Below, one piece after another: positions 1 to 64,000 of a stretch of 64,000 bases of DNA (position 1 is its first letter; every line of letters starts with the position of its first letter). The notes beneath the pieces were generated by a model. The model was not told where the DNA came from. It saw nothing but the letters and a program-made list of their open reading frames with translations, and did no database searches. Position numbers and translations under genes: made by a program. This stretch comes from Folioceros fuciformis (Eukaryota): NCBI GenBank assembly GCA_049999805.1, contig JBNGIO010006396.1, positions 123,775 through 187,774 of the forward strand. Reading direction: 5' to 3'.

Positions 1-10100: not shown

Positions 10101-12196
10101 CTCCACATCTCCCTATGGCACTCCTGCTTCCAGTTTGGGAACGAGCACTTCATCCAGAAGATCCCCTACCTGTGTAACACCACAGGGCTTACCCAACAAA
10201 TCAGGTGAGTCCAAATCCTTTGAGGACCGAAACCAAGTCATGAAACCTCAGGATCAGGCAACTACAAACCACGGAACATCCGCCCTGTGGTACGTCCGGA
10301 AATCTACCCTTTCAGATGCCCTTTCTGTCCTAGCTGGAAGTGCAGGTGCAGTGGTGTCTGGAACATTGAATCCGCTTTTTGCTTACCTGATGATCAAAGC
10401 TGTCACGCACTACTACAGCCCCAACCAGAAACGGCAGGCTGACATCTCAAGCCTTGCTATCACCGGTTTGGGAATTATGGCTATTGCCAGCAACGTAGTG
10501 CAGCATTTTTTCTTTGCAGTGATGGGGGAGACACTGAGCCAGCGGATGCAAGAAAAGACTTTTGAGGGTGAGCTTAACTGCTCTTTCGCTCGTTTGTAGA
10601 GATTTTCAACAGAATTGTTGGCTTGCCCGCTGATACCTGATACAATGCAGGGATAATGAGGAATGAAGTTGGGTGGTTTGATCGGGAAGATTGTGCAAGC
10701 TCCATGATCACATCCCGAATATCTTCCAATGCGTTACTCCTGAGGAAAAGTGTGGTGGATCGTTTTCCAGCCTTCATCCAGTGTGTGGCAGCCATCGTTG
10801 TGGCCTTGTCAATCAGCTTCACCCTACAGTGGCGTATGGCGATTGTATGTGTGGCGACCTTTCCGGTGGTCATTGTAGGTGGTTCTATCAAGGTATGGCT
10901 CTCCTACAGCTTCATATTGTTTTGCTGAACAGGAGTTAACACCCCACTGCTGACATGAGCTTCTTCTGCTCAAAAACATTGCAGCAAAGATTCGAGAAGA
11001 GAGGGTTTGCTGGAGACCTACGGAAATCTCTGGAACAAGTAACTATTGTTGCTGCAGAGGCTGTGAGGAATATCAGGATTGTGGCTGCCTTCGGTGCGGA
11101 AGACAAAACGGTGGTCATGTTCCATTCACGTCTGACGAAGCACGAGAAGGTCATGTCCAAGCAAGCTCAGAGCGGAGGACTGTTGTTTGGTGTTTCACAG
11201 TGCAGTATGTTTGCAGCTAATGCCTTACTTCTATGGTATGCATCAGTGCTGGTGAAACAGAGGCATGCAAATTTTGCTGCTGCACTGCAGACGTTTCAAA
11301 TTCTTGCATGGACAGGCTACTTCCTTGCGGAGGCTGTCAGTCTGGTCCCTCAGCTGGTGAAAGGGCACAAAGCGGCTTCAGCTATGTTGATAGACATCAA
11401 CCGGGAATCACAGATTGAGCCTGACAGAGCGGATGGGCAGCAGCTGAAGGCAGTGGAGGGCAGGGTGGATCTTGACAGGGTGACATTCTGGTTCCCCTCT
11501 AGACCAGAGGTCACCGTTCTCGACAATGTGACCATCAACATTCCTGCAGGAATCACGCAGGCTCTGGTTGGGACCAGGGGGTCGGGCAAGAGCACCATCA
11601 TAGCGCTAATTGAGCGCTTCTATGACCCAACCGGAGGTAGCGTTTTGATAGACGGACTGGACATCAGAGGGCTCAATCTTCGGTCAATGAGAAAGCACAT
11701 CGGTTTGGTACAGCAGGAGCCTCTGCTGTTCTCCACCACTATTAGAGACAACATTCTGTACGGGACTGAACAGGCATCCGAGGCAGAAGTCATAGAGGCA
11801 GCTAAGGCTGCAAATGCCTATACTTTCATCCGCTCATTACCCAAGGGCTTCGACACGGAGGTGGGAGAAAATGGGGTGCAACTCTCAGGGGGGCAGAAGC
11901 AGAGGGTGGCCATCGCCAGAGCCGTCCTCAAGAACCCGGCAATTATGCTGCTCGATGAAGCAACCAGTTCCCTCGACTCTGACTCGGAGCGGTTGGTCCA
12001 GAAAGCATTAGACAACATTATGCACGGTAATCGCACCACAATCGTCGTAGCACACCGACTCAACACTGTCAGGAACGCGGACAAGATCTCTGTACTGCTC
12101 AACGGCAAGGTCGTGGAGGAGGGAGAGCATGAGTTCCTGGTGAGGACAGGAGGTGTGTACAAAAAGCTGTTGGAGCTCCAAACCCTAGGAGTATGA
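7111..12196 (+). CDS. ABCB: Full-size ABC transporter subfamily B (MDR/P-glycoprotein), multi-exon
   Basis: TMD1 ([30 protein letters not shown]), NBD1 ([25 protein letters not shown]), Ser-rich linker, TMD2 (MRNEVGWFD), NBD2 ([22 protein letters not shown]). GT-AG introns, e.g. 9907-9998, restore the frame. Confidence 0.95.
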
Positions 12197-13015
12197 AATC
12201 GTGTGCTGTGCATGTACCATACATCTCTGGGACAAGCGCCAGCAACCCATTCCCTAGGGAGGAGAACCACTCTGGCGTTCCTCCCATCAACTATCGCTTC
12301 AAAGGATGATGAAAAAACATCGCCTAGGACACGCATCAGGTTGGAAACCCTACTACACGCCCCAAGACCAATTCATCACAAAGCTGTGCAGCCACCACCC
12401 CATTCCTACTCTCAAGTTCGAGGTAAGCAGGTTCTCCAAAGAAGCCCTTGTGATTCCAGAAGTAGGTTTCTTCTGCCAGCATTCCTCGAGGCTACATCGG
12501 CCCTAGAAATGAGATATAGCAATGTGGAAAACACTCCACAGCATAGCCCCAGCTCGCTGAAGTAGGTTTGAAGCAAATCTTCTGCACAGCACGGGAAGGG
12601 GTATAAATTAACCATCACAGCAACACAGACCGACAGGGCGAGCCAAAACCTAGGGGGTTCTTCCTCCGACCCAATCGATCGTTCTGCTTTTCGGCATGGA
12701 GAAACTCATCCTTGTTTTGGTTGTTTTCCTTCAAGTTTTTTTTATTACTAGAAAAGAGATGAAAAGTCCCATTTCAAGGAACAATCCAAAGAAGCCAAAG
12801 AACAAAAAAAAGTACCCTAAAGGGTTAGGGTTTTGAGTTTGTGTTCAATCTTGTTCAGGTTTTAAAAGGAGCGATCATCCAGGCATTTTGAATTGCATCG
12901 CAGCTGCGAGAATTGCTGGTAAGCAATTTTCGTCACTGCGATGAGATTTCACTTAGGGATTCGATTTGTGAGCATGTTATCAACCCCCTTACTTGGGTAG
13001 CAAAGGGTTGTGCAA

Positions 13016-13600
13016 GTGCCAAACTCCATAAGTATTCTCCCTTGCAAGACGGGCATACTTTCGTCCCCGTGCCAAAGTCCATAAGTATTCTCCCTTGCAA
13101 GACGGGCATACTTTCGTCCCCGTGCCAAACTCCATAAGTATTCTCCCTTGCAAGATGGGCATACTTTCGTCCCCGTGCCATAAGTATTCTCCCTTGCAAG
13201 ATGGGCATACTTTCGTCCCCGTGCCAAACTCCATAAGTATTCTCCCCGTGCCAAACTCCATAAGTATTCTCCCTTGCAAGACGGGCATACTTTCGTCCCC
13301 GTGCCAAACTCCATAAGTATTCTCTCTTGCAAGATGGGCATACTTTCGTCCCCGTGCCAAACTCCATAAGTATTCTCCCTTGCAAGACGGGCATACTTTT
13401 GTCCTCGTGCCAAACTCCATAAGTATTCTCCCTTGCAAGACGGGCATACTTTCGTTACCGTGCCAAACTCCATAAGTATTGTCCCTTGGAAGACGAGCAT
13501 ACTTTCATCCCCATGCTCTTCAAACTTAACTTATGATCCATAAGTATTCTCCCTTGCAATGCAAGATGAGCATACTTTCATTCCCATGCTCTTCAAACTT
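13016..13600. repeat. 53-bp minisatellite, about 10 copies, degenerate at the 3' end, with an internal palindrome
   Basis: Unit gtgccaaactccataagtattctcccttgcaagacgggcatactttcgtcccc starts at 13016, 13069, 13122 and onward; some units carry internal deletions. Confidence 0.95.
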
Positions 13601-13627
13601 ATGAGGCTGTGGGCTAGGACTTTTTCC

Positions 13628-13772
13628 AAGGTTTATCAAGGAGTGTGCTAAGGTTTATCAAAGTAATAAGAATGGTGCTCTCGCTCTTTGTTCTGTAGTC
13701 AAAGTTTATCAAAGAGTGTGCTAAGGTTTATCAAAGTAATAAGAATGGTGTTCTCCCTCTTTGCTCTGTAGT
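13628..13772. repeat. 73-bp tandem duplication in an AT-rich, gene-free island (about 12640-15090)
   Basis: aaggtttatcaaggagtgtgctaaggtttatcaaagtaataagaatggtg..tgtagt occurs twice. Confidence 0.85.
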
Positions 13773-15459
13773 GGTCTTCTTTCAACGACGCATATCCATC
13801 GCTTTGCAACGAGCATTGGCTAATGTAGGTTTAGAATAGCAGTTTCTTCCGCATCGGTGGTAGGTAAGCTTTTTATTATTCCACATCATTTTGGAGTAGG
13901 TGGTAGTTTTGGAGAATGATATTCGAAGGGGCTAATACCCTTTTGGCCTTTTGGCTCTGCTCGGGTTGACTTTCCATTTCTTTTTCAATAATAAAAAATA
14001 CCCCCCTTTTATAAAAGAAAAAAAAAGATACTAACCCTTCCCAAAAAAAGGGTTTTTCTTCTAGATGTGATCTCATATCTTCTTTCCATCAAATATATAA
14101 TTCTTTATGTGTTATGAAAAGCATAATCTAGGCCATATCCATGACATGAATCTAAGTGCTTGGGTAAAGCTATTGATTTGTGTTCACTAATTCTACGAAT
14201 TATCTTTAATTTAGTTCTTAATGTTAACTAATCTAAGCTGCTTACATTAATTAATATTGATTTTAGTTTGTAGAATTTGGTTAACGATATCCAAGTGGGT
14301 GTGCGAATTTCTTTTAGAATTCTCTTTGCATATTATAATATATTTTCAAGATATTTGTGGTATATGCTAATGCCAATAGGATATTTTCAAAGTATGTCCA
14401 TGTAATGGGTTAGTAAATATACAAACACTTCTTAAAGGAAGCTTATATTTAAGATTATATTAAGAATGTTAAAGCTATTACTACCCTAATTGATGTGTGA
14501 AGGATTCAAAGAGTGTTATGCGAGGGTTTATAAGACCGTAGAACAAGGTTTTAAAATTTATAAGAATGTTGAGCCAGGGTTTTGAGAGGTTGTGTGCGAG
14601 GGTTTTCTTAGATGTAGTGTGCGAGGAGACGACGAGCAAAGGATTTCTTCTAAGAGTAGTGCGCGAGGGCTTTTGAAAGTTGTGTTCAAGGGTTTTAAAG
14701 AGTTGTATGTAAGGGATTCCAAAATTAGATGAGCAATGCGCAAGGGCTCATAAGAGCTACATGTGAGGGGTTGGCAGGTTGCTTTTTTCAGAAGAGGAGG
14801 ATGGAACTTTGTATATGGCAAGAGGTATGAATTACTTTGTTCCTGCGCAATGAGCAATTCACATGTTGGTTACTTATTAAGCACATGCTTGTGCCAAGAC
14901 GTGTATGATGTCCTCTTTCCTTCCCTTCGCATAGCAATTTAAGTGTGTGTCTCTTTATTGGGAGCGTGTTTGTGCCAAAGTGTGTATGATGTCTCTCTTC
15001 TTTCCTTGCATGTCCTATGGAGCTGAGAAGAAGACCTAAAGCAAGTTCTTGTTAGTACGAGAGTTATCATTTTGACATGGTAACAACGTTCAACGAGTTC
15101 CGGAAAAAGATGGATTACTCCGGGTAGCCGGAAAGCCTTGACTGGACTTCATCTGATATAATCTGCTGTAGATGCGTTGAACATGAATAAAGCGTGACTT
15201 TGTCTTTGATTGCTGTGCAAATCCGTTGTGTGCATGGACCAGTGGGTGCTGGAGCCTGTACGTGATATAGCGCTGGGTCGAGTTTGCCACAGACTTTGTT
15301 GGATTCAGTGGAGCAATTGCCAAATTCAGAGACGTGCGACAAATTCGTTTGATTCTCTGAACAATCTAAGAATCTGTTCCACTGGCTGGAGGGACTCGAG
15401 AATTTGTTGGCTTCATGTCTGAAGCAAGCGAATGTCATGCATAGGCTGAGAGCGCGCTC

Positions 15460-18400
15460 ATGGCTGTGGGGAGGGTCGCAATTGAGTCTTGCAGAGGGCA
15501 AGGGGACCCGTTTTGGGGACAATGTGTATGGACCCAACAGCCTGGTGGGTTAACGGGCATTTCAGGAAGAGCTGGCTTTTCAAAGAAGCAATTATGCTCC
15601 AGGGGAAGTCTGGCTGCTGATAGATCCTCCAGCGAGGCTCGGCGGCAGGAGAGGCTGTGGCGACAGTATTTTCGGGACCCAACACGTTGGTGGGATCACA
15701 GGCGAACTAAGAAGAGCCGTAACTCGCCTGATTTCCGGCACAAGCAGTGCCAGGAGGTGCTCTGGTTAAACAGCTTACACAAGCCAGCTTGGGTGGATGG
15801 GGAGCTGGCTGCTCTAGATGGGGACGGCCCTGGCCCTCACGATAAGGGCATGATGGCTGAGACAGTGAGGAAGCTATGTGATCGGGGCCATGTGACTGAG
15901 GCTGTGGAGGCTTTGGAAGCTGCGGTGGAGACGCACAGTTATGTTGCCGTCTCTGTCGTGTATGCTGTCCTAAGGAAATGTGTGCAGAAGAGGGATCTCC
16001 GTCTGGGCAGGCGTGTGCATGCTTGTGCACTGAGAACGGGGTTGCTGAAAGACACTTTCCTGTGCAACAACATCCTACGGATGTATGCTTCCCATGGCAG
16101 GTTGCAGGATGCGGTGGATGTGTTTGAAGCAGTTGTGGAGCCTGATGCCTTCAGTTGGTCGGCCATGATTTCTGCACATGTTAAGTATGGGCAGGACAAG
16201 GAGGCTGTGGAACTCTATCACAGGATGTGCAGGTCGAGTGTTGAGCCGGATGGGCATGTTTTTGTGGCAGCCCTCCAGGCTTGTGCAAGGCGATCGGACT
16301 TGGAATGTGGGCAGCAGGTGCATGCTCATGTGTTGGCGTGTGGTCTTGAGTCTGACTTGTTTGTGTGTAACGGTTTGGTGAACATGTATGCAAAGTGTGG
16401 CAGCATCGAGGAGGCTCGGAGAGTATTTGATGGACTGCTTGAGAAAGATGTGGTGACTTGGAATGCCATGATTGCAGGGTATTCCCAGCAAGGTAGGGGT
16501 CAGGAAGCGCTCTGGGTATATAGTGCTATGCAAGATGAAGGTGTTGCTGTGCCTGATGCTGTGACTTTCGTGAGCCTCCTGCAGGCGTGTGCAAGTGTGG
16601 GCCCTGTGGCTTTTGAGAGGGGGAAGCAGCTTCACGAGCGTATCAGAGAACGAGGACTTCTTCGAGCTGATGTGTTTGTAGGCAACAGTTTGGTGAACAT
16701 GTATGCAAAGTGTGGTAGCTTGGAAGATGCACAGAGCGTGTTTGACGAACTCGATCAGAAAACGGTGGTGACGTGGAATGCAATGATTGCAGGGTATTCA
16801 CAGCAGGGCATGGGGCCGGAAGCCCTTTGTCTCTACGATGCTATGCAGAAAGAAGGCAAGAGCGTACCCGATTCTGTCACGTTTGTGAGCCTCCTGCAGG
16901 CGTGTGTAACCGTGGGCTCTGTGGCATTGGAGAAGGGGAGGCAGCTACATACGCATATCAGGGAACGAGGACACGAGACTGAAGTGTTTGTGGCCAACAG
17001 TTTGGTGAACATGTATGCAAAGTGTGGCAGCTTGGAAGACGCAAAAAGTGTGTTTGGTGGAATGGTTATAAAAGATGTGGTCACGTGGAACACCATGATG
17101 GCAGGGTACTCACAGCAGGGCATGGGGCAGGAAGCCCTTCGTCTCTACAGTGTTATGCAAGCAGACTGCATGGTTGCGCCTGATTCCGTTACATTTGTGT
17201 GCCTCCTGCAGGCATGTGCTGGCGTAGGCACCTTGGCTTTGGAGAAGGGGAAGCAGCTCCATATGCAGATTAAAGCACGAGGACAAGAAGCGTTTGTAGC
17301 CAGCAGTTTGGTGGACATGTATGCAAAGTGTGGCAGCTTGGAAGATGCTCACAGAGTGTTCGATGAATTTGGTAAGAAAGATGTGGTGACGTGGAATGCC
17401 ATGATAACGGGGTATTCCCAAAAGGGCATGGGGCGGGAAGCCCTTCATCTCTACAGTGCTATGCAAGAAGAGGACTGTGTTGTAGCTGATTGTGCAACAT
17501 TTGTCGGCCTCTTGCAGGCATGTGCCAGTGTTGGCTCCACAGGTTTGGAGAAGGGGAAGCAACTTGATTCAGATATTAAAGAGCTGGGTTATGAGAGTGA
17601 TGTACTTGTAGCCAGCAGTTTGGTGAGCATGTATACAAAGTGTGGCAGCTTGGAAGATGCTAAGAGAGTGTTCGATGGATTGGGCCAGAAAGATGTGGTG
17701 ACATGGAATGCTATGATAGCAGGGTATTCCCAGCAGGGTATGGTGCAGGAAGCCTTTAGTCTCCACTGTGCTATGCTAGAGGAAGGCCTGGCTGCACCCA
17801 ATTCGGTATCATTTGTGTCCCTCCTACAAGCATGTGCAAGTGTGGGCAAAGCGGGGTTGGAGAGGGGAAAGCATCTTCATGTGCAAATCAGGGAGCAAGG
17901 GCTTCAAGCTGATGCGTTTGTAGCCAGCAGCTTGGTGAACATGTATGCAAAGTGCGGTAGCTTGGATGAGGCGCAGAGAGTGTTTGATGGACTTGGTCAA
18001 AAGGATGTGTTGACTTGGACTGCCATGATAGCAGGGTATTGCCAGCAAGGGATGGGCCAGGAAGCCCTTTGTCTCTACAGTTCTATGCAAGCCGAAGGTA
18101 TCGCTATACCCGATTCCGTTACATTTGTGTGCCTTCTTCAGGCATGTGCGAACGTGGCAGCAGTATACCTGGGAAGGCAGCTACATGCACAGATTGTGGA
18201 ACAAGGGCTTCAAGCCGATGTCTTCGTAGGCTGCAGTTTAATCAACATGTACGGAAAGTCTGGGAGCATGGTTGAAGCACAGCAGGTTTTTGATGCAATG
18301 CCTGAAAAAGACATCGCCGTCTGGAATGCACTAAGTGCAGGGTACACTTCTCAAGGAGAGAGTGAAGTGGTCTTCGACTTGGTACGGAGAATGAAAGAGC

Positions 18401-19035
18401 AAGGCACACAGCCAAACCACATCACCTTTGTCAGTGTACTAACGGCGTGCAGTCACGCAGGTCTCGTGACCAAGGGGCGGGAGTCCTTCAAGGCTATGAG
18501 CAAACAGTACGGCATTACTCCCACGGAGGACCACTACACATGCATGGTGGATCTCCTTGGCCGAGCCGGGCAGCTGGACGAAGCACTGGGTCTTGTAAGG
18601 ACAATGCCCGTCCCTCCTAGTGCTGCAGTTTGGCACACTCTGCTGGGTGCTTGTCGAAACTGGAGCAACGTGGAGGTCGGACGCTATGCCTTCCATGAAG
18701 CAGTGAAGCTAGACAATGCAGATGCTGCAGCTTACGTGTTGATGTCAAACATATACACGGGTGCCGGGATGAAGGAGCTGGCACAGAAGATACAGATGAG
18801 AAGAAACCGAATCAGGGCATGGAAGCAGCCGGGCCAAAGCTGGTGGACAGACCCCGACGGGCTTGTGCATAGTTTTCTGGTTGGAGACGAGAAGCATACC
18901 GGAAGGCAAGCAAAGCTGAAGCAGAAAGGCAGGCATGTGCCACATCTTGATCTGTCGCAGGCAGACTTATCTGATGACAGACAGGAATACCATTTATGCA
19001 CGCATAAGCAGATGTTTGCTTTAGCAGGCGGATGA
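15460..19035 (+). CDS. PLS-class PPR protein (1191 aa, intronless): N-terminal PDF motif, about 8 PLS triplets, E1/E2, truncated DYW:WW-type domain
   Basis: Repeated VVTWNAMIAGYSQQG / VTFVSLLQACA / SLVNMYAKCGSLEDA motifs; HYTCMVDLLGRAG; AAAYVLMSNIY; KQPGQSWWTD..VHSFLVGD; ends at LCTHKQMFALAGG*. Confidence 0.95.
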   Translation: MAVGRVAIESCRGQGDPFWGQCVWTQQPGGLTGISGRAGFSKKQLCSRGSLAADRSSSEARRQERLWRQYFRDPTRWWDHRRTKKSRNSPDFRHKQCQEVLWLNSLHKPAWVDGELAALDGDGPGPHDKGMMAETVRKLCDRGHVTEAVEALEAAVETHSYVAVSVVYAVLRKCVQKRDLRLGRRVHACALRTGLLKDTFLCNNILRMYASHGRLQDAVDVFEAVVEPDAFSWSAMISAHVKYGQDKEAVELYHRMCRSSVEPDGHVFVAALQACARRSDLECGQQVHAHVLACGLESDLFVCNGLVNMYAKCGSIEEARRVFDGLLEKDVVTWNAMIAGYSQQGRGQEALWVYSAMQDEGVAVPDAVTFVSLLQACASVGPVAFERGKQLHERIRERGLLRADVFVGNSLVNMYAKCGSLEDAQSVFDELDQKTVVTWNAMIAGYSQQGMGPEALCLYDAMQKEGKSVPDSVTFVSLLQACVTVGSVALEKGRQLHTHIRERGHETEVFVANSLVNMYAKCGSLEDAKSVFGGMVIKDVVTWNTMMAGYSQQGMGQEALRLYSVMQADCMVAPDSVTFVCLLQACAGVGTLALEKGKQLHMQIKARGQEAFVASSLVDMYAKCGSLEDAHRVFDEFGKKDVVTWNAMITGYSQKGMGREALHLYSAMQEEDCVVADCATFVGLLQACASVGSTGLEKGKQLDSDIKELGYESDVLVASSLVSMYTKCGSLEDAKRVFDGLGQKDVVTWNAMIAGYSQQGMVQEAFSLHCAMLEEGLAAPNSVSFVSLLQACASVGKAGLERGKHLHVQIREQGLQADAFVASSLVNMYAKCGSLDEAQRVFDGLGQKDVLTWTAMIAGYCQQGMGQEALCLYSSMQAEGIAIPDSVTFVCLLQACANVAAVYLGRQLHAQIVEQGLQADVFVGCSLINMYGKSGSMVEAQQVFDAMPEKDIAVWNALSAGYTSQGESEVVFDLVRRMKEQGTQPNHITFVSVLTACSHAGLVTKGRESFKAMSKQYGITPTEDHYTCMVDLLGRAGQLDEALGLVRTMPVPPSAAVWHTLLGACRNWSNVEVGRYAFHEAVKLDNADAAAYVLMSNIYTGAGMKELAQKIQMRRNRIRAWKQPGQSWWTDPDGLVHSFLVGDEKHTGRQAKLKQKGRHVPHLDLSQADLSDDRQEYHLCTHKQMFALAGG

Positions 19036-19746
19036 TCCGCCTTCAGGGGCAAGAAGACAAGATTAGTTGCAGCCATCTTCTAGGCTTGAGCAGCTCGATC
19101 CAATGACTGCATTTTGGGTTGTGGATGAAAGTGAGCCACCTTCCTCCATGTCCAGGATTCCTTAGGCGTTCAGCCAAAAATACCACATGGAATACCCACG
19201 GAATGCTGTCTATGCACGGATCCCACTTGCAACAACCACTACCTTTGACAGTGGTGTGTGCCATCCCTGGCGGGCACCAGGGGCGCAGTTGAAGTGAAAT
19301 CATGTTTCCCACGAAGGGTTCCACTCATCTCTTCTTCCTGCTTTCATCTGTGGACGGTTCAGTTTCTGCTTCATGTATGTCCCGTCGTTTGAAGAGAACC
19401 TTTTCAACGAATATTTAATTATGATTAGGGGAAGAGAGCACCACACGGCCACTGTAATGCCAGAGTCTGTAGAGGGCAAGGGCCATGAGATGCCGCCCAC
19501 CTAGGACAAGTCGTAGTTTCTTCAACATCCTGGATGTAGACCTTGACGGTAATAGTTTCCGACGGGTCGTGATTTCCTTGCTTTGAAACGATTTGAAAAC
19601 TACGTCCGGCAGGCTTCCTTTGGGCAGAATCTTGTTCGTTTCCCGCGGCTGCTGGGCAGCGATGGAATAGATGGCAGCTCGCAGGGACGGCAGCTGGGTC
19701 GACGAGATCCGGGCCGGGTGAGACGGGTAGCCGCGTCTCCCTGGCG

Positions 19747-22700
19747 ATGGCGGCCCTGCAGGGCAGCTCCCTGCAGCCTGCGTGCGTCGTGCAGGCCTTG
19801 ACGGACTCCGAGGCTCGGAGGAAGGAGCAGGCCAAGAGGTGCACGCCTGGATCGACCAACTCCGGACCCAGGCCGCTGCAGAGCGCGGCAGAGCTGGCCT
19901 CTTCTGCACGGGGCTCGGCAGCCGAGTGCAGCCTCCCGGAGGCCCTGCCCGCCCACTTCAACCCAATTCCGGCCAGAGTCCGCGCAGTGACCTGCTGCGC
20001 CGCGGGGTCTGTGGGCGCGGACCAGACGCGGCCCCGGGGCCAGCTCCCGGGGCTCTCAATCTCGGTGCGGAGCCTGGGGGCCGCGCTCTTCTTCGGGGGC
20101 CTTGCGGGGTTCGCCAAGACGCTCCTGTCCACCCTGCCGCCGGACTTTCTTGCGAGGTGGAAGCAGCTGTTTGCGGAGCAGCCGGCGGAGGAGGCGCAGG
20201 AGGCTGCCGAGCCGCAGCATGGAACTGTGATTTTCGACCGCTACGGCGCGGTGTTGGCCACGGTGGTGGCGGGAGGGTACAGTGGGAAGCAGCGGGATGT
20301 GGCGAAGCCGGCTCGGCAGGCGCTGCTCCGCCCCTGTGACGTCCCGTCGGCGATGTGGCAGGCCGTCGTGGCGTCGGAGGATCGCCGCTTCTTCGAGCAT
20401 CAGGGGATTGATCCTAGAGGGATTTTGAGGGCCGTTTTGTCGCTGGCGACGAGCGGGGGAGGGAGTACTATTACGCAGCAGGTGGTTGTGGGTGGTGGGG
20501 TTTGGGGAATTTCAGGTCTTGTGTGGGTGGGTGCTGTTTGTGCTGAGTTTGTGGGTGCGGCGCAGTTGGTGAAGAATGTGTTTCTTTCGAATGACCGCAA
20601 GTGGTCCAGGAAGCTTGTGGAGATTCTGTTGGCTCTGCTCATCGAGAAGCAGATGTCGAAGTGGGACATTCTTCATCTGTATCTGAACAAGGTAGGTGCT
20701 TGTGCTGGTTTTAATGCTTTGTGGGCTAAACGATGGTTGTGGGTCTTTGTGGGCTTTAGATTCAATTCAGGATGCTCCTGTACTATGTTGGGTGGGCGTG
20801 GTGTAGATATACTGGGGGCATGGAGTGTACGGGATACAGGCTGCGTCTGCACTCTATTTTGGGAAGCATCCGTCCCTTCTTTCGTTGGGGGAATGTGCGA
20901 TGCTTGCTGGGATTATACCTGCGCCTGAGCTCCTCTCTCCGTACCGCGACCCGAGCAGGTGGGGCGGGCTCTGGTTCCAGTGGATGGAAATGACTCTTCT
21001 TTGACTTGTGTCGTGTTGCTGAATAGTTCTGAAGACCGTGTTTTGCAGGGGCAAGAAACCTCAAGCGAGAGCGCTGCGGCGAATGGTTGAGGCTGGATTT
21101 TTGGATGCTGAAACAGCAGCTGCAGCTGTGAACGAGCCGATTGAGCTTGGCACGGAAACAACTGATGACGGCACCTACGGACCCTGGAGAGCCCCCTATT
21201 TTGTCAGTGAGGTGTGCATTGTTCGAGACTTCTTCCACGTGCTCAAATGTGTCGTTGTGTGGATGATGATTTTGTGCCACACGGGCTCACACCGATCTGT
21301 GAAAACGTCGGCAGGTTCTTTATGAATTGACTCAAAAATATGGCCGAGACAAGGTCCTTCGAGGAGGGTTGCAGGTACTTTCATTTTCCTTCTGGATTTG
21401 GTGCTTGCTGCCGTATTCAATCCTTCTGTCTTGGGATGACGAGGAGAACGTCATGCTGCAGGTTCACACAACTTTAGATGCAACAATGCAGGACGTTGCT
21501 GAAAGGGTGATTCGTGACGGTGCAGCTGAGTATGACGATGAGAGAGTGCTTCTAGCTGATCAAGGCGTCGAGAGAGTGTTTGGAAAGTTGGAGGTTCTTT
21601 GGAAGGAACGTGAAGAGAAGGTTGGGAAGGCTATCAAGAATGTTCTGAGAAGGTACAGTGATATTTGTTCGCATGTCTGCATCCGCTCTGCGCTGTATTT
21701 GTACGAGTTTGCCTGTATGACATCCTAAGGCTTGTGTCTGTTAGATTGTTGGTATCACCGCGAAACTAGGCTAACATGCGTTGCAGACAACTGTTGGAAT
21801 GGTGGTTCTAACTGTTTGGAGTTTTTCTAATCCAAACTGTGTCTTGTAGGATGCAAGTGGACACCGCAACGCTCATGAATGCCAGGTGACCCAGCTTCTC
21901 CATGGCCACTGTTATCATCTGCGCTTTTGTGTCTTGGTATCGTTCTGCAAGCTGACAATGTATCTGGGGAGTGCCTCAGGGAGACCTTGGAAGTTGAGGA
22001 GTCGGCCTTGTTGCAAGCAATGAATGAAGCTGCCACCTCAGCTGCTGGAGAATTTTCGAGAATGTGAGTTTCTTTTAAACGAGCTGAGTGATAATGTCCA
22101 CAGTGTATCTTTTCATTCTAACTAATGTTGCCTTCCAACCTGCAGTGAAAATCTCTTGTTAGAGGCACTTGCTCGCTTTCAGGAAGAGTCGAAAGTAGCT
22201 TCTTATGCAAGGTATGGTGCTTTGTTTGTATCAAGGACTGATCATGATCCTGTAGAGATTTGGACGGGTTTAAGTCGTTTGATGTCTACGTTTGAGCATA
22301 TTTTCCGGTTTGATTGCCTGGTTCTCTTTTTTTATTCATGTTGGAGCTCCTGTAATTCACTCAGATTGGAAGGTGCTATGGTTGCCATGGATCCTGAAGA
22401 TGGTGCAGTGCGTGTACTAGTTGGTGGAAGAGATTACTATGAGAGCAACTTCAACCGAGCAACGCAGGTATCATTCGGAATGGGGTTTTTACTTCAGAGT
22501 CCGTGTGTCTCTCTCATTCGGTAACTGAATCCTTTGTGTGGGAATCCCACGGACAGGCTCTACGTCCACCAGGGTCTACTTTCAAACCAGTTGTATACCT
22601 CACAGCCTTGGCAGAAGGCATGTAAGTGGATCGACTGTTTTCAGGAATACTGGCTACTTGCCCTACGTCTCGGATTTGAAAGTTATTGTGGGTCGGTGAG

Positions 22701-24544
22701 GCAGTGAACGTAACCATATTTTAGTGGACGAACCCTATACCATTGGAGATTTCACGCCAGAGAATTACGATAGAAAGTTTAGGGGCCAGGTGAGACTGTA
22801 TGATCTTCTTCCCAGCCTTCACATTCTGAACTCAAGGACTTGGAATGCAGACTGGTGATTGCTGAAGAGTTGCAGGTTTCTTGTCTGTACAGGTCACACT
22901 TGAAGAGTCATTGCTGAAGTCACTCAATGTGCCAACAGTGAAACTGTGTGCCGAGATCGGGGTTGACAAGGTAGTGTAGTTCTTCATCAAGAAGTCAAAG
23001 CTCAAAGCTGTGTTTGTAAATCGTAAGGGTATTCATCTGACATGTCTAGGGCGATCCAGGTGTGCCGCATGGGCAGAGCTCTTGGCATTGAAACACCGCT
23101 TCCGTATGAGCTACCTCTCTCCCTTGGTGGGTGTGAGGTGAGCACAAGCCAAGGTCAATGGAGCTGAAAACAATTGCACAGAGATCCTTGGTGTGTTTTA
23201 TTTGCTGCTAGTTTTTGAAGTAGAATTCCACGGTTGCTGAAGGTCTGAGAGTTGTTGGTTGCAGGTGACGCCATTACAGCTAGCTACAGTTTATTCTACT
23301 GTTGCTGCAGGAGGCATTCACCATAAGCCGTACCTAATCACTCGCGTAGAGACTAGTGACGGCCAGATTTTGGAAGAGGTGTGCAAGTTAGGCTTTGGAG
23401 CTTGAATTCTTCTTCTGCTATTCGTAATGATACCTGACTTGTTGGACGTTGTTCGTTTATATTGTCTCCAGCCACCTGCCAGTGCAAATTATCGTGCAGT
23501 TGTCAATGAGTATGCAGTTTCAGAGCTCAGGAAGCTTTTGCAGGTAGCAGTGGCAGCATTTTGGATACCTGGTAGAGGTCACTGGCACGCAGAGAGTGGT
23601 TGTCTTCATGCACGTTTTTGATGAGTTGTTGGCATCGCAAGGCTGTAGTTGAACGAGGAACTGGTCGACGAGCAAGATTAGGACGTCCTTGCGCTGGTAA
23701 AACTGGCACATCTGATGGTCATCGAGATGTCTGGTTTGCAGGATTTACTCCGGAGTTGTCTTGTGTGGTAGGTGCTGGTCAGCCCATCCTTTCAACTGAT
23801 TGATCGCGTCTTGTGGGCTGCATTAGTTTGTAACTACCGGAAAGCAAATATTCAGCTCACTGTATATTCCTGCCAGGTTTGGTTTGGGTACGACGACAAT
23901 GCACCAGTTGGTGGCATCCACCCAGGTGTGTTATGTTAATTCACCTCCCTTGTAGCTAACGTAGTTAGCTGTATAGGCTGTTGATCGCTGGCTCTGTATT
24001 CAAACTTGCAGGCACTGGAGCTTCACATGCTGCTCCAATATGGCGGGAATTTATGCAAACGGTGCTTGAGGTAAGAGAAGATCTGCAGTGTTTGTAAGCA
24101 CACACGCAGAACATCTTGCTGAATCTGAGCTGCTCTACAGGGCCTCCCCGTTCGGAAATTCAATGACATTGGTCGAGACAAGGATGGCAGTAGGGCCCTT
24201 GACGAATTTCAAAAGAAATCCCGAAGACCGCCTAAGATTGGCATCAAGGTGCTGCCCAGTACGATTCCCTCTTTAGTCAGATCGCTTCGAACGCAAACTT
24301 GCTTCTTACTCTTTTGTTCTCGTTGTAGGAAATACGGAGGTCATTCCAAAAGAACGAGGAGAGCCTGTCTTGGAAAGAAGTCTGGGATTGGGAGAAAGCA
24401 AGTTACATGTGGGAGGAGCGAGAGAAAATGGAGGAGTGGGCAGCCATTCGTGCTAAAAGATCGTCAGAGATAAGGGCCTTGAAGGCCCATTTGTATCAAA
24501 CGCTGGCTCGGCAAACCGTGCGGATTGATACACCAAAATCATAG
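19747..24544 (+). CDS. PBP: Class A penicillin-binding protein (transglycosylase + transpeptidase) for plastid peptidoglycan, many exons
   Basis: Transglycosylase motifs EDRRFFEHQGID, GGSTITQQ|LVKN, RKLVE, YLNK|IYWG; transpeptidase motifs STFK (SxxK), SLN (SxN), KTGT. N-terminal transit-peptide-like region and hydrophobic anchor; spliceosomal introns; last exon 24330-24544. Confidence 0.92.
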
Positions 24545-24848
24545 TTGCACATTGGATGCTGCGAATTGAGCCAAGCGAAAGCCTTGGATGGTCGCTGTTG
24601 TGCATCGTTTGGTGGGGTACGATGAGAATCAATCAAGCAAGAGGACTGTATTTGACGGCAGTACTTTTGTTTCATGTCCATACTCATTCCAAACTCTGTG
24701 CAGGTTTACTGCGTACGACGTGGCTCACCTCCTGTTGGGTGCATATTGACGGCAAACAGCTGCCTCTTGAAAGGTACAGGGTTTGGAGGTTTGGAAATCC
24801 TTACTGCTCTCTGAATGTCCCGAGTGCTGGAATCTGAAGTTGCTTGTC

Positions 24849-25143
24849 TTTTGCCTTCATAATCCCAGTCGTTCTCTTAGTGTTCGCCTGATTCATGGGA
24901 GGCAGAAAGTAACCTGGAAGTTTCGCTGACACCATCCAATCGTAATGGATGTTTTCTGATAGTAGCTTCTCAGACATGTGAGGCTCATATATGGACTCAA
25001 TGCTACTTTTCCTCTGCCTTCGTAATCCCAGTCGTTCTTTTACTGTCCGCCTGATTCATGGGAGGCAGAAAGTAACGTGGAAGAATCGCTGACACCATCC
25101 ACTCCTGTCATGGATGTTCTCTGATAGTAGCTTCTCAGACATT
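24849..25143. repeat. About 130-bp imperfect direct duplication
   Basis: gccttc.taatcccagtcgttct...gcctgattcatgggaggcagaaagtaac...ctgatagtagcttctcagacat at about 24854 and 25016. Confidence 0.85.
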
Positions 25144-27624
25144 GGGCGCTGTTGTCTGTATCGTACTTTCCATGCCTTTGATTCCCTGAAGTCTCGTGCT
25201 TTTGTCTTCTTTTGTGTAGAACATCTGTCTGGTGGTTTATAGCAGTGCTGTGAAGTGTCTCACAAGGCATGATGAGGCAGGCACTCTGCAGGCAGATGAG
25301 ATTGATGACGAGAAATCGTTTCAGATCCCTGGCTTTCGAGCCTATGGGCTTCCTGATTGTTGCTCGTCAACATCCTCGTTGTTCCTGAATTTTGGTATGT
25401 TTTTTATGTTTTGTCAACACGAGATGAATCACAAGCACGATAATCATGCTAACTTGACCCGGGTATCCTCCATCTTGTGCTGTGCAGACTCCACAAGCGG
25501 GGAGCATTCGCATTTGAACAGGTTGGTATAGACTCCCATGGCGTTTATGGCTAGCTGTGTATATAGACCTAACCAGTGTACCAAATGTATTTACCTGTTG
25601 AACATATGACTTCGCAATGTAGCAATTGAATGCCCGCCACTTCCGCTACCCCCCCCTCCCTCCTTGTACAGGAGATAAAAGTGGATGGGAAGCTGTTTTG
25701 CGCTTTCCAAGAGTTTCCAAAAGTTAGAAAGGCAGGATGTTTGACCCACCAGCTGCGAAGTAGGAGAATCCATGCCATTGACTGCAGGACTGCGGCTACG
25801 GCACAAGACCTTGTGTGGTTCAAGCTTTAAGTTCACCGGTGCCCAAAATCTGCACACACTGGAGCAGTTGTCACGGCCTTGAATTTTGAGATCATGGTTG
25901 GCCCTCGGCATTTGCTAATCTGCATCCAGTTAGAACTCGATGTAGGTCGTCCTCCTCGGTTCACATCACAGGCGAATATGGATATACTGCACACCAACCC
26001 ATTCCGTCCCCTTCCAACAGGAGGGTGATCCTTCCAGGATTGAAAACGAGAACCTAGCGACAACGTTGTGAAGTCTCTAGCCAGCCTGTAGCGGAACCTC
26101 GCAGGCGTACCTATGCAGCAGTTCTCCAGGTCATTGAAAACTCCTCAATCAGAAAAAGCACATTTAGGGATTTGAACAGGACAATCAGCCGCTCAACTAA
26201 TTGAACACGTTCGATTCACACAATACCTCTGGTCGAGGCATCTCCTCAGACCAGATCAAGAAACATCAGGGCTGCACTCGGCTACATAGTCATGCCTGGC
26301 CCATCAGCTTTGCTTCTCTGCATTAGAAAAACATGTCATCGTAGTTTGTGACAGGGTACCGGAAGTCCGAACAAAACACCAGCAGAGCAAAACTTCGCTG
26401 ATTTTCCTCATCCGAGGACTGGCGGGGAGACAACGACAGCCGCCATGAACATGCCTTCTGGATCTACTCGTTTGCAGTTACGTACATCGAAATCCGGAAA
26501 CCGTGTCTGACAAACATCACGATTTGGATCGGAAGACAGTCTTCAGAAGAGGATCTCGTCCCTCAAAGAATTACACAAACGCGGCAAGGAGTGGTAAGTG
26601 AACAGCACGTGAGACATACCAAACAAGGCTGGTCCGGGACCTATTTGGCTGACTGCACGAGCTACAGATTGTTCCTATGTTGTGCTGTTCTGAATGAATG
26701 ACATTTGGATTACTAACCGTCCGACTCGTTGCTCTCACCGGCCGCCAAAGAGCGTCTACAGTGAAAGTGACCAATTCCTGAGGTGGAGGAACCACAATGT
26801 CATGTCATGTGCAAGCAGCAGCTTAGCAGGAGGCTCGCAAGGGCCAGCTGTTGAGGGTAGGAAAGCTGGACCTTGCAAGTGGAGCAGGTGGCGGTGGAGG
26901 CCAATATTTGCAGCTGCATGGCAGGTGGTGGAGGATGTGCCTGAGGCAATGGTGGAGGTCAGGAGGCAATCTCGGGAAGGGAGGCGAGCCACAGCTCAAG
27001 CTCACTACAGAGATGTGTCAGCACGAGCACCAGCCCATCTTGCAACATGACAAAAAGTCCAGCCCATTGTGTCCCACTTATTAGATATTGACCGACGTGC
27101 TCCAAGAGTTTAGGACTTTTACTGAAAAGGTGAGTATAAAAAAAACGACCTCAAATATATTACTCGGAGCTTGGAATGTCTAACATGTTCATGCGGCTTG
27201 GGAAAAATGTGCCACTTGTCAAAAAGGTTTTGGGGTCAATTTTATAGAACAAGAGGGTGCTTTTCCAACGCCATGACCCGGTGGGACCTTGGAGAAAGGA
27301 CATGCACGATGCTGTCACAGCTGAAGATCATCGAAAAGGAAGGCTCTTGGTGTCCTGTGCGGTTTCGTTGTACATCGACCGAATCAAGAGGGCATCCCGT
27401 TCCAACCTTGTCTCGTACTCCCCAGCATCGTCGGACGGTCCAGGTGAGAGGAATTTGGCATCGAGGAGCAACCGAGAAGAAACGCTGCTCGAGACGTGGA
27501 CTGTGTGGAGGAGCGCACACAATGCGTGGGCTTTATGAGGAATACCGTCCGGCATTCTCCAGCGCAGCCGACGTCTGGCTACTCGCCTGTGCACAGATTT
27601 GTGCACCTTGCTAGCTAGCCAGCC

Positions 27625-30016
27625 ATGGCTTCCTACTTGGTGAAGTTCCTCAACCCGCACTACAAGAGAGGCGTGGAGCTGCTGCCTCCTTATCTGGCTG
27701 TGCATGCCAGAAATGCGGGTGGAGAAGTGCAGGACCTATCAATCTGGTCGCTCCTCTCAGCCTTCATTGTCGTATGGCTCGTTTTCGGCGTTTCCAGGGT
27801 CGTGTTTGGACGCGCAAAGAAGCGCAATTATCCCCCTCGTGAGTGTTGGTCGCAGATTGTGGAATGGCTCTGTTTTCTCGAGGTTAGAAGAGGAGGAGAG
27901 GAGAATGTTTCGCTTACGGGAGAGAATCGTGGTTTGAGACTCCAGTTGATTCATTGCGTAGGTGTCCCTGGATTGCCCTTGCTTGGAAATTTGCTTCAAT
28001 TGGGAGAGAAGAGGCCGCACAGGACGTTCACAAAATGGATCAAGAAATATGGTCCGATCTACTCTATTCGAACTGGAACGGTGGATTATGTTGTTATTAA
28101 CTCCGGGGAGCTGGCCAAGGAGGTGAGTTGTCCATCAAATTTGTTTGTACTGTACTGAAGCTGTTTTGCTGACGCGTGAGATTTTATGGCGGCAGGCCAT
28201 GGTGACCAAGTATGCGCAGATCTCCTCCAGACAAATGCCCGGCCCTTTGAGCATTTTGACAAGGGATAAGACGATGGTTGCAATGTCTGATTATGGTGAA
28301 CAGTACCGAACATTGAAGAAGAATATGGTTGGACACCTCCTTGGGCCGGTGCCTCAGGTGCGCAACGGTCGTTGCGGCGCCCTGTACTGCAATCTGCTGT
28401 TTCAGATTCGTTGCATTTACAGTTGGAAGGTTGGCTATGCTTACTTGGAGTGTGTGGTGGCACTGCATCCTTCAGAAAGTTAATCGACCTCTCCGACAAC
28501 GCTGCGTTGACGGCATGATTGATGCACTCCTCTCTCAAGTGTTGTCTTCCTCTCGCAAGTCTGCCAGGGTTGATGTCAGGGAGAATATAAAGCGGGGATT
28601 GTTCCCCTTCGCCATGACGCAGGTGAGGTTCATCGACTCATTTTCAGATTAGAGTCTGTCCCAAGCTCGTCTGGTCCTGACACTCGTGTACGGGCATCAT
28701 GATTGCAGGTTTTCGGTCGGAATCCTGATAGTGTCTACGTGCCTGAGTTGTCAAGATCTCTGGGCAGATGGGAGTTGTATGAAAAACTTGTCATCGACCC
28801 CTTGAAAGCTGCGATCGATGTAGATTGGCGAGATTTCTTCCCTTTCTTGAAAAAGTGCTTCTCTAACAAGCGGCTGATGGATGGAGTGAAGGGAGTTAAT
28901 GATACCAAGACTTTCATTGTCAGAGCGCTCATTGCCGAGCAAAGACAGTTGCTAGCAGCGAAGGAGGTAAGCGGACCGGTCCATCTCTCCTGCAGAAGGA
29001 CATGTATGTTGTGGCACAAGGCATGTAGTCTTGAGCAACTGGTTAACAGAAGCACCCCGGATGTGCATGCGTCAGGCTCCCGACTGCTTCTTGGATTCGG
29101 TCCTCGCGTACTCAACTTCGCTCACGGATGCTCAGCTTGAGCAGCTCACTTGGGAGCCCGTGATTGAGAGTTCTGACACTGTTCTCGTCACATCTGAATG
29201 GCTTATGTTTGAGCTTGCCATGCACCCGCACATTCAGGTGAGACAGTTGTGACTTGTTCCACCAACAGCTACAGGACGTGACATTATTGTGGTCCCAAGC
29301 CAAGGTACGTACTGTCGTAAATTAAATCCTCACGCATGGACCATGTGCCGGTGCCGTGCAGGAGAGGGTTTATCAGGAAATAAGAACCGTTGTAGGAGAC
29401 AGGATGGTGATGGAGGAAGACCTTCCCAAACTGGTGTACCTCAATGCCTGCCTCAAAGAAACCCTTCGAAAGTACCCTCCGGTGCCCATCATCCCGGCCC
29501 GAACTGTGGAAGAAGACATTCAGCTCGGCGGCTATGACATCCCCAAGGGCTGGCAGGTAATGAGATCTTATGACCTGATGATAATCGGCTAATTCCATCT
29601 ATGGAGCCTTAGCTAACGTCTAATTGATGAAACGTTCTCCCGCTGCCGGTTTGCAGGTAATCCTCAACCTCTTCGGCATCAGTAACGATCCAGAGCGATG
29701 GCCCGAGCCAGACAACTGGGATCCCCAGAGGGTCCTCCATGATGAGAAGCTAGACATGGGTTTCAAAGATTACAGGATGCTTCCTTTTGGTGCTGGCAAG
29801 CGAATGTGCGCTGGAATACAGCAAGCCATGTACCAAGTACCCGAGTTCGTCGCCGCATACATCCAACACTTTTCATGGGAGCTAGCTCCAGAGGAGGATC
29901 CCACAAAATTGGTGGAGGCAACCGTTTACCTGACCACCCACAAACTGCACCCTCTCCTGGCCATAGCCACAGCCCGACCTGGCATCACCAAGCGTCTGCC
30001 CATGGTTGAGACTTAG
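27625..30016 (+). CDS. KO: Cytochrome P450 CYP701 family, ent-kaurene oxidase, multi-exon
   Basis: [95 protein letters not shown] are CYP701 signatures. Confidence 0.92.
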
Positions 30017-30397
30017 ACGTCGTTTCTGTAGCACTCTATCCACAGTAGTCTCATGTGGTAATTATCGACAGCTACCTTTAACCCTAACCTGATGGAACAT
30101 GTCGGAAAGGTGACAGGAAACTTAGAATTCTAGACCCAGGCTCAGCCTAACAGGAGATGCTGGTGCCATGGTGACTTACAATCTTGTACATATGCTAGCG
30201 TGGGTATGCGACGCAACGGTTTGGACTAGCTTGGGACTTTTGACACCCGACAACAGATACAAATCTGAATAACATGCCATGCCATGGCATCGAGAGAATC
30301 TTTCCGCAATGCGATGAAGACGACACGAGAGAAGACAACACAAACACAAACAGATTGGCATGAGATAGGCTAAGTTGGCGAGCAGAATATGATTATC

Positions 30398-31222
<825 letters not shown>

Positions 31223-31715
31223 TCAGCTGGACCGGAGGCGGGGCCCGCCACCATACATATGTACACAATGTCATGCTGCCCCATGCTCGGACATCCATCC
31301 TCTCTCTTCCGTTTCTTTCATACGTTTTCTTCCCGTTCGCTACCGGCTACCCTCCACCACGTTACCGTAGCTTTCACATCGCGGCAAAGCCCTGTTCACT
31401 CATGGGAGGGTATGCACGAGGATGATGTGCACCTGTTTGAAAAATAAATTAAAAATATATAGATGATTGAGGTAAAAAGAGAAATAATCGAAATGCCTCC
31501 TATAATGTACCATAAGGCGGATTAACTGTCACGGTTTATCTCCCTTTTTAGGGATAGATGATTTTTTCAATTTTTTTTCTCAAATGAATACATAAATTAG
31601 ATTAACTATCTAGAAAATGAGAGTCTTAGTAGCATGTAACATACCACAACAACATGATGTCCAATACGAGGAGAAAAACGTCTTTCATTGAGAAGGTTAA
31701 AGGTGTGCACATGAT

Positions 31716-31801
31716 GGGTTTTTAGGGTTTTAGAGTTTAGGTTTTTTAGGGTTTTAGAGTTTAGGTTTTTTAGGGTTTAGGGTTTTTAGGGTTGTAGGGT
31801 T
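31716..31801 (+). repeat. Interstitial degenerate plant telomere-like tract (T3-6AGGG/TTTAGAG)
   Basis: gggtttttagggttttagagtttaggttttttagggttttagagtttaggttttttagggtttagggtttttaggg. Confidence 0.8.
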
Positions 31802-31804
31802 CTA

Positions 31805-31980
31805 CCTCTACAAAGTGTCGGGTTTAATTGATGAAGATGAGGGGAGAAGGATGACGTCTACAAGCAGACTAAGGTGGATAACTAATGGACTAAAAGTTTA
31901 ACCCCTACAAAGTGTTGGGTTTAATTGATGACGAAGAGGGGAGAGAGGATGATGTCTACAAGTAGAATAAGATGGATAAG
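31805..31980. repeat. About 97-bp-period imperfect direct duplication
   Basis: ctacaaagtgt.gggtttaattgatga..gaggggaga..ggatga.gtctacaag..ggataa occurs twice. Confidence 0.8.
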
Positions 31981-33121
31981 TGAACACATGTCCTATGTAT
32001 TGTGAATCAGGAGGGAAGAGTGTAGGAAAATATTTACAAATTTTTTGCTAAGTGAGGAGCATGTGATCTTCCTTAACAGAACCATCACACGACGACAGCA
32101 ATCAGCATAGAAGGGGAAAGGAAACAACAAACAACAAAAGTAAACATCAACTATGTTAAGCCGAAGGATATGCTTGCAAAGCCATGAAAAGCTTTCCAAG
32201 GAATACCACTTGGAGAGTGTGGCCAGCAAATTCTCGTTATGGGTCACGGAGAAAGTTTATGGATCGGGGCGCTGGCCCGCCGGCATCTTATCACTGCTCC
32301 CTTGTCCATTAAATGGAGCACATGGGGACATGGCTGGCGAGTGCTTGTTGGTCGGTTCCTCTATTTGTCTCCTCTGTGCTTTTTTGTGGGCCTAAAGGGG
32401 AAAGGGAGAGAAAGAGGGCGCTAGCTGGTTGGTGCCCTCTCTTTATTTCTTCCTCAGTTCATTAACGAAGGGCAAATGGAGGAGGGAAACGATAGGGGCA
32501 TCGGACGGTTGGCGCCCCTATTTTTTCCCCTTATGTGGACCTAACTATTGTTGTTTCCATTGTGTGTGCGTGTGTGCAGCAATTAAAAGACTTAGATTGT
32601 TGCACAACTTTCTATTTGCTTGTAGACTTGAAGCCTGGCTTCTAGGAGGACTCCTTGATTATGCAATAGGAGGGACATGGGTGAGTTCGCAAGGAGTTGA
32701 TGCGGAAGTGGAGAACCTTGTCCACACTTGGCACAAGAAGTACATATTGATGCGAATGGTAGACCCTTCATGGGAGGACAAGCAACATGTCCTTTGGGAC
32801 TGTGCCCAAAAAGGGATTGCGAAAATTACTAAGTCAAGCTACAAAGGTGGAAGGGAAGATGACAATGATGAAGAAGTCAATACTATGTAGAAACTTGTTC
32901 ATCAAACATACACAAGTGACTCCCTCTATAACCGGAGCAAGCACTTGTTGTGCTACACCACCTTCCGTCTAGATGAGGAGAGTTTGTTTTTAGTGGTGGA
33001 AGATGTGACATTATATTGTGGACTTGCCATTGCATGGGGCAAGAAAGGGGTTTGCATTAGTGGCCAATAGGGAGTATGCCTTCTTATTTGCTCCTCATTG
33101 TTTTAGAGTATCCATTGAAGA

Positions 33122-33458
33122 TTGAAGTCTTCTGCATTGTAGGCTAGGAATGCTATACCTTCTATTGATAATGAAGGTGGGGAACCTTGGTGTCCAAAGT
33201 GTGAAGGTTCAAGTCTTCAGCATGGTTGGAAAGGAATGCTATACCTTCTATTGATAATGAAGGTGTGGGATCTTGGTGGCCAAAGTGTGAAGGTTGAAGT
33301 CTTTCACATTGTAAGCAAGGAATGCTACACCTTTTGCTGGTAATGAAGGTGGGCAACCTTGGTGGCCAAAGTGTGAAGGTTGAAGTCTTCCGCATTGTAG
33401 GTGAGGAATGCTACACCTTTTATTGACAATAAAGGTGAGCGGCCTTGGTGGCCAAAGT
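33122..33458. repeat. 86-bp tandem repeat, about 4 diverged copies
   Basis: tt(g/c)aagtctt...aggaatgcta.acctt...tgaaggtg...ttggtggccaaagtgtgaagg starts at 33122, 33208, 33294 and 33380. Confidence 0.9.
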
Positions 33459-34829
33459 GCCCTTTTTTCGTAAGGTGCTCGGACGCATAAATGTAATGGG
33501 GTGGATTAGGAGCAAAGTAGACGAGCCACATTGTTATCCCTTTTTTGAGCTCTTAGCTTTTTTTTGCATCTTGAACCTTCCTACAAGCATCTATGTATCA
33601 AATCACCCTATGTAGCACACTCGCTAGAATCCTTGAGATTGTGCTCTGTTGAGGATTTCGTAAGATAGTTGTTACGTCAAGAGCATTTGAAGCCTCAATC
33701 CCACATAGTCCTTGTAGCTTCACTTGTAGCTTCAGAAACTCCCTAGCTCAAAGTTTCTTTTCGCCATTCAACTACTTTCGCCACCTTTTCAAAGCATGTT
33801 TGCTTTCCCCATTCCACTGGAGTGTCGTGCTATAGCCAGCAGTCGAATGTTGTCGAGTCTACACTGTCAACAAACCATTCTCCATTTCATCAACATTTTC
33901 ACGCTAGTAGGAGTTAGTCATAGCCTATCGCTTTGTGAGATGCAAGGACCAAGAGCATTCCTTACAACCCTTACTGGCTACATGACTATTGTGAAGCTTT
34001 TTATAACTATATTATCATACAGAAAATAAATAATTAGTAGGCTAGAAGATAAAAGTCGTAAGATGTTTAATTTGATGAACAAGACTTAGAAGAAGCATGG
34101 ATTGATTAATGTTGGCAAGGTTCACTTACTCTTAAGAATATAACATTCTGCCATACTGAGCTAGAGTTCTAGGTTGGCAAGCAAACCCAATAGAGGTGGT
34201 AATATCACTTTTGTACTAGGGGCATTACGTGCTATGGGCCTCCTAGCTAAGTGCTAGGGTACTCCTAGTTAAGTGCTAGGGTCCTGTGCTAGAGAAGTGA
34301 ACATAGAGTATATTCAATATTGAGAAGTGCACATGCGACGGCGTCAACGAATGTTTCCAAAAGTATGTGCAGTTAGGTACTTAGGTGGGCCCTTAATGCG
34401 TTAACGGCAGCGCGAAAGGCGTTGTACATGACCCGTGGCGCTCATTGATACAGCTGATTTTGAAATTTGAAATTAAGGGAAAAAGGGTCACTGTAGGAGA
34501 TCGTGTCTCCAGGCTAGCCGTCTTTGTTTGAAGTGGCGGTGTGAACAGTGATAATCATCCAGCCTCTTTTGATCGCCCGCCTTGGCCTGAGAGGGGGAAG
34601 TCGCTCAGATTTCTGACGCGGAGTCAGAGGAGACGAGCACTCTCTATCTCCGCCTCGGCGTCTCGAGCTGAGCTCCGAGGAGCGCTCGGCTGTGTGGTAC
34701 GTGTGCCGTATTTGTCTCCTGCACTCTCGTCTGGCGTGCGAGACTGCGGCTGTCCTCGGTGAGTGATCAGGCCGGCATTGCCACTCCAGGCTCGCTTTGC
34801 CCTTCGTTGAGGAGCTCAGATTTGCACTC

Positions 34830-35777
34830 ATGTCGGAAACTGCGCTCCGGAAGCTCAATTCGGTGCATCTGGCGGATAGGCGCACCAATCATCGGAAGAA
34901 GGTGGCCATGAAGGTGCAGGTGGCCCTCAACGATGAGAACTTGGACATCAATAGGGACGTCAAAGCCAATGGCCATAGCAATGCTAATGCGGCTAGTGTG
35001 GATGGTGCTGGCGGCACCCTGGCTGCTGACGAGCCTGCCTCCCCCGACATCGAGTACGTGCTCTCGGAGCACTTGAAGGACCTGGAGGATGCGCCGGCGC
35101 ACCTGAGCACCCTAACAGCCAGGCTGGACTCCAAGGAGTGGCTCACAGCCTGGGAGGCCCTCAACCACACCAGGCAGCTCAGCATCTTCCATGCTGCGGC
35201 CCTGCGGGAGTATCTCACCGACGTGGTGGCCTTGGTGATCAAGGCGGTGAAGAATCCCCGGAGTGCGCTGTGCAAGACGGCTCTCATGGCGTCGGCGGAT
35301 CTTTTCAAGGCGTTCCATGATGAGATGCTGGAGTTCTTGGACCCCCTCCTGTTGCAGCTCTTGCTCAAGGCATCGCAGGACAAGCGATTCGTGTGCGAGG
35401 AGGCCGAGAAGTCGCTAGTGGCCATGACACTGTTGCTGTCTCCAACTCCCTTGCTCCTCAAGCTGCAACCGTATGCCGCGCACAAAAACCCGCGAGTGCG
35501 GGCCAAGGCTTCCATGTGCTTGTACAAGTGCGTCACCAGGCTCGGAGTGGCGGGCATGAGGGACTATGGCTGGAAGCCCCTGTTGCAAATGGGAGCTTCG
35601 CAGCTCAATGACCAGCTTCCAGAGGCCCGTGAGGCAGCTCGGAAGCTGGTTCTCGACATCCATGCCGCCTTCAGGCAAGATCTCCAAGACCAGGAGCAGG
35701 TCCACTGGGAGGAACTTTGCACCAGCAACCTCAACTCCCTCACGGCACAAGCTGTGATTCGAGTCACCTCTGGTTGA
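34830..35777 (+). CDS. ARM/HEAT-repeat TOG (CLASP N-terminal-like) protein, intronless
   Basis: MSETALRKLN...LDSKEWLTAWEALNHTRQLSIFH...KNPRSALCKTALM...LLKASQDKRFVCEEAEK...HKNPRVRAKA...LNDQLPEAREAAR fits the small plant TOG/CLASP_N family. Confidence 0.88.
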   Translation: MSETALRKLNSVHLADRRTNHRKKVAMKVQVALNDENLDINRDVKANGHSNANAASVDGAGGTLAADEPASPDIEYVLSEHLKDLEDAPAHLSTLTARLDSKEWLTAWEALNHTRQLSIFHAAALREYLTDVVALVIKAVKNPRSALCKTALMASADLFKAFHDEMLEFLDPLLLQLLLKASQDKRFVCEEAEKSLVAMTLLLSPTPLLLKLQPYAAHKNPRVRAKASMCLYKCVTRLGVAGMRDYGWKPLLQMGASQLNDQLPEAREAARKLVLDIHAAFRQDLQDQEQVHWEELCTSNLNSLTAQAVIRVTSG

Positions 35778-36616
35778 AGATGCCTGTTTTTTTGCCTTGT
35801 TTTTGCAGAGGGGGAACTGCGGCAGTCTGCTTGCTCCATTGGGATATCACTTTCTAAGTAGGTTTCATCCTGAGAGATGCCCCGAGTTCTTGCCACTGTA
35901 AACTACTCGAGCAAGGTCTCCCTCAAGTACAATGCGCGATGCCTCTGCTGCCTCTGTACACTGCCCTAGCATTGTCATCTGCAGCATTTCTACTCATCTG
36001 GAGACAAGATTTGTAGGACCTTTAGCCTGTTTTGATTGATAGGTGGCTCCCACTCTGAACACATTCCTCTTGTCCCCTTGTGGTTTCATCCCGTTGCCGT
36101 CATTGTGCACGAATTCCGTGCTATCGAAATCTTCCCTAGAGATTGGCACTTGTGAGAGGGATGATGGAAACGGCTCATTTGTACAGCACTTCTACAGCAA
36201 TGGCAATTTCTTCGGCTGTTTTCATTTATCAGCTTTGTCTCCAGTGAGGACAGGTTTTTGGGACGATTTTAGTTAGTTATCTGCTTTGACCGTGACCGGC
36301 TACCCACAGGTGCAGCCGGCGCGTCCAGTTGGATGCCAGTGCCGTCCACGAAACAGGTTCCTGATTCCTCTTTAATCTGTGAAGCGATAGATGCCGCGTA
36401 AGCGCTGCCAGCGCATTTTCCTCTGGCCGATGCTTCCATTACCTGGCTGCTAGTCGGTGCGCCTCACAGGTCTATGAATACCTTGCTCCTAAGCAACTTT
36501 TTTGCAGTTCCTCTTGTTCTGTCTGGCAATTAAGAGCTGCTCAACTGTTTTGCAGTGGGTTTTTGAGGTCGTGACGGTGGTATTGGTGTGTACACCAGAG
36601 ACTGTCTTGGGCAGAA

Positions 36617-39600
36617 ATGGCTCAGAAATTCATGTTACCCGTCGATGAGGTTATGAAGGGTCCTGTTGAATACTGCCCTCCGGTACTATCCGGTATGTGA
36701 AAAGCTAGTTCTTCATGATATGAGCAAATTCTTTACTTTGCCGCTTACCGTAGCTCATGTTGTTTGTTGGATGCCCAGCCCCGAAGCTCTCAGGTTTCAG
36801 TCTCAAGTTGTTCACCTGGATGCTAGAAGGATGGATGGGGGGTCCAGTGATGTCGAGATTGTTGCATGACAATGGAGTTCCGAAGGTACGCTGGTGCAGG
36901 AGGCTCTGATGGACGTTTTCTCTGTGAAACTGTGACGTTTAAATTCTGAGCATTGCGTTGAGGTTTCGGTTGACAGGTTCTGTTGGGAAGAACTATCCCT
37001 GATGCTCCAATGTTCTATCCAGAGTATCCAACCGAAAGTACGTACGCAACGTAGCCCACGCTGCATATGTGCTTTGATGAATTAGTCCGATGTCACTCCA
37101 CTACCTGGTTGAAACTTCAGGAATGAACAAGGAAAACAATGTCAAGGTTCTAGAGGGGGCAAGCGACCCTCTCACTCGACTCAAGGCAGCTGAGGAGTGC
37201 CTTACTGCTCGTTCTTTAAGGACAGGTCCGGATTATTCTTGTCTGTACTGGAGCATACGGGACTATGCTGAAGCATATCGAACTCATCTCACATCTCCGT
37301 CTGAGGTACGCGTGGTTGCTTCGGCTCATCCAGCACAGCCTTCAGAACTGAGAACCTACTGGCACTGAGACTCCGGTTAGATTTATTGTGCTAGCATTGT
37401 CTAACTTCTGAGGACGTCCCAGGTTGTAGAGCGTTTTATTGCTGTGATTGAGGAGTCTCGACTAGCAAATCCACCAATGCATTACCTCATATCATTTGAT
37501 GCTGATGATTTGCGAAAGCAAGCAGCTGCGTCTACAGAGAGACTATGTTCAGGTTTGTGGACAACGGACTATCTTTGAAAGGCATCAAGCCTTTTTTCAC
37601 GTTTGTAACGTAGCCTAGTTTGAATGGACAGGAAAGCCACTTTCTATACTGGATGGGGTCCTTGTAGCTGTCAAAGATGACATTGATTGTCTTCCCCATT
37701 CCACAAGAGGTAAAGCCAGCAAACTCAAAGCTCAACATGGCGACCATTTACATACGTAGGCATTTGGGGGCCGCTTATGGACTGGGGATCACTTACATTT
37801 TGCAGCCGGTACAAAGTTTCTACATGAAGTGAGGCAGGTGACAGAGGATGCAGTCTGCGTGTCAAGATTGCGGAATTGTGGTGTTGTTTTTGTGGGAAAG
37901 TCGAACATGCACGAGCTTGGCATGGGCACGACTGGGAGCAACCCAAATCATGGGCAGGCATCTAGACTTCAGCTCTTCCAACCTTTTAATTAGGTGTTCT
38001 GCCAGTCATAGGGCTATCTGTTGACCGATAGCTGGTTGCTCTGTGCAGAGTGATGCGGAATCCACATGACACATTTAGGCATACTGGGGGCTCTTCTTCC
38101 GGGTCCTGTGCCTTGGTAGCGGCTGGTCTATGCCCTGCTGCGTTAGGAACTGATGTCGGAGGTATGGTTTAGATTCCTAGTGCTATGGCAAATTGTGTCC
38201 CCATGCAGAGGCTTGGCAGGCTGTCCCCTGTCCATAGCTCATTGAGCAATGTGTTCGTGTTAAGAGACCTGGCGAAAAGTGCTCTGCTCTGGTCAGCAGG
38301 CTACTTGATGCAAGGTCCTTGCAGTCACTTGACCAAGCTCAGGCTAGCTCTCAGTGTGGATTTCTGCCACAGGATCTGTGCGTATTCCAGCATCTTTATG
38401 CGGCACAGTGAGTCTGAAACCAACTTTTGGACGAATATCTTTACAAGGGTGCTACACCTATGTTCTGCCTCTTCATGCCCTCTTATTCTGATGACAAGAG
38501 CTTACCATTCTGCTTCCGTGCCCCAGCATTCATATGCTTGCTCACAACCCGTGATTCTTTGTTGCGGCAGAGTACTACCTGCTGGCTGGACGATGGAATC
38601 AGTAGGCCCTATAACGGCAACCGTGGAAGATAACTTGTTAATGTGAGAAGATGGCATAATGTTGCCATTGATCCTTCTGTGTTCTGTGTGGAGATATTTG
38701 TGCTTTAGTCCCAGGACCTCCAGGCATGCCCATTTCTGACTCAGGTTCCTTGTTCTTGAATGCAGGTACTCAGTGATGCTTGGCTTGCATGAGAACGATG
38801 TGGTGCACTCAAAACCAGTAATACGCATGACTCTCTGCTAGTTTTCACATATAGCTGCAATGGCACTGAACTGCTAGGAGATAGAAATTGCTTACCATTC
38901 ACCTCCAATTACTGTTCACAGTTTCCTCCATGCATTCCATCACTGGGAGATACCTTGGAGCTCCAATCTCTTAAAGTTGGCAAGTACTCAGATGTAAGAC
39001 GCAGAAATTATGCTTCAGATACCTTCTCCTTCAGTCAGTGGAATAGTACTATTACCGTTGTGCTGTGTGAATGAGCTTGGTCTAGACTTCTCCTCCAGTC
39101 AGTGGAGCAGTACATTTGTTACCTGTATTTCGTGTAGATTAGCTTGATGGCTATCATAAGCGTGGACATGTTTTTAATCTACAGTGGTTTTCGCACGTGT
39201 CTATTCCTGAAGTGTCTCAATCATGCTCCAAAACCTTGGAGCGTCTGAACGAGTTGTGTGGTGTGACTGTAAGTTCCAGCATTTGAATCATTCTCTTTCG
39301 CTGAGTAAGGGTGCAAGTTAGATCCAGCTCCTGTAAACCTGAAACTGCTGACTAGTTGCTTGGTACAGATCGAAGAGATTTCGATACCGGAAATTGAGGA
39401 GGTTCGTCTAGGACATCTTGCTACAGTAGGCAGCGAGTTTGCTTTGGCTCTAAACACCTATTATGGAAATGGGTAAGTTCTAAGTGCTATTTCGACAGGC
39501 TATCACATGTGAAGTCTTGTGCCGACCTTCTTCCCTTGAAGGTTTAACGCGTTCTGTGTTTGTGATGCCTTGCCTTTAGGAGAACCAAGATGGCATACGA

Positions 39601-40486
39601 GAGTCGATTGAATTTGTGTATTTTCAGACATATGAGTAGCACTCTATATTTGGCTGCCCAACGCCTCAGGTTCGAAGTTACTCTGTCGTCGTGGAAAACA
39701 ACTTATCCAGGTTATTTTCTAACAAGCATTCTACTGCAGAAGGCGCAGTATGTTCTACTACATGGAGATATTCAAGACTGTCGATGTCATTGTCACTCCC
39801 ACTACAGGGTAATAATGTCCGCTTGTATTAATGAAGTTCTGGCAGTAAGAACGATGCTGTCTCATCTAACACATCTTGAAAAATTCAGCATGACTGCACC
39901 AAAAATCTCACCAGGGTCGCTAAGTGTAGGCGAAAGTAACTTTGAGACGACCGGTGCGTATCAACCAGCTTCAATCATACAGCTTGAGAAATATGCTATT
40001 TTGAACCTGATCGTGGGACTTGTTGATAAACCAGCAAGTTTAATGCGATTTGTCACTCCTGGAAACTTTTTGGGTTTGCCTTGCGTATCCATACCGGTGA
40101 GTTTGTCTGGTGACATTCGGGAAAGTGTACTTCCTTGAGATTCCACAACGAAGTGTACGTGGTCTAGTCTGTGCCGTGATTGATGCTGACCCTCCTAGGC
40201 GTCCTTTTCCTCTTTTCAGGTTGGTCACGATACAAATGGCCTGCCTATTGGTCTTCAGTTGATCGGCCGTCCTTGGGAGGAGGCGACTCTCTTAAAACTA
40301 GCAGCAGCTGTCGAGGTACTCTTTTGAATGCCATTCCACGATGTAATTCTTCCATGGGTGGGTTTTGTCGGATGACCCAATCAGCACTCTTTTTTTCACA
40401 ATCGTTTGTAATCTTGCTAGAGAATTTGTGAGGAATCCCGGAAGAGGCCACGGGTGTTTCATGATCTGTTGCGGAAGACTGCTTGA
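36617..40486 (+). CDS. FAAH: Fatty acid amide hydrolase (amidase signature family), many short exons
   Basis: [82 protein letters not shown]; ends [10 protein letters not shown]. Confidence 0.92.
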
Positions 40487-40865
40487 GATAGGCATGTTTA
40501 AGTGACACGGTTTACCGAGATGAGAATGTATGCCATTTAAGTTTCTCAAGGAGGGCCAAGGAAGATTGCTCGCTGGAGCAAACCTTCAGAGGTTTTTATA
40601 AGTTTCCTCGTAAATTCAAACGAAACATGAATGCACGGTTTTGGGTGAGGATGCAAATTGAGGCAGCACCTTCACAAAGACTAACATCTCCCAAATTGCA
40701 CGGTTTTTCGCAACGCATTTCCAAGGCCTAGAAATGTGGTGATGACATGCAAAATCCTGAAACCTCTCTTTCCCTAGACGTTTTCGTTGAGGGCTGTGTT
40801 TTAATTATGTGCTGTTGTGAGCCATGTTTTGATTACGAGGTGTAAAAGCTCCTTCATGACGGTGT

Positions 40866-41220
40866 GCATTTGCGCCTTTCAGATACTATAAGAATAAGGG
40901 AACTATAAGAATCTCCTGATACAGGTTAATCACTACATGATGGTGTTGCAGCTTTAGAAAGTGAAGCATTTACTTTCTTCATATACCATAAAAATCTTCC
41001 CATAGCATCCCATTTCTCAAAGTTATAGCTTGTCATTTCAAATCCACAATTGGCATTCGTGCCTTTCAGATACTATAAGAATCTCCCCCACACACGTAAA
41101 TTACTACATGATGGTGTTGCAGCTCTAGAAAGTAAAGCATTTACTCTCTTCATATACCATGAGAATCTCCCTATAGCATCCCATTTCTCAAAAGCTATAG
41201 CCTTTCAAATCCACAACTGG
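40866..41220. repeat. About 190-bp imperfect direct duplication at the start of an AT-rich island
   Basis: gcctttcagatactataagaat...ctacatgatggtgttgcagct.tagaaagt.aagcatttact...catagcatcccatttctcaaa occurs twice. Confidence 0.85.
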
Positions 41221-41767
41221 GTAATTCTTAAAGTTGCAATTTGGCATTTCAAATCCACAATCGAACAACGTGGTCTTGCATATTACACACATGCCTCAAT
41301 TAGATTTCCAACAAGAAAATATACCTTCATTAAAGGAATGCATCCCAATATTTCGAAGAATGCACCTAAGAGAAAGCCTCAAAGGGAATTCATTCAAGAG
41401 AAAGCATTCGGGAGAATGCGAATGAGAGAAGACAAGCTCACATGTATAGAGGCCCTTTTAAACTAGTATTTTATGCTTACTACTTGAGATAGCTATAGCC
41501 ACGCCCACACGTCTAGTTTTGTGTTTATTCATAGTGTACTATATTATGCTTTCTAATGATCTTCATTAAATATTTTATTAATCATAATAAATCCTATTTA
41601 ATTATATAACTTAATTATTAACTAATTATTATTTGCATGTACTAGCACTAACGAGAACTCACGATATGCGTATACTTGTGCATTTAAAAAACTATTGATT
41701 ATAAAAATAATAATATTGCATGGCACATGCACTCATATTTTGATTATCTAGTGTCTAAAATGTTTTC

Positions 41768-41867
41768 NNNNNNNNNNNNNNNNNNNNNNNNNNNNNNNNN
41801 NNNNNNNNNNNNNNNNNNNNNNNNNNNNNNNNNNNNNNNNNNNNNNNNNNNNNNNNNNNNNNNNNNN
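41768..41867. other. Assembly gap (100 N)
   Basis: Run of N. Confidence 1.
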
Positions 41868-43007
41868 TTTAATTAACAGAATTATATTAATCGGCTTGGT
41901 CTTCTTCAACTTAATCACCACGATCAAGGTTATCCAAGAAACTAAAGGTCTATAACTAAGTCACATTCAACTTGTTTCAATAGGGTTGTCGAGAAGACTT
42001 CTACATGCTTGCCCAAAAATCAACATGATTGCACCAGAATGGAATGTATTATTTTCGATTATTGAAAAAGAGAGGGAAAGTCTCATCTACTCCAAAGATT
42101 AGAGGAACAAACAGCAAGGAAGTACAAGAAGCAACAACCAGCCACTTGCACTTTGTCAATCCTTGTTCTCTTAGCAATGAGCCTACCATAGAGAATGAGT
42201 ATTCAACTTCCTTGGATTGTGGTTTGTGGCTAACACTCTATTCTTTTAAGGTCTCTTAACTAGGAAACTCAACATGCCCCTTGTGCCACAATCAACTCTT
42301 TGGGTTATTCGACTATTCTGTCTCTGGAGTAAATGAGATTTTCCATCTTTTTCTCAAGATTGAAAAATGACCTTGGGTTGTTCCTCCACATCGTTGGAAG
42401 AATGACCTTAAGTTATTTCTCCACATCTTTGGAGTAGATGAGATTTTCATCTCTGTTTCAATAGTAAAAAATAACCCTAAACATTGTAACCAATCTCATG
42501 TGTATTGGGCTGTATAACAATAAAAATTAGTCATAAAAAATAAGTTTAAGTTGTTCCTCTGCATATTTGGAGTAATGAGATTTTCCATCTCTTTTTCAAT
42601 AGTAAAAAGTAACCCTAACGCTATAACCAATCTAAAAAATAACCCTTACGTTATAACCAATCTAATGTGTATAGGGCTGTGTATAAATAAAAATAAAAAT
42701 TAGTAATAAAAAATAGCCCTTACACCACACCCAATCCAATATGTATTGGTCTTTGTAAAAATTAAATCAGGGCACTATGGATTTTGATTAAGTATCCAAT
42801 CCCAATAGGGCATAGGCTTTCTTTAATTGGGTTGCGCTACTCTTGGGTTCATGCAGGCCGGGCATACCTGCACTCTAGGGCTATTCTAGGGTTTGGAGAA
42901 ACGTGAGGGGAGGAGGGCTGCAAGTATCACGAATTGCCTGACTGAAACGCCAAGGGCAAAGGAATTTGGTTGTAATGAGATGCCGTCTAATTTAACTAAC
43001 GACGTTA

Positions 43008-44559
43008 ATGGAGCCCGGCTGGAAGTCCCATCCACCAAATCGAGATGGGTGGCCACTGTCGGGTCTGGATGTGTGTCGATCGTACACGAACCAAAAAAGT
43101 TTTACTGAAGGGAGATCGTATCCGGAACCTGAGCTAGGGTTTGAGAAGGCTGAGGGGGACGTCACCAGGTGCTGCGACTGCGGGATGGTGAAAAGCAAGG
43201 CTTCCGAGAGCACGCGAGGGGACACGCGACGTCGGCAGAAGGTTCACGATTCAGTAGCATTGGTGGTAGCTCACCTGTGTCATGATGCTAGGGATGTGAG
43301 TTTGCATCACAACCTTGTGCACCATGCTCCCTGCTCTGTGGCTGTCGCAGACACGGCTTTGTGGCGCGGAATCGCTGAAGAGACCCTGGCGCGGAATCGC
43401 AAATCGAGGAAGCGACGCAGGTACGATTTCAAACCTGCCGGTCTCCGGCGCTCAGAGCTGGATAGCTGATGCCAATGTGGCCTTGTGGTGCAGAGGGTGT
43501 GTGGAGGTGAAGCTTGGTAGCAGGGTGAATTGGAAGGCTGGAAGGATTTATAGAGTACCCGGCCGGGGCCGCATAGTTTGCATGGGTTTGGTGAGGTATA
43601 GGGTAGATTCGGCGCAAAGGACACTGCGGCGCCTTCCAGACACGTCAGTCACTTTGAAGAAACGCAGCAGCATTTCGAGTGATAACTCTAAATTGCGTGT
43701 GCTGCTTGCCACCAAGAGACCAGATTACCTCAGGGTTGGTGATGGGAATAAGCTGGTTCGAAGATTGAAGCCTCCGACTCGGGTGCTTGGCACCCAGAGA
43801 AGATGGACGCTGCAGAAGGCGAAATGGACTCTTCAAAATGCCCGAACTCACCGATTGCGAAAGCAGTACTGTCAGTTCTTCACAAGGTTTGGGAAGTGCG
43901 ACAGGGGCGAGGGCAAGTGTCCATACATTCATGATGCTGACAAAATTGCTGTCTGCACACAGTTTTTGAAAGGCACTTGCAGGAATGAGGGCTGCCTTCT
44001 CACGCACAAAGCCATACCGGAGCGGATGCCTGACTGCCTCTATTTTCTTCAGGGTCTCTGCACTAACGAGGAATGTCCATTCAGGCATGTGAAAGTGAAT
44101 GCGAATGCTCCTGTGTGTGACCAGTTTCTGCGAGGGTACTGTGCAGCGGGAGATAACTGCAATAAGCAGCATACCTTTGTTTGTACTGTCTATTCGGACA
44201 CTGGTCACTGCCCTGAGGAGGGTTCGTGCAAGCTGCATCACCCCAAACGGAAAGAGGCTCCCGTCCAAAAATTAGCTGGATTGAAAAGGCAGCGGAGACA
44301 GTTTGGTTGTGACAGTGGGATTGTGAGGGATAGTGGGGATTCTGACTCCAGTGAAGTTGATCAGCTGTTCAAGCGGCTCAAGTTGTTTCCAGCCCCGCAG
44401 GAGTTTTCCTTGGAGGCGTTTTTGTCCGACATGGGCGAGGGACCGTGTGAGTTAGATAGGCTGATTAAGCCTTCATTTTTACTACCTCCGTACCGCTCTT
44501 GTTCCAGGTCAGCGGGACACGAGGTGAGTATGGGAGGTGAGGTTGCAAGGTCAGGCTAG
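43008..44559 (+). CDS. Five-CCCH zinc-finger protein (ZC3H3 / plant C3H7-SOP1-type C-terminal cluster)
   Basis: YCQFFTRFGKC...CPYIHD..KIAVCTQFLKG.C...CLLTHK.IPERMPDCLYFLQGLCTNEECPFRHV..VCDQFLRGYCA.G..CNKQHTFVC...C....CKLHHP. A phase-0 GT-AG intron at 43242-43350 joins the 43008 and 43315 ORFs in frame. Confidence 0.85.
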
Positions 44560-45171
44560 TTTGGTCCTAATGTTTTGTTTCTAACTTGTTTGATTGTTTG
44601 TGGGGAGCGTGCTTCGGTGTTCTGCCCGGCCACCTTTGTAGTCACGTAATATTAGGTACTCAGAAACTGCACTTCTAGCCCTCCTTGTACTCTCGAACTC
44701 GCAGAGAGTTCTACATACATGTATATCAACACCCTTTTAATTCTGTCCCCCAAGCGTACATAACGCGAAGCAGGAATCCTCTCTTGCTACTGGTTTGTTT
44801 TAAGGGTTACCAGCAATTGCAATCTGGTTTCTCCAAGTCTAGATTCTCCAAGTTTTGGGACAAGAGAAACTTGGTAGTAGTAGTATTGGCAGTTCTTTGG
44901 TTATGATATAGAACTAATAAAGAACATCTTTGTCTAAAGTATAGAACATACTTATATATCTGCAATTTATATTATGTATGTATGAAAGTTTTTTTATATA
45001 ATTTGTTCATGAGAGTTCTTCTGGATGATCCATTAGTGTCTATCCCAGTTATTTGTGTAAGTTGTCTATAAGACTTCTCTTGCATGATCTCTCTGTAAGT
45101 GTTTGTGGAGGTTTATTATGTGTAGTTTGTCTATGATTTTGCTGTATAATCTATTTATGAGAGTTATGCTA

Positions 45172-45490
45172 TGTAATTTGTCAATGAGATGAGAGTTCTC
45201 TAGTGTAATTTGTCAGTGAGATGAGAGTTCTCTAGTGTAATTTGTCAGTGAGATGAGAGTTCTCTAGTGTAATTTGTCTATGAGATGAGAGTTCTCTAGT
45301 GTAATTTGTCAGTGAGATGAGAGTTCTCTTGTGTAATTTGTCTATGAGATGAGAGTTCTCTAGTGTAATTTGTCAGTGAGATGAGAGTTCTCTTGTGTAA
45401 TTTATCTATGAGATGAGAGTTCTCTAGTGTAATTTGTCAGTGAGATGAGAGTTCTCTTGTGTAATTTGTCTATGAGATGAGATTTCTTCT
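45172..45490. repeat. 32-bp minisatellite, about 10 copies, with degenerate shorter units on both flanks (about 45000-45720)
   Basis: Unit gtgtaatttgtc(agt/tat)gagatgagagttctct(a/t) starts at 45203, 45235, 45267 and onward. Confidence 0.95.
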
Positions 45491-45997
45491 ACTAATCCGT
45501 CTATGAGATGAGAGTTCTTCTATTAATCTGTCTACGAGAGTTGTCCAATGTAAATTATCTATGAGAAGTCTCTTGTGTAATTTGTGTATGAGAGTTGTCC
45601 TATGTAATCTCTGTATGAGAGTTGTCCAGTCCAATCTATAAATGAGAGTTGTCTAGTCCAATCTATATATGAGAGTTTTTGTAAGTAATCTATCTATGAG
45701 AGTTATATAGAGAGAGTTGTCAAAATCCATACTAGGATACGGGTATGGGACACTGTTTGTAGTGGGACACTGTTTGTAGTCTGTGAAATTTGCCTTTGAG
45801 AGTTCGTTTTCGTGTTATCTATGATAGTGTGTAATACATCTATGAAAGTATAATTAATCTATAAAAAATATGAAACTCTATTTAATCCACCCATGAGAAC
45901 TCTTCAATGTCATCCTGTCTCTAAGAAATGTTCTTGTTCTCTATCCATAAATCTCTCCTTTCTAGAATGTTCTAGAAAGTTCTTTCACAGGACTCAA

Positions 45998-46110
45998 CCC
46001 AAGCTTTAATGAAGCCAGTACCAAAAAGTTTTCATGTTGCTACCTAGGCAACTCATACCCAAGCTTTAATGAAGCCAGTACAAAAAGGTTTGTAGGTTGC
46101 TATCTAAGCA
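45998..46110. repeat. 60-bp-period direct duplication
   Basis: cccaagctttaatgaagccagtac.aaaa.g..gttgcta.cta.gca occurs twice. Confidence 0.85.
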
Positions 46111-46395
46111 CCTCAGGATATGGAAAACACGGACTCCTTGTCCTAGGAGCCCAAAGTGAAGAGACAGGACCCACAAATCTTTGACCAAATGGTGGTAGCT
46201 GGTGAAGAAAGCTTGGCATAGTCTTGAAGAGACAGGGACTAACAAATCTTGACCACACGTTTGTAAGTGGTGAAAAAAAAACTTGCAAAGACTTGAATAA
46301 ACGTCACCCAATTTGGCTTATTAAGAATGACGTCACCAGAAACTGTGCACACAATAGTCAATCCAGCAGCAAGAGAGATGGCGATCAGATGTGCT

Positions 46396-47156
46396 CTACA
46401 GTTTTGCTGTTCCTATCGTGAATGTATGCTTAGCGAGGTAGACTGTGACTCGGCCTTGGGACAGAAGGGCTTTTGTTGCCTTGTTTCTGAGGTCAACAGA
46501 TGCCACTGCCATGGTGCTCCCAGCTCTCAAAACTCGGGCTTCCAGTTCCACTTCTTGCTGCAGTAGAGGCAAAGTGCAAAGCAACTGTAAGGGTCCTCGC
46601 TTGTCTACATGACGAGCACACACTTGAGGTAAAGCGTCATTTTGAACTCATCCCTCACATTCATTGCAGCCCCGGATAAGTAGGAAATGTTGATGTCGCT
46701 GGAGGTTCCCTTTTTCAACCCCACGATTGTCTTCACCGCTCCTACTGCAAAGACATCAATCAGCGTTGCTATGGCCCCTCCATGCAAGGTGCCGTGCATG
46801 TTCTGCAGCACGATCCATGCATTGTGGTCAGTCCACATCAGTAACTCCTCCTCCAGCTCCGCCACTGGTTGTGTGGAATAGATGGCTCCTCAAATCTGAG
46901 GCAGCCGATACAAGCAGGGCCAGAGAGCTCAGAGAACAGGGCCAGGGAGGAAGACACAAACCCTTACCGTAAGATGAGGAGGCACCCGGAACGTTGCCAC
47001 CATACGCCCTGGCTCGCTGAAGCTGTATGCGACGTCCTTGACGATGCAGCTCTCAAACTGGTTCAGCTCTTCCGGAAATTCCAGAGACCCTTTCGAAATC
47101 AGTGCATTCTTCCATTCCGTCACATCTTTTGAAGCGGTGGCCTTCTCTTCCGCCAT
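46396..47156 (-). CDS. PaaI/ACOT13-like hotdog-fold acyl-CoA thioesterase, peroxisomal (ends AKL), 3 exons
   Basis: PGRMVATFRVPPHLT|NMHGTLHGGAIATLIDV...GTSSDINISYLSGA|..ELEARVLRAG..AVASVDLRNKATKALLSQGR...TAKL*. Confidence 0.88.
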
Positions 47157-47458
47157 CACCACCAGCTAAATCAACCTCGTTATCGAGGCAGGGTTAGAAC
47201 TTAAGAAGCTGAGCTTTCATCCGTACCGGTCTTTCCAATGTTGTCCCCACCGCAGATAGAAGTAGCAGCCGGGTGCAACAAGTGCTAATTGTCCGTATCG
47301 TGAATATCAGCGGGCCACGCTCCGCATGCGGGCTGCGGAAAGTGTCGTAGGTGACGGTCAGGAAGAGACTCCGATTCCCTCCCCTGGTGAGCTACGCCAT
47401 TCGCGTTTGAGATTCCAATAATCGGAACTCTTCTCACTTCCGTTCTCAGACTGTGACC

Positions 47459-48136
47459 ATGGCAGAGATTTCCGACAAGAGCGTTTCTGAGGGAATTGAA
47501 GCAGTTCGGGATTGGATCGAATATTCTCTGCAGAGAGTTCCTCAGGAATTAGATAAGGCAAGACCGGGATTCTTCGACTACTATGTCTGCCGTCGTGCCA
47601 AGCTCGAAAGCGCTGAAAATGGCCGAGTTGTTTTCTACTTGCAAGTGACTCCAAGCATCTGCGTGAGTCTGCCAGTCCTCTTGTGAAGGTGAGTCATGGT
47701 TGCGTGGCCATAGTCGATGAATGATGCTTTGTGTTGGATGGATGCACGCAGAATCTGTACAAGATCGTACACGGAGGAGTTATAGCTTCCCTGGTGGACA
47801 TCATAGGGACAGCAGCCATTGTCTCCACTGGAGAGCGGAAAACTGGAGTGTCTGTGGACATCAACGTGACTTACGTCTCCGCCGCCAAGCTCCACGTAAA
47901 GCTGTTGCTTCCTGAACGAAAGGATTTCGGGCCTGCTTGCTGTGTCTGTCACTGCGTTGGAGTGACATTCTTTGCTGTTGTTGGTGGTACAGGACGAGCT
48001 AGAGATCGTGGCCAAGTGCTTGAAAGTTGGCAGAATCCTTGCGCAGGTGTCTGTGCATATGAGGAATCGGACAACAGGAGAAGTTGTTGCCGAGGGCCGT
48101 CATACCAAGTATTTGCCCGTGGATTCGAAGTTGTAG
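47459..48136 (+). CDS. PaaI/ACOT13-like hotdog-fold acyl-CoA thioesterase, peroxisomal (ends SKL), 3 exons
   Basis: GRVVFYLQVTPSIC|NLYKIVHGGVIASLVDIIGTAAI...GVSVDINVTYVSAA|DELEIVAKCLKVG...VAEGRHTKYLPVDSKL*. Confidence 0.9.
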
Positions 48137-48324
48137 GACTGTCTGTCACCAATCGGAGACACCGCAACCGCACTGATTGAGCAAAAAGTGTCTGGAGCTG
48201 GATTGGGTGTGCAGTCTGCTGATTACTACATTTAAAGTACATACTGGAGTTGTTAAACTGTGCAACTATCATTGGAAAATTGCGAATTACAGCGTGAAGG
48301 CAGAGTGGAGCAGCAAAAGAAATC

Positions 48325-50155
48325 TCACTTCGCTTGGATCCCGATCTGCTCCGCGGACGTGCTCTCAAATATCCTGTCAGCGTTCCCTACCTCAAACCCG
48401 TCTCTTCTATGCCATTCATGAATCTGCACCACAGGATGACGACCTTCAGTTACGAACCTCGACAGCGGCTGGTTTCGGAGAATCTGAAGGGTTTAAATAA
48501 GGCACCTCTGCAGGATCAAGATTCCCGTATTCAGGTAGCACAAGCCGTTCTGCAAACTCCAAGTAGGACCCAGGGACTGTTCTGACTTCGCCACCAGCAA
48601 ACGCGTATGACGTCGTGTCTGCCACTGTGGAGCTCTGCTGGAGTCCACCATCTGGGCTAACTGCGAGTGGAAAGCAGGCTTTGATGGACCTAATCCATGG
48701 AACTTGCTAACCAAGCCAGCTTTTGTAACAGACTTGGAAAAAGGCCAAAGTTGTGTGATTGAATTGAATGTAATCAGATGTTACGTACCCTTGAGAATGC
48801 CCCCGTCAGAATTTAGTTTGATCCCTTTCCCTTGGAGGAAGGCGTTTAACTTCTCAATCTTTTTCAATTCTGAGGTAAGACGATGTACAGATACAGTTGC
48901 GTGATTCAAGCTGTAGCCGTTCACCAACGTCCAGGCTGCATACTCGCTTTCACTGCAAACAAGGGAAACAAGCAACAATAAAAAGTACATATTCAGCTTG
49001 TAGCCGTGAATTTTGCATCACGCGTTTATGATGGTGTGAGGGTAAACGAGGAGCACTGTAGGAAGATAGGCACGAACCCCGCAAGGTCTTGGTAATCACT
49101 CAAGGTAGGTGTCGGCCATGTTAGAGAATTTATGGAACTAGCAAGAGCCGCGTGCTGTGAAATTGCAGATGAGCAGCTAGTGTACTTCCTGATAATTTTC
49201 TGCTTCACCCCTTGCAGAGAACCAGTAAGAATGAGAATGCCAAACATGAGGGACACCAATAAACACAAACTGATACAAAAATGCTTAATTCTGTAGGTTT
49301 ACACCGGTCTTCCCATGCTTCGAGGTTCTGTAAAGAATCTTACCTCTGACTCTGGGCTAAGCTCGTTCACAAGGAGCTCCGAAATGAAAACTCTGGGGAG
49401 TGGTCCGTTGATGCCGTCTCCCTGATAGTCCAGCAAACGGTCCGGCGGAGAGAACCATAACGCCCGAATTTTCTTAGCGGGGAACCGCAGCTCATCACGG
49501 ACTTCGTAACCAAGGTCCAGGAAAAGGTGAGCAATCGAACTGATGCCACAGCCATCAACCTGCAATACATATGGAGGAGATGGTAAGGCCAAGCTTTCCA
49601 CTAGCCCTTGATGAAAGGAGAATCGGCAGCATGGCGCACCCCGAAGGTCCGATACGCAAAATGATCATAACAGATGCTGCCTTGGTCATGCTTCCGAATT
49701 AGCTCCAACACGGTCGTCGCCGTCGGGTTCTTATGCAAGTAAGGCACAGTCATCGCTCCCAAAATGTTGCGCAGAAAAACTGTTTGCACCTGTGACTGGG
49801 ATTCCAAACAAGGCTGCGAATCACGCCATCTGAAACCAGCTTATTGCATGTCAAATCTAGCAGCTTCTGGAAAACTCACCTCATCCATAGCTGCTGCGGA
49901 ATCCCTTCTCAAGGAGGCAAACGCTTGCCGTCGTTCTCTGTTCTGCACCTCATGCGCCCTGCTGCCTTTGCTCACAAAACTGCGAGTCCCATCCCTCCAG
50001 CCTAAGACAATTTGCGCTCTCTGCACCTTGGTAGCACGCGGAACGGAATGGTTTGCGCCGGGACACAGCAAATCTGACAAACACCGGAATACCTTGGCCG
50101 AGGCACCAGGGATGCTACCGCAAGTCCAAATTGCCATCCCCCTTGATGATAGCAT
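48325..50155 (-). CDS. DUF1338 family 2-oxoadipate dioxygenase/decarboxylase (HglS / FLO7-like), plastid-targeted, multi-exon
   Basis: ICYDHFAYRTFG, LRFPAKKIRALWFSPP, PLPRVFISELLV, ESEYAAWTLVNGYSLNHATVSVHRL, GGILK|VSPDGGLQQSSTVAD, SYLEFAERL, HRRDGFEVGNADRIFEST. Confidence 0.9.
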
Positions 50156-50500
50156 CGTGAATTGGAGCAAAATCACACTCCTTTCTTGCAAAATCAGCAA
50201 TTCAGCAACCGTCTCGCTCTCCGCGCAATCTGTGTCTGTGCAACTCCGCAACTGCTCTGCAGCCCGCTAAATAAATAGGGAGGCACATCTCGGCTGGAAT
50301 CTAGACGTCGTTGCCAGAAACCAGACTCCAGGAGCTAGCGAAACTGGACAAAAGGAATACAATGAAAAAAATTCAATTATTTTACTCAGCGGAAAGTCTA
50401 CCGGTACCTACATTTCCGTCCAACCTCCGGGACCAGAGCTTACCCGCGGTGTGGTTAGCAAGGGCTTGGAGACTGGCTGCATTTGCCGAGAGTTGCAAAG

Positions 50501-53381
50501 ATGGAGATGGAGAAGGAGGTGAAATATGCGTTTGAACCTCGGCTGGAGTGGGATGAAGGTGTTCAGACCTACCTCAGTCAAGCTTATGGTGCTGCTAAAT
50601 TTGGTGAAATCTGCGCTGCCTTGAGGTATGGGGTGATGCCCCTATCCTGTGTTGTTTGGATCATTGAGCTTCTGCTGGATTTTGTCTGGGCTGAAATACG
50701 ATGGACGGCAGTGAGTGATGGAGTTTGAGTGTAAGGATGGGTATGGATGGCCTTGCAGTCGCCCATCGATTCACTCTTGTGTGCGGGTCAACACTTTGAG
50801 AACCACCCGCAGCGATATTATGAAGAAGCTTGCTGGTTTGGATGCTTGGAAGGATGAGCATTTGGAATGGCTCGGGGGAAGGAACGGGAGGGCAGTGGCA
50901 TCACAAGCAGAGTTGTTGAGTTTGGCCCCTGGAGCTTTTGACGGAGCTGAGCCTGATGTTGGTCCAGAGGATGAATTCTGTTGTGAAGATGGAGACGGGG
51001 GAGAAGCCCAGATGGTGGAGGGTACGATGGCAGCCATAGAGGAACATGCTGTTTTGGACAATGTTGTGTTGGTGAGAGGGCGGGGTCCTTGTGAGGTGAA
51101 CTATGTTGCAGAGAATGGCGGTAGCCTGAAGGAGGTGGTTGTGAGCCGGAAGTGCGCTGAGGCAGTTTTGCGTGGTGCTCATGTAGGACTTGTTCTACCG
51201 CTTGATTCAATGGACATGCTTGTAGCAACTGATGCTGGTAAATATGTCTTGTGGGTTAATGATTGCGTAGGTGTATGCATGTGCCGTGTGTGTTGCTGGA
51301 CGTCAGGCACAAATGTTCCATTCTCTACCCTGTAGCATTTGGTGTTCGAGGCCTTGTCTCATATCTGTTTCTATGTTCACAGGTGTTTGTTCCAGGAGTG
51401 CTTGCTTGCAGTGGGCACGTTGAGCGGGGTGACGTAGTTGCTGTATCCGTTGCCGTGGAGCGTCCAGATGGGAGCGGAAGTTGGTCGGCTGGGCTCACCA
51501 GAGGAACAACGCTAGCTTCGGATCATGCAAATGCCCGTAAATATGCACAAAATTCCTTCTGTTCCCTGCTAAGTTTTGAGACGAACTGTATCAGAACACG
51601 TGATGATGCAGACATCTTCTTGCAGAGCTTGATGGGGGTGACAGAAGTGGCTGGTTCATTGGGAAAGGGCAAGCCATGCTGTCCAGAGGATCCATTTTCA
51701 AAGAGATGAAAGGTGTCGCTGTGCGAATGACAGAGAGGGTTTACCAACTTCCCCCTTTTAATGGTACTCTGTAGTACAGCATGCTGTTGAATCTGCAGCC
51801 TTTGAGCAGAGCAAAGGTTTGTGAGTAACAATGTTCCGGAAGTCCACGATTGCTCTGACAAAGGGGCGGGTTGAATGACAGGACTGCTGGAGGGTGAAAT
51901 ATTTCTTCAGAACCTTCCAAGTGTTGTAGCAGCCCATGTGCTAGGTACTTTCTCTGGAGTTTTCAGTTTCTTAAACCAAGCATTGGAGAAGCCAGTGAGT
52001 CAAGAGTTGACGTACTTACTGCAAATTGATAGATCCACAGCCAGGAGAAAGGATCTTGGACATGTGTGCGGCACCAGGTGGAAAAACAACAGCAATTGCC
52101 CTTCTCATGTCGGATAGGGGTGAATGTATTGCATTGGATCGGTCCCACAGCAAGGTGATTCACCATGCATCATTTTGTCTGTTGCTGTGTTAACTGCTTG
52201 TATGCAAAGCAGCTTGAACTTAGCGCCTTTTGTCCATTTGCCATTGCAGGTGCGTGAAATCAAGTCCTTGGCACAGGAGATGGGCCTCACTTGTATCCAT
52301 GCCTACAAGCTTGATGCACTGAAGTCAGTGCAAAAGGAATATCCTCAGCTGGTTGCATCACCCGCAGTTGGTCTGCAAAATATAGCACCTCTTGTCGAAG
52401 AAGCAGCATCACTGTCTAGCGAATTTGGCTACCTACCTGATCAGAGAAAGACCTCTGGCCCTTACACAAGTAGAGCGGAGGAGAGAAAGCGTGCACGGAA
52501 AATGAAGAGTGGACCAGGCAGGAGCCAAGACGTGGGTGCGAAGGTGGAGAAAGTAACTGGCTTTGCCCGCAGAAGCTTTGACAGGGTGCTCCTGGATGCA
52601 CCCTGCTCAGCACTGGGACTTCGTCCCCGACTGTTTGCTGGAGAGGTACAAGGGGCAGTCCTGAAGCTGAAGGAAAGATCCCGAAATCTTCAATAATGTC
52701 CTTACGGTGAACGTTGTTGTGCTTGATGCAGGAGACCCTCGACAAACTCAGGAAGAACGGCAGCTATCAACGCAGAATGCTCGATCAAGCTGTGCAACTG
52801 GTCCGGCCAGGGGGCATTTTGTTGTATTCCACGTTGTGCCTCACTCCCAACACCTCACCCATTTTCCAGTCGGCCTCCTGAGGCATACTCCAGATTCATG
52901 GTTTCCTGAGACTTTAATATCTGGTACTTACCTGCAGGTGCACCATCAACCCTGGAGAAAATGAAGCTGCAGTCCGCTACGCTCTGGACAAGTACAGCTA
53001 CCTCTCCCTGGTGCCCCAGGCGAGTCCCCATTTTAGTGAATGACTTCTGTGCGCCACCTTGACTCCACACCCATTCCAGCCTGACTCTTGCTGTGTAGTG
53101 CAGACACCTGTCTTAGGAGGCCCAGGCCTCGTGGGTGGGCTGGATGTCTTCGATGGAGTTTCCCGCAGGTTGAACTGTTTTGGCCAAAGCCGATGCCAGT
53201 CTGTTCCGCAGGGTGATCTCAACCTCAACTCCTACTGACATCATCTCATGTATGCAGGGAGTGGCTGAGGGACGGGGAGCAGCATCTTGTGCAGCGATTT
53301 GATCCCTCTGACCATGGTGACACCATCGGGTTCTTCATCGCTAAGTTCCAAGTCGCCAAGGACTGCGATCTGGAGACGTGA
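50501..53381 (+). CDS. RNA cytosine-C5 methyltransferase with PUA domain (NSUN6/NOP2C-like), multi-exon
   Basis: SCVRVNTL, CAEAVLRGAH|VFVPGVLA, GEIFLQNLPSVVAAHVL, ILDMCAAPGGKT, FDRVLLDAPCSALGLRP, YST|CTINPGENE, GFFIAKF. Confidence 0.9.
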
Positions 53382-54067
53382 TTCTTTCCTGTCATCAGTT
53401 GTGCACACACAACAAAACAGAAACGATGGAACATGTATTTCTGCTTTAGCTAGAGACTTTTAACTTAAGAAGGGGACAAATCTACCTTCCCGTGACAAAA
53501 GAATGGGGGGTAAGCAAAATCTCGACGTGATGCAAAAGATGGCATTTGTTGCTCCTGGGTTGGCCCAGGTTACGTAGCTACGTTTCTCATATGGCCGTTG
53601 GAGGATAGGATAAGACGTGTTGAAGGAGGAGAGGGTGATCGTGGCCGCATCTGAGGCGGTCGTTTGCTCGGCCCGGTTCGGGCCCCGAATCCGCTTGCGT
53701 GGAAGAGTGTGCGCCTCGCTGGCGGAACCTTCATCCAGCGTTGTGTGTTCCAGGATCCACTCGTTTCGTTGCGTGCTGTCTGGGTACAGGAGGCTTCCAG
53801 AGCTCAGGACCCAGCCTCCGTGGCTCCATGTCCTTTCTCTGCCTGGAACTGCATTTACCCGACCCGTCTGCTCTCTGAGAACCTCGGCCTTGTCTTCATT
53901 GCCTGGTTCCTCCCCCTGTCCTTTCCTTGATTGCGTGAGCAGGAACATTTCGGAGGCTTCTTTCTCTTGTCTCACTTCCCCGAGACTTGCAAAGTATTAG
54001 ACTCCGCATTCGCATTCTCCTCGGAGCGTGCGTAGCAGGAGCAGATTTGTTGGGTTGCCAAGGCAGG

Positions 54068-56813
54068 ATGGCGCAGGTTGTGGGCATCGCAGCTCTGCCT
54101 TCCTCGTCCCTGGGCCTGGCTGGAGCCGGAAGGCGGGGAGGGAAGGTGGGTTCTGCGTTTGTGGGCGACAGGCTGGCGAGCGCTGTGGGAGTGGAGCTGT
54201 GTCCCGGGAGGAGGAGCTCGAGGAATGCGTCCAGTAGGGCCGCGGTGGAGGAGGTTGTGGCTTCCGTGAGGGAGTCTCTGCCGGCTGCGGCCATGGCGTC
54301 CTTGGTGGCGGCGTTGGCTAGCTCGCAGATGGCGGTGGCGGCGGATTACGTGCCCCCTCCGACCGAGGGGGCGGGAGTGGAGGAGATGCAGCTGCAGAGG
54401 CAGTCGCAGGCGGAGCCGCTGGCTGGGGCCTCGCTCACTGCGCCGGTGCTGAAGAAATCTGACCTTCCGGAGGGGACCCAGTGGCGGTACAGCGAGTTCA
54501 TCAATGCCGTGAAGGCGGGGAAGGTGGAGAGGGTGAGGTTTGCGAAGGACGGGTCGACGCTGCAGCTGACGGCTGTGGATGGGCGGAGGGCGGCTGTCAC
54601 TCTGCCCAATGACCCGGACTTGGTGGATATTTTGGCTNNNNNNNNNNNNNNNNNNNNNNNNNNNNNNNNNNNNNNNNNNNNNNNNNNNNNNNNNNNNNNN
54701 NNNNNNNNNNNNNNNNNNNNNNNNNNNNNNNNNNNNNNNNNNNNNNNNNNNNNNNNNNNNNNNNNNNNNNNNNNNNNNNNNNNNNNNNNNNNNNNNNNNN
54801 NNNNNNNNNNNNNNNNNNNNNNNNNNNNNNNNNNNNNNNNNNNNNNNNNNNNNNNNNNNNNNNNNNNNNNNNNNNNNNNNNNNNNNNNNNNNNNNNNNNN
54901 NNNNNNNNNNNNNNNNNNNNNNNNNNNNNNNNNNNNNNNNNNNNNNNNNNNNNNNNNNNNNNNNNNNNNNNNNNNNNNNNNNNNNNNNNNNNNNNNNNNN
55001 NNNNNNNNNNNNNNNNNNNNNNNNNNNNNNNNNNNNNAGGCAAGGGGGAGCTGGAGGGCCTGGTGGTTTGGGCGGGCCTATGGACTTTGGGAGGTCTAAG
55101 TCTAAGTTTCAGGAGGTGCCTGAGACGGGAGTCACGTTTGCTGATGTTGCCGGGGCTGATCAGGCCAAGCTGGAGTTGCAGGAGGTAGTGGATTTCTTGA
55201 AGAATCCTGAGAAGTATACTGCTCTGGGTGCCAAGATTCCCAAGGGGTGTTTGTTGGTTGGGCCTCCCGGGACCGGGAAGACTTTGCTGGCCAGGGCTGT
55301 GGCTGGAGAGGCTGGAGTGCCCTTCTTCTCGTGTGCTGCTTCCGAGTTTGTGGAGCTGTTTGTGGGAGTCGGAGCTTCTAGGGTTAGGGACCTGTTTGAG
55401 AAGGCCAAGGCCAAGGCTCCTTGCATCGTGTTTATCGATGAGATCGATGCCGTGGGGAGGCAGAGAGGGGCTGGAATGGGAGGTGGGAATGATGAGAGGG
55501 AGCAGACCATCAACCAGCTGCTGACGGAGATGGATGGGTTTGCAGGCAACAGTGGAGTCATCGTGCTGGCTGCCACCAACAGGCCGGATGTGCTGGACTC
55601 CGCGTTGCTCAGGCCTGGGAGGTTTGACAGGCAGGTCACTGTGGACAGACCGGACGTGTCGGGCCGGGTGAGGATCTTGCAGGTGCACTCCAGGGGGAAG
55701 TCCTTGGCTAAGGATGTGGACCTGGAGAAGATCGCGAGGAGGACTCCTGGCTTTACAGGGGCCGATTTGCAGAACCTGATGAATGAGGCTGCTATTCTGG
55801 CGGCGAGACGGGACCTGAAGGAAATTAGTAAGGATGAGATCTCAGATGCGTTGGAGAGGATCATTGCAGGGCCGGAGAAGAAGTCGGCTGTGGTGACGGA
55901 AGAGAAGAAGAGGCTGGTTGCTTACCATGGTATGATCTGTCCCTTGTCTTCGTTGACAATGTATCCTCTCTTTTCTAGAATTGGGTGTGCTTGCAGGTGT
56001 GCTTTGTTTGACATGGGTGGATTCTTTGCCACTTTTATTGCAGAGGCCGGACATGCCCTGGTTGGCGCTCTCATGCCGGAGTACGATCCCGTGGCCAAGA
56101 TCTCCATCGTTCCACGAGGAGGGGCAGGAGGGTTGACATTCTTTGCTCCCAGTGAGGAGAGGCTGGAATCAGGGCTGTACAGTAGGTCCTATCTGGAGAA
56201 CCAGATGGCTGTTGCCCTCGGCGGAAGGTAGTTCAGCTCCTTCTCCTTCCTTCTTTTCCTCTCTGTCGAAGCGAGGGATGGCTGAGTGCACTTTCTCTTA
56301 GGAGAACTAACTGATTATGCTGTTGAATGCATGCAGGCTTGCGGAAGAGCTCATCTTCGGAACTGAGAATGTGACAACCGGTGCATCTAACGACTTCATG
56401 CAAGTGTCCAGAGTAGCCAGGCAAATGGTGGAACGGTTTGGTTTCAGCAAGAAGATCGGCCAGCTTGCCCTCGGTGGTGGTGGAGGGAACCCGTTCCTCG
56501 GGCAGCAGGTACATACATCCCTGGAAGTGATCGTCACTCAGGTTTTGTGAATGTCACAGGGTCTAACAAGTCTCACGTCCTTACTGTGCAGGTGTCCCAA
56601 CAGTCAGACTATTCTATGGCGACAGCTGATGTGATCGATTCCGAAGTACGTGAGCTCGTCGACCGAGCTTACTCTAGGGCAAAGGTGCTCATGACTACAC
56701 ACATCGACATCCTCCACAAACTAGCAGCCCTCCTTATGGAGAAGGAGACGGTGGATGGTGAGGAGTTCCTAAGCCTGTTTGTGGACGGCAAGGCCGAGTT
56801 GTATGTGAATTAA
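54068..56813 (+). CDS. FTSH1/5: Thylakoid FtsH protease, type A (FtsH1/FtsH5-like); interrupted by an N gap
   Basis: [78 protein letters not shown] zinc motif split by an intron, [12 protein letters not shown]. Confidence 0.95.
54638..55037. other. Assembly gap (400 N) inside FtsH
   Basis: Run of N. Confidence 1.
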
Positions 56814-57730
56814 TTCCTTCGGCAAGGTCGAAGCCCTGTGACATAGACCTGATGCAGGTTCCTCAATTGTATCTTTCATCACAATAAAAACAAAGGTGTG
56901 TAGAGCTGAATCACAACCCAAGAACAAAGTGTATCATATTCCAGTGTAGAGTAGAGACCACCTTGCTCAACCCTCCTGGGGTACAGGAGTTCCCACTGTA
57001 CCTGTCTCGAAGTTTTGGTAAACCGAATCTCGTAGATGAACTTCACTGCCGCATGTAGTCGGAATGACGAACCCAGTAGATTCGTCAGGTGGCTTCCCTC
57101 TGTATCCTGTGTATGTGGGACCAAGGTCGAGGATTCTGAATTACAGTGAGCATTTTGGACATTCCTCCGTCTATCCGCGTATGAGTAATGAGTGATCAAT
57201 GTGTGATTTGGAGAACTCGATATGCTGTCAGGCTGGTGTACTTTGTTTGAAAGCCGCAATCTTGGATTGTGACAGCGGATTACAAGGTCAATCATTAGCT
57301 TGTTCCTCCTCCTTCCCAGTGTGCATCCATATTTTCTGCGTCTCCACCCTTTATGGGGCTTAAGTATCCGAAGAACGAGATGAAGCGCTGTGGTAAACTT
57401 CAAGGGGACGAGTTCTCCAGTTCTCACCGTCGTGTCAGTCAGTCTGACGCTTCTTCTGCCTGCCCTGCCTCGGGCACGCGCATCAATTATTGCGTCTCGA
57501 TAGAGGAAGCTGATCACTTTTTGGTGCTCGAGTTGTGGAAGATGTGTGCGTGAGCTTGAACGGGTTGGCTTTTTGCTTTGAAGCGCATTCGCTTGTGAAG
57601 TACATTCTTGTTTGGAGGATCTAGTGCCTCTGATGCTTATTGTGATTCACGCTTCAACATATTATTGTCGTGCTTTGAGCTTCAGCCTTTCAATTTAGAG
57701 CTTCAGATCTGGATTAGGAGCTGGAATGCG

Positions 57731-59235
57731 ATGGCTTCGATGCTTGTCGCGGAAATTTCTGTCCCGGATATTATCGCTACAATCTTGGATGTGCTTGCTG
57801 TCGTGAACAGCTTGGTGAAGGCAGACAGGAGGCACGCCTCCGGCTACCTGGCGCTTAAGACGGCCCTTCTGCAACTACGGGATCAGGTCAAGCGTTACAA
57901 GGTGAGCATCCAGGCCGCCTGCTGCTTAGCTGGATCCAGTCTGGAGGAAGTGTGTGATGTGTCTGTTTCTTATTTGGCAGGATCACTTGCGAGATGGATA
58001 CAAGAGCACTGAGCTGCTTGTTCGTGCCAGGATTTCGGTCTCCAAAACGTGTTCTTTGGTTGAGAGACTTGTGGATCATCCACCGGATTGGAGTCCCTGG
58101 TGTCTCTGTTGGACTGACGACGGAGAACTCGAGGAACTGCAAAGTCAGTTAGATCAGACGCACACGCTGGTAGACGATCTGTCAAGCTATCTCCAGGTTA
58201 GGACTTGGCGCTTGTTGCAAGTTTTTGAAAAAAATGCGTGATTGTGGTAGGAGGACACTCAAGTGCTACTGCTGGTACTGCCAGTCGTTTCGTGAGGATG
58301 AGGACATGGAAGTAATCATGGAAGAGGTTGAAGACGAGTTGGATGAGAAAAAGATTTTTATGGACGGGCTATCCAAGACTCGCAAGGTAAAAATTTCGTG
58401 TCGGGAGGATTGTACAAGCTAGCTGCGTTTCAATCCGTGTCACATTCTTGTTGAAGCCTCCTTGCTTGTCCAGCAACCTCCTGTTGTCCGCAAACATGGA
58501 AGAGCAACGGAAGATCCAACTGGTCGTTCACTCTTTGAGCACGGGGTGACCAGTCTGGCCATGGTGGTCCCCATGCATCTGGGCTTGAAGCCCGATGGCA
58601 ACTACGTTATCGCCATACCAGTGATTGATAACTCAAGCCAGAAGCTAGTGTATACTCTGAAAATCTGTATTGACCACGAGACCTGGTCCAGCAGGACAGG
58701 AAAGATCTGGGCAAGTCTGAACCGAGAGCGCACACGGAAGCAGGACAAAAAGGAATGGCACATTCGTCGTCCAGAGGGCCTGGATGAAGGCTTTGCCGAG
58801 CGGAATGCCCTCATATCTTCCTCTGATGGATTGCAAGCAGAGGTGAGAAGTTTGATGCCCCATGGTGCCTCTGGAGTTCTTGGAGCAGGTACCTTACTGC
58901 AGCGAAGTAGCAATCAGACGTATTACAGACATGTGCGTCATTATCAAAGCGCGAAGAGCTACCATGTGGAGCTCTTGCTCAAGGGCACTGTCATTGTGGG
59001 GCTTCAAGAGGAGACTGTTCACTGGTTGCGTGTTCTGGGAAGAAAGGAGAGTTTGATGACCTACTACCAGTGCACCGTCGACAAGTCGGGCGAGGTGTTG
59101 GCCATCTACAGGAATAGGAACGAATCTGGCGCAACCACGGGCCAGCTCTTATTCTTAGGAGTTGGAAGGAAGCCGGAGGTTCGTGATCTTATTCTTGCTA
59201 CGTTTGTAGCAATGGGGCTGGGAAGTGCTCTGTGA
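57731..59235 (+). CDS. Uncharacterised 416-aa protein: N-terminal amphipathic helical bundle plus C-terminal tubby/LURP/DUF6593-like domain; 4 exons
   Basis: Exons 57731-57901, 57981-58196, 58285-58386 and 58474-59235 are joined by three canonical phase-0 GT-AG introns into one stop-free frame. The domain assignment is pattern-based only. Confidence 0.7.
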
Positions 59236-59745
59236 CAAGGGTTTCCCCTGTTTTACATGTATACTAGAAGATGTTGTGCTCCCTCTCGTCGCGAAGCTCG
59301 CGAACGTCTTAATTCTGGAGTTCGCGGTATGACCATGCCCGTTGAGCTAAAGCTCCACATGTTAGCTGTGTGTGTCGATGGCCATACGAATGTGCTTTAC
59401 TGTCCGTGTTGTAAGTTTCCCTCGCGAAATCCATTTTACAGAAGCTCGGCCATTTCCGGGCGCAATTCCCTAGAAGAATCTTCGAGCAAGTCAACAGGGA
59501 AGCTCCTGCTGTAGGACGAATCCGGCATTTGTGGGCAGGCCCAGGGAAACGCCGGTAACGTGACTTCGTGGAGAACTTGGAACAGTGCAGCTTCCGACGT
59601 GAAGCGGAGTGCACGACGTTTCTCCCGTACGGCATCATGGCTACCAACTTCCCAAGCACCGGATAGGTCGCAGGTGTTCAGCTCCTGGCTTGCAAGTTGT
59701 TTGGTCCAGTTGTTTCAGTGTTTTCAGCGAGGTTTGCTGCTCGCG

Positions 59746-62700
59746 ATGGCTCTCTGGAGGCCTTCGCTGGAGTCGGAACGGGATCCGTTGTGGGTACATC
59801 ATTCGTGGACCCAACAATGTGGGGACCTGACGGGTGTTCGAGGAAGATCTCCAGCAAGGGTGAGTTCATGTAGTCAGGCGTGGGCGCAGGACGAAGCGGG
59901 GACGTGCAGCACCTGTGCAAGGAGGAGAGCTTGGGCAAGAGGATGTTTGGCTGGGGACAAATCATCCAGCGAATGTCGTAGCCAGGAGAACTTGTGGCAT
60001 CAATTTTTCCTTGACCCCTCACTTTGGTGGGACAACAGAAGAAATAAGAACCGAAGCCTCCGTTCGCCTGACTTCCGGCACAGAGAGTCGCAGGATGCCC
60101 TCTGGCTGAAGAATTTCTATAAGCCAGATTGGGTGGATGGGCAGCTTGCTGCTTGGGATATGAGGATGGGTCGTTCTGTCTTCGACAAGAGGCTGCGGGA
60201 TGGTTCTGACGCTCGCAGGGCTCCAAGTGAACGTGAGGTTGTAACTGCCGAAACAGTGAGGAGGCTATGTGACGAGGATCGTCTGACTGACGCTGTTGAT
60301 GCATTGGAAGTTTTGGTGCGGACGGACAGTTGGATTTCTAAATCTCTGCTTAGCTCTGTTTTGAAGAAATGTATTGTCAGGAAGGATCTTGTTCTGGGTA
60401 GACGTGTCCATGCTTGCACGGTGAAGAAGGGGTACCAAAAAGACACGTTCTTGTGCAACCACATTTTGCGAATGTATTCGTCTCATGGCAGATTGCAAGA
60501 CGCGATGGATGTGTTTGAAGCAATTGCTGAACCTGATGCGTTCACGTGGTCTGCCATAGTTTCTGCCCATGTGAGACATGGGCAAGACAAGCAGGCCATA
60601 GAACTGTACCATCGGATGCGGAGGTCCAGTGTGAAGCCTGATGGGCACGTATTTGTGGCAGCCCTTCAGGCTTGCGCAAGGGGATCCGACTTGAAGTCTG
60701 GGCAGCTGGTGCACGTTGATGTCTTGGCTAGCGGAATTGAGTCTGACCTATTTGTGTGTAACTGCTTGGTGAGCATGTACGCCAAGTGTGGCAGCTTGGA
60801 AGAAGCTCAAGGAGTGTTTGATCGGCTTCGTCGGAAAGATGTGGTGACGTGGAATGCCATGATAGCAGGATATTCCCAGCAGGGTATGGGGCAGGAAGCC
60901 CTTCGTCTGTACGAAGCGATGCAAGAAGAAGGCATGACGGCACCCGACTCTGTGACGTTTGTGTGCCTCCTGAAGGCGTGCGCAAGTGTGGGCTCTCCCG
61001 CTTTGGAGCAGGGGAAGCGTCTTCATTTGCAAATTAAAGCACAGGGACATGATGCTGAGGTGAATGTTGCCAACAGTTTGGTAGACATGTTTGCGAAGTG
61101 TGGCAGCTTGGAAGATGCACAGGGGGTGTTTAACGATCTGGGTCAAAAAGATTTGGTGACCTGGAATGCCTTGATTGCAGGATATGCAAAGCAGGGTATG
61201 GGGCGGGAAGCTCTCCGTCTCTACACTGCCATGCAGGAAGGCGGCTTGTCTGGGCCCAATCCTGTGACATTTGTTTGCCTTCTCCAGGCATGTGCAAGTT
61301 TGGGCACCCCGGCATTGAATTCGGGGAAGCAGCTTCATAGACAAATTAGAGAACAAGGTTATCAGGCTGATTTGGTGGTAGCCAGCAGTTTAGTCAACAT
61401 GTATGGAAAGTGTGGCAGCTTACAGGACGCTTTGAGGGTATTCAACGATCTTGGTCGCAAGAATGTGGTGACATGGACTGCCATGATAGCAGGATATTCC
61501 CAGCAGGGCATGGGGCTAGAGGCCCTTCGTCTTTACAAAGCTATGCAAGAAGAGGGCCTCGCTGTGCCCGATTCCGTAACATTTGTGTGCCTCCTAAAGG
61601 CATGTGCAAGTGTGGGGAGCCTGGCGCTGGAAGAGGGGAAGTATCTTCATTTGCAAATCAGAGAACAGGGATATGAGGCGGATGTAACTGTAGCCAACAG
61701 TTTGGTGAACATGTATGCAAAGTGCGGCAGCCTGGAAGATGCTAGAAGCGTGTTTAATGGAGTTGGAACAAAGGATGTGGTGACATGGACTGCCATGATA
61801 GCAGCATATTCGCAGCAGGGAATGGGAAACGAAGCCCTAAAACTTTACAGAGCTATGATAGGTGAAGGCGTGGCTGTACCTGACTCCGTGACATTTGTAT
61901 ACCTCCTGCAGGCATGTGCAAACGTGGGCAACCTGGCGCTGGCAGAGGGGAAATATCTTCATGTTGAAATCAACGAAGGAGGCTATCAAGCTGATGTGAT
62001 TGTAGCAAACAGTTTGGTGAACATGTATGCAAAGTGTGGCAGCTTGAAGGACGCCCAGAGAGTTTTCGATGGACTTCATCAAAAGGATGTGATGACGTGG
62101 AATATTCTGATAACAGGGTACTGCCAGCACGGTATGGGGCAGGAAGCCCTTGGTCTTCACACGGCTATGCAACAAGAAGGCTTGATTGTTGCCAATCCCG
62201 TGACATTTGTGTCTCTATTGCAGGCTTGTGCAGAGTTGGGCACCCTGGGGTTGGAGAAGGGCAAGCAGATTCATGTTCAAATCACAGAAAGAGGACATCA
62301 AGCTGATATGTTTGTGGCCAACAGTTTGGTAAACATGTATGCAAAGTGTGGAAGCTTGGGAGACGCTCAGCGAGTGTTTGATGAACTTGATCAAAAGGAT
62401 GTAGTGACGTGGAATGCCATGATAACAGGGTATTCTCAGCATGGTATGGGCCAGGAAGCGCTTTTACTGTACAATTCTATGCAAGCAGAAAATCTGACCG
62501 AACCCACCTGTGTGACATTTGTGAGCCTCCTGCAGGCATGTGCAAGCGTTGGCAGTCCAGCATTAGAGAAGGGGAAGCAACTTCATATGCAAATCCAAGA
62601 TAGAGGATATCAAGCTCATGTTTTTGTAGCCAACAGTTTGGTGAACATGTATGCAAAGTGTGGCAGCCTTGAACGTGCTCAGATTGTCTTTGACAGACTC

Positions 62701-64000
62701 CGTGAAAAGGATTTGGTGACCTGGAATACCATGATCGCTGGGTACTCCCAGCAGGGCATGTGTGAGGAAGCCCTCCGTCTCTACAGTGCCATGCAAGAAG
62801 GGGATATGGCTGCACCTGATTCTGTGACGTTTTTGTGCCTCCTGCAGGCATGCGCGTGTGTGGGCCCACAGGCATTGGACAAGGGGAAGCAACTTCATGC
62901 GCTAATCAATGAACAAGGCTTTCAAACGAATGCTTTTGTAGCCAACACGTTGGTGCACATGTATGCGAAATGTGGCAGTTTGCATGATGCTGAAAAAGTG
63001 TTCGATGGACTTGATGAAAAAGATGTGGTGACGTGGAATGTCATGATTGGCGGGTATTCACAGCAAGGCCTGGGGCAGGAAGCCCTTCGTCTCTACAGAA
63101 CTATGCAAGAAGAAGGCACGATTGCACTGGATTCAGTGACATATGTGTGCCTTCTACAGGCATGTGCATCTGTGGGCACCCTGGCCTTTGAGGACGGGAA
63201 GGATCTGCACATGCGAATCAAAGAAGAAGGACATCAAGCAGATGGAGCTATAGCCAATGGCTTGGTGAACATGTATACAAAGTGTGGCAGCTTGGTAGAT
63301 GCTGAGAGAGTGTTCGACGGGCTTGGTCAAAAGGATGTGTTAACATGGAATGTCATGATATCCGGATACACCCAGCAGGGTATGGGGCAGGAAGCCCTGC
63401 GTCTTCTCACTGGTATGCAAGAAGCCATGGCTTTAACCGATTCTGTGACGTATGTGTCCCTCCTGCAGGCATGTGCAAACATAGGCAGCTTGGCATTGGA
63501 TAAGGGGAAGCAGCTTCATGCTCAGATCAAAGAGCAAGGAACTCAGGCTGATATATTTGTCGCCAGCAGTCTCATGAACATGTATGCAAAGTGTGGGAGA
63601 GTGGAAGATGCTCGGACGGTGTTCGATGGCCTTGGTGAAAAAGATGTGGTGGCTTGGACTGCCATGATAGGCGGTTATTCCCAGCAGGGCATGGGGCAGG
63701 AAGCCCTTTCTCTTTACAGTTCTATGCAAGAAGAAGGAATAGCTATACCCGATTCTGTGACGTTTGTTTGCCTCCTGCAGGCGTGTGCAGATGTGGGCAA
63801 CCCGGCACTGGAGATGGGGAAGCATCTTCATAACGAAATCCGAGACCGGGGACATGAAGTTGATAGGTTTGTAGCCAACAGTTTAGTTAACATGTATGCA
63901 AAGTGTGGCAGCTTGGAGGATGCTCAGAGGGTGTTTGACCACATCGCAGAAAAAGATGTTGTGACCTGGAATGCCATTATAGGTGGGTATTCCCAGCAAG
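59746..64000 (+). CDS. Very long PLS-class PPR protein with N-terminal PDF motif; paralogue of 15460-19035; runs past the window end
   Basis: Frame open from ATG 59746 (MALWRPSLESERDPLWVHHSWTQQ) to 64000; KCG motifs recur every ~312 nt from 60784 to 63901. Absent from the ORF track because it has no stop in the window. Confidence 0.93.
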   Translation, partial: MALWRPSLESERDPLWVHHSWTQQCGDLTGVRGRSPARVSSCSQAWAQDEAGTCSTCARRRAWARGCLAGDKSSSECRSQENLWHQFFLDPSLWWDNRRNKNRSLRSPDFRHRESQDALWLKNFYKPDWVDGQLAAWDMRMGRSVFDKRLRDGSDARRAPSEREVVTAETVRRLCDEDRLTDAVDALEVLVRTDSWISKSLLSSVLKKCIVRKDLVLGRRVHACTVKKGYQKDTFLCNHILRMYSSHGRLQDAMDVFEAIAEPDAFTWSAIVSAHVRHGQDKQAIELYHRMRRSSVKPDGHVFVAALQACARGSDLKSGQLVHVDVLASGIESDLFVCNCLVSMYAKCGSLEEAQGVFDRLRRKDVVTWNAMIAGYSQQGMGQEALRLYEAMQEEGMTAPDSVTFVCLLKACASVGSPALEQGKRLHLQIKAQGHDAEVNVANSLVDMFAKCGSLEDAQGVFNDLGQKDLVTWNALIAGYAKQGMGREALRLYTAMQEGGLSGPNPVTFVCLLQACASLGTPALNSGKQLHRQIREQGYQADLVVASSLVNMYGKCGSLQDALRVFNDLGRKNVVTWTAMIAGYSQQGMGLEALRLYKAMQEEGLAVPDSVTFVCLLKACASVGSLALEEGKYLHLQIREQGYEADVTVANSLVNMYAKCGSLEDARSVFNGVGTKDVVTWTAMIAAYSQQGMGNEALKLYRAMIGEGVAVPDSVTFVYLLQACANVGNLALAEGKYLHVEINEGGYQADVIVANSLVNMYAKCGSLKDAQRVFDGLHQKDVMTWNILITGYCQHGMGQEALGLHTAMQQEGLIVANPVTFVSLLQACAELGTLGLEKGKQIHVQITERGHQADMFVANSLVNMYAKCGSLGDAQRVFDELDQKDVVTWNAMITGYSQHGMGQEALLLYNSMQAENLTEPTCVTFVSLLQACASVGSPALEKGKQLHMQIQDRGYQAHVFVANSLVNMYAKCGSLERAQIVFDRLREKDLVTWNTMIAGYSQQGMCEEALRLYSAMQEGDMAAPDSVTFLCLLQACACVGPQALDKGKQLHALINEQGFQTNAFVANTLVHMYAKCGSLHDAEKVFDGLDEKDVVTWNVMIGGYSQQGLGQEALRLYRTMQEEGTIALDSVTYVCLLQACASVGTLAFEDGKDLHMRIKEEGHQADGAIANGLVNMYTKCGSLVDAERVFDGLGQKDVLTWNVMISGYTQQGMGQEALRLLTGMQEAMALTDSVTYVSLLQACANIGSLALDKGKQLHAQIKEQGTQADIFVASSLMNMYAKCGRVEDARTVFDGLGEKDVVAWTAMIGGYSQQGMGQEALSLYSSMQEEGIAIPDSVTFVCLLQACADVGNPALEMGKHLHNEIRDRGHEVDRFVANSLVNMYAKCGSLEDAQRVFDHIAEKDVVTWNAIIGGYSQQ

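Follow-up and report, generated by a model that had tools for sequence, protein, structure and literature searches.

Two PPR genes with an N-terminal PDF motif

The analysed stretch of DNA, referred to as the window, comprises 64,000 nucleotides of Folioceros fuciformis (GCA_049999805.1, contig JBNGIO010006396.1, positions 123,775-187,774 of the forward strand) and carries on its plus strand two paralogous genes whose products combine a PDF motif with an array of PPR repeats. Gene 1 is an uninterrupted open reading frame of 1191 residues (P0001, 15460..19035), in which an N-terminal region is followed by the PDF motif, a linker, a PLS-type PPR array, an E motif and a short tail. Beginning at the first in-frame ATG, the frame stays open across the motif and into the PPR array, with an upstream in-frame stop located at 15442-15444 and the stop-to-stop frame beginning at 15445. 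The N-terminal 56 residues (15460..15627), which precede the motif, constitute a possible organellar presequence, with a composition of R5 K2 D2 E1 S6 G10 that includes three acidic residues. The core of the PDF motif encompasses residues 66-116 (15655..15807), within an HMM match that spans 15622-15819, and a linker rich in Gly, Pro and Asp (residues 121-135, 15820..15864) leads from there to the first PPR helices.

The repeat array extends over 15865..18660 and is matched by the Pfam models PPR_2 (E 4e-129), PPR (E 2e-112) and PPR_1 (E 2e-69). Its number of about 27 repeats is an estimate from a length of 932 residues at about 35 residues per repeat, and its assignment to the PLS class is based on the E motif and on repeats read by eye. 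The E motif itself (residues 1068-1128, 18661..18843) is recognized as PF20431, for which its score of 41.1 bits exceeds the cutoff of 27.3 (E 2.1e-10). The remaining 63 residues and the stop codon (18844..19035) resemble, by eye, an E2-like segment and the first part only of a DYW domain. Consistent with this short tail, we found no Pfam match to the DYW cytidine deaminase (PF14432) in gene 1, whose reading frame stops 63 residues past the E motif. We also considered a frameshifted DYW remainder located 3' of the gene, which was discarded after no deaminase signature was recognized by eye in three downstream frames. The first-pass annotation had described the protein as editing-type, which is appropriate with respect to its PLS repeats and E motif but does not extend to a deaminase domain. 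Gene 1 alone is not a complete editing enzyme; its product may depend on a partner or the gene may be decaying.

Sequence from the run X1, which may itself be the sample of origin of the window, covers parts of gene 1. One contig of 1210 nucleotides spans 15189-16398 with 0 differences and includes the 5' region of the gene, the motif and the first PPRs, and a second one matches 18817-19540, likewise with 0 differences, over the 3' end. Cover by X1 is absent over 14300-15188 and no single X1 contig spans the full gene.

Although a single fusion gene had been implied for this region, which is borne out by gene 1, the window contains two of them. Gene 2 (59746..63999) is a paralogous PLS-PPR open reading frame with 1418 visible residues that continues past the end of the window, so that its C-terminus, with any E motif or DYW domain, falls beyond it. 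The core of its PDF motif is located at residues 83-134 (59992..60147; HMM match span 59959-60159) and its repeats are matched by PPR_2 with an E-value of 2e-182. A Pfam scan detected neither PF00436 nor any other OB match in gene 1, where residues 1-147 stay blank even at E<=1, and no SSB/OB domain in the visible 1418 residues of gene 2. Pfam being silent on the region of gene 1 that holds the motif, it is therefore without a model for PDF. Because they are devoid of an SSB/OB domain, the proteins of the window are not members of the OSB family.

Relationship of the motif to OSB proteins

To place the motif, we have searched 1.84 billion representative sequences with a HMMER profile made of the two copies of the window, which retrieved 712 proteins at E<=1e-3. 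A Pfam SSB domain is found in 36 of the best 150 of these 712 matches. In 35 of the 36, all copies of the motif are located C-terminal to the SSB domain, which is the published layout of OSB proteins, and it is from this architecture and the published description, not from a database name, that we refer to the SSB-plus-motif matches as OSB. For a reverse test, a second HMM was constructed exclusively from 76 motif copies of these 36 proteins, which had themselves first been retrieved with the window's own motif profile. With this model, the motif of gene 1 scores 76.6 bits (E 5e-20) and that of gene 2 scores 71.1 bits (E 3e-18), both at Z=1e6. Applied to the entire 64 kb in six frames at E<=10, the model identifies two sites only, which are the motifs of gene 1 and gene 2. 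An OSB-type PDF motif at 15655..15807, ahead of a PLS-class PPR array, had already been claimed in the first-pass annotation together with a suggestion to compare it with an HMM; the peptide quoted there corresponds exactly to these coordinates, the profile from OSB-architecture copies recovers it, and residues 66-116 are followed by the repeats and the E motif as described.

The relationship is also manifested in individual positions. All columns that are invariant or near-invariant in an alignment of 37 sequences are kept in gene 1 (W67, F71, P74, W77, W78, D79, R81, K84, P90, D91, F92, H94, L101, W102, P109, W111, V112). The name-giving Pro-Asp-Phe corresponds to P90-D91-F92 of gene 1, with Pro and Phe being invariant and Asp conserved in at least 90% of the 37 sequences. 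Window proteins and OSB proteins thus have in common a motif of about 50 residues with the Pro-Asp-Phe, WWD-x-R, LW and P-x-WV positions, and in both its copy number varies, from one to five in published OSBs and from one to three in PDF-PPR proteins. The two groups differ in the context of the motif, which in OSBs is found C-terminal to a central SSB/OB-fold-like domain, whereas in the window proteins the SSB domain is missing and the motif precedes the PPRs.

Searches of other kinds contributed little. Word-index protein searches with a 69-residue segment and with residues 50-135 of P0001 both returned zero matches, and since the exhaustive HMMER search gave 712 proteins, these blank results reflect the index. 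A word-index search with the alignment A2 was dominated by its PPR columns, with the motif found in only 2 of 11 matches, and a search of the ESM Atlas gave no usable match to the motif. Judged by its sequence, the segment is almost certainly a genuine PDF domain, the module of about 50 residues known from the plant organellar ssDNA-binding (OSB) proteins.

Constraint and predicted structure

In a comparison of gene 1 with gene 2, we find a dN/dS of about 0.13 over the 51 codons of the PDF motif, of 0.20 over the first 195 PPR codons and of 0.28 over the presequence region, values that are rough, as the dS of about 1.7 between the paralogues is near saturation. The presequence regions are 51% identical and the linkers 47%, with the linker being longer in gene 2. 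By these numbers, the constraint on the motif is at least equal to that on the PPR repeats, and together with the continuous reading frame they indicate a PDF domain that is translated and under purifying selection.

In the AlphaFold model of gene 1, the motif region contains a helix (residues 52-72), which starts before the motif and includes the first seven motif positions, two strands (residues 77-79 and 92-94) and a second helix (residues 111-120). The overall pLDDT of the model is 83.8, with values of about 89-95 for residues 60-119 and of 57-62 for the linker. The PDF domain is thus modelled as a compact small alpha/beta unit, with a probably flexible linker between it and the PPR array. 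In a sequence search of the PDB, no match to the motif profile had an E-value under 0.059, the best match in a Foldseek search of the predicted fold against the PDB had an E-value of 6.7, and in a wide VIA-align comparison the best Z-score was 4.3 with an rmsd of 3.2 over 60 residues, with none of 48,161 chains reaching Z>=5. The comparison of the model with solved structures consequently gives no known fold, from which it does not follow that the fold is new, and the predicted structure lends no independent support to nucleic-acid binding.

Recurrence of the motif in other PPR proteins

PPR domains are present in 11 of the best 150 of the 712 profile matches, each with one to three PDF copies that are always N-terminal. 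Besides gene 1 and gene 2, we have identified 12 PPR proteins in which the parts follow one another in the same way, and in all 14 PPR proteins examined the motif precedes the array on its N-terminal side. One of them, P0152 from the lycophyte Diphasiastrum complanatum, combines three PDF copies with PPR, E and DYW domains. When compared to PLS-class PPR editing factors of the E, E+ and DYW types, gene 1 exhibits the same PLS array and E motif, and whereas it is without a DYW match, the deaminase domain is full in its PDF-bearing relatives P0089, P0113 and P0152. Conserved as a protein and recurrent in other PPR proteins, the motif is therefore not a one-gene oddity, and the sequences indicate that PLS-class (editing-type) PPR proteins have here acquired a PDF domain at their N-terminus. 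Full-text literature searches, in which subscription journals are sparsely covered, found no description of the PDF motif in PPR proteins.

On a tree of the motif, which is based on few alignment columns, the labels PPR and non-PPR change 7 times, compared to a mean of 18.2 after shuffling, and 0 of 500 shuffles were as low. The tree thus places PPR-borne copies together, and both copies of the window are part of a clade of eight PPR-only copies with an SH-aLRT of 95. The PPR-borne copies may have one origin or more than one.

Other combinations were observed as well. P0162 from Kingdonia uniflora contains SSB, PDF and PPR domains and looks like an OSB gene that is merged with a neighbouring PPR gene, and P0043 contains three PDF copies and a kinesin.

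Discussion

PLS-PPR proteins are usually pictured as a repeat array with a targeting peptide in front and an E/DYW region behind, a view that a conserved N-terminal PDF domain alters for some members of the family. Two reviews of PPR proteins, examined for extra domains and for domains at the N-terminus, name no N-terminal accessory domain for the PLS class and make no mention of PDF, and the added domains listed in one of them are RRM, LAGLIDADG, SMR, NYN, CBS and SAP, of which RRM, SMR and NYN are tied to the P-class. PPR4 sets a precedent in that its N-terminal RRM, a domain for general nucleic-acid binding, stands ahead of a PPR array; it differs as a P-class protein involved in rps12 trans-splicing, and its RRM is unrelated in sequence to PDF. 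A survey of OSB proteins from 2026 required both SSB and PDF domains, and PDF-PPR proteins would therefore go unlisted. Expression constructs routinely drop everything before the first repeat, as in the methods description of a moss factor.

Considering what is known of the domain, a role of PDF in PPR proteins in binding single-stranded nucleic acid appears probable. In the mature protein, the domain would act as an accessory and sequence-independent binder, whose conserved Trp and Phe residues might stack on bases while Arg and Lys would contact the backbone. Reviews state that AtOSB1 can bind ssDNA through its PDF motif alone, and that OSB1 and OSB2 favour ssDNA over dsDNA or RNA. A tether to nucleoids or R-loops, or added non-specific affinity, had been suggested in the first-pass annotation, and these proposals draw on what is reported for the two Arabidopsis proteins. 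Because this preference is the only reported biochemistry of the domain, our leading reading, which we hold tentatively, is that of a specific tether to ssDNA of the nucleoid. The PDF domain would keep the PPR protein on the ssDNA of a transcribing nucleoid, where the repeat array could encounter the nascent RNA on site. RNA-maturation proteins are contained in maize nucleoid proteomes according to a review, where this is taken as co-transcriptional maturation. An observation against a need for the N-terminus concerns a moss editing factor that was cloned with its N-terminus removed, down to 14 residues before its first PPR, and that still edits in E. coli. N-terminal parts are therefore not generally needed for catalysis, and this factor may or may not have a PDF domain.

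Several other explanations have to be weighed. The domain could instead bind ssRNA and not DNA, just 5' of the recognized sequence, and add non-specific affinity to the array, which we regard as possible, if doubtful. Its invariable location N-terminal to the array would suit such a role, and so would the account of moss PPR56, according to which N-terminal PPRs are less conserved and generally weaker in target selectivity. The conserved aromatic and basic residues would fit either single strand. MORF/RIP proteins raise the RNA affinity of seed-plant PLS proteins. Non-seed plants are not known to have these helpers, which we count in favour of binding to RNA. The reported preference of OSB1 and OSB2 for ssDNA over RNA argues against it. 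Alternatively, PDF might be a protein-protein module that oligomerizes or docks to OSB, Whirly, RNA polymerase or a trans-acting DYW protein. AtOSB2 is reported in a review as a tetramer, which implies self-association of OSB proteins, and gene 1, having no deaminase, would need a partner to edit. Yet the same residues are conserved in OSB and PPR contexts, which suggests the same ligand, and the review text on the OSB2 tetramer does not attribute it to a particular part of the protein. We consider this option decidedly unlikely.

It is highly improbable, in our view, that the motif is non-functional or removed, either by cleavage with the presequence, by residing in a 5' leader upstream of a later Met (residue 131 in gene 1), or as a relic. 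While Met codons follow the motif in both genes and the C-terminus of gene 1 is truncated, such a loss is difficult to reconcile with the low dN/dS of the motif, with the retention in gene 1 of all residues conserved across the family, with the location of OSB-architecture copies C-terminal to SSB and far from any presequence, and with up to three tandem copies ahead of PPR arrays. An artefact of assembly or gene models, where a motif from a separate upstream gene or exon would be only apparently joined, is hardly credible. Merged models such as P0162 and P0043 do exist, but both window genes, which are separate, have a single open frame that leads without stop or gap from the motif to the repeats, 12 further PPR proteins share the order of parts, and the X1 contig crosses the junction without a difference, even if X1 may be the source of the window.

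Returning to the tether on ssDNA, its strongest version would view PDF-PPR proteins as old and recurrent editing factors of non-seed plants, anchored on the ssDNA of a transcribing nucleoid in a transcription bubble or R-loop, a proposal that as a whole we rate as rather unlikely. If true, tethering would make editing co-transcriptional and would provide a built-in alternative to the trans-acting helpers of seed plants. A possible functional analogue, by our own analogy, are the MORF/RIP proteins of seed-plant editosomes, described in a review as accessories that raise the RNA affinity of PLS proteins; they differ from PDF in being separate polypeptides, unrelated in fold, whose binding to the PPR array occurs in trans. 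As a bolder extension, DNA-anchored DYW proteins could conceivably act now and then on the displaced DNA strand.

The presence of the PDF domain in PPR proteins widens its range beyond OSB proteins and helps to decipher a domain without a solved structure, and designer PPR editors may gain from it a building block of natural origin. For PLS-PPR proteins, the PDF domain would confer a second binding mode, which suggests a route to concentrate editing factors at nucleoids or to hold RNA more tightly.

Domain organization of the PDF-PPR proteins

Gene 1, an ORF of 1191 aa on the forward strand (15460..19035, protein P0001), encodes a PLS-class PPR protein with an E motif but without a DYW match in Pfam. 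Its stop-to-stop frame begins at 15445 and the ATG at 15460 is thus the first in-frame start, barring an upstream exon. The first-pass annotation had described an editing-type protein. Pfam identifies an extended array of PPR repeats (PPR_2, E 4e-129) and an E motif (aa 1068-1128, 41.1 bits against a cutoff of 27.3), and a DYW deaminase was not found in the same search. The protein stops 63 aa past the E motif and, by eye, its C-terminus (18844-19035) contains a DYW domain that is reduced to its first part, with the deaminase signature absent, also by eye, from the three frames downstream. Gene 1 may represent a factor of the E+ type or else a copy in decay. At its other end, residues 1-147 show no Pfam match even at E≤1. 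This region holds the proposed PDF motif, whose core (aa 66-116, 15655-15807, forward strand) has exactly the position of the peptide singled out in the first-pass annotation.

A six-frame pattern search revealed the same motif in gene 2, a second PLS-PPR ORF that starts at 59746 on the same strand and continues beyond the end of the window, with 1418 aa visible and the motif at aa 83-134 (59992-60147). The motif segments of both genes are 61% identical over 64-65 aligned residues. Nearby ORFs match ABC-transporter, transglycosylase, CLASP_N and CCCH zinc-finger families in Pfam, and this content, two runs of N and a G+C fraction of 48.7% fit a draft nuclear plant genome. The transglycosylase ORF, which adjoins gene 1 (19747-20925, forward strand), is of the penicillin-binding-protein type (PF00912, E 2e-30). 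Genes of this kind, serving plastid peptidoglycan, exist in non-seed plants. Just upstream of gene 1, near-identical repeated peptides from three overlapping ORFs in different frames (12933-13500, reverse strand) indicate a tandem DNA repeat.

Identity and distribution of the motif

Since Pfam has no model of the PDF motif, its identity was tested by profile in forward and reverse direction. A profile built from the two window copies, searched against 1.84 billion cluster representatives, identified 712 proteins with E≤1e-3, of which 227 reach ≤1e-10 and 20 reach ≤1e-30. In a Pfam scan of the best 150 of these 712 matches (36 proteins at E≤1e-3, 114 at E≤1e-5), 36 contain an SSB domain, 11 PPR families and one a kinesin motor, while the other 102 show either no match or unrelated families below threshold. 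Of these 36 SSB proteins, 35 have all their motif copies C-terminal of the SSB domain, P0002 being the exception. Conversely, an HMM constructed exclusively from the 76 motif copies of the 36 SSB proteins recognizes gene 1 with 76.6 bits (E 5e-20, Z=1e6) and gene 2 with 71.1 bits, and in a six-frame scan of the whole window at E≤10 it detects these two PPR sites only. In an alignment of 37 sequences, W67, F71, P74, W77, D79, R81, K84, P90, F92 and W111 are invariant and W78, D91, H94, L101, W102, P109 and V112 at least 90% conserved, and gene 1 retains all of these positions. The segment is a PDF domain of the OSB type, as had been claimed, where the equation of the SSB-plus-motif proteins with OSB rests on their architecture and the published description.

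Some matches show other arrangements. Five proteins (P0002, P0003, P0005, P0007 and P0009) consist almost entirely of 8 to 13 PDF copies, well above the maximum of five that a 2026 OSB survey reports; in four of them an SSB domain was not found with Pfam, and P0002 shows a weak match near its C-terminus. P0119 and P0128, of about 185 aa, carry the motif C-terminally behind a region without Pfam match and look like neither OSB nor PPR proteins.

The PDF domain recurs in PPR proteins. The 11 PPR-bearing proteins among the best 150 of 712 matches (P0004, P0038, P0081, P0089, P0095, P0097, P0113, P0141, P0143, P0150 and P0151) contain one to three copies each, always before the repeats, and eight short matches (P0094, P0105, P0107, P0110, P0129, P0134, P0136 and P0147) resemble, by eye, PLS-PPR N-termini after the motif. 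An E motif or a DYW domain is found in P0004, P0081, P0089, P0113, P0151 and in P0152, a hypothetical protein from the lycophyte Diphasiastrum complanatum, where three PDF copies (aa 109-173, 191-252 and 273-330) are followed by PPR repeats, an E motif and a DYW domain that is complete. P0152 came from a word-index search, in which the motif was not found in nine of the 11 matches (ferns, Selaginella and three more). P0162 from the angiosperm Kingdonia uniflora, the other match of that search with the motif, combines SSB, one PDF copy, PPR and an E motif, probably owing to an annotation that joined an OSB gene to the PPR gene next to it. In P0043 (1526 aa), three PDF copies (aa 189-387) precede a kinesin motor domain, either in a merged gene model or in a real fusion.

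We calculated a tree of 89 motif copies, 66 from 35 SSB proteins, 20 from 14 PPR proteins and the three from the kinesin, leaving out P0002, copies short of HMM positions 16-60 and those scoring above 1e-5. The PPR label needs seven changes on this tree, a value reached in none of 500 shuffles, whose mean is 18.2. Eight PPR-only copies form a clade (SH-aLRT 95) containing both window copies, P0089, the three of P0004, P0095 and P0143; the kinesin copies group with those of OSB type. With 66 columns, most forks lack resolution, and the tree is compatible with one or several origins of the fusion.

Predicted structure, constraint and potential role

An AlphaFold2 model of aa 50-135, based on a 37-row alignment (mean pLDDT 83.8, pTM 0.66), predicts a helix at aa 52-72, which runs from residues before the motif into the first seven of the motif itself, strands at aa 77-79 (the WWD position) and 92-94, a helix at aa 111-120 and a tail with pLDDT of 57-62. 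According to the model, the domain would form a compact unit attached to a linker of low confidence, which is probably flexible. A convincing counterpart was found neither with Foldseek (best E 6.7) nor in a wide structural search (best Z 4.3, with none of 48,161 chains at Z≥5), and no sequence relative of the motif was found in the PDB.

The PDF domain is translated under constraint and placed as a module in the PPR protein. The reading frame is unbroken in both genes and a Nei-Gojobori comparison of the two paralogues yielded a dN/dS of 0.13 for the 51 codons of the motif core (dN 0.22, dS 1.7, near saturation), 0.20 for 195 codons at the start of the PPR array and 0.28 for 53 codons before the motif; the linker behind it is least conserved (47% identity, with differing lengths). 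It is thus highly improbable that the motif is removed or non-functional. An artefact appears less likely still: a 1210 nt contig of sequencing run X1, whose RNA status is a guess and which may be the source sample, joins 5' region, motif and first repeats and equals 15189-16398 with no differences. A contig of run X4, whose organism code D is unlike that of the best-matching run, aligns to the motif region (15540-15783) with about 90% identity (24 differences in 246 nt), which may indicate that a different organism possesses a gene closely related to gene 1.

As for its role, we consider it likely that the domain would act as accessory, sequence-independent single-strand binder. We favour this assignment since, according to reviews, AtOSB1 can bind ssDNA through its PDF motif alone, with its OB fold non-binding, and OSB1 and OSB2 prefer ssDNA over dsDNA or RNA, since Trp/Phe and Arg/Lys dominate the conserved positions and would suit base stacking and contacts with a single-strand backbone, and since, according to a review, nucleoid proteomes contain RNA-maturation proteins, with co-transcriptional maturation deduced there. 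A tether of the PPR protein to nucleoid ssDNA is a tentative version of this role, towards which we lean over a somewhat less likely clamp gripping RNA 5' of the PPR footprint; a protein-docking module is unlikely. The main points against are the missing deaminase of gene 1 and a moss editing factor described as active in E. coli without its N-terminus.

Comparison with known domain architectures

Gene 1 shares the PDF module with OSB proteins but lacks their SSB domain in Pfam and is therefore not an OSB. One PPR review lists RRM, LAGLIDADG, SMR, NYN, CBS and SAP as added domains, tying RRM, SMR and NYN to the P-class; the PPR reviews searched for added or N-terminal domains name none for the PLS-class and never mention PDF, and the OSB survey retained only proteins with both OB-like and PDF domains. 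In the full-text literature searched, we found no PPR protein described as carrying a PDF motif. Within that literature, PDF-PPR is a new domain architecture, and it is a firm observation that recurs and lends itself to direct tests.
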